A DNA stretch of 29,301 bases, taken from the NCBI GenBank assembly GCA_035761885.1, contig DASTQG010000405.1, forward strand, positions 1 through 29,301, given 5' to 3'. The DNA comes from Steroidobacteraceae bacterium (GTDB taxonomy: Bacteria; Pseudomonadota; Gammaproteobacteria; Steroidobacterales; Steroidobacteraceae). The translations under genes were made by a program, and so were the position numbers. The notes beneath the pieces are model-generated. The model made no database searches. It worked only from the letters and a program-made list of their open reading frames with translations, and was not told the origin of the DNA. Below are positions 1 through 29,301 of the stretch, one piece after another (position 1 is the stretch's first letter; every line of letters starts with the position of its first letter).

Positions 1-1
1 C

Positions 2-1771
2 GCGCTCGAGGGCGAGGCGCGCCAGGTGCTCGAGGTCGCCGAGAACAGCGAATCCTCGGCACGCTTCCGCCTGCGCACGCTCACGAAGCTGGGCCCTGCG
101 AAGCTTCGCTTCACCGCGAGCAGCGGCGAGGCCAGCGCTCGGCGCACGATCGGCCTCAGCGTCCGGCCGGCGACGCCGTTCATGACCACCACCGCGGCGG
201 GCTCGCTGCGCAAGAGCAGCCTCGATGTGCCGATCGAGCGCTCCATGTATCCGGAGCACCGCACGCTCGAGGCAAGCCTGTCGCTGCTGCCGCTCGCGAT
301 CGGCCACGGCCTGGTGGTCTATCTCGACAACTATCCGTACCTGTGCACCGAGCAGCTCGTCAGCCGCGCCGTGCCCGCGCTGGTGCTCGCCGAGCGCCCC
401 GAGTTCGGTGCGCTGCAGGCCAGGGGCGGCGCGACGATCGAAGATCTCATGAGCGAGCTGCGGCAGCGGCAGAACGACGCGGGTGCGTTCAAGCTCTGGC
501 CGGGCGGCAACCAGGTCGCCGAGTTTCCGTCCCTGTACGCCCAGCATTTCCTGCTGGAGGCGCTGGAGATGCGTCGCTCCGTGCCCGACGACGTGGTGCA
601 CGCCGCCAACGGCTGGCTGCGGCAGCTCGCCGCGCGCGATGGCGACAACCTCGCCGAGGAGCGGCACAGCGCCTACGCGATCTACCTGCTGGTGCGCCAG
701 GGCCATGTGATGTCCACGCAAGCCGCGCGCCTGCACAAGCGGCTGCGTGAGCGTTACAAGGGCGAGTGGGAGCAGGATCTCGCTGCCGCGTGGCTCGCGG
801 CCGCGTATCGGCTCATGCGCCAGGAGAGCGACGCCACGCGCACCGTCGGCGATCTCACGTTCGGATCGGGTCAGCGCACCGACGCCTACAGCGATTCGAT
901 GACGCGCGACGCGCTGCTCCTGTACGTGCTCTCGCGTCACTTCCCCGAACGTCTGCCCGCGCTGCGCGCACAGGTGCTGGAGAGCATCGTGGGACGCGTC
1001 AACCGCAACCTCTATCACTCGCTGTCCGCCGGGACGACACTGCTCGCGCTCGACCGCTACGCCCGTGCGCTTCCACCCGAGGCCGCGAGCGGGCTGCGCG
1101 CCGACGAGATCCTGCGCGACAAGCGGCTGCGGCGACTGGAGCTGCCCGCTTCACTCCTGCCGAAGGTGGATTTCACCGACGACGCGGTGGCGCTGCGCTT
1201 CACCAGCGGCTCGAACCTCAACGCCTACTACGCGGTGACGCTCGCGGGCTTCGACCGCAACGCGCCCGTGCAGGAGATCCGCGACGGCTTCGAGATCCTG
1301 CGCGAGTACCTCGACACCGACGGCAGGCCGGTCGCGAAGGTCAAGCTCGGCGAGCAGCTGGACGTGCGGCTGCGCTACCGCGCGCTGGATCGCAAGACGA
1401 TCACCGACGTCGCTCTGGTCGACCTGCTGCCCGGCGGCTTCGAGCTGGTGATCCCGCCGCGCGAATCGCTGTCGACGCTGTACCAGGCTGGCCCGACCGA
1501 CAGCGCGTCGGATGTACCGGCCGCCGACAGCTACCAGTCCTGCACGTTCTGCAGTGCGACTTCGCGGACCTGGCTGCAATACGCCGATGCGCGCGAGGAT
1601 CGCGTGGTCTTTTACGCAAACCTCGACGGCAATTTCCACGAGCTCACCTATCGCATCAAGGCGACCAACGTCGGCCAGTACGCCGTGCCGCCCGCGTATG
1701 GCGAAGCGATGTACGACCGCAGCTCGCGGGCCCGTTCGCTGGCCGGCTCGATCGAGGTGATCCGGCCATGA
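2..1771 (+). CDS. Bacterial alpha-2-macroglobulin (YfhM-like), C-terminal part; 5' end lies outside the window
   Basis: Frame is open from nt 2. Thioester motif YPYLCTEQ (CTEQ at 344-355) and A2M C-terminal motifs (VDLLPGGFE, DAREDRVVFY, YAVPPAYGEAMY). ATGA overlap with pbpC matches the known A2M-pbpC operon. Confidence 0.95.
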   Translation, partial: ALEGEARQVLEVAENSESSARFRLRTLTKLGPAKLRFTASSGEASARRTIGLSVRPATPFMTTTAAGSLRKSSLDVPIERSMYPEHRTLEASLSLLPLAIGHGLVVYLDNYPYLCTEQLVSRAVPALVLAERPEFGALQARGGATIEDLMSELRQRQNDAGAFKLWPGGNQVAEFPSLYAQHFLLEALEMRRSVPDDVVHAANGWLRQLAARDGDNLAEERHSAYAIYLLVRQGHVMSTQAARLHKRLRERYKGEWEQDLAAAWLAAAYRLMRQESDATRTVGDLTFGSGQRTDAYSDSMTRDALLLYVLSRHFPERLPALRAQVLESIVGRVNRNLYHSLSAGTTLLALDRYARALPPEAASGLRADEILRDKRLRRLELPASLLPKVDFTDDAVALRFTSGSNLNAYYAVTLAGFDRNAPVQEIRDGFEILREYLDTDGRPVAKVKLGEQLDVRLRYRALDRKTITDVALVDLLPGGFELVIPPRESLSTLYQAGPTDSASDVPAADSYQSCTFCSATSRTWLQYADAREDRVVFYANLDGNFHELTYRIKATNVGQYAVPPAYGEAMYDRSSRARSLAGSIEVIRP

Positions 1772-4083
1772 AGAAGTGGGTGATCGGGCTGGGCGTGCTG
1801 CTCGCGGCGTGTTGCGCGCTCGCCGCCGTGCGCTTCGCGCCGCGCCCGCCGCTGTCGGCGTCGATTCCTTCGTCGACGGCGGTGCTCGATGCGAACGGTC
1901 GGCTGTTGCGCCTGACCCTGGCGGCGGACCAGCAGTACCGGCTCTGGACTTCGCTCGAAGACATCTCGCCCGATCTGATCGAAGCACTGCTGCTGTACGA
2001 GGACCGTCACTTCCACCGCCACCTGGGCGTGAATCCGATCGCCGCGGTGCGCGCGGCGGCCGCGACGTTCTCGGGGGGCACGAGGCGCGGCGCCTCCACG
2101 CTCACCATGCAGCTCGCGCGCCTCAAGTACGACCTGAACACCCGCCACGTGAGCGGCAAGCTGCGCCAGATGGTTTGTGCGCTCTGGCTCGAAGCGCGCT
2201 ATTCCAAGAGCGAGCTGCTCGAGGCGCACCTGAACCTCATGCCCTACGGCGGCAACGTGCAGGGCGTCGGCGCGGCGAGCCTCATCTATTTCGGCAAGCG
2301 GCCCGGCGACCTCTCGCTGGGCGAAGCGTTGACCCTGGTCGTCATCCCGCAGTCGCCCGCGCGGCGCAATCCCGGCGCCGGCGCGGAGCCCGCGGATCTC
2401 GTGGCCGCGCGCGCGCGACTGCTCGAACAGTGGACGCGCCTGCATCCACTCGCGCGTGAACGGGCGCTGGCGTCCTTGCGCTATGCGGGTCCTCGCAACC
2501 TGCCGTTCGAGGCGCCGCACCTGGTCGATGCCATGCTCGCGCGCGAGCGCCCGGGCATCGGCGACCCGCGCCGCATCCGGACCACTCTCAACCTGACCCA
2601 GCAGCGATTGCTCGAACGCGTGCTCGGAAACTACGTGAGCGAGCGCAATCGCGTCGGTATCCGCAACGCCTCCGCGCTGCTGGTGGACCATCGCGACATG
2701 AGCGTGCGCGCCGTGGTCGGCTCGGCGCGTTTCTTCGATCCCGATATCGCCGGGCAGGTGAACGGCACCCTCGCCAGGCGCTCACCGGGATCCGCGCTCA
2801 AGCCGTTCATCTATGCGCTCGGTATCGACCAGGGCCTGATCCATCCGCTCACCGTGCTCGAGGACGCACCCACCTCGTTCGGGCCGTTCAGTCCCGAGAA
2901 CTTCGACGGCCGCTTCGTCGGTCCGGTGAGCGCCACGCAGGCGCTGGTGCGCTCGCGCAACGTGCCGGCGGTCGCGCTCTCGGCGCGGCTGCGGCAACCC
3001 TCCTTCTACCAGTTCCTGCAGTCGGCGGGCGTTGCGCGCATGCAATCCGAACGCCATTACGGTCTCGCGCTCGCGCTCGGCGGCGGCGAAGTGACGATGG
3101 AAGAAACCGCCGTGCTGTACGCGATGCTCGCGCAGCGCGGCGTCCTGCGACCCCTGCGCTACCTCGCCGCGGACCCCGAGGTCGAAGGGGCGCGGTTGCT
3201 CTCGGAAGAAGCGAGCTTCATGACGCTCGACATGCTGGAGCAGAACGCCCGCCCGCACGACACGACGGTGCGGCCGCGCGGACACCTGCCGGCGGCCTGG
3301 AAAACCGGAACGTCCTGGGGTTTTCGCGACGCCTGGGCCGCCGGGGTGTTCGGTCCCTACGTGCTGGTGGTGTGGATCGGCAACTTCGACGGCAGCGGCA
3401 ATCCGGCGTTCGTGGGCGCGGAAGCCGCGGCGCCGCTGTTCTTTCGCATCCTCGATGCGCTGCATGCCGCGGAGCCGGAGATGAGCGCGCCGGTGTTCCG
3501 CCAGCCCCCGAACCTCGCGCGCGTGGAAGTGTGCGCGGATTCCGGCGACCTGCCGAACGCCGATTGCCCGCGCACCGCAAGCACCTGGTACCTGCCCGGA
3601 CGCTCGCCGATCCGGGTGAGCACCGTGCACCGGCGCGTATGGATCGACACCCGCACGGGATTGCAGGCGTGCGAGGCGCGCGATGGCCCCCACGTGCGCT
3701 CCGAGGTGTTTGAATTCTGGCCGAGCGACCTGCTGGCTTTGTTCGAACAGGCGGGCATGCCGCGGCGCCGTCCGCCACCGCCGGGCGACTGTGGCTCGGA
3801 CGCCTTTGCCGGCAGCGCGCCCCGGATCACCTCGCCCGTCACCGCCGCGACCTACACGTTGCGCGCGGCGCGCACCGGCAGCGAAAGCGTTCCGCTGGCC
3901 GCGCGCGCGGATTCGGACGTTCGCACGCTGCACTGGTTCGTCGACGAGGCCTACGTGGGCTCGGGCGTGCCGGGCATTGCGGTGCCCTGGACGCCGCCGC
4001 GCACCGGGTCTTTCGTGGTGCGCGCGATCGACGATCGCGGCAGGGCGGACAGCCGGCCACTAAGGGTTGCGATCGTGCGGTAG
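1768..4083 (+). CDS. pbpC: Penicillin-binding protein 1C (transglycosylase/transpeptidase with C-terminal domain), 771 aa
   Basis: ATG at 1768 overlaps the A2M TGA. N-terminal TM anchor, GT51 motifs (EDRHF, GASTLTMQLAR, ELLEAHLN), transpeptidase motifs SALK, SRN and KTG. The first 334 codons of the 766..4083 ORF are a shadow frame. Confidence 0.95.
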   Translation: MKKWVIGLGVLLAACCALAAVRFAPRPPLSASIPSSTAVLDANGRLLRLTLAADQQYRLWTSLEDISPDLIEALLLYEDRHFHRHLGVNPIAAVRAAAATFSGGTRRGASTLTMQLARLKYDLNTRHVSGKLRQMVCALWLEARYSKSELLEAHLNLMPYGGNVQGVGAASLIYFGKRPGDLSLGEALTLVVIPQSPARRNPGAGAEPADLVAARARLLEQWTRLHPLARERALASLRYAGPRNLPFEAPHLVDAMLARERPGIGDPRRIRTTLNLTQQRLLERVLGNYVSERNRVGIRNASALLVDHRDMSVRAVVGSARFFDPDIAGQVNGTLARRSPGSALKPFIYALGIDQGLIHPLTVLEDAPTSFGPFSPENFDGRFVGPVSATQALVRSRNVPAVALSARLRQPSFYQFLQSAGVARMQSERHYGLALALGGGEVTMEETAVLYAMLAQRGVLRPLRYLAADPEVEGARLLSEEASFMTLDMLEQNARPHDTTVRPRGHLPAAWKTGTSWGFRDAWAAGVFGPYVLVVWIGNFDGSGNPAFVGAEAAAPLFFRILDALHAAEPEMSAPVFRQPPNLARVEVCADSGDLPNADCPRTASTWYLPGRSPIRVSTVHRRVWIDTRTGLQACEARDGPHVRSEVFEFWPSDLLALFEQAGMPRRRPPPPGDCGSDAFAGSAPRITSPVTAATYTLRAARTGSESVPLAARADSDVRTLHWFVDEAYVGSGVPGIAVPWTPPRTGSFVVRAIDDRGRADSRPLRVAIVR

Positions 4084-4139
4084 AGTTGCAGCGTCCGGCA
4101 GCCCGCGCACACGCCGCACGGGCCCGAAAGGGAGGCGCT

Positions 4140-4916
4140 ATGAGCTCGTTCTCGGTCGTCTACTGGATCGCCGGCGGTCTGCTGGTCGCCATGTTCGTGA
4201 TGATGGAGATCGGGCGCAGGCTGGGCGCGCTGCGCCGGCAGCGCGATCCCGAAGGCTCTCGCGCCGGCACAGGGGTGGTCGAGAGCGCGTTCTTCGTCCT
4301 GCTCGGACTGCTGATCGCGTTCACTTTCTCAGGCGCGGCCTCGCGCTTCGACGATCGCCGCCAGCTGGTGATCGAGGAGACCAACGACATCGGCACCGCC
4401 TGGCTGCGGATCGACCTGCTGCCGGCGCAGTCGCAGGAACCGATGCGCCAGCTCTTTCGCGACTACCTGGACTCGCGCCTGAAGACCTATCGCGACGTCC
4501 AGGAGGGCCAGATGCCGCACGCCGAGCTCCAGCGTACGCGCCAATTGCAGGACGCCATCTGGAAACTGGGCGTGACCGCGATGCAGGAACAGGGTTCGCC
4601 CGCCGCCACCACGCTGTTCCTGGGGGCGCTGAATACGATGATCGACATCACCACGACGCGCTCCGCGGCGACGACGCTCCACCCTCCTCGGATCGTGTTC
4701 TTCCTCCTGATCGTGCTGGTACTCGCGGGCTCGCTGCTCGCCGGGGATGGCATGGCGGAAGGCTCGAAGCGCAGCTGGCTGCACGTGATCGGCTTCGCGT
4801 TGCTGATGTCCTTCACCGTCTACGTGATTTTCGACATCGAATATCCACGCCTGGGGTTCATCCGCGTGGACGCGATCGATCAGCTGCTGGTCGAGCTGCG
4901 CCGCTCGATGGGGTGA
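4140..4916 (+). CDS. Membrane protein, DUF4239/bestrophin-like family, 258 aa
   Basis: GGAGG upstream of ATG 4140. Four hydrophobic segments and motifs LLGLLIAFTFSGA, RRQLVIEETNDIGTAWLRIDLLP and DIEYPRLGFIRVD. Confidence 0.8.
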   Translation: MSSFSVVYWIAGGLLVAMFVMMEIGRRLGALRRQRDPEGSRAGTGVVESAFFVLLGLLIAFTFSGAASRFDDRRQLVIEETNDIGTAWLRIDLLPAQSQEPMRQLFRDYLDSRLKTYRDVQEGQMPHAELQRTRQLQDAIWKLGVTAMQEQGSPAATTLFLGALNTMIDITTTRSAATTLHPPRIVFFLLIVLVLAGSLLAGDGMAEGSKRSWLHVIGFALLMSFTVYVIFDIEYPRLGFIRVDAIDQLLVELRRSMG

Positions 4917-4945
4917 GCGTGCACGGGCACGCTCCCCCGGAACGC

Positions 4946-5650
4946 TCAGTCCTCGCTCGTGGAGAACTGAGATTCGACGAACGTGACGTTGCCGTTCCGC
5001 GCGATCGTTGCAATACCCACCTGGTAGTCCGCTCCGGGCACGAGCAGCGCCGGGGGAACAGCGAAGCTCGTGACCGACGCGGGCACGTTGACCGTGAGCG
5101 ACTGCTCAGGGTCCGCCGACTCGTTCTCGAATTCCACCAGGTACTGCGCCACGCCGGGCACGGCCGACCACTGGATCGTGAGCTCTCCCGTGCCGACACT
5201 GGCGTCCGGGGCGGGATTCAGGATGACCGTGGGCTCGGGCATCTGGTGCGACAGGCGCGCGCGGCTCCGGAACTTCTCGCCGGTCACTGAAATACCGGTG
5301 AAGGTGTACCAGCCTTGCGGATAGGACGCGAGAATGGCGTCGCCCTCGGGTTCGGGCGATTCGAAGCTGAACTCGCGCAGCCCCATCACGGTGTGATCTG
5401 GGCTCGCCAGCAGCACCACGGGCCGGCCGTGCGGTGTGCGGATCGAGAGGTAGACGAGCCCGTCGTCACCGGCGAGGGCCTCGATCACGATCTCGGTGTC
5501 GCCATCCGTGGCATTGCGCTCGACCACGATCGAGGCGACTTCGAAGGGTGCGGGTGCAGGCCACCCTGCGCTCGCGGAACCGCTCAGAACGATCGCGCAC
5601 GAACCCAGCATGACGGCGGCGCAGCGCCGCAGCCCGACGAAACCGGACAT
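4946..5650 (-). CDS. Exported hypothetical protein with C-terminal fibronectin type III-like beta domain, 234 aa
   Basis: GGGGAG RBS before ATG 5650. Signal peptide ending SASA; C-terminal TIQWSAVPG...YQVGIATI resembles Fn3. Confidence 0.7.
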   Translation of the reverse strand: MSGFVGLRRCAAVMLGSCAIVLSGSASAGWPAPAPFEVASIVVERNATDGDTEIVIEALAGDDGLVYLSIRTPHGRPVVLLASPDHTVMGLREFSFESPEPEGDAILASYPQGWYTFTGISVTGEKFRSRARLSHQMPEPTVILNPAPDASVGTGELTIQWSAVPGVAQYLVEFENESADPEQSLTVNVPASVTSFAVPPALLVPGADYQVGIATIARNGNVTFVESQFSTSED

Positions 5651-5716
5651 CGTATTCTCCCCGTGATTGCCGACTACAGTTAGACCTCTGCAGGCGGCGC
5701 AATCCATCGCGACTGG

Positions 5717-6106
5717 TCAGAGTTTCGCGCCGTGGGCGGCGAGCAGCTCGCGCAGCACGGAGCGGTGGCAGCGCGATTCGTCGGCGCAGTAGCAGCCGAC
5801 TGAGAAATTCGTCTGGTGTGAGAGCGCTGCCAGCAGATCGAGGGCGCGTCGCGCCTCCGGTTCCTTCATCTCGGCCCGGTAGCGGCGCACGAATTTCTTC
5901 CATGCCGCCCCGGTGTCGGCGGCGAGCGCCTCTTTCAGCAAAGCCTCGCTGGGCGCGAGCTGCGGAAACCACACGTCGTAGAAGTCACGCGAGGCGTACG
6001 CGCTCTTCGGCACGCCGCGCGGAGGCCGGCGGACCGTGCCGATGCGCAGGCCCTCGTCCTTCGCGCGCGCACTGCCCAGGCGCACGATGCGGATCACGGC
6101 GCGCAC
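5717..6106 (-). CDS. DUF488 (YeaO-like) family protein, 129 aa
   Basis: Motifs GTVRRPPRGVPK, DVWFPQLAPS, YRAEM and CYCADESRCHRSVL. GTG start. Confidence 0.85.
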   Translation of the reverse strand: MRAVIRIVRLGSARAKDEGLRIGTVRRPPRGVPKSAYASRDFYDVWFPQLAPSEALLKEALAADTGAAWKKFVRRYRAEMKEPEARRALDLLAALSHQTNFSVGCYCADESRCHRSVLRELLAAHGAKL

Positions 6107-7062
6107 CCCGAAGGCAGCGGTTTGAAGTCCTTGAGCGTGCTTTGATACTTGTACACGACGGTGAGCTCGTCACTGTCAGTGGCGCTGCGCCGGGTCGTGC
6201 TCCTGAGCCGGTAGGGCCGCAACGTGTCCGGGTCGGCAATGAGCTCGAGCGTCGTCACGACATCCATCTTGCCGCTGCCGCCCGCGTTCTTCGCCATCTG
6301 CGGGAACGTCTTGCGCAAGCGAGCGTAGGCGCGCTCGAGGTCCCCCGCATCCGGCCGGCTCACGCGACGGATCTTCACGCACTGCTCGTCCACCATGCGT
6401 TCGTGGCAGGGAAGCCGTTCGAGCGCGCTGATCTCGTGACGCGTGCGGATGCTCGAGTCGCCCAGCGAAGGCAGCGCGACGGCTTCCACCGAATCCTGGC
6501 GCAGCGTGTCCCCGAGCTCGACCTCCTTGCCCGCCCAGTCGCCCACGATCGCGTTCCAGTGCTGGCGCGCCTGCAGGCTCAGCACCTCGCGCGAGGTGAT
6601 CTGCTCGATCCAGCGGCGCGCTTCGGGCGAGGATGAACCCGAGGTCTCGGTGAAATACTGCCGCGCCTTGTCGCGCTGACAGGTGTAGTCCGCAAGGCCC
6701 ACGAACCCGCCGCCGCTGGCAATGCGCCAGTCCGGGATCAGGCCCATGAACTGCACCAGCACCGCGCTGCGCGCACCCGACTTGACCACGCGCCCGTCGT
6801 TGCGCACCACGAGGTCCGCCGCGCGCACGCGATAACCGTCGCTGTCGCGCAGCGCCTGCAGGCGGTAGGTCACGCGAATGCTCACCGTGCGCTCGCCCAC
6901 GCGGATGCGACGCGAGGCGTCCACGTCGGCCTCCAGCGTGCGTCCCCAGCCGAAACTCAAGGGAATCTCCTGTGCGAAGGCGGGCGGGCATGCGAGCAGA
7001 AGTGCAGTGGCGCAGGAGCGCCACGCGCGCGAGCCAATGGATGCAACCTCGAGCCTCACCAT
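6094..7062 (-). CDS. Hypothetical exported protein, 322 aa
   Basis: Long ORF filling the gap between rlmH and the DUF488 gene, with ordinary amino acid composition and a signal-peptide-like N-terminus (ALLLACPPAFA). No family recognised. Confidence 0.65.
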   Translation of the reverse strand: MVRLEVASIGSRAWRSCATALLLACPPAFAQEIPLSFGWGRTLEADVDASRRIRVGERTVSIRVTYRLQALRDSDGYRVRAADLVVRNDGRVVKSGARSAVLVQFMGLIPDWRIASGGGFVGLADYTCQRDKARQYFTETSGSSSPEARRWIEQITSREVLSLQARQHWNAIVGDWAGKEVELGDTLRQDSVEAVALPSLGDSSIRTRHEISALERLPCHERMVDEQCVKIRRVSRPDAGDLERAYARLRKTFPQMAKNAGGSGKMDVVTTLELIADPDTLRPYRLRSTTRRSATDSDELTVVYKYQSTLKDFKPLPSGCAP

Positions 7063-7120
7063 CCCAGCCTACCGCCAACGCGGGCCGGCGCAACAGCGCG
7101 CCGCGTCACATCCCGCCTGC

Positions 7121-7591
7121 TCAGGCGCGATGGTAAGGGTGCCCCTTGAGAACGCTCTGGGCACGGTAGATCTGCTCGGCGAGCACGACGCGCACCAGCG
7201 CGTGCGGCAGTGTGAAGGCGGAGAGCGAAAGACGCAGGTTCGCGCGCTGCAGGCATTCGGGCGCGAGGCCGTCGGGCCCGCCGACCAGGAACAGTACGTC
7301 GCGACCGTCGCCCAGCCGCTCGGCGAGCCATTTCGCGAGCTGCTCGGTGCTCAGGCTCTTGCCGGTCACATCGAGCGCCACGACGTAGTCGGCCGGATCG
7401 ATGGCGGCCAGCATGCGCTTGCCCTCCTCAGCCACGGCTCGCGAGGACTTGTCGTTCGCGGTGCGCTTGCCGAGCGGGAGCTCGTCGATCTCCAGGCGCA
7501 CCTCCGGTCCCAGGCGCCGCGTATAGTCCTCGACGCCGGCCTCGACCCACGCCGGCATGCGCGTTCCCACCGCGAGCACGCGTATCAGCAC
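7121..7591 (-). CDS. rlmH: 23S rRNA (pseudouridine1915-N3)-methyltransferase RlmH
   Basis: IRVLAVGTRMPAWV, FLVGGPDG, LSLSAFTLPHALVRVVLAEQIYRA and GHPYHR are SPOUT/RlmH signatures. Confidence 0.97.
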   Translation of the reverse strand: MLIRVLAVGTRMPAWVEAGVEDYTRRLGPEVRLEIDELPLGKRTANDKSSRAVAEEGKRMLAAIDPADYVVALDVTGKSLSTEQLAKWLAERLGDGRDVLFLVGGPDGLAPECLQRANLRLSLSAFTLPHALVRVVLAEQIYRAQSVLKGHPYHRA

Positions 7592-7722
7592 TTGCCAACC
7601 TCCGGCATGCTTTCATGACCTGTGGCCATGACGTCAAAACCGCGCATTCTGGATCGCACAGCAACAGTCTATTTCCACCCGGCCGCTTTTTCGCACGCTG
7701 GCGCTTGCCCAGAATTCCACCC

Positions 7723-7814
7723 ACGCGCGGAACCCCATTCCCCGGCCACCCCTCCTCCCCCTGCGGTGGCCCGCGCGATCTGAAGGCGCTGCCCTCACCG
7801 GCAGCGCCTTTTTT
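7723..7814 (+). ncRNA. Candidate ~92-nt small RNA with C-rich (anti-Shine-Dalgarno) loops
   Basis: A strong + strand terminator has no + strand ORF upstream of it. Stem GGCCACC/GGTGGCC (7744-7750/7765-7771) encloses CCTCCTCCCC; outer stem CGCGCG/CGCGCG. A -10-like CAGAAT lies at 7710-7715. The 5' end is inferred. Confidence 0.45.
7783..7814 (+). terminator. Rho-independent terminator
   Basis: AAGGCGCTGCC-ctcacc-GGCAGCGCCTT, a perfect 11-bp stem that runs into a T6 tract (7809-7814). Confidence 0.8.
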
Positions 7815-7837
7815 CTTGCGCTGAAGGCAAGAGGACG

Positions 7838-8013
7838 GGCCACGAAATACACGAAAGGACACGAACAAGAATGAAGCGGAAGAGTTAGCCACAGAAACAC
7901 ACGGAAGCACACAGACGAAGAGAAGTCGCCTCTTCCTTCTGTGTGTTTCCGTGTGTTTCCGTGGCTATTCTCCTTCTGTCTTCCTTTCGTGTCCTTTCGT
8001 GTTTTTCGTGGCC
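7838..8013. repeat. 176-bp nested imperfect palindrome built from ~10-nt (A)CAC(G/A)(G)AA subunits
   Basis: Outer arms 7838-7865 / 7986-8013 pair at 27/28. Inner arms 7886-7915 / 7938-7967 pair at 28/30. Left half is purine-rich and right half pyrimidine-rich. Confidence 0.9.
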
Positions 8014-8030
8014 ATCCCTCTTCCCCCATA

Positions 8031-9005
8031 ATGCCGCTCGTGAAAACTTCCCCACCCTTGCGCAGGTTCGGCCGCACCGGCTGGCAGGTGAGCGAGGTCG
8101 GCCTGGGGTTGTGGGGCATGGGCAGCTGGCCGGACCGCGACGACCGTGAAAGCGCGGCTTCGCTGCGACTTGCCGCGGATCTCGGCTGCAACTTCTTCGA
8201 CAGCGCGTGGGACTACGGCCAGGGCAGGAGCGATGCGCTGCTCGGCGACCTCATCGCCGCGCGCCCCGCGCAGCGGCTGTTCGCCGCCACCAAGGTCCCG
8301 CCGGCCAATTTCAAGTGGCCTGCCGCTGCCGCCGATGCGTACGAGGACGTCTTCTCGCGCGATCATGTGCTGGATTACACGCGTCGATGCCGCGAGCTGC
8401 TGCGCGTGCCGACGATCGATCTGCTGCAACTGCACGTGTGGGACGATACCTGGACCGCGCACCCCGCGTTCGCCGCCACGATCGCGGAGCTCAAGGAATC
8501 CGGCCTCATCCGCTACTTCGGGCTGAGCCTCAATCGCGGCCAGCCCTGGAACGGATTGCGCGCCGTCGCGACCGGCCTGGTGGATGCCGTGCAGGTGGTC
8601 TACAACATCTTCGATCAGTCCGCGGAGGATGCGCTCTTTCCAGCCTGCCTCGAGCACGACGTGGCGGTGATCGTGCGCGTGCCCCTGGACGAAGGAAGCC
8701 TGGGCGGCGGCCTCACGCGCGCCTCGCGCTTCGCGCCGGACGACTTTCGCGCCCGCTACTTCGGCGCGGGCAACCTCGAGCGGACCGTGGAACGCGTCGA
8801 GCGGCTCAGGCCGCTGGTGCCCGAGGGACTGACGCTTGCTGAAATGGCGCTGCGTTTCGTGCTGTCGAACCGCGCCGTGAGCACCGTGATCGTGGGCATG
8901 CGCAAGGAAACGCACGTGCGCGCCAATCTCGCGGCCGGTGCGCCGCGAACTCTCCCGCCGCCGCTGCTCGCGCAGCTGCGCGAGCACAGGTACCGGACTT
9001 TGTAA
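8031..9005 (+). CDS. Aldo/keto reductase, about 324 aa (start ATG 8031 or GTG 8040)
   Basis: RRFGRTGWQVSEVGLG, NFFDSAWDYG, ATKVPP, IDLLQLHVW, VQVVYNIFDQ and VSTVIVGMR. The stop codon lies inside a palindromic element. Confidence 0.93.
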   Translation: MPLVKTSPPLRRFGRTGWQVSEVGLGLWGMGSWPDRDDRESAASLRLAADLGCNFFDSAWDYGQGRSDALLGDLIAARPAQRLFAATKVPPANFKWPAAAADAYEDVFSRDHVLDYTRRCRELLRVPTIDLLQLHVWDDTWTAHPAFAATIAELKESGLIRYFGLSLNRGQPWNGLRAVATGLVDAVQVVYNIFDQSAEDALFPACLEHDVAVIVRVPLDEGSLGGGLTRASRFAPDDFRARYFGAGNLERTVERVERLRPLVPEGLTLAEMALRFVLSNRAVSTVIVGMRKETHVRANLAAGAPRTLPPPLLAQLREHRYRTL

Positions 9006-9064
9006 TTTGCAATTCTCGGGCAGCGCCACGCGCTGGAATTGCAAATTACAATGTCCGGTACCTG
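8987..9064. repeat. 78-bp palindromic REP/MITE-like element, copy A (CAGGTACCGGACTTTG family)
   Basis: Arms 8987-9015 / 9036-9064 pair at 28/29. Same length and same 16-nt terminus as the copy at 19944-20021. Confidence 0.9.
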
Positions 9065-9070
9065 CTGCGT

Positions 9071-9454
9071 CTACATCCGCGCCTGCGCGGAGGGGGCGCC
9101 GTCTCCGTCCCAGAGCTTCTCCAGACCGTAGAACTCGCGCACGCGCGGCAGCATGATGTGCACGAGCACGTCGGGCAGGTCGACCAGGACCCATTCGCCG
9201 TCGCGCTCGCCTTCCACGCCGAACGGACGTGCGCCGGCCTCGCGCGCCTTCTCGATGACGCGATCGGCGACGGAACGGACGTGACGGTCTGAGGTGCCCG
9301 AGGCGATCACCATGATGTCGGTGATGTCGGTCAAACCGCGTACGTCGAGCACCTTGACGTTCACGGCTTTCATGTCTTCAAGCGCCTCGACCACGACGGA
9401 CTGCAGATTGCGTTGCGGCCGCTTGCGGGGGCGCTTGATTGCGGTGGGTGTCAT
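9071..9454 (-). CDS. rsfS: Ribosome silencing factor RsfS (Iojap)
   Basis: LEDMKAVNVKVLDVR, MVIASGTSDRHV, WVLVDLPDVLVHIM and REFYGLEKLW. Confidence 0.97.
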   Translation of the reverse strand: MTPTAIKRPRKRPQRNLQSVVVEALEDMKAVNVKVLDVRGLTDITDIMVIASGTSDRHVRSVADRVIEKAREAGARPFGVEGERDGEWVLVDLPDVLVHIMLPRVREFYGLEKLWDGDGAPSAQARM

Positions 9455-9496
9455 GCGGGTGATGGACCTCCTTTGCGGTGAATGAAATCGACGCGC

Positions 9497-10135
9497 TCAA
9501 CTTTTCTGGTAGCAACGGGACTCGAGGATGATCTTGCGCACGCTGTCGGGCATGAGGAAGCGCGGATCGCGCCCGGCAGCGATGAGGTTACGCACCTCGG
9601 TGGAGGAAATCTCGAGCTGGGTCACGGCGTGGATGTAGATGCAGCCGGCGCGCGACTCGTGCAGGTCGCCGATGCGCCCGGTGCCGCGGTCCACGAGCAG
9701 CTCACCCAGCGGGCCCATCCCCGGGGCGCGCCAGCCCGGGCGGTGCGCGACCACCACGTGCGCCAGCTGCAGGATCTCGCGCCACTGATACCACTTGGGA
9801 AGGCCCAGGAATGCATCCATGCCAACGATGAGACAGAGCGAGCGATCCGGATGTTCCGCCCGAAGTGTCGCCAGCGTATCCACGGAATATGACGGCCCTT
9901 CGCGCCGGATCTCGCGGTCATCGACGATGAAGCCGTGCTGGCCCTCCGTCGCGGCGCTCACCATCTGCAGACGCACCTCGGCGCTCGCGATCGGCGACTC
10001 GCGGTGCGGCGGGTTGCCGGCCGGCATGAAGCGCACCTCGGTGAGACGCAGCGACTGCAGCAGCTCGAAAGCCGTGCGCAAGTGCCCGTAGTGAATGGGA
10101 TCGAACGTGCCGCCGAAGATGCCGATCGGATTCAT
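9497..10135 (-). CDS. nadD: Nicotinate-nucleotide adenylyltransferase
   Basis: GIFGGTFDPIHYGH (HxGH), SYSVDTL, LIVGMDAF and ISSTEVR. Confidence 0.97.
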   Translation of the reverse strand: MNPIGIFGGTFDPIHYGHLRTAFELLQSLRLTEVRFMPAGNPPHRESPIASAEVRLQMVSAATEGQHGFIVDDREIRREGPSYSVDTLATLRAEHPDRSLCLIVGMDAFLGLPKWYQWREILQLAHVVVAHRPGWRAPGMGPLGELLVDRGTGRIGDLHESRAGCIYIHAVTQLEISSTEVRNLIAAGRDPRFLMPDSVRKIILESRCYQKS

Positions 10136-10197
10136 TGATTAGGTTACGTGCCCTGAGCCGGTAACCTGCCCTAAGTCATCTTGCAATGCAAAGTGCC

Positions 10198-11205
10198 TCA
10201 GGCTGCCCTTCCACTGGGTGCCTGCGGAACCCCGGACGCGCCCGCCATGCGGGCGACCAGGCGGGCAAGCTCGTCCCATGGGTCGCCGGGCGCACGGCCC
10301 TTGATGGTGCGATCCACCAGCGCGGCTTCGGCAACCAGGTCCGCGATCTGGCCCGCCTTGAGCCGGCGCACCGCGTCGACAAGGCCCGCCGGGGGTCGTT
10401 GCCAGACCGGCACCGCCTGCAGGCCCCGACTCGAATTCCAGACCGCGCGGATACCCGAGGCGAGCGCCCACAGGATCAACGTCGGCTCCTCGCCTTCAGT
10501 CTGCAAGCCGTCGAGGATGCGCAGTGCGCGCGCCGCGTCGCCGCGCAGCGCCGCATCCTGCAGTTTGAACACGTCGTAGCGCGCGCTCTTCGCCACGGCA
10601 GTCTCGACCGTCGCAAGATCCACGTTGCCGCCGCCGAGCAGCAGCGCGAGCTTGTCGATCTCCTGTTGCGCGGCCAGCAGGTTTCCCTCCACGCGCTCGG
10701 CGAGAAATTCGGCCACGCCCGGCGAGGGTTTCAGACCCTGGCGCTGCATGCGCGCGGTGATCCACGCGGGCAGACGTCCCAGCTCGATCGACCACACCGG
10801 CACCCAGACGCCCGAGCGCTCGAAAGCCTTCACCCACGCACTGTTCTGCGCGGTGCGATCGAGCTGAGATGCGATGACGAGCAGCAGCTGGTCCGGTGCG
10901 GGACGTTCGAGGAGCTCCTGCAGCACTTCTGCGCCGTCGCCCGGCTTGCCGGTCGGCAGCTTCACCTCGAGGATGCGTCGCTCGGCGAACAGCGAGAGCG
11001 AGGCGCTCTCCGCGCGCAGCGAGTTCCAGTCGAAACCACGCTCGCCGAAGAACACCTGGCGGTCGGAGAAACCGGCCTGCCGCGCAGCGGCGCGGACCGC
11101 GTCCGCGGCTTCGGCCACGAGGAGCGGTTCGTCCCCGGACACGAGGTAGGCGTGAGAGAGCTGGCGCGCGAGATGAGCGGCGAGCGAATCGGAACCGAGC
11201 TTCAC
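10198..11205 (-). CDS. holA: DNA polymerase III subunit delta, 335 aa
   Basis: GTG start at 11205 (MKLGSDSL). AYLVSGDEPLL, SLSLFAERR, ERVEGNLLAAQQEIDKLALL and LVDRTIKG; lies upstream of nadD. Confidence 0.95.
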   Translation of the reverse strand: MKLGSDSLAAHLARQLSHAYLVSGDEPLLVAEAADAVRAAARQAGFSDRQVFFGERGFDWNSLRAESASLSLFAERRILEVKLPTGKPGDGAEVLQELLERPAPDQLLLVIASQLDRTAQNSAWVKAFERSGVWVPVWSIELGRLPAWITARMQRQGLKPSPGVAEFLAERVEGNLLAAQQEIDKLALLLGGGNVDLATVETAVAKSARYDVFKLQDAALRGDAARALRILDGLQTEGEEPTLILWALASGIRAVWNSSRGLQAVPVWQRPPAGLVDAVRRLKAGQIADLVAEAALVDRTIKGRAPGDPWDELARLVARMAGASGVPQAPSGRAA

Positions 11206-11993
11206 GGCGCAAGAGTACGCGAGGCCGCAGGCGATTGCATCCCGCGCCCGCTCGCAAGGTGCACGAACAGGCCGAGAACCGCCATGACCCACACGATGAG
11301 GCTGCTCGAGGGCAGGTCCGTGAGGAGCGAGAGCAGAAGTCCCACCGCGTAGCTGGCCACTGCGAGCGCATAGCCCACGACGAGCTGGCGCGACTTCTGG
11401 TAGCGATAGGTTGCCACCGCCGGCACGATCAGCGTGGTGAACACGAGATACACGCCGACCATCTGCACCGCCACCGTGACGACGAGTGCGAACAGCACGT
11501 AGAAGCCGATGCGCCCGATGCGCTCGCGGACAGTGAACCACACGGCGATGAACACGGCGGTCAGAATGGCGGCGTGCCAGAGCTGGGTTGCGGAAACCCA
11601 CAGGATCTGGCCGGCCAGCAGCTCCTTGAGATCCTCGCCCCCGTGCGGATCGTTCGCCAGGATCAGGATCTGTGCGGTGGATGCGAGCACGAAGAGGATG
11701 CCGATCAGCGCCTCCTGCGCTTCCGGCCGCTTGCGCTCGGTCCAGGTGAGCAGCAACGCGCCCAGCAGTGCCGCAACGACCGCCGCGATCTGCGTGCTCC
11801 AGCCGTTCTCACCCATGCCGAAGGTGTGAGCCGCGATCACGCCGAGCCCCGCCACCTGCGCGATCGCAAGATCGATGAACACGATGCCGCGCGCCAGCAC
11901 CTGCTGGCCCAGCGGCACGTGCGAGACCAGGACCAGGAGGCCTGCGATCATCGCCGGCCCGATGATGCCGAGGTTGTCGATGAGTGTGCTCAT
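11202..11993 (-). CDS. Metal (Zn/Mn-type) ABC transporter permease, ZnuB/ABC-3 family
   Basis: Polytopic membrane protein with GIVFIDLAIAQVA, QEALIG, DPHGGE and GQILWV. ATGA overlap with the binding-protein gene and GTGA overlap with holA. Confidence 0.88.
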   Translation of the reverse strand: MSTLIDNLGIIGPAMIAGLLVLVSHVPLGQQVLARGIVFIDLAIAQVAGLGVIAAHTFGMGENGWSTQIAAVVAALLGALLLTWTERKRPEAQEALIGILFVLASTAQILILANDPHGGEDLKELLAGQILWVSATQLWHAAILTAVFIAVWFTVRERIGRIGFYVLFALVVTVAVQMVGVYLVFTTLIVPAVATYRYQKSRQLVVGYALAVASYAVGLLLSLLTDLPSSSLIVWVMAVLGLFVHLASGRGMQSPAASRTLAP

Positions 11994-12889
11994 TGCGGCA
12001 CCTGCAATCGCTTCAGCGTGTCGTCGAACAGGCCATACAGGTCCTTCGCCCCGGGAGTGCCGCCCACGGTGTAGGGCAGCAGCACGACCGGGGCACCGGT
12101 GCGTCCGGACAGCCAGTTCACCGCCTTCGAATCGTTGTATGCGTTCCTGAGGATCATGCGCGGCGGATCGGACTCGAGCTTCGCCACCAGCGAGGCGAGA
12201 TGACCCGCGCTCGGCGGCACCCCGGGCTTGGGCTCGATCGCCGCGATCTCCCGCAGGCCGAGCCAGTGCGTGAGGTAGGCCTGGTCGCGATGGATCACCA
12301 CCACGCCGACGCCTTTCAATGCCTGCGCCTGTGGCTCCCAGCGGCGCATCGCCTCGCTCCAGCGCGCCTGGAATTCCTTGCCACGCTCGGCGTAATACGC
12401 GGCGTTCGCACCGTCGATCTGCGCCAGTCGCTTCGCCAACGCGTCGGCCACCGTGGCGATGTTGCGCGGGTCGAGGTGGATGTGCGGGTTACCGAGCGGA
12501 TGCACGTCGCCCATCGCGCGATCGACGCTGGTCGGCACTTCGAGCAGGCGCACCTGCTGCGTCGCCTCGAAGTAGCCCGGCTGGCCGGGCCGCACGCGTG
12601 CGTTGCCCGATTCCTGCAGCAGCACCGGCAGCCAGCCGATCTCGAGCTGCGCCCCGGTCGCGACCACGAGTTGCGCGTTGCGCGCGCGCGCGACGAGGCT
12701 CGGCTTGGCCTCGACGCGATGCGCGTCCTGGAATGCCGTGGTGGCGGCGTACACATCGACCCTGTCCCCGCCGAGCTCGCTCGTGAGCGACGCCCACTCG
12801 GGAGTCGTCGCGAGCACCCGCACCGCTGCCTGTGCGGGCAACGAGAAGACGAGCAGCAGAGCACAGAGTCCCCTGAAGAGAGCTGTCAT
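11990..12889 (-). CDS. Metal ABC transporter substrate-binding protein, ZnuA/cluster A-I family
   Basis: Signal peptide, DAHRVEAKPS, GDVHPLGNPHIHLDP, VIHRDQAYL and EPKPGVPPSAGHL. AGGAG RBS. Confidence 0.92.
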   Translation of the reverse strand: MTALFRGLCALLLVFSLPAQAAVRVLATTPEWASLTSELGGDRVDVYAATTAFQDAHRVEAKPSLVARARNAQLVVATGAQLEIGWLPVLLQESGNARVRPGQPGYFEATQQVRLLEVPTSVDRAMGDVHPLGNPHIHLDPRNIATVADALAKRLAQIDGANAAYYAERGKEFQARWSEAMRRWEPQAQALKGVGVVVIHRDQAYLTHWLGLREIAAIEPKPGVPPSAGHLASLVAKLESDPPRMILRNAYNDSKAVNWLSGRTGAPVVLLPYTVGGTPGAKDLYGLFDDTLKRLQVPQ

Positions 12890-12898
12890 GGCGTGCTC

Positions 12899-14296
12899 CT
12901 AGAACTTGTGGGCGCCGTGCGCGCCGAGGCTGTAGAGATACTGGAGCTGGAACTGGCGGTCCTGCTCCTGGTCGCGCGATTCGTCCCACGCGAACTGCGC
13001 GCGCAGGCGCGAGAACTCGCTCGGATTCCAGTCGACCATCAGCGTGAGGCGACTCGGCGAAGCGGCAAGCAGCGCGGGCAACGCCTGCGGCGGCAGTTCG
13101 CCCGAGTCCACCAGGCCGATGCGCGGATTGCCGGAATCGAGCGCGTCGTAGCGCGCGCCCAGGCGCCAGCGCGGACGGAATTGATAGACGCTCTGCAGGT
13201 ACCAGCCGTTCTGGCGGCTGCTGAAGTCTCCGTTCAACGCCGCGCCATCCACGTCGAATGCCAGCGTTCCATCCTCTTCGCGGCGCAGGTATTCGCCCTG
13301 CACTTTCAGGTTGCGCTGCGTGGGATTGCCTTGCGGCGACCACTTGAGCACGAAGTCGCCGGCCCACGTCTTCGAGGTACCCGTGAATGCGTTCACGACG
13401 GGCAGGCCGTCGGCATCCACATCGTCCCACGCCCGCTCCTGCGCGCGCACGTCGAGGTACGACACGCCAGCGCGCCAGCTTGCGGAGTCGCCGATGTCGC
13501 TGCCCACGTGCGCGAACGCCGCGGCGCCGTTGAGCCCGTTCGCCTCGCGACGCGTGCCGGGGAAGGCATCGCCGTTGCCGCTCTCCGCGCCGATCTCGAC
13601 GAACAGGTCGGTGGGCGCGATCCATTTCACCTGCACGCCGTTCTGCGCGAGCTGGCCGCCGTAGAACGCCTGGTAGGCGAGCGGCTGGTCGGTGAAATCC
13701 CATGCGTGCGCATGCACCTCGTTGAGGTAACCGATGCCCGAGAAGAAGCGTCCCATTTTGGCCGTGAAGCCTTCCGGGAGCGCGATGGTGCGCACGAAGG
13801 CCTCTTCCACTTCGATCTCGTCCTCAGGCGACAGAGCCGCGGTGAGGCTGCCGGCGAAGTACGGATCGATGTTCGCCGAGAGCGTGATCTCGGACTCGCC
13901 GAGATTGAAACTGCGCTCGCCCGGGCCGATTTCCCCGCCGGTCGGGATGAAGCCGGCGATGGCGAACGTGGCCGGATCCTGTGACGTGTGCGCGTAGTTG
14001 CCCGCGAGGATCACGGACATCGCGGGATTGAACGCGGTGGCGCCGCTGCTCGTCAATGCGGTGGCCGCGGGTGCGGCGGCGGGCATGGGCTCGCTCGGTG
14101 CGATCGCCTCCGCCGCGGACAACTGCGTTTCGAGCTGCGCAATGCGCTCTTCGAGCGTCTGAATGCGGGCTGTGTAATCGGACTTCAGCGCCTGCAACTC
14201 GGCGCGCAGGGTGGAAAGGTCGTCAGCCGCCGCCGGGCGAGCGACGGCGCAGCCGGCCAGCAGGAGCACGGCACCCAGGGAATGCGAAACGTTCAC
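12899..14296 (-). CDS. Outer-membrane beta-barrel receptor/porin of the type found with ZnuA-like proteins, 465 aa
   Basis: GAGGAGG RBS before GTG 14296. Signal peptide, N-terminal coiled coil, His motif YLNEVHAHAWDF and C-terminal LGAHGAHKF ending in Phe. Confidence 0.85.
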   Translation of the reverse strand: MNVSHSLGAVLLLAGCAVARPAAADDLSTLRAELQALKSDYTARIQTLEERIAQLETQLSAAEAIAPSEPMPAAAPAATALTSSGATAFNPAMSVILAGNYAHTSQDPATFAIAGFIPTGGEIGPGERSFNLGESEITLSANIDPYFAGSLTAALSPEDEIEVEEAFVRTIALPEGFTAKMGRFFSGIGYLNEVHAHAWDFTDQPLAYQAFYGGQLAQNGVQVKWIAPTDLFVEIGAESGNGDAFPGTRREANGLNGAAAFAHVGSDIGDSASWRAGVSYLDVRAQERAWDDVDADGLPVVNAFTGTSKTWAGDFVLKWSPQGNPTQRNLKVQGEYLRREEDGTLAFDVDGAALNGDFSSRQNGWYLQSVYQFRPRWRLGARYDALDSGNPRIGLVDSGELPPQALPALLAASPSRLTLMVDWNPSEFSRLRAQFAWDESRDQEQDRQFQLQYLYSLGAHGAHKF

Positions 14297-14315
14297 GAGT
14301 CTTCCTCCTCGACGG

Positions 14316-14350
14316 AAAAAATGCGCGAGTGCGCGCCCGAGGCGCTGCAC
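14316..14350 (-). terminator. Possible attenuator hairpin plus U6 tract between the DUF2946 leader and the receptor gene
   Basis: Minus strand GTGC(a)GCGCC-tcg-GGCGC-GCAC (14350-14329), then 7 nt, then TTTTTT (14321-14316). The gap before the U tract is atypical. Confidence 0.3.
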
Positions 14351-14364
14351 CCGGATTCATCGGT

Positions 14365-14682
14365 CTAGAGGAGGACGGGAGGTGCGCGGGAACGAAACGC
14401 GAGGAGTGGACGATGCGAGTCCGCGCCGCTTGCTTGCGCGCCCAGGGAGCGCAGCTCGCCGCCGAGTGCGACGACGGGCGCGCAGGCGCTCGAGCCGACC
14501 GCGGACAGGAGCGGTGCGAACGAAGGACAGAGATTGCAGGCCTGCGTGTGCAGGCTGGAGAGATCGACGGGCTGGTTTCCGGTCGCATGCGCATAGGCAT
14601 GCGCCTGTGCGCCAAATTGACCGAGCAGCAGTGCAGCCGCCAGCAGGAGGCGAAACGCCAACTTGCGACTCGACCGGTGCAT
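14365..14682 (-). CDS. DUF2946/CruR-like leader protein with CxxC and C-terminal RAPP motif, 105 aa
   Basis: Signal-like N-terminus, HAYAH, HTQACNLC and C-terminal FRSRAPPVLL. Lies directly upstream of an outer-membrane receptor gene. Confidence 0.8.
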   Translation of the reverse strand: MHRSSRKLAFRLLLAAALLLGQFGAQAHAYAHATGNQPVDLSSLHTQACNLCPSFAPLLSAVGSSACAPVVALGGELRSLGAQASGADSHRPLLAFRSRAPPVLL

Positions 14683-14695
14683 GAACGCGAGTCTA

Positions 14696-14716
14696 CCATT
14701 TGCCCATGGCAATTGG
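14696..14716. promoter_or_regulatory. Imperfect palindrome in the 38-bp divergent intergenic region; candidate operator
   Basis: CCATTTGCC-cat-GGCAATTGG pairs at 8/9. It does not match a box I recognise. Confidence 0.25.
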
Positions 14717-14720
14717 ATCG

Positions 14721-15434
14721 ATGAACGGTGGCGAGGCGATCCGGCTGCGCGGTGTGGAGTACGCCTGGCATCAGGGACCACCGGTCCTGCGCATTCGGCA
14801 GTTCGACGTCGCACGCGGGGAGCGCGTGTTCCTTTACGGGCCGAGCGGCAGCGGCAAGAGCACGCTCCTCGGCCTGATCGGCGGGGTACTGCAACCCGCA
14901 CAGGGCAGCATCGAGGTGCTCGGCCAGCGGCTCGAAACGATGCGCGCTTGGGAGCGCGACCGTTTCCGGGCGCGGCACGTCGGGTTCGTCTTCCAGATGT
15001 TCAACCTCATTCCCTATCTTTCGGTGATCGACAACGTGCTGTTGTCCACGCGCTTCTCGCGCACGCGCCGCGAGCGCTCCGGCGGGGCCGAGGCGGCCGC
15101 ACAAGCACGACGCCTGCTGAGCGCACTCGGCATCGGTGCCGGGGAGCTCACCGCTCGCAAGGTCACGCAGTTGAGCATCGGACAACAACAGCGCGTGGCG
15201 GCGGCGCGAGCGTTGATCGGACGGCCCGACCTGCTGGTGGCCGATGAGCCCACTTCCGCGCTGGACCAGGATGCGCGCGCCTCGTTCCTCGACCTGCTGA
15301 TGCGTGAGTGCGCGGCCTCCGGCACGACGCTCCTGTTCGTGAGCCACGACGCAACGCTCGCCGCGCGCTTCGACCGGGGCGTTGCGCTCAGCGACATCAA
15401 CTCCGTACCCACCGCCACCACGGTGGCTGCGTGA
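14721..15434 (+). CDS. ABC transporter ATP-binding protein, LolD/MacB-type (ZrgB/PA4064-like), 237 aa
   Basis: Walker A GPSGSGKST, Q-loop FVFQMFNL, signature LSIGQQQ, Walker B LLVADEPT and H-loop VSHD. Confidence 0.93.
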   Translation: MNGGEAIRLRGVEYAWHQGPPVLRIRQFDVARGERVFLYGPSGSGKSTLLGLIGGVLQPAQGSIEVLGQRLETMRAWERDRFRARHVGFVFQMFNLIPYLSVIDNVLLSTRFSRTRRERSGGAEAAAQARRLLSALGIGAGELTARKVTQLSIGQQQRVAAARALIGRPDLLVADEPTSALDQDARASFLDLLMRECAASGTTLLFVSHDATLAARFDRGVALSDINSVPTATTVAA

Positions 15435-16669
15435 GCGCAGCGATCGCGGGGCTCGCGGCACGCAGTCTCTGGAACCGGCGCGGGACGGCACTGCTCACGG
15501 TAATCGCGATCGCCGTCAGCGTCACACTGCTGCTGGGCGTACAGAAGATGCGCAGTGCCGCTCGTGACAGCTTCGCCAACACGCTCTCGGGCACGGACCT
15601 GATCGTCGGCGCGCGCAGCGGGCCGGTGAACCTGCTGCTGTACTCGGTGTTTCGCATCGGCGATGCGACCGCGAACGTTTCCTGGCCCACCTACCAGCGC
15701 GTGGCCCGTCATCGCGACGTCGCCTGGACGATTCCGCTCTCGCTCGGTGATGCGCATCGCGGCTTTCGAGTGCTCGGCACGACGCGGGCCTACTTCGAGC
15801 ACTATCGCTATGCGCGAACCCATGCGCTCGAGTTCGCGCAGGGCGCCGCGTTCGCGGAGCTGCACGATGCCGTTCTCGGCGCGGAGGTTGCGCGCACGCT
15901 CGAGTATCGGCTCGGCGATGCGCTGGTCATCGGGCACGGCCTGGGCGAGGTCAGCTTCAGTGAGCACGACGATCAGCCGTTTCGTGTCGCCGGTATCCTC
16001 GCGCCCACCGGCACGCCCGTGGATCGCACGGTGCACGTGAGCCTGGAAGCGGTCACCGCGATCCACGACGCAGGCAGGCCCGCGGCGGACGAGGTCCGCG
16101 CGCGCGACCTCACGCCACCTGCAATCACTGCTTTCCTCGTCGGCATGAAGAGCAAGGACACGGTGCTGAAGATGCAGCGCGCCCTGAACGAGTATCCGGG
16201 CGAGGCGTTGCTCGCGATCATCCCGGGAACGGCGCTGCAGCAGCTGTGGAGCGTCGTCGGCATCGCCGATCGCGCGCTCATGGTCGTCGCCGCCTTCGTG
16301 GTGCTCGCCGGGCTCCTCGGCATGCTCACCGCGATTCTCACCAGCCTCAACGAGCGGCGGCGCGAGATGGCGATCCTGAGATCGGTGGGTGCGCATCCGC
16401 TGCACGTGTTCGCGTTGCTGCTCTCGGAGGCCGGTTTGCTCGCACTCGTGGGCGTGCTCGCCGGCATCGGGATCGCTTACGCGCTGCTCGCGATCGCACA
16501 GCCGTTGCTGATCGAGCACTACGGGCTGTTCGTGACGATCGGCGGCCTGAGCGGCTACGATCTCGGCTTGCTGGCCGCGGTGGTGGTCGCCGCCGTGCTC
16601 ATGGGGCTGATTCCCGCGTGGCGCGCCTATCGCAACTCCCTCGCCGACGGATTGTCGATCAGGGTCTGA
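15431..16669 (+). CDS. ABC permease, FtsX/MacB-like (ZrgC/PA4065-like), 412 aa
   Basis: GTGA overlap with the ATPase gene. DLIVGARSG, LLLYSVFRIG, PLSLGDAHRGFRVLGT, GTPVDRTVHVSL and SLNERRREMAILRSVGA. Confidence 0.9.
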   Translation: MSAAIAGLAARSLWNRRGTALLTVIAIAVSVTLLLGVQKMRSAARDSFANTLSGTDLIVGARSGPVNLLLYSVFRIGDATANVSWPTYQRVARHRDVAWTIPLSLGDAHRGFRVLGTTRAYFEHYRYARTHALEFAQGAAFAELHDAVLGAEVARTLEYRLGDALVIGHGLGEVSFSEHDDQPFRVAGILAPTGTPVDRTVHVSLEAVTAIHDAGRPAADEVRARDLTPPAITAFLVGMKSKDTVLKMQRALNEYPGEALLAIIPGTALQQLWSVVGIADRALMVVAAFVVLAGLLGMLTAILTSLNERRREMAILRSVGAHPLHVFALLLSEAGLLALVGVLAGIGIAYALLAIAQPLLIEHYGLFVTIGGLSGYDLGLLAAVVVAAVLMGLIPAWRAYRNSLADGLSIRV

Positions 16670-16685
16670 AGATCGAGGATTGCCG

Positions 16686-17198
16686 ATGAACCGCTGGCTG
16701 TGCGCCGTTTTCATTACCTTTGCGTTGGTCGGGCTCGCGCCACAGGGCGCTGGCGCGGAGGTGCGGCAGATCGACTGGGAAGAACTGCTGCCCGAGAACG
16801 AGCGCGGTCAATTCAGCTCCGGCGCGCCCGCGCCCGTGCACGACTACCTGTCGGGCGAGAGCGGGCCTGCGGCCGCGCAACAGGTGTCGGTGGGCGTGAA
16901 TGCGCAGCTCGACGGACGCACGGTGAGGATTCCGGGGTTCATCGTTCCGCTCGACCTCGACGAGGACAGCAAGGTCATCGAGTTCTTCCTCGTGCCGTAT
17001 TTCGGCGCGTGCATCCACGTGCCGCCGCCGCCCGCGAACCAGATCGTGTATGTCACGCTCGAGAAAGGGGTCGCGCTGGATTCGATGTACGAGGCGTACT
17101 GGATCACGGGCGAGCTCAGCGTGAAGGACAAGCAGACCCGCCTCGGCGCCGCGGCGTACACACTCGCCGGCCGCCAGATCGAGGTCTACAAGTACTGA
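16686..17198 (+). CDS. DUF3299 domain protein (ZrgD-like), 170 aa
   Basis: IDWEELLP, VRIPGFIVPL and EFFLVPYFGACIHVPPPPANQIVYV. Confidence 0.9.
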   Translation: MNRWLCAVFITFALVGLAPQGAGAEVRQIDWEELLPENERGQFSSGAPAPVHDYLSGESGPAAAQQVSVGVNAQLDGRTVRIPGFIVPLDLDEDSKVIEFFLVPYFGACIHVPPPPANQIVYVTLEKGVALDSMYEAYWITGELSVKDKQTRLGAAAYTLAGRQIEVYKY

Positions 17199-17702
17199 AT
17201 GCACATTCGCAACGCCACCCCCGCGGACGTCGACGCGCTGTCCGAGCTCGGCCGCGTCACATTCATCGAGGCTTTCGGGCATCTGTACTCGCCCGAAGAC
17301 CTGGCAGCGTTCCTGGAAGACTCGCACTCACCCGCCGCGTACCGCCGCATTCTCGAGGCGGATATCGTGCTCCTCGCCCAGGAGGGCGACGAGCTGCTCG
17401 GCTACTGCACGGGTGGCAGGTGCAAGCTGCCGGTGCAATCGCTGGAGCCCGCCGCCGGCGAGATCAAGCGCGTGTACGTGCGCGCCGCCGCGCACGGCCG
17501 CAAGGCCGGTTCACAGCTCCTGGATCGTCTGATCGCCGAGCTCGAAGCGCGCCGGCACCACCCGTTGTACGTGGGCGTGTGGTCGCAGAATCACGGTGCG
17601 CAGCGCCTGTACCTGCGCTACGGCTTCGAGAAGGTGGGCGAGTACGAGTTTCCGGTCGGCAAGCACCTCGATCGCGAGTTCATCCTGCGCCGCCCGCCGT
17701 GA
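17199..17702 (+). CDS. GNAT family N-acetyltransferase (PaiA-like), 167 aa
   Basis: TFIEAFGHLY, EIKRVYV, HGRKAGSQL and LYVGVWSQNHGAQRLYLRYGFEKVGEY. Starts immediately after the DUF3299 stop. Confidence 0.9.
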   Translation: MHIRNATPADVDALSELGRVTFIEAFGHLYSPEDLAAFLEDSHSPAAYRRILEADIVLLAQEGDELLGYCTGGRCKLPVQSLEPAAGEIKRVYVRAAAHGRKAGSQLLDRLIAELEARRHHPLYVGVWSQNHGAQRLYLRYGFEKVGEYEFPVGKHLDREFILRRPP

Positions 17703-17724
17703 AAAGGGGACTGTCCCCTTTTCA
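17700..17724. repeat. 25-bp perfect palindrome of the AAAAGGGGAC(A/T)GTCCCCTTTT family; probably also a bidirectional terminator
   Basis: TGAAAAGGGGAC-T-GTCCCCTTTTCA. Contains the GNAT stop codon and sits between convergent genes. Confidence 0.8.
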
Positions 17725-17733
17725 GAAACGTGT

Positions 17734-20085
17734 TCAGAAACGATAGCGGACCTTCAGCAGCACCTGGTCGGCGTCGCGCAGCTCGGTGGCGCGCTGGAAC
17801 AGGTCCATGCCGCTCTCGCGCGGGGAGTCGATGAACTCCAGGCCGCCGCGGCTGTAGACGACGTACAGGTCCGACAGCGGCGCGATCTCGTAGCGATAGC
17901 GCAGCTGCACGCCGAAGTTCGCGACCGCGAAATCCTCGGTGGTTTCGTCGACCGGCACGAGTCGCCCGCCCTCGCCGATCTGGTAGACCTGCCTCGCGCG
18001 CGCATCGATCGTGAGCCACTGCGCGCGCAGTCGCAGCTCGTGGCGCGGCGCCGGAAACCAGTTCGCGCTCAGGTCCACGCTGAGCTGGCGTTGCGAGAAA
18101 CTCGCGAGCCGGTCGCCTTCGAGCCAGAGCAGCCAGTCCTCGCTCCAACGCGGCCAGACATCGAGGTCGAAGTTGAGCTGCTCGGTCGCATACCACGTGA
18201 CCGTCGGCTCCAGCTGCAGCGCCCAGTCGTCCACGCCCTGCTGGAACGCCCAGACGCCGAACGAGCCGCGCCAGTGGGCATAGCGCGGCGTCTGGTGCAG
18301 GTCGAACACGCTCCAGCGCGGCTCGAGGTAAACGTCGCCGTTGCCGCGCGAGATGAGATCGTCGAAGCCTGCGGTGTCGTACACCAGTTCCAGGTAGGTC
18401 AGGCTTCCACCCCGGTACTCCTGCGTGCGCTTCAGCTCCCACTCATCCACGAGATCCGTGTGTGCCGTGTTGCGCGCCTGGGTCGTTTCCAGCTCCCAGA
18501 TCACCGAGGCGGTGGCGGCATCCGGCGCAAAGTCGGTGCGCTCGAAAGTCACCTCCGCGCTCACCTCTTCCAGGTCGTTGCGCGGCAGGTAGCCCAGGTC
18601 GTTGAAGTCGATCCGATCGTCGTAGCGCAGTGCCTCGAGCGTGTAGTTCCAGCGATCCGAGTGGCGATATTCGAGCCGCGTCCAGCCGCCGCGCCCCTTC
18701 GCCTCTTCGCCCAGTTCCTCGATGCGGCTCTCGTTGAACTGCCCGCGCACGCGCCAGTGCTCGCTCGGCTTGAAGTCGTAGTCGACCGTGTGGACCAGCG
18801 CCTCGCGGTCGAGGGTCGGCCGCTCGGTCCACGTCCCGAGATAGCCGACGGCCCATTGCTCACGAGTCAGGTTCACGCGCGCGGCGGCGAAGGTGCGGCC
18901 GAACTCGTCGGCTTCCTGCGCGGCCAGCAATCCGTAGTCGAGTCCCGCCGCCGCGCCGATGATCTTGGCGGCGCCGTCGATGTCGCTCGCCGCGCCGTCG
19001 ACGTCGTTCGGGCCGCCAATGCGTCGCGTGTAGATGAGATAGCCGTCGGTGGGCGTGCGCAGGTCGAAGATGCCCTGGTTCTCGGTGAAGAATGGCCGCT
19101 TGTCGCTGAAGAAGGTCTCGATCGCGGAGAAATCGATGACCAGGTCATCGCTCTCCACCTGGCCGAAATCCGGATTGAGCGTCGCGGCCAGCATGAAGCT
19201 GCCACTCGGCTTCCAGAACACGTCGAGTCCCGCCTTGAACTCGCTGTCGTCGTTCACGTGATCGCTCAGCGCCGTGGCGTAGGGCCACACGTCGAACACG
19301 CTCTGGTCGTAGCGGGGCACCTCGAGCGGCGCGAACTCGGAGACGAAACGCTCGCGCTCGAAGTGCGCGGCCGGAAAGGCCGAGCGTTCGGCGGTGACGT
19401 AGAGGTAGCGCGACAGGTAGATGCCGATCGTGCGCGTGGGACCTTGCGCCTTGCGCATGGTCGCGATCGACCAGGGCAGCAGGATCTCGACGCTCCAGCG
19501 CCCCTCCTCCTCGTGCACGGCCCGCTCCCACAGACCGTCCCAGTCGTTGTTGAACTGCGTTTCGTTCGTGATCGTGGCGTCGCGGTAGGTGCCGCTCAGG
19601 GCGACCGCGAACTCGTAGCCGACGTTGCCGCTGCCCTCGAAGTCCACCATGAGCAGCACCGCGTCGCTGTCGAGGCGACTCGCATCGCGCGCGAGGATCG
19701 TGCGCGTGCGCGGCACGTCGGGCGGATGCGTGCAGATGAAGGCGACCGCGAGTCCCTCGGGCGTCGCGAGCACGCGCGCCTCGGTGGGCAGTTGCGGTGC
19801 GCCCAGCGTGTAGGGTTGCGTCACCACGAAGTCGCGATACACGCGCGCATCCGCCCACTGCGGCTCGTCGGGGCGACCGTCGATCGTGAGCGCGGCCGCG
19901 TGCGCGCCCGCGGCAGGCACGAGCAGAGCGAGCAGCAGTGGAACAGGTACCGGACTTTGCAATATTGCAATTCTCGGAGGGAGAGCACCGAGAATCGCAA
20001 TATTGCAAAGTCCGGTACCTGATGCGGATTGTAGGCCAGGGATTGCGGGCTTGCATGGCACGCACGGTTGCGGTACCAAGCGCAC
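17734..20085 (-). CDS. DUF5916-type outer-membrane protein with N-terminal CBM9-like domain; start uncertain
   Basis: [60 protein letters not shown] and C-terminal KVRYRF. The signal-peptide region is interrupted by a 78-bp palindrome. Confidence 0.85.
19944..20021. repeat. 78-bp palindromic REP/MITE-like element, copy B (CAGGTACCGGACTTTG family)
   Basis: Arms 19944-19977 / 19988-20021 pair at 33/34 and carry the 14-bp palindrome TTGCAATATTGCAA (perfect in the left arm). Confidence 0.9.
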
Positions 20086-20106
20086 GTACGATTAAGGGAC
20101 TTCCTG

Positions 20107-20451
20107 ATGCCTACTCTGTTTGAAAAGATCATTGCCGGCGAGCTGCCCGCGGCCATCGTGCACAAGGACGATCGCGTCACCGCGTTCCGGGACATCCGTC
20201 CCGCCGCGCCGACGCACATCCTGATAGTGCCGAACAAGCCGATCCCCACGGCCAACGACATCCAGGACGGCGACGAGGCGCTGATCGGTCACCTGGTGAC
20301 CGTGGCCCGCGATCTCGCGCGCAAGGAAGGCATCGCCGACAACGGCTATCGCCTCATCATCAATTGCAATGCGCACGGCGGTCAGGAGGTCTACCACCTG
20401 CACCTGCACCTGCTCGGCGGCCGGCCCCTCGGCCCGATGCTCACGCGCTGA
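20107..20451 (+). CDS. hinT: HIT family purine nucleoside phosphoramidase (HinT-like), 114 aa
   Basis: [29 protein letters not shown] and [15 protein letters not shown] (histidine triad). Confidence 0.93.
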
Positions 20452-20463
20452 AAGGAGAATCGA

Positions 20464-21522
20464 TTGGCCAGCAAACGTGGCGCGGCAAAGCGCGGCAAGA
20501 GTGTGTCCTCCGCCAGGGTGCGCAAGAAGTCGCGCGGCAGCGCGCGCAAGGGCAAGACGGCGAAGCCGGCGCGGCGTGCACTCTATCCGGTGATCGAGCC
20601 CTATCGCACAGGCATGCTGCGCGTGTCGCCGGTGCACGAGCTGTACTACGAGGAATGCGGCAACCCGAAGGGCAAGCCCGCGCTGTTCGTGCACGGCGGG
20701 CCCGGCGCGGGCGCCGGCAAGGACTCGCGGCGTTTCTTCGACCCGAAGCGCTATCGCATCGTGCTGTTCGACCAGCGCGGCTGCGGACGCAGCAAGCCGC
20801 ACGCATCCCTCGAGGACAACACGACCTGGCACCTCGTGTCCGACATCGAAGCGCTGCGCGAGCACCTCGGCATCGATCGCTGGCTCGTGTTCGGCGGGTC
20901 GTGGGGCAGCACGCTCGCCCTCGCCTACGCGCAGTCGCATCCGGCGCGCGTGACCGAGCTGGTCCTGCGCGGCATCTTCATGTTGCGCCAGGCCGAGATC
21001 CACTGGTTCTACCAGGACGGCGCGAGCGCGTTGTTCCCGGATCGCTGGGAGGAGTACCTGGCGCCGATCCCGGTCGCGGAACGTGGCGATCTCGTCGCCG
21101 CGTACTATCGACGACTCACGAGCGATGATCGCGCGACTGCGGTCGAAGCGGCACGCGCCTGGTCGATCTGGGAGGCAGCGACCAGCCACCTGCTCGTCAA
21201 CGAGCAGAACGTGCGCAAGTGGGGCGAGGAAGAATTCGCCGTCGCGGTCGCGCGCATCGAGTGCCACTACTTCGTGCACCGCGGCTTCTTCCAGCACGAG
21301 GATCAGCTGCTGCGCAACGTGGAACGCATCCGCAAGATCCCCGCGGTGATCGTGCAGGGACGCTACGACGTCGTGTGCCCGATCATGAGTGCGTGGGCGC
21401 TGCACCGCGCCTGGCCCGAGGCGGACTTCCGCATCGTTGCCGATGCCGGGCATTCGGCCTTCGAGCCGGGAACCGCCGACCAGCTGCTCGCGGCCACGGA
21501 CCGCTTCGCGCGCTCGCGCTGA
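20464..21522 (+). CDS. pip: Prolyl aminopeptidase (proline iminopeptidase) with basic N-terminal extension
   Basis: AGGAG RBS before TTG. LYPVIEPY, HGGPG, FDQRGCGRS, FGGSWGSTL nucleophile, QGRYD and AGHSAFE. Confidence 0.95.
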   Translation: MASKRGAAKRGKSVSSARVRKKSRGSARKGKTAKPARRALYPVIEPYRTGMLRVSPVHELYYEECGNPKGKPALFVHGGPGAGAGKDSRRFFDPKRYRIVLFDQRGCGRSKPHASLEDNTTWHLVSDIEALREHLGIDRWLVFGGSWGSTLALAYAQSHPARVTELVLRGIFMLRQAEIHWFYQDGASALFPDRWEEYLAPIPVAERGDLVAAYYRRLTSDDRATAVEAARAWSIWEAATSHLLVNEQNVRKWGEEEFAVAVARIECHYFVHRGFFQHEDQLLRNVERIRKIPAVIVQGRYDVVCPIMSAWALHRAWPEADFRIVADAGHSAFEPGTADQLLAATDRFARSR

Positions 21523-21546
21523 AGCGGTCCGCTTGCCTACGCGTTG

Positions 21547-21621
21547 GACGGTGCCGGGTTTGCGTTATTCGCGGTATTGGCGCCCTGCCAATACCGCAAA
21601 TAACGCAAACCCGGCACCGTC
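21547..21621. repeat. 75-bp near-perfect palindrome between convergent pip and aroE
   Basis: Arms 21547-21581 / 21587-21621 pair at 34/35 around a 5-nt loop. Overlaps the aroE stop codon. Confidence 0.9.
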
Positions 21622-22447
21622 ACAGCGCCAGCAACGCCTCCAGCACCGGTCGCGTGTCGGGGCGCACGCCGCGCCAGAGGTTGAACGACTCGGCCGCCTG
21701 TTCCACCAGCATGCCCCAGCCTTTCTGCGCCATGCTCGCGCCGTTCGCCTTGGCCCAGCGCGTGAAACTCGTTTCATCCTTGCCGTACGCCATGTCGTAG
21801 CACAGCGTGTGCGGTCCGATCAGCTCGGGCGGCACCGGCGGCACTTCGCCCTTCAGGCTCGCGGAGGTCGCATTGATGAGCAGGTCCACCGGCTCGCGCG
21901 CAAGGTCTTCGAAGCCGCAACCGGTCACCTTGCCGAGCTCGGCGAATTCCGCGGCCAGCTCCACCGCGCGCTCGGGCGTGCGGTTCGCGATGACGAGCGC
22001 GGCAGTGTCCGATTGCAGGAGCGGTGCGATCACGCCGCGCGTCGCGCCGCCCGCGCCGAGGATCAGCACGCGCCGCCCACTGAGCTCGAAGCCGATGTTG
22101 GCCACGAGATCCGCGATCAGACCCGCCCCGTCGGTGTTGTCGCCCAGCAACTCGTTGTCCGAACCCATCGCGATGGCGTTCACGGCGCCCGCGCGCTCGG
22201 CGCGTCCGGTCATGCGATTGACCAGCTCGGCCGCCGCCCGCTTGTGCGGCACGGTGATGTTCAGTCCGCGGCCGCCCCCCGTGAAGAATTCCAGGGCCGC
22301 GGCGCGAAAGCGCTCGGGCGGCACGTCGAACAGCTTGTAGCTGAGCGCGATCCCGGACTGCTTGGCGAACATCCCGTGGATGAACGGCGACCAGCTGTGG
22401 CCCACGGGATGGCCCATCAGACCGTAGCGCTCGGGCTCTTTTTTCAT
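21620..22447 (-). CDS. aroE: Shikimate dehydrogenase
   Basis: GHPVGHSWSP, GLNITVPHK, GAVNAI, GDNTDGAG, ILGAGGA, INATSASL and GMLVEQAAESF. Confidence 0.97.
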   Translation of the reverse strand: MKKEPERYGLMGHPVGHSWSPFIHGMFAKQSGIALSYKLFDVPPERFRAAALEFFTGGGRGLNITVPHKRAAAELVNRMTGRAERAGAVNAIAMGSDNELLGDNTDGAGLIADLVANIGFELSGRRVLILGAGGATRGVIAPLLQSDTAALVIANRTPERAVELAAEFAELGKVTGCGFEDLAREPVDLLINATSASLKGEVPPVPPELIGPHTLCYDMAYGKDETSFTRWAKANGASMAQKGWGMLVEQAAESFNLWRGVRPDTRPVLEALLAL

Positions 22448-22479
22448 GACCCCCCGGGTTGAGGTAGATTGAGCGCCCT

Positions 22480-22505
22480 GTAATCCCCGCGCGCAATCCC
22501 CGGTC
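22480..22505 (+). promoter_or_regulatory. Possible ECF-sigma autoregulatory promoter
   Basis: GTAATC-N16-GGTC, 7 nt before the sigma ATG. It resembles the GTAAC-N16-CG(A/T) type of ECF promoter, matched by eye only. Confidence 0.3.
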
Positions 22506-22512
22506 CTTATAC

Positions 22513-23043
22513 ATGACTCGATCCCAGGACGGAACGGATCGGCAGCAGCGCTTTACGGCGCTGTGCAGCGCTCTGCGCCCGGACGTTTACCGCTTCGCGT
22601 TCTGGCTGAGTCGCGATCGCGCGGTCGCCGAGGACGTGGTGCAGGAAACGCTGCTGCGCGCCTGGCGGGCGATCGACGATCTCAAGGAGGAACGCTCGGC
22701 GCGGCACTGGCTGCTCACGATCGCCCGGCGCGAGCACGCGCGCCTGTACGAGCGCAAGCGCCTGGAACTGGTGGACGTCGATGTGCTCGTGGCGCGCGAG
22801 GAACCAGTCCTCGGGGCGACCGAGGATGGCGAGATCGAGGAGCTGAGGCGCGCGATGTTCCGGCTGGACGACGAGTACCGCGAGCCGCTGGTGTTGCAGG
22901 TGCTGCTGGGCTATTCGACGGAGGAAATCGCAACGCACATGGGGTTGAACACGGGAGCGGTGCTGACACGGTTGTTTCGTGCCCGCAACCGCCTGCGCAA
23001 GGTCCTGGCCTCGGGAGAGGCAGGCAAGACGGGTACGCGATGA
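22513..23043 (+). CDS. ECF RNA polymerase sigma-70 factor, 176 aa
   Basis: Region 2 AEDVVQETLLRAW and WLLTIARRE. Region 4 YREPLVLQVLLGYSTEEIA...AVLTRLFRAR. Confidence 0.95.
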   Translation: MTRSQDGTDRQQRFTALCSALRPDVYRFAFWLSRDRAVAEDVVQETLLRAWRAIDDLKEERSARHWLLTIARREHARLYERKRLELVDVDVLVAREEPVLGATEDGEIEELRRAMFRLDDEYREPLVLQVLLGYSTEEIATHMGLNTGAVLTRLFRARNRLRKVLASGEAGKTGTR

Positions 23044-23702
23044 ATTGTCTGGAATATCGGCGCGCCGTGGGCGCGGAGCCGCATCGTGCGGACGCTGAGC
23101 TCGACGCACATGCGCGCGGTTGCGCGGCGTGCTCCGAGTACACCGAGCAGATGCGCAGGCTCGACGCGCGCATCGAGTCTGCCCTGCGCATTCCCGTGCC
23201 GCTGTGGTCATCGGTGGAAACGGTGCGCGAGCGCTGGACGCGGGCGCCGCTGGCTCTGGCCGCCAGCCTCATGCTCGCCGTCGCCGTTGCTTCCATTCTG
23301 TGGATGCTCATGCCGCGGACCTCCATCGCCGCCGACGTCATTGCGCACATGCAACATGAGCCCGATGCAATGGCGACGACCGAACCGATTCCAGATTCCG
23401 CTGTCGCATACGTCCTCGAACGGGCCGGGCTGAAAGTGCATCTATCCCCGGGTTCCGTGACGTATGCGCAGAGTTGCCTGGTCCGGGGGCACTTCGTCCC
23501 GCATCTGGTGATGAACGAAGGCCGGGGCCCCGTGACGGTGCTGCTTTTGGCGCACGAGAAGGTGGATCGGGAGGAACATTTTTCGGAAGGCGGCTACACG
23601 GGCGTCATTTTTCCTGCCCCGCGCGGCGCGATCGCCGTGCTGACGCGGGACGAGTCGCAGGTGGAAGCCATCGCCCGGCGCCTCGCCGGTTCACTGCAGT
23701 AG
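23040..23702 (+). CDS. Putative anti-sigma factor, DUF3379-like, 220 aa
   Basis: ATGA overlap with the sigma gene. N-terminal MNCLEYRR...HARGCAAC (zf-HC2-like), one TM helix, then IAHMQHEP and CLVRGHFVPHLV. Confidence 0.8.
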   Translation: MNCLEYRRAVGAEPHRADAELDAHARGCAACSEYTEQMRRLDARIESALRIPVPLWSSVETVRERWTRAPLALAASLMLAVAVASILWMLMPRTSIAADVIAHMQHEPDAMATTEPIPDSAVAYVLERAGLKVHLSPGSVTYAQSCLVRGHFVPHLVMNEGRGPVTVLLLAHEKVDREEHFSEGGYTGVIFPAPRGAIAVLTRDESQVEAIARRLAGSLQ

Positions 23703-23749
23703 AGGGAGTCCCGCGAGGGACGTCATCAACTCATCGAGGAGAAAGAACG

Positions 23750-24112
23750 ATGTCCAAGAAAGTCCTGAAGACGCCGCTCGCGCTCGCTATCGGAGCAGCA
23801 CTCACCGCATCGCTGGTCGGAACTGCCAGCGCTGCGACCTTCGAAATGACCACGCTGTCGAGCGCCTACATGGCCGCGGGCGATCCGGCGTCGGCGGATG
23901 CGAAGGCCAAGGAAGGGGAGAAGGAAGGCGAGAAGGGCAAAGAGGGCACCTGTGGCGAGGACAAGGGCAAGGAAGGCAGCTGCGGTGCTGGCAAGGAGAA
24001 GGGCAAAGAGGGCAGCTGCGGCGCGGGCAAGGAAAAGGGCAAAGAGGGCAGCTGTGGCGCGGGCAAGGAAAAGGGCAAAGAGGGCAGCTGCGGCGCCGAA
24101 GAAAAGAAGTAG
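23750..24112 (+). CDS. HvfA/bufferin-type (MNIO-substrate) RiPP precursor with 1x EGTCG + 4x EGSCG, 120 aa
   Basis: GAGGAG RBS. Sec signal peptide, leader FEMTTLSSAYM as in HvfA-like low-complexity proteins, and a K/E/G-rich tail with five regularly spaced Cys. Confidence 0.8.
   Translation: MSKKVLKTPLALAIGAALTASLVGTASAATFEMTTLSSAYMAAGDPASADAKAKEGEKEGEKGKEGTCGEDKGKEGSCGAGKEKGKEGSCGAGKEKGKEGSCGAGKEKGKEGSCGAEEKK
23933..24097 (+). repeat. Coding tandem repeat, mostly 36-nt units (KGKEGSCGAGKE)
   Basis: Unit AAGGGCAAAGAGGGCAGCTGCGGCGCGGGCAAGGAA with synonymous variation. The first unit is 30 nt. No spacers. Confidence 0.95.
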
Positions 24113-24150
24113 TAACCTCGCGCGCCACGCGGCGCACGTGTAATGATCCG

Positions 24151-24188
24151 CGGCCCGCGAGCTCCGTGCTCGCGGGCCGTTTTGTTTT
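24151..24188 (+). terminator. Rho-independent terminator after the precursor gene
   Basis: CGGCCCGCGAGC-tccgt-GCTCGCGGGCCG, a 12-bp stem followed by TTTTGTTTT. Confidence 0.85.
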
Positions 24189-24220
24189 CGGTCTTAATCT
24201 TGTCAGCGGAGCGGCAGAGA

Positions 24221-24241
24221 AAAAGCGGACAGTCCCCTTTT
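24221..24241. repeat. Second copy of the GGGGAC(A/T)GTCCCC palindrome
   Basis: AAAAGCGGAC-A-GTCCCCTTTT pairs at 9/10; opposite orientation to 17700-17724. Confidence 0.7.
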
Positions 24242-24265
24242 CCGTCCCGCACCCGGTGAGCCCGC

Positions 24266-24937
24266 ATGAGCCGTACCAGCGCCGCCAAAGCCGCAGCCCG
24301 CCCCAGTTCCAGCGATGCGTTCGTGCCCGACGGGCGCTCGCGCTGCGGTTGGGTGCAGAAGGGCAACGCCCTGTATGTCCAGTACCACGACGAGGAGTGG
24401 GGCGTGCCGGTGCGCGCGGATCGCAAGCACTTCGAGTTCCTCATCCTCGAAGGCGCGCAGGCCGGGCTGAGCTGGTCGACCATTCTCAACAAGCGCGAAG
24501 GCTATCGGCGCGCCTTTGCCGACTTCGATCCGGGGCGTGTCGCGCGTTTCACGCCCGCGCGAATCGCGAAGATCCTGAAGGACCCCGGCATCGTTCGGAA
24601 CCGGTTGAAGGTCGAGGGCGCGGTGACGAACGCGCGCGCGTTCCTCGCCGTGCAGAAGGAGTTCGGCAGCTTCGACGCGTACGTGTGGCGCTTCGTCGGC
24701 GGCAAGCCGCTGCAGCGGCGTCGGCGCGGCATGAAGGACGTGCCGGCGACGAGCCGCGAATCCGATGCGCTGTCGGAAGACCTGCGCCGGCGCGGCTTCA
24801 AGTTCGTGGGGTCCACGGTGATCTATGCGCACATGCAGGCAGTGGGCATGGTGAACGATCACGCCATCGGCTGCTTCCGCCATGCCGAATGCGCCGCGCT
24901 CGCGAAGACGTTCGACCAGGGGACTGACCAGGACTAA
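24266..24937 (+). CDS. tag: DNA-3-methyladenine glycosylase I
   Basis: RCGW, YHDEEWG, FEFLILEGAQAGLSWSTIL, IVRNRLK, GFKFVGSTVIYAHMQAVGMVNDH and CFR. Confidence 0.96.
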   Translation: MSRTSAAKAAARPSSSDAFVPDGRSRCGWVQKGNALYVQYHDEEWGVPVRADRKHFEFLILEGAQAGLSWSTILNKREGYRRAFADFDPGRVARFTPARIAKILKDPGIVRNRLKVEGAVTNARAFLAVQKEFGSFDAYVWRFVGGKPLQRRRRGMKDVPATSRESDALSEDLRRRGFKFVGSTVIYAHMQAVGMVNDHAIGCFRHAECAALAKTFDQGTDQD

Positions 24938-25017
24938 AAGGGGACATTCACATTTTCGAGAGAGACGACGGCACGCGTGCCGCGCGCCTGCGCCGGAAAA
25001 TGTGAATGTCCCCTTTT
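24936..25017. repeat. 82-bp element with perfect 22-bp inverted arms (AAAAGGGGACATTCACATTTTC)
   Basis: Arms 24936-24957 / 24996-25017 with a 38-bp spacer. Overlaps the tag stop codon, between convergent tag and rlmJ. Confidence 0.9.
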
Positions 25018-25024
25018 TCTCTCC

Positions 25025-25882
25025 CTAGCGCTCGGGGACGAGCCATTGCACGCCGTGGCGGCCGCGCGGGTCCTGCGCGAGCAGCGCATGCAACTCCGCG
25101 ATGCCTTCGCGCAGCACTTCTTCCGAACGCCAGGGCGGATTGACGATCACCACGCCGGCGCCGTTGAGGCCGGCGCGCGAATCGTCCTGGTAGACGCACA
25201 GTTCCGCAGCCAGGGTCGAGGGCGGTTCGAGCGCGACGATCGAGCGATGCCAGCGTTCGACCTGCGCACGCAGCTTGATCGGATACCAGATGCAGTACAC
25301 GCCGGTACGCCAGCGCTGCAGCGCTTCGCCGAGCGCCTGCACGACGCGCGCGCTCTCTTCCTGCTGCGTTTCGTAGGCCGGATCGATGAGCACGAGCCCG
25401 CGGCGTTGCGTCGGCGGCAGCAGCGCGCGCAGTGCCTCGTACCCGTCCCGGTTCTCCACGCGCACGCGCACATCGCGCCCGACCGCGGCCGCGAGCGCCT
25501 CGACCTCGCGTTCCTGAATTTCACACAGCACCGCGCGATCGATACGGCGCAGAAGATGTTGCGCGATCAGCCCGGAACCGGGATAGGTGACAGGCTCGCG
25601 ACCGTTGCCGTAGCGCGGATCGAAGTGCGTGAGCACGTCGAGGTACGCGCGCACCGCGTCGCTGCGAGGGCTCGCGGCGACCAGCCGTCGCACGCCTTCC
25701 TCGGCCTCGTGGCTCGTGAGCGCCGCGGGGGAGGAAAGCGAGTAACGCCCACGTCCCGCGTGCGTGTCGATGTACATGAGCGGCTTGTCCTTGCGTGTGA
25801 GCGCCTGGAGCAGCCACACGAGCGCCGTGTGCTTGAGCACGTCGGCGAAGTTTCCCGCGTGATAGGCGTGGCGATACTTCAT
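25025..25882 (-). CDS. rlmJ: 23S rRNA (adenine2030-N6)-methyltransferase RlmJ, 285 aa
   Basis: MKYRHAYHAGNFADVLKH, YIDTHAGRG, YPGS, RRGLVLIDPAYE, CIWYPIK and VIVNPPW. Confidence 0.97.
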   Translation of the reverse strand: MKYRHAYHAGNFADVLKHTALVWLLQALTRKDKPLMYIDTHAGRGRYSLSSPAALTSHEAEEGVRRLVAASPRSDAVRAYLDVLTHFDPRYGNGREPVTYPGSGLIAQHLLRRIDRAVLCEIQEREVEALAAAVGRDVRVRVENRDGYEALRALLPPTQRRGLVLIDPAYETQQEESARVVQALGEALQRWRTGVYCIWYPIKLRAQVERWHRSIVALEPPSTLAAELCVYQDDSRAGLNGAGVVIVNPPWRSEEVLREGIAELHALLAQDPRGRHGVQWLVPER

Positions 25883-25978
25883 TTCGACCCGTTTGGCCGC
25901 GGTACTGCGTTTGAAGCATAGTAGCCGTGCACCGCTGCGGCGGAAGCGGATTGTCTGAGAATTGCCTGGGGGGCGCCC

Positions 25979-26443
25979 ATGCGCACGTTGTCGTTCATTG
26001 TTGCGGCTTGCGCCGTGCTGGCTGCCTGCCGGGCCGGTGCGAACGAAGAGTCGGCAGTTCCGAAGCGTCCGGCCGCGCAGCGCGCGCCGCAGGCCACGCC
26101 TCCGAGTGAGCCCCCGCAGGTCGACGCATCCCTGCCGGCAGAGCTCAGGACCCGCGTGATCGCCGATGCGGCGCGCCGTGCAGGGACTTCCGCAGCCAAC
26201 GTGACGGTGCGGAGCGCGCAGGCCGTGGACTGGCCGGACGGGTCGCTCGGTTGCCCGCAGGCCGGAGTGATGTACACCCAGGCCATCGTGCCCGGTTACC
26301 GCGTTCTGGTCGTGGCGGGCGAGCGGCACTTCGACTATCGCATTCCGCGTGCAATTCCTCGTGGCGAGCTGCAGGTGTGCGAAGCGAGCTTTCACGGCGA
26401 GCTCATCGAGCCACCGGTGCCGAAGAAGCCTCAGGAACGCTGA
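25979..26443 (+). CDS. Lipoprotein with one WxDxxLGC domain, 154 aa
   Basis: Lipobox VLAAC and motif WPDGSLGCPQAGVMYTQAIVPGY. Confidence 0.8.
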   Translation: MRTLSFIVAACAVLAACRAGANEESAVPKRPAAQRAPQATPPSEPPQVDASLPAELRTRVIADAARRAGTSAANVTVRSAQAVDWPDGSLGCPQAGVMYTQAIVPGYRVLVVAGERHFDYRIPRAIPRGELQVCEASFHGELIEPPVPKKPQER

Positions 26444-26514
26444 GTCCGCCCGGGGTCCCGCATCGCCGGCGGGTCTCTTACAATGACAGGCTCACCTGCT
26501 CTCGAGGATCTTCA

Positions 26515-27192
26515 ATGCGTGCGACGATGGTCAAAGGTCTGGCCGGTCTGGCTTTCCTTGCTGCTACGACACCCTGGCTGACAGCGTGCCAGTCCCCTCC
26601 CGCCGAATCACCGCCTGCAAGCTCCACAGTGCCGGCGGAACCCGCCGTCGATCCTGCGGTGGAGGAGCGCGCCCGCCGCGCCCTCACCGATGCGGGAGTG
26701 ACCGATGTCGGCGTTCTGGTGTCCGCCAAGCCGGCGCAATGGAACGATTCGAGCCTCGGTTGCCGGCAACCCGGCATGCAGTACATGCAGGTGATCATGG
26801 AAGGGCACGTGCTGCAGTTCCGGGCGAGCGGAGACAAACCCGCCCACGAAGTGCACGTCGCCAACGATGTGGCCGTCGTCTGCTCGGGCGGAACCGCGCT
26901 TCGCCAGCGAGCGCCGGGGGCATCGCGGGCGCTCAACCTGGACGTGATGGTTTCGCAGGCGCGCGAGGACCTTGCGAAGCGACTGGGGCTGAACGTGGAG
27001 AACGTCGCCCTGCGCACCCTGACGCCGATGACGTGGAAGGACGACAGGCTGGGATGCGAAGCCGAAGCGAGCGCTTCGAAAATTCCGCCGGTCACGGGGC
27101 ATCGACTGCTCTTCGGCACCACGCGCGGCAACTATGTCTATCACACCGACGGCGAGCGCTTCGCGCCCTGCCCGGCCATCGCCGACAAGTAG
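26515..27192 (+). CDS. Lipoprotein with two WxDxxLGC domains, 225 aa
   Basis: GAGG RBS before ATG 26515. Lipobox-like WLTAC, Pro/Ala linker, WNDSSLGC and WKDDRLGC. Confidence 0.78.
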   Translation: MRATMVKGLAGLAFLAATTPWLTACQSPPAESPPASSTVPAEPAVDPAVEERARRALTDAGVTDVGVLVSAKPAQWNDSSLGCRQPGMQYMQVIMEGHVLQFRASGDKPAHEVHVANDVAVVCSGGTALRQRAPGASRALNLDVMVSQAREDLAKRLGLNVENVALRTLTPMTWKDDRLGCEAEASASKIPPVTGHRLLFGTTRGNYVYHTDGERFAPCPAIADK

Positions 27193-27226
27193 GGCCCACG
27201 AGCAGGGGCCGATAATCAGGGGCCCC

Positions 27227-27260
27227 AAAAAAACAGGGCCACGTTTCCGTGGCCCTGTTT
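27227..27260 (-). terminator. Terminator for the S8 peptidase gene (possibly bidirectional)
   Basis: AAACAGGGCCACG-tttc-CGTGGCCCTGTTT, a 13-bp stem. The A7 run at 27227-27233 gives a U tract on the minus strand. Confidence 0.8.
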
Positions 27261-27296
27261 CGCGGCGATCCTGGGGCGATCGCCAATCTGTGCCGA

Positions 27297-29300
27297 TCAA
27301 TCCTCGGCGTGCGGATCCGGCGTCGCGAAGACTGCGTAGTCCTGCGTCCAGTCGTGATTGTTCGGGAAGAGCCACAGCGTGCTGCCCGTACCACTCACGT
27401 TGACGTGCGCCGACTCGCCCCTCGCCAGGCCGAAGCTGTTCAGGTCAGGCGTGATCTCGTTGGCCAGATCGATGGTGCCCGTCTGAGTGCCCACGTTGCC
27501 CTGGCGATCGGTCGCGACCACCCGGTAGTTGAAGCTGTCGCTCACCCGTCCGCCGCTGGCGGTGCGGGTCCACGGCAGCACGACCACGCGGTCGTTGAAG
27601 TCCCATCCGCCCGTGATCCAGTCGAGGAACGCCGGGAAGACCGTCGGAGCGACCGGGAACTGGGCCGTCAGGTACGTGCCGATGATCGCCGGCGGTGCGG
27701 CCTGGAACGAGGTCCAGTCGCGGGCCGCGAGGCGCACGTCGTCCGTGCCGTTGCGGTCGACATCCAGGAAGATGTCGATGTCCAGGTTCGAGATGTGCTC
27801 CCACGGCTTGTGGAACGCGAGACCGAACTCGACGACCTGGTCGCCGCCGATCACGTTGGTGCGATAGCCCACGTGGGCGATCGCGCTGTACGTGTCCGTT
27901 GCGCCCGTGCCGCCGCTGCCAGCCAGCGTGAAGCCTTCGGCGAAGCCGATGGCCGGACCCTTGTTACGGATGTCGATGCCCTGCGAGCCGCTGCCCGGCT
28001 GCGCGATCAGGTTGGAAGCGGCGTCGACCGCCGCCATGTAACCCACGCGCAGAGAGTCGGTGCCGTCGCTGAACACGCACCAGCCGTCGACTTCGGTCTG
28101 GCTGACCGAACCGTTGTCGAACGCACCGGCCGCTGCCGCCACGTTCGGATCGAAGCGCAGCTTGATCGGCAGCGTCTTGGTACCCCACTTGCCGACCGAG
28201 GTGGCCGGCGGACAGGTCACCGTCACGCCCGGATACGTCGCGCGCGGCACATGGGTCACCGTGAAGTTGCGCGAAGCCGTATTCAGGTTGTTGAGGTAGA
28301 CCGTGCGACTGACGTTGGCGACCGCGGTGGGATTGATCCGGCCGAACGACACGCCGCCCGGCGTGACGTAGCTGGACAGTGCCGCGGCGCGATCGACACG
28401 CAGTGCACCCACGCCATTGCGCGACAGGCTGGTGTCTGCAGCGTTCGACGGATTCACATTCACCGTCGAGTTCTGCAGCAAAGCCTTGATCACGTACTGC
28501 TGAACGTCCGGGTACTTCTGACGCAGCACCGCTGCGGAACCCGCAGTGTGCGGCGAAGCCATCGAAGTGCCCTGGTTCGGCGCCGGGCCGTTGCCGGAGC
28601 CAACGCCCGTCGAGACGATGCCCACGCCAGGCGCGGCCAGGTCGGGCTTGAACTCGTTGCCGCCCGAGGATGGACCGCTCGAGGAGAACGACGCGATGCG
28701 ATCCTGCTTGGTCGCATCCGGGCCGAAGCCCAGAGTCGCCGTCACAGGGCTCGCCGTATCCGTCGTCGCCTGCGCGGCGATCGCCAGACCGTCGCTCTGG
28801 CTGACCATCACGCCCGGAATGAGCGCGGTGATCCCGCCCATGACGATCGGGTCGCCCGCCACGTTGTTGAACGCGATCATCGCTCGCGCGCCCGCGTTCA
28901 GCGCGTTCTGCGCCTTGATGGCAAACGCGCAGCCGGCAGGAGTGCCGGTCGGCACGCCGCCACGCTGCACGAGCACGATGTTGCCGGCGATCGCCGCCGC
29001 GTTGGTGAATGCCGTGCAGCCGTCGAGCGGAACGCCTTCCACCACCGTGTCGGTGAGCGGAGCGACGCTCGACACGCGCGCGGGGCTGGTGCCTTCCTCG
29101 TTGAACTTCGGGCCGGCGATCGCCGCGGGTGCGTCGATGGTCAGCGTGGCGAAGTTACGCCCGCCCGGCGTGTTCGCCGCCGTCGAGATCGCCTGATGCG
29201 CCACACCCGGCGCACTCGTGATGTAGGGAACGTCGCCGTTGTTGCCGGCCGAGGTCACCACGATGATGCCGACGTTGGCGGCGTTCTCCGACGAGATCGC
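27297..29300 (-). CDS. Subtilisin-like S8 serine peptidase with PA domain (Vpr/C5a-peptidase-like), 3' part; 5' end lies outside the window
   Basis: Frame is open to the window edge. VTSAGNNG (oxyanion Asn), PA-domain motifs (IVLVQRGG, KAQNALNAGA), FSSSGP, KPDLAAPG and GTSMASPH catalytic Ser (28548-28571). Confidence 0.93.
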   Translation of the reverse strand, partial: AISSENAANVGIIVVTSAGNNGDVPYITSAPGVAHQAISTAANTPGGRNFATLTIDAPAAIAGPKFNEEGTSPARVSSVAPLTDTVVEGVPLDGCTAFTNAAAIAGNIVLVQRGGVPTGTPAGCAFAIKAQNALNAGARAMIAFNNVAGDPIVMGGITALIPGVMVSQSDGLAIAAQATTDTASPVTATLGFGPDATKQDRIASFSSSGPSSGGNEFKPDLAAPGVGIVSTGVGSGNGPAPNQGTSMASPHTAGSAAVLRQKYPDVQQYVIKALLQNSTVNVNPSNAADTSLSRNGVGALRVDRAAALSSYVTPGGVSFGRINPTAVANVSRTVYLNNLNTASRNFTVTHVPRATYPGVTVTCPPATSVGKWGTKTLPIKLRFDPNVAAAAGAFDNGSVSQTEVDGWCVFSDGTDSLRVGYMAAVDAASNLIAQPGSGSQGIDIRNKGPAIGFAEGFTLAGSGGTGATDTYSAIAHVGYRTNVIGGDQVVEFGLAFHKPWEHISNLDIDIFLDVDRNGTDDVRLAARDWTSFQAAPPAIIGTYLTAQFPVAPTVFPAFLDWITGGWDFNDRVVVLPWTRTASGGRVSDSFNYRVVATDRQGNVGTQTGTIDLANEITPDLNSFGLARGESAHVNVSGTGSTLWLFPNNHDWTQDYAVFATPDPHAED

Positions 29301-29301
29301 C

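Follow-up and report, generated by a model that had tools for sequence, protein, structure and literature searches.

The question raised by this locus is whether a short open reading frame (ORF) with metal-ligand motifs and a terminal RSRAPP, lying just ahead of a metal-uptake operon, could act as a leader peptide that senses metal while it is still being translated. The window, meaning the whole stretch of DNA analysed, comprises 29,301 nucleotides from a Steroidobacteraceae bacterium (GCA_035761885.1, DASTQG010000405.1:1-29301). [quoted passage not shown] Confidence is high for its identity as a regulatory RAPP leader. It is moderate for masking of the ribosome-binding site (RBS) as the output, which is predicted by RNA folding, and likewise moderate for zinc as the signal, which is argued from the genes downstream.

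An earlier note on this DNA had described a 105-residue ORF with HAYAH, HTQACNLC and terminal RSRAPP, placed 68 nt ahead of the gene of a barrel protein, and this description proved exact on re-checking. The parts of the leader are as follows.

14365..14682, minus strand: leader ORF of 105 residues plus stop (ATG at 14682, stop codon at 14365-14367), a candidate arrest peptide resembling CruR and CutF.
14596..14682, minus strand: N-terminus resembling a signal peptide or membrane anchor, residues 1-29, recognised by eye and conserved in the alignment.
14587..14601, minus strand: HAYAH, residues 28-32, with H28, Y30 and H32 invariant.
14527..14538, minus strand: CNLC, within HTQACNLC (residues 45-52), with C49 and C52 invariant.
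14377..14397, minus strand: FRSRAPP, invariant, with the RAPP arrest motif at 14377-14388.
14363..14376, minus strand: tail codons VLL, the stop codon and two further nucleotides, forming the 5′ arm of the predicted SD-masking helix in the pair list of the minimum free energy (MFE) fold.
14297..14364, minus strand: spacer of 68 nt with an inner GC-rich hairpin at 14329-14350.

The N-terminal 29 residues run from a basic stretch through a hydrophobic segment to AQA, an arrangement seen by eye and kept in an alignment of 50 sequences, while RSRAPP occupies residues 97-102 and is followed by VLL and the stop codon. A word-indexed search returned 86 homologues of the leader at E ≤ 0.01, and a full profile search gave 1508 cluster representatives at E ≤ 0.001, with 242 at 1e-10. 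A genome scan located 58 genomic loci with the leader, all of them in metagenome-assembled genomes (MAGs) of Steroidobacteraceae or of related or unclassified Gammaproteobacteria. Invariant positions in the 50-sequence alignment are H28, Y30, H32, C49, C52, A56-P57-L58, F96 and S98-R99-A100-P101-P102, and the linkers between these motifs are variable and of low complexity, with a fixed length. C49 and C52 do not vary across 56 of the loci either. Of these 56 loci, 54 have a distance of 46 residues between CxxC and RAPP, the other two having 47 and 43, and RAPP is followed by three residues in 45 of the 56, by six in ten and by seven in one. All four synonymous codons are in use across the loci at Ala100, Pro101 and Pro102, and the conserved His, Tyr and Cys residues are likewise encoded by either of their two codons; with such synonymous variety at invariant residues, it is therefore the leader peptide that is under selection. 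The ORF is a genuine conserved peptide-coding gene and not a chance reading frame.

The closest known parallel is CruR (Bp2923) of Bordetella pertussis, the DUF2946 prototype, which is likewise a small, exported-looking ORF heading a metal-uptake operon. Proteins of the CruR family possess a CxxC, a RAPP motif three residues from the end and an export signal, stand first in copper-related operons, and have a CxxC-RAPP spacing of 45 that is kept within one or two residues (PMC9426467). The present leader has the CxxC, a RAPP about three residues from its end and a matching spacing (46 against the 45 of CruR), and it is the first gene of a metal-homeostasis operon in both of the cassette types described below. 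With its export-like N-terminus it displays the hallmarks of CruR, every sequence-level element of the earlier note's reading is borne out, and the account given there of RAPP-mediated arrest and of the regulation exerted by CruR is accurate when set against the published work (PMC9426467, PMC10951233, PMC12992588). The toeprint of CruR also matches the RAPP arrest state (PMC12992588; PMC10951233). The expected polarity, with uptake switched on when metal is scarce, is alike in the two systems.

There are also differences between the two. The present leader adds an invariant H-x-Y-x-H and scores below the cut-off of PF11162, and it is followed by either porin, ZnuA-like and ABC-3 genes or by a TonB receptor and a ZIP transporter, where CruR is followed by a TonB receptor and PepSY_TM. 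CruR has a spacer of 162 nt, whereas here it is 68 nt long and its SD pairs with the leader tail in the predicted fold. CruR further differs in its Rho-dependent output, its sensing of copper and the dispensability of its signal peptide.

The DUF2946 label itself did not survive formal scrutiny, the leader scoring 14.5 bits with PF11162 against a gathering cut-off of 23.7 bits (E = 0.062, with residues 24-102 aligned to profile positions 35-117). Matches at E < 0.1 were obtained for 18 of 50 relatives, the best at 3.6e-4 and all of them sub-threshold. When the leader profile was compared by hhalign with 28 true DUF2946 proteins, the probability was 52.6%, limited to the C-terminal 27 columns, and it was 7.8% with just three canonical DUF2946 proteins. 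The family is accordingly filed as a divergent branch outside the Pfam model that would work like CruR and CutF, and not as a formal DUF2946 member. It would be missed by Pfam-based surveys because its scores fall below the DUF2946 cut-off.

A signal-like N-terminus and conserved metal ligands would also suit an exported or membrane-anchored metal-binding chaperone serving the importer, in which case neither RAPP nor the RNA pairing described below would have a regulatory role. This explanation is considered very improbable. The conservation of the leader is confined to short motifs set between the variable, low-complexity linkers of fixed length, and RAPP is invariant and stands at a fixed distance from both the CxxC and the stop codon; moreover, RAPP/RGPP sequences are reported to arrest translation readily (PMC12992588) and the tail co-varies with the SD of the following gene. 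All of these features argue against a chaperone.

The genes downstream of the leader bear on the question of which metal would be sensed.

12899..14296, minus strand: outer-membrane protein of 465 residues with a GTG start at 14296, predicted to consist of a coiled coil and a porin-type beta-barrel.
11990..12889, minus strand: ZnuA-family periplasmic metal-binding protein (PF01297, E = 7e-41).
11202..11993, minus strand: divergent ABC-3 permease, ZnuB/AztB-like (PF00950, E = 2e-22).

The 465-residue protein matched no family in Pfam. Its AF2 model, of moderate confidence (pLDDT 64), consists of a helix at residues 24-63 followed by a barrel, and the top Foldseek matches of the model were OmpT, OprP, OprO, OprB and DcaP (E-values from 1e-8 to 7e-6, TM scores of 0.36-0.58). 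A porin-type barrel after a coiled-coil helix is the arrangement of trimeric DcaP/OprP-like porins. Invariant histidines are found in this protein within NEVHAHAWDF (H195, H197), at H263 and in the C-terminal GAHGAHKF (H460, H463), and these could possibly line a metal-selective channel. The ZnuA-like protein has the three canonical His ligands (H57, H136, H200), which together with D283 are invariant in 24 orthologues. The ABC-3 gene overlaps the ZnuA-like gene by 4 nt and is followed by holA; an ATPase gene is missing behind it both in the window and at the other loci inspected. The divergent ABC-3 gene was the only ABC-3 gene found in the genome of the window and in four sampled relatives, while one further sampled relative has a canonical ABC-3 gene alone and the remaining seven yielded none.

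This four-gene leader-porin-ZnuA-ABC3 cassette is present at 35 of the 58 loci, including that of the window, and in 26 loci the leader heads a gene for a TonB-dependent receptor. In 14 loci of the TonB type the receptor is followed on the same strand by a protein of about 400 residues and a ZIP-family transporter, and at one additional locus the ZIP gene comes directly after the receptor. The protein of about 400 residues between receptor and ZIP transporter is conserved and has no Pfam match (L015 8694-10630, L019 8756-10691 and 12 others). Both types of cassette occur together in a single MAG (loci L006 and L046). As to the specificity of the receptors, searches with their sequences against the PDB were uninformative and NCBIfam gave only generic TonB families, with no likeness to receptors of known specificity.

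Both cassettes are, as their sequences suggest, complete import routes built on zinc-family inner-membrane transporters. Zinc-type metals are preferred over copper as the cargo because both operon types carry importers of zinc families, ZnuA/ABC-3 in one and ZIP in the other. The non-TonB barrel and the ZnuA/ZnuB-like system that the earlier note had placed behind the leader are thus borne out, the former as a porin-like protein by the AF2 model and Foldseek and the latter by a PF01297 protein with three invariant histidines and an ABC-3 permease; the case for the proposed zinc-type wiring gains from the other setting of this leader subfamily, in which a TonB receptor is followed by ZIP. The three-His site of the ZnuA type is also compatible with Mn, Co, Ni or Cu and does not exclude them.

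The leader could in principle sense copper, like CruR and CutF, or another non-zinc metal imported by the downstream cassette. All characterised DUF2946-type leaders respond to copper (PMC9426467, PMC9973294), CxxC is a classic Cu(I) site, and CutF-like proteins with different sets of ligands have been proposed for Ni/Co (PMC9973294). Such a reading is nevertheless judged rather unlikely: the importers in both operon types belong to zinc families, no genes for PCuAC, CopC, YcnI, PepSY or multicopper oxidase, nor any other copper-specific gene, were identified at the loci whose neighbouring ORFs were inspected, and the CxxC is joined by the invariant H-x3-H, a ligand pair peculiar to the present leader subfamily, which completes a Cys2His2 set of the kind that is usual for Zn(II).

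The second strand of evidence concerns the RNA that joins the end of the leader to the start of the porin gene, in which two further features are placed.

14303..14313, minus strand: SD of the porin gene, GAGGAGG at 14304-14310, forming the 3′ arm of the predicted masking helix.
14316..14336, minus strand: terminator-like hairpin GCGCG-CACU-CGCGC with a U run, not conserved in other loci.

The leader-spacer RNA (14280-14400) is predicted to fold with an MFE of -51.2 kcal/mol (z = -3.3 relative to shuffled sequences). In this fold an 8-bp helix is formed between UCCUCCUC (14368-14375, codons 103-105) and GAGGAGGA (14303-14310, the porin SD). The helix is lengthened by the stop codon, and higher up the codons of Pro102 and Arg99/Ala100 pair around the start codon. 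The spacer measures 53-79 nt in the 49 loci with a cleanly assigned start. The same layout is predicted for 49 of the 53 loci that were folded: a central GC hairpin is enclosed by pairing of the SD region with the end of the leader, from the Pro codons to a little beyond the stop codon. It extends to the class with a six-codon tail, in which the partner of the SD is formed by the codons for Ala-Pro-Pro.

When 40 tail-plus-spacer sequences were simply aligned with MAFFT and folded by RNAalifold, 0 consensus pairs were obtained, because the 3′ arm was out of register; for a subgroup of 15 sequences there were 15 pairs, the CUCCUC:GAGGAG helix among them, with little covariation in the invariant SD core. 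In view of these limits, alignment-free duplex energies were used, in which each tail was paired with the SD of its own locus or with those of others. Tail:SD duplexes within a locus have a mean of -18.7 kcal/mol compared to -14.3 kcal/mol across loci, a value matched by 0 of 10,000 permutations, and in the same test on eight representatives, one for each sequence cluster, the count was 36 of 20,000. Different tails (UCGAAUCAGU, CUCCUGUGA, ACUCCUCGCUAGG) face matching sequence beside the SD, and complementarity of tail and SD is kept across the family through differing sequences.

The effect of a stalled ribosome on this structure was modelled by blocking its footprint, which in the RNA of the window raises the energy from -51.2 to -31.8 kcal/mol (a cost of 19 kcal/mol) and leaves the SD with only a weak, G-U-rich partner, namely the U run of 14316-14336. 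With positions from -12 to +15 around the P site blocked, mean SD accessibility rises from 0.25 to 0.35 (Wilcoxon p = 7e-6), so that the opening of the SD predicted by the thermodynamic model is modest. When 30 more upstream nucleotides were included in the folds, the partners of the SD core lay wholly within the footprint in 33 of 53 loci, and in 14 loci part or more of the core paired 20-33 nt behind the P site. An RBS-shielding stem-loop within reach of the stalled ribosome, a feature of CutF-type systems, is thus present here in silico.

A stalled ribosome could also act on transcription, as in CruR, by blocking the loading of Rho or termination in the spacer, with the helix being secondary. 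CruR is the closest characterised relative in motif layout and uses Rho-dependent termination (PMC9426467), and the three-codon tail is common to both. On the other hand, a structured, GC-rich spacer of 53-79 nt would be a poor loading site for Rho when compared to the 162 nt of CruR, and the locus-specific complementarity of tail and SD has no role in a purely Rho-based model. A chiefly transcriptional output is for these reasons regarded as unlikely here, and it should be mentioned that Rho-based and RBS-masking mechanisms are compatible and could operate together.

The hairpin and U run at 14316-14336 also raise the option of a classical attenuator, with an intrinsic terminator set by the position of the ribosome on the leader. 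A terminator scan does give one site here, a 5-bp GC stem followed by AUUUUUU, but a single site is about what shuffled sequences yield (0.7 expected) and most homologous spacers either lack the U run or have it in the wrong place. A 151-nt sequence record (14283-14433) from soil also reads through the site, a weak point as the run it comes from may be DNA. Attenuation is the least probable of the explanations considered for this window and was rejected as a general mechanism since the U run is not conserved.

The evidence on the RNA returns the argument to RBS masking, for which the following course of events is proposed. The ribosome would arrest at RAPP with Pro101 (14380-14382) in the P site and Pro102 in the A site, a geometry assigned by analogy with the RAPP arrest state (PMC10951233) and the CruR toeprint (PMC12992588). 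The mRNA channel of the stalled ribosome would then cover the next ~15 nt, comprising the Pro102 codon, VLL and the beginning of the stop codon. With this footprint on the anti-SD arm (14363-14382), the porin SD would be free and the operon translated, the ZnuA-like and ABC-3 genes being co-translated through close spacing or overlap. The fixed tail of three codons would be accounted for, because the anti-SD arm would sit under the channel of the stalled ribosome. When metal is plentiful it would bind the His2/Cys2 ligands, and folding, or folding together with pulling by Sec, may free the arrest; the released ribosome would read three codons and terminate, allowing the strong helix to return and the operon to be switched off. 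At the stall the ligands would already be outside the tunnel, at 49-74 residues from the peptidyl-transferase centre (49-52 residues for C49/C52 and ~69-73 for H28/H32), and a metal-dependent fold of the 25-residue segment that contains them could provide the force for release. The expected polarity is that of CruR, because the operon is an importer: lack of metal would mean stalling and expression, and its presence release and shut-off. The metal itself would most likely be Zn(II) or a similar divalent ion.

Zinc-dependent folding of a small Cys2His2 domain is able to free an arrest peptide, as demonstrated with an artificial fusion of ADR1a to SecM (PMC4571824). A more specific and tentative form of the proposal is therefore that the leader is a natural zinc-finger-like force sensor, in which H-x3-H...C-x2-C would fold on Zn(II) outside the tunnel and pull the chain out of arrest, giving translational control of zinc uptake in these soil Gammaproteobacteria; this is seen as possible, with the odds somewhat against it. 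Under such a reading control would be exerted in place of Zur or besides it, and one sensor would serve both the porin/ZnuA/ABC-3 and the TonB/ZIP routes.

The RBS-masking output proposed for the leader has a suggested precedent in cutF-cutO of the Rhodobacter capsulatus cutFOG operon (10.1101/2025.02.05.636593, PMC9973294). A Cys-based metal site is common to CutF and the present leader, and the Sec signal of CutF has a putative counterpart in the signal-like N-terminus here (PMC9973294, 10.1101/2025.02.05.636593). It differs in having CxxxC and an EF-P-dependent PPP stall motif where the present leader has CxxC and RAPP, and in the position of the anti-SD, which here is within the leader's own last codons. 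CutF also controls a detoxifying multicopper oxidase and stalls when bound to copper, the opposite of the metal-free stalling expected ahead of an importer. With SecM, ApdA and ApdP (PMC10951233, PMC7897499) the leader shares a C-terminal RAP(P/G) module, a putative N-terminal localisation signal and, as proposed, control of downstream translation, which in SecM is achieved by unmasking of an SD, as proposed here. Those peptides monitor the activity of Sec or YidC and have no metal ligands, whereas the His2/Cys2 set and the import operon of the present leader point to metal.

The ZnuA-family protein with three His ligands and the ABC-3 permease are features shared with ZnuABC and AztABC, which are under the control of Zur. 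The present cassette differs from these in its porin gene, in its missing ATPase gene, a trait of all 35 loci, and in the lack of an E. coli-type Zur box in the window, with control apparently exerted by the leader peptide instead. A search of the whole window for the E. coli-type Zur core with up to three mismatches gave no match; a lineage-specific box could differ from the consensus used. The suggestion in the earlier note that the leader may function in place of a Zur box would rest on this negative result. The region upstream of the leader contains the following.

14690..14698, minus strand: extended -10-like element, TGGTAGACT, 7 nt ahead of the leader ATG.
14700-17198, plus strand: divergent operon of an ABC ATPase (LolD/YbbA-like), an FtsX/MacB-type permease and a DUF3299 protein.

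No SD precedes the ATG of the leader, and a consensus promoter scan of this region found nothing. Among the 26 homologous loci whose leader begins with ATG, 13 have a TAnnnT hexamer 6-9 nt upstream of that codon, in ten cases at exactly 6 nt, while at any other offset from 0 to 60 it was present in at most three of the 26. The -10-like element close to the ATG and the missing SD suggest that the leader transcript is leaderless or nearly so. The divergent operon begins ~20-40 nt from the leader ATG, and the two promoters must therefore overlap coding sequence. Its ATPase, at 14706, goes with the FtsX/MacB-type permease. No inverted repeats of 10 nt or more were found in the divergent region. 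A short palindrome, TTGCC-CAT-GGCAA (14700-14712), may be an operator; it is located immediately upstream of the leader's -10-like element and overlaps the beginning of the divergent ATPase gene. The divergent operon adjoins the leader in none of the 58 homologous loci and is a feature of the window's genome only, while a relative of the same genus has a 20-residue remnant of the DUF3299 C-terminus beside its leader (L074 10947-11006).

Metal-sensing arrest leaders have so far been characterised for copper only (CruR, CutF). In the searchable literature no link was found between RAPP or DUF2946-type leaders and zinc-uptake genes. The neighbours named in papers on CruR, CutF and RAPP/RGPP are TonB receptors, PepSY, YcnI, PCuAC, RND efflux and HupE/UreJ, and the searchable part of that literature has no mention of ZnuA, ABC-3 or ZIP as leader neighbours; the term ZnuA is absent from PMC9426467, PMC9973294 and PMC12992588, and zinc from PMC9973294 and PMC12992588. 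A search for DUF2946 in connection with zinc led only to transcriptome tables of Caulobacter (PMC4176598). If the proposed mechanism is true, zinc import in a widespread soil lineage would be controlled during translation by a nascent peptide, regulation of this kind would extend to a second metal, and the system would be a compact one of 105 codons and 68 nt.

The stretch of the window itself is present in soil metagenomes from nine studies. Two soil runs labelled as metatranscriptomic, though probably of DNA, contain records of 151 nt that match the window exactly at 14283-14433 and at 14440-14590; they are given no weight as evidence of expression. The former record covers the end of the leader, the entire spacer and 14 nt at the start of the porin gene. 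The same genome also encodes a second, different DUF2946-like leader on contig 81 (L059 1360-1878). This 172-codon frame has His-rich stretches, scores 17.9 bits with PF11162, which is likewise under the cut-off, and ends in QPRGPPSLS 69 nt before a gene for a TonB-dependent receptor.

What the first reader, a model, noticed from the sequence alone, without database searches (positions are those of the whole stretch)
23750..24188. Orphan bufferin/oxazolin-type RiPP precursor with variant EGSCG cores and no adjacent MNIO enzymes
Seen in sequence: a secreted 120-aa protein with five Cys in EG(T/S)CG motifs at 10-12 residue spacing, followed at once by a strong terminator and then tag. Established: EGKCG-repeat precursors (HvfA of Haemophilus influenzae, family-II bufferins of Caulobacter) are converted by a DUF692 multinuclear non-heme iron oxidase and a DUF2063 partner into 5-thiooxazole/oxazolone-thioamide copper-binding peptides, and those enzyme genes normally follow the precursor directly. 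Here no core has the canonical Lys, the cores are single rather than paired, and no DUF692, DUF2063 or DoxX gene is in the window. Inference: either a split RiPP pathway with enzymes in trans under the same ECF sigma, or an unmodified metallothionein-like periplasmic metal buffer. A repeat at 24221-24241 could mark a rearrangement point.
Basis: partly seen in the sequence, partly recalled or inferred. Interest (0 to 1): 0.8.

Follow-up and report, generated by a model that had tools for sequence, protein, structure and literature searches.

The report
Copper-peptide precursor split from its enzymes
This small secreted cysteine-repeat protein is a diverged member of the known HvfA/oxazolin family of copper-binding peptide precursors; its modifying enzymes are not missing but sit on another contig, a split layout that is normal for its whole bacterial order.

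Summary
ORF 23750-24112 encodes a 120-aa Sec-signal protein with five EG(S/T)CG cores, followed by a strong terminator and then tag. It is the third gene of an ECF sigma / DUF3379 anti-sigma operon.

It is not a true orphan. The genome, a soil Xanthomonadales/Lysobacterales MAG about 68% complete, has two MNIO+DUF2063 pairs. One of them, on contig C268, has no precursor beside it.

Orthologues of the precursor occupy the same aroE-sigma-DUF3379-X-tag slot across the order. They grade from canonical EGKCGEGKCGG doublets to Lys-free EGSCG cores, and they pass NCBI's HvfA models. The window's copy does not pass.

- In 151 genomes of the order, the precursor and the C268-type MNIO co-occur: 81 have both, 12 the enzyme only, 1 the precursor only, 57 neither.
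- In three genomes of one genus the two are adjacent.
- In most relatives examined, the sigma gene's own promoter motif recurs just upstream of the enzyme gene.
- A same-genus genome has lost both.
- The enzyme pair is under purifying selection.

Best reading: a RiPP metallophore matured in trans. The layout is not in the papers I searched. This scan has noted the same layout before in other genomes.

The parts
22478..22508 (+). ECF-type promoter of the operon: GTAATCCCC, spacer, GGTCC, ending 7 nt before the sigma ATG
   Evidence: The motif G(T/C)AAT(A/N)A, about 17 nt, GGTC(T) is conserved at the same place upstream of the sigma gene in most of 28 related loci. In the window it scores 14.0 bits on a matrix built from the relatives only.
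22513..23043 (+). ECF sigma factor, 176 aa
   Evidence: Sigma70_r2 2.4e-14 and Sigma70_r4_2 3e-12. NCBIfam NF009170 scores 204.6 bits against a cut-off of 197.
23040..23702 (+). DUF3379 anti-sigma factor, 220 aa. It overlaps the sigma stop by 4 nt. It has an N-terminal H-x3-C-x2-C motif, one membrane helix and a periplasmic domain.
   Evidence: PF11859 6e-35, 121 bits against a cut-off of 33.2. The motif and the helix were read from the translation.
23750..24112 (+). HvfA-family precursor P0001, 120 aa plus stop, 47 nt after the anti-sigma stop
   Evidence: Orthologues lie in the same slot in many families of the order.
23750..23833 (+). Sec signal peptide, residues 1-28, with predicted cleavage ASA|A
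   Evidence: Read from the sequence. It aligns with the signal peptides of the orthologues.
23834..23881 (+). Conserved leader motif, residues 29-44 (ATFEMTTLSSAYMAAG). Relatives have (S/N)PF.MT.LSSGYM.
   Evidence: Alignment A1: F31 and Y40 are invariant and L36 nearly so.
23942..24094 (+). Core array: EGTCG once and EGSCG four times. The last four cores lie in a 36-nt tandem repeat.
24150..24190 (+). Intrinsic terminator closing the sigma / anti-sigma / precursor operon
   Evidence: 13-pair stem with 11 G-C pairs, followed by TTTTGTTTT.

Best explanation
P0001 is a diverged HvfA-family (oxazolin / 'Lys-Cys' captophorin) RiPP precursor.

Proposed mechanism:
1. It is transcribed as the last gene of a self-regulated ECF sigma / DUF3379 anti-sigma operon. 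Which envelope or metal signal releases the sigma is inferred, not shown.
2. In the cytoplasm its five EG(S/T)CG cysteines are converted to 5-thiooxazoles. The enzymes are an unlinked HvfB-type MNIO and its HvfC (DUF2063/RRE) partner, encoded on contig C268 between DUF1841 and lexA. This step is inferred.
3. The modified peptide leaves through Sec, loses its signal peptide, and buffers Cu(I) or another soft metal in the periplasm. This is inferred from the family.

Shown here: the gene and operon anatomy, descent from HvfA-family genes, the precursor-less enzyme pair elsewhere in the genome, the order-wide split layout, and purifying selection on the enzymes.
For: 1. Descent.
- Genes in the same aroE-sigma-DUF3379-X-tag slot in other families of the order share the signal peptide and leader motif.
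- They run from EGKCGEGKCGG doublets to EGSCGGDK singles.
- All 13 members of alignment A1 (P0001 itself only at E 0.75) match NCBIfam NF050137 at E<=1, best 2.4e-41; 12 of the 13 match the HvfA equivalog NF050188, best 8.6e-23.

2. Enzymes exist.
- There are two MNIO+DUF2063 pairs.
- The C355 pair is Buf1-type: DoxX follows it, and relatives have DUF2282 precursors upstream.
- The C268 pair has no precursor on either side.

3. The C268 clade is the HvfB clade.
- In G056 and G156, MNIOs 58-60% identical to it lie directly after an HvfA-type precursor, with HvfC next.
- In G142, a third genome of that genus, the precursor match lies about 60 nt upstream of a 57%-identical MNIO, but it carries an in-frame stop.

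4. Co-occurrence in 151 genomes of the order: both 81, MNIO only 12, precursor only 1, neither 57. The two genes are often more than 1 Mb apart on one contig.

5. Co-loss.
- The same-genus genome G001 has aroE-sigma-DUF3379-tag with only 76 nt where the precursor would be.
- It also has nth-DUF1841-lexA with a 28-residue relic of HvfC.

6. Shared promoter.
- The sigma gene's motif recurs on the right strand upstream of the C268-type MNIO in 8 of 12 relatives, beginning about 60-145 nt before the conserved GAG(L/I)GLRR start of the enzyme.
- These are 8 of the 9 strict hits in those loci. Three or four further loci have near-matches.

7. Chemistry.
- FonBC tolerates Ala, Arg or Thr at core position 3 and needs Cys at position 4 and a small residue at position 5 (PMC13097082). 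P0001 keeps Glu1, Gly2, Cys4 and Gly5.
- Two whole genera have only EGSCG cores yet keep the enzyme.

8. Selection.
- dN/dS against a 91%-identical relative is 0.078 for the MNIO and 0.19 for HvfC. The neighbours nth and lexA give 0.14 and 0.07.
- Five of six natural variants in the precursor are synonymous.

9. Soil metatranscriptome contigs cover sigma and bridge the end of DUF3379 into the precursor. This is a weak hint of expression and co-transcription.
Against: - P0001 fails both curated HvfA models: 9.5-11.2 bits against 19.5, and 11.5 against 95.
- It has no Lys-Cys and no paired cores.
- In vitro, a one-repeat FonA peptide was not modified while a two-repeat one was.
- Where relatives have their first two cores, P0001 has Cys-free EGEKEGEKGK.
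- A close homologue, P0002, has a single core.
- This genome's MNIO lacks the ECF promoter seen in relatives.
- The MNIO carries Ser at the otherwise near-invariant selectivity Phe.
- The MAG is about 68% complete, so another, canonical precursor could exist.
- No modification or metal binding was measured.
Confidence: 0.65

Rival explanations
1. P0001 is exported unmodified. It acts as a Cys/Glu/Lys-rich periplasmic metal-binding or redox-buffering peptide, and the C268 enzyme pair serves another substrate.
For: It fails the HvfA models, and it has no Lys-Cys and no doublets. No ECF promoter was found upstream of this genome's MNIO, so co-regulation is not evident. The genome is incomplete. 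It also holds a stand-alone DUF2282 precursor on C240.
Against: The HvfB-type MNIO and HvfA-type precursor co-occur 81:12:1:57 and are lost together in the same-genus genome. Genera whose precursors are entirely EGSCG keep the enzyme. No other HvfA-type gene was found in the assembled genome. The DUF2282 precursor matches the other, Buf1-type pair.
Confidence: 0.2
2. The precursor is a decaying remnant on its way to loss in this lineage, still an open frame but no longer useful.
For: The first two core positions have lost their Cys, and the terminal doublet is gone. A close relative has one core. The same-genus genome has lost the precursor and the enzyme pair. The enzyme differs at 6 of the 82 positions that are invariant in 19 relatives, the most in the set.
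Against: The frame is intact. The repeat units are homogenised. The locus is held nearly unchanged in soil metagenomes of at least 9 studies and appears in RNA libraries. Five of six variants are synonymous. The enzyme genes are under strong purifying selection.
Confidence: 0.1
3. P0001 is modified, but by the Buf1-type MNIO pair on contig C355 rather than by the C268 pair.
For: That pair is also present, and its upstream precursor is cut off by the contig end. Bufferin MNIOs are close relatives of HvfB (PMC12452194).
Against: Relatives of the C355 enzyme at 59-66% identity all have a DUF2282 precursor directly upstream. Family members that have only this type of MNIO have no HvfA-type precursor.
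Confidence: 0.05

Closest known systems
Fontiphorin system FonA/FonB/FonC of Fontimonas thermophila ('Lys-Cys' captophorins; PMC13097082)
   Same: A Sec-signal precursor with repeated E-G-x-C-G cores, an MNIO plus a DUF2063/RRE partner, and no DoxX in the minimal cluster. The MNIO keeps the Arg-Arg pair and the catalytic Asp (ERD).
   Different: FonA is encoded next to FonBC, and its cores are EGKCG, mostly paired. Here the precursor is unlinked, Lys-free and single-cored. The enzyme has Ser at the position of FonB-Phe250.
HvfA/oxazolin with HvfB/HvfC (and DoxX HvfX) of nontypeable Haemophilus influenzae (PMC11252979); NCBIfam NF050188 and NF050137
   Same: The same precursor family by descent: orthologues in the same slot pass these models. 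The H. somni MNIO 3BWW matches the C268 enzyme at 1.3e-70 and has ERDFNFPP at the same site.
   Different: The hvf genes form one operon. P0001 scores below both cut-offs. No DoxX accompanies the C268 pair.
Bufferins Buf1/Buf2 of Caulobacter vibrioides and the 'stand-alone precursor' category of the MNIO landscape paper (PMC12452194)
   Same: Signal-peptide RiPP metallophores made by MNIO plus DUF2063. That paper reports sizeable proportions of precursor genes not linked to MNIO genes, and sigma/anti-sigma genes in Buf1 clusters. This genome also has a Buf1-type pair.
   Different: The anti-sigma named there is NrsF, not DUF3379. In the library searched, DUF3379 appears in only one, unrelated paper. 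No DUF2282 or Buf2 signature is present in P0001.
ECF sigma-E operon of Neisseria with an EGKCG precursor, MNIO and DUF2063 (gonophorin, PMC13097082; operon details from my own memory and an earlier scan note, not checked here)
   Same: An ECF sigma with a zinc-type anti-sigma controls an HvfA-type peptide system.
   Different: There the regulators, precursor and enzymes lie in one locus. Here the precursor stays with the regulators and the enzymes are elsewhere.

Membership tests
HvfA family precursors (NCBIfam NF050137 / NF050188; Buf_EGKCG/oxazolin; Lys-Cys captophorins) | Score above the curated cut-off of the family models | tested here: not met
   NF050137 scores 9.5-11.2 bits against 19.5; NF050188 scores 11.5 bits against 95.
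HvfA family precursors (NCBIfam NF050137 / NF050188; Buf_EGKCG/oxazolin; Lys-Cys captophorins) | Repeated E-G-K-C-G cores with Lys before Cys, typically in pairs (KCGExKCG) | tested here: not met
   There are five cores, EGTCG once and EGSCG four times, none with Lys and none paired. Lys-free orthologues are common in the order.
HvfA family precursors (NCBIfam NF050137 / NF050188; Buf_EGKCG/oxazolin; Lys-Cys captophorins) | N-terminal Sec signal peptide in place of a classical RiPP leader | tested here: met
   Residues 1-28 show a basic, a hydrophobic and an ASA|A region. This was read from the sequence and the alignment with orthologues; no signal-peptide predictor was available.
HvfA family precursors (NCBIfam NF050137 / NF050188; Buf_EGKCG/oxazolin; Lys-Cys captophorins) | Common descent with accepted members (leader homology and conserved gene position) | tested here: met
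   The gene occupies the same aroE-sigma-DUF3379-X-tag slot and shares the leader motif. Orthologues match the HvfA models with E-values down to 2.4e-41.
HvfA family precursors (NCBIfam NF050137 / NF050188; Buf_EGKCG/oxazolin; Lys-Cys captophorins) | Cognate MNIO (HvfB) and DUF2063/RRE partner (HvfC) encoded in the genome | tested here: met
   The C268 pair is present, though not adjacent: PF05114 2.5e-98 and PF09836 2.1e-27. The clade is adjacent to HvfA-type genes in G056, G156 and G142.
HvfA family precursors (NCBIfam NF050137 / NF050188; Buf_EGKCG/oxazolin; Lys-Cys captophorins) | Cys converted to 5-thiooxazole, and Cu(I) binding | not testable with these tools
   This needs mass spectrometry, UV spectra and metal titration.
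ECF sigma / anti-sigma module (DUF3379 type) | Sigma-70 regions 2 and 4, followed by a co-transcribed membrane anti-sigma with a zinc-binding-type N-terminal motif | tested here: met
   Pfam hits; the genes overlap by 4 nt; H-x3-C-x2-C motif and one hydrophobic helix read from the translation.
ECF sigma / anti-sigma module (DUF3379 type) | Conserved ECF-type promoter upstream of the sigma gene and of its target genes | tested here: inconclusive
   The motif is present upstream of sigma here and in relatives, and upstream of the HvfB-type MNIO in 8 of 12 relatives. It was not found upstream of this genome's MNIO. A genome-wide matrix scan was not specific.
Bufferin 1 / bufferin 2 precursors (DUF2282; Buf_6/12Cys) | DUF2282 domain, or CK-type 6/12-Cys pattern | tested here: not met
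   P0001 has no Pfam hit. The genome's DUF2282 gene is a different protein on C240.

The most novel reading that the evidence does not exclude
The sigma / DUF3379 / precursor operon may be a closed sensor-effector loop. In this reading the exported thiooxazole peptide is both the product of the regulon and the ligand, metal-loaded or free, that the periplasmic domain of DUF3379 reads to set sigma activity. That would explain why the precursor, and not the enzymes, stays welded to the regulators across a whole order. Nothing here tests it. It is only not excluded.
Probability: 0.1. Interest if true: 0.75.

Novelty: new variant of a known kind. Interest (0 to 1): 0.42.

Why it matters
Genome mining for MNIO RiPPs starts from the enzyme and looks a few genes either side. 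In this order that approach finds an enzyme pair with no substrate, and separately a low-complexity 'hypothetical protein'.

The comparative evidence pairs the two across the chromosome:
- they co-occur;
- they are lost together in one same-genus genome;
- they share a promoter motif;
- they are adjacent in a few lineages.

The same evidence ties the unstudied DUF3379 anti-sigma family to thiooxazole metallophore systems of several types (HvfA, Buf2). It gives a testable regulon motif: GTAATAA, 17 nt, GGTCT.

It also shows that Lys-free EGSCG cores are widespread natural substrates. That widens the accepted core motif of the family.

For this particular gene the result is mostly reassuring. 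It is a diverged member of a known system, not a new kind of molecule.

Tried and rejected
1. Enzyme-substrate covariation. The C268 MNIO has Ser at the position equivalent to FonB-Phe250, the residue said to contact core Lys3. Only it and two relatives at 91-92% identity do so among its 120 closest database homologues (itself included) and 19 enzymes of the order. I suspected co-adaptation to the Lys-free cores. Rejected as a general rule: 14 genomes whose precursors are entirely Lys-free keep Phe. The substitution stays unexplained.

2. Complex prediction of MNIO + HvfC + P0001 returned 'no answer'. The score was not specific once the MNIO was swapped. It is not used as evidence either way.

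3. A position-weight-matrix scan of the whole genome for the ECF promoter gave 68 hits above threshold, none near C268 or C355 and no clear regulon. In this 67% G+C genome the matrix mostly rewards A+T-rich sites.

4. The search for related loci with the alignment failed because no conserved stretch was found. With the single protein it gave 11 loci, used only to name the taxon.

5. RNA contigs do not cover 24075-24287, downstream of the terminator. Contigs cannot show absence, so this is not used.

6. Linking P0002 to the Ser-type MNIO through a shared sample failed. The sample accessions are close in number but different.

7. The 'rearrangement point' reading of the repeat at 24221 is rejected. 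The gene order is conserved.

Full report
**The object.** ORF 23750-24112 (+) gives a 120-aa protein, P0001. Residues 1-28 look like a Sec signal peptide with an ASA|A cleavage site. Residues 29-44 are a short conserved leader. The rest is Gly/Glu/Lys-rich, with Cys at 68, 78, 90, 102 and 114 in EGTCG (once) and EGSCG (four times). The last four cores lie in a 36-nt tandem repeat, 4 copies at 91% match. A 13-bp G+C-rich hairpin with a T-run follows at 24150-24190, then tag at 24266-24937.

**Surroundings.**
- Directly upstream lie an ECF sigma gene (22513-23043) and a DUF3379 protein (23040-23702; PF11859 6e-35).
- The DUF3379 protein has an H-x3-C-x2-C motif and one membrane helix. It overlaps the sigma stop and ends 47 nt before P0001.
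- aroE lies divergently upstream.
- No sigma-70-type promoter was found in 22300-24400.
- So P0001 reads as the third gene of a sigma / anti-sigma operon.
- Contigs from two soil metatranscriptome runs of one study cover the sigma gene and bridge the DUF3379 end into the precursor. This is a weak hint of expression and co-transcription only.

**Family.**
- P0001 itself misses NCBI's HvfA models: NF050137 9.5-11.2 bits against 19.5, NF050188 11.5 against 95. It has no Pfam hit.
- A gene occupies the same aroE-sigma-DUF3379-X-tag slot in many families of the order.
- Named relatives are Wenzhouxiangellaceae, Rhodanobacteraceae, Lysobacteraceae and Lysobacterales.
- These proteins share the signal peptide and the leader motif (S/N)PF.MT.LSSGYM. 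Their cores run from pure EGKCGEGKCGG doublets to strings of EGSCGGDK singles ending in one doublet.
- Scanned one by one, all 13 members of that alignment (P0001 itself only at E 0.75) match NF050137 at E<=1 (best 2.4e-41) and 12 match the HvfA equivalog (best 8.6e-23).
- So P0001 is an HvfA-family gene by descent and the most eroded member seen. Where relatives have their first two cores it has Cys-free EGEKEGEKGK, and it lacks the terminal doublet.
- Lys-free cores are not peculiar to it. In 60 further precursors from the order, two genera have only EGSCG cores. Lys-free proteins also occur in metagenomes: P0003 and P0006.

**Enzymes.** The genome is a MAG of 481 contigs, about 68% complete. 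It has two MNIO+DUF2063 pairs.
- C355 starts with the MNIO at the contig edge and continues with DUF2063 and DoxX. Its relatives at 59-66% identity all have a DUF2282 (Buf1) precursor directly upstream.
- C268 reads rnfB-like, nth, DUF1841, MNIO, HvfC, then lexA on the other strand. There is no room for a precursor on either side.
- MNIOs of the order fall cleanly into a C268-type group (56-69% identity) and others (43% or less).
- In G056 and G156, C268-type MNIOs lie directly after an HvfA-type precursor, with HvfC next. In G142, of the same genus, the precursor match lies about 60 nt upstream of the MNIO but carries an in-frame stop.
- In G117, G095, G081, G164 and G149 they lie 1-3 kb from one.
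- The C268 clade is therefore the HvfB/HvfC clade.

**Linkage of the two unlinked loci.**

1. Co-occurrence.
   - In an even sample of 151 genomes of the order, 81 have both a C268-type MNIO and an HvfA-type precursor. Twelve have only the MNIO, 1 only the precursor, 57 neither.
   - Seven of the twelve belong to one genus whose other members have very diverged poly-Asp EGSCG precursors that the profile barely detects. The other five are MAGs 82-87% complete.
   - Kin are not independent, so the Fisher value means little. Within the window's own family the pattern still repeats: only the members with the C268-type enzyme (G000, G015, G022, G157) have the precursor.

2. Co-loss. The same-genus genome G001 keeps aroE-sigma-DUF3379-tag, with 76 nt where the precursor would be. 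It keeps nth-DUF1841-lexA with a 28-residue relic of HvfC (residues 206-232) in between. G007 lacks both, and G009 lacks the precursor.

3. Shared promoter.
   - Upstream of the sigma genes lies a conserved ECF-type motif: G(T/C)AATAA, about 17 nt, GGTC(T), ending 6-8 nt before the start codon.
   - The strict pattern occurs 9 times in the 12 relatives' C268-type loci. Eight of these lie on the coding strand, beginning about 60-145 nt before the conserved GAG(L/I)GLRR start of the enzyme. Three or four more loci have near-matches.
   - The motif also precedes Buf2-type clusters that lie beside sigma-DUF3379 in G011, G020 and G021.
   - This explains why genomes that lost the HvfA system keep the regulators.

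4. Distances, where both genes lie on one contig, exceed 1 Mb (for example G091, G070, G120, G155).

The split is ancestral and stable, not a local rearrangement.

**What differs in this genome.**
- The sigma promoter is present at 22478-22508. No such motif precedes the C268 MNIO, which begins 2 nt after the DUF1841 stop. The same tight junction is seen in a 91%-identical relative.
- Co-regulation by the sigma is therefore inferred for the order and not shown here. The enzyme may be read through from nth-DUF1841.
- The enzyme has ERDSNFPP where 19 enzymes of the order, 3BWW, and 117 of its 120 closest database homologues (the list includes itself) have ERDF.
- That Phe corresponds to FonB-Phe250, next to the catalytic Asp249. 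Gadgil et al. describe it as a selectivity determinant for core position 3. F250A and F250D remain active (PMC13097082).
- I tested whether Ser tracks the loss of Lys. It does not: 14 genomes with fully Lys-free precursors keep Phe. The substitution is lineage-specific and unexplained.
- It does not signal decay. Against the 91%-identical relative, dN/dS is 0.078 for the MNIO and 0.19 for HvfC, like the neighbours nth (0.14) and lexA (0.07).

**Is P0001 a plausible substrate?**
- It keeps Glu1, Gly2, Cys4 and Gly5 of every core. In vitro, FonBC requires Cys4 and a small residue at position 5, rejects Arg at position 1, and tolerates Ala, Arg or Thr at position 3.
- Against it: a single-repeat peptide was not modified in that study, and P0001 has only single cores 10-12 residues apart. 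Natural precursors made almost wholly of single cores are common, though.
- The locus is held nearly unchanged in soil metagenomes of at least 9 studies. Five of the six variants seen in the gene are synonymous.

**Verdict.** The gene is real. It is a diverged HvfA-family precursor and most likely (about 0.65) still a substrate of the unlinked HvfB/HvfC pair. The unmodified-peptide reading (about 0.2) and the decay reading (about 0.1) remain open and need mass spectrometry.

**Comparison with the literature.**
- The literature already records stand-alone bufferin/oxazolin precursor genes (PMC12452194).
- In the library searched, no MNIO paper mentions DUF3379, the order-wide precursor-with-regulators layout, or the shared promoter.
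- Earlier notes of this scan describe the same sigma / DUF3379 / HvfA-like layout in other genomes. It is a recurring pattern, not a one-off.

Noticed in passing
window 22478-22515, and L066, L068, L072, L078, L082 upstream of sigma: The -10 element (GGTCT) of the sigma promoter ends only 6-8 nt before the ATG, often as GGTCTTTATACATG. The sigma mRNA may therefore be leaderless or nearly so.
   Followed up: no
window 24221-24242, 17701-17723, about 24936-24960 and 25011-25036; at least 109 copies in G000: A dispersed palindromic element, AAAAGGGGAC(A/T)GTCCCCTTTT, with a variant AAAAGGGGACATTCACATTTT. It often occurs in pairs in intergenic DNA and looks like a REP-like family of this genome.
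   Followed up: partly
G000 contig C240:6808-7086: A stand-alone DUF2282 (Buf1-type) precursor gene with no MNIO in the 390 nt that follow it. The Buf1-type MNIO-DUF2063-DoxX genes begin at the edge of another contig (C355).
   Followed up: partly
G000 contig C268:3449-4276 (L002:1477-2301), residue 251: The MNIO has Ser where nearly all HvfB-type enzymes have the selectivity Phe next to the catalytic Asp. The change is shared by two metagenomic relatives at 91-92% identity, the gene is under purifying selection, and the change does not correlate with Lys-free substrates.
   Followed up: yes
L069 (G040:C169), ORF about 2754-3434, just downstream of the HvfA-type gene: A second gene with the same leader motif, a few EG(N/S)CG cores and EF-hand-like Asp-rich loops. 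[quoted passage not shown]
   Followed up: no
genus g47 of the order (e.g. L169-L174: G159, G104, G092, G165, G061, G044): Very diverged HvfA-type precursors with EGSCGEGSCG cores embedded in long poly-Asp/Glu runs. Several profile matches in this genus carried in-frame stops, while the MNIO is retained in all 13 genomes sampled.
   Followed up: no
L101 (G001:C10), 1936-2019: A 28-residue relic of HvfC lies between DUF1841 and lexA in the same-genus genome. It marks a deletion of the MNIO-HvfC pair.
   Followed up: yes
protein P0002 (ENA sample ERZ27256741, 794-bp contig): A complete 78-aa close homologue of P0001 with an almost identical signal peptide and leader but only one EGSCG core. Core number varies from 1 to 5 within this lineage.
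   Followed up: partly
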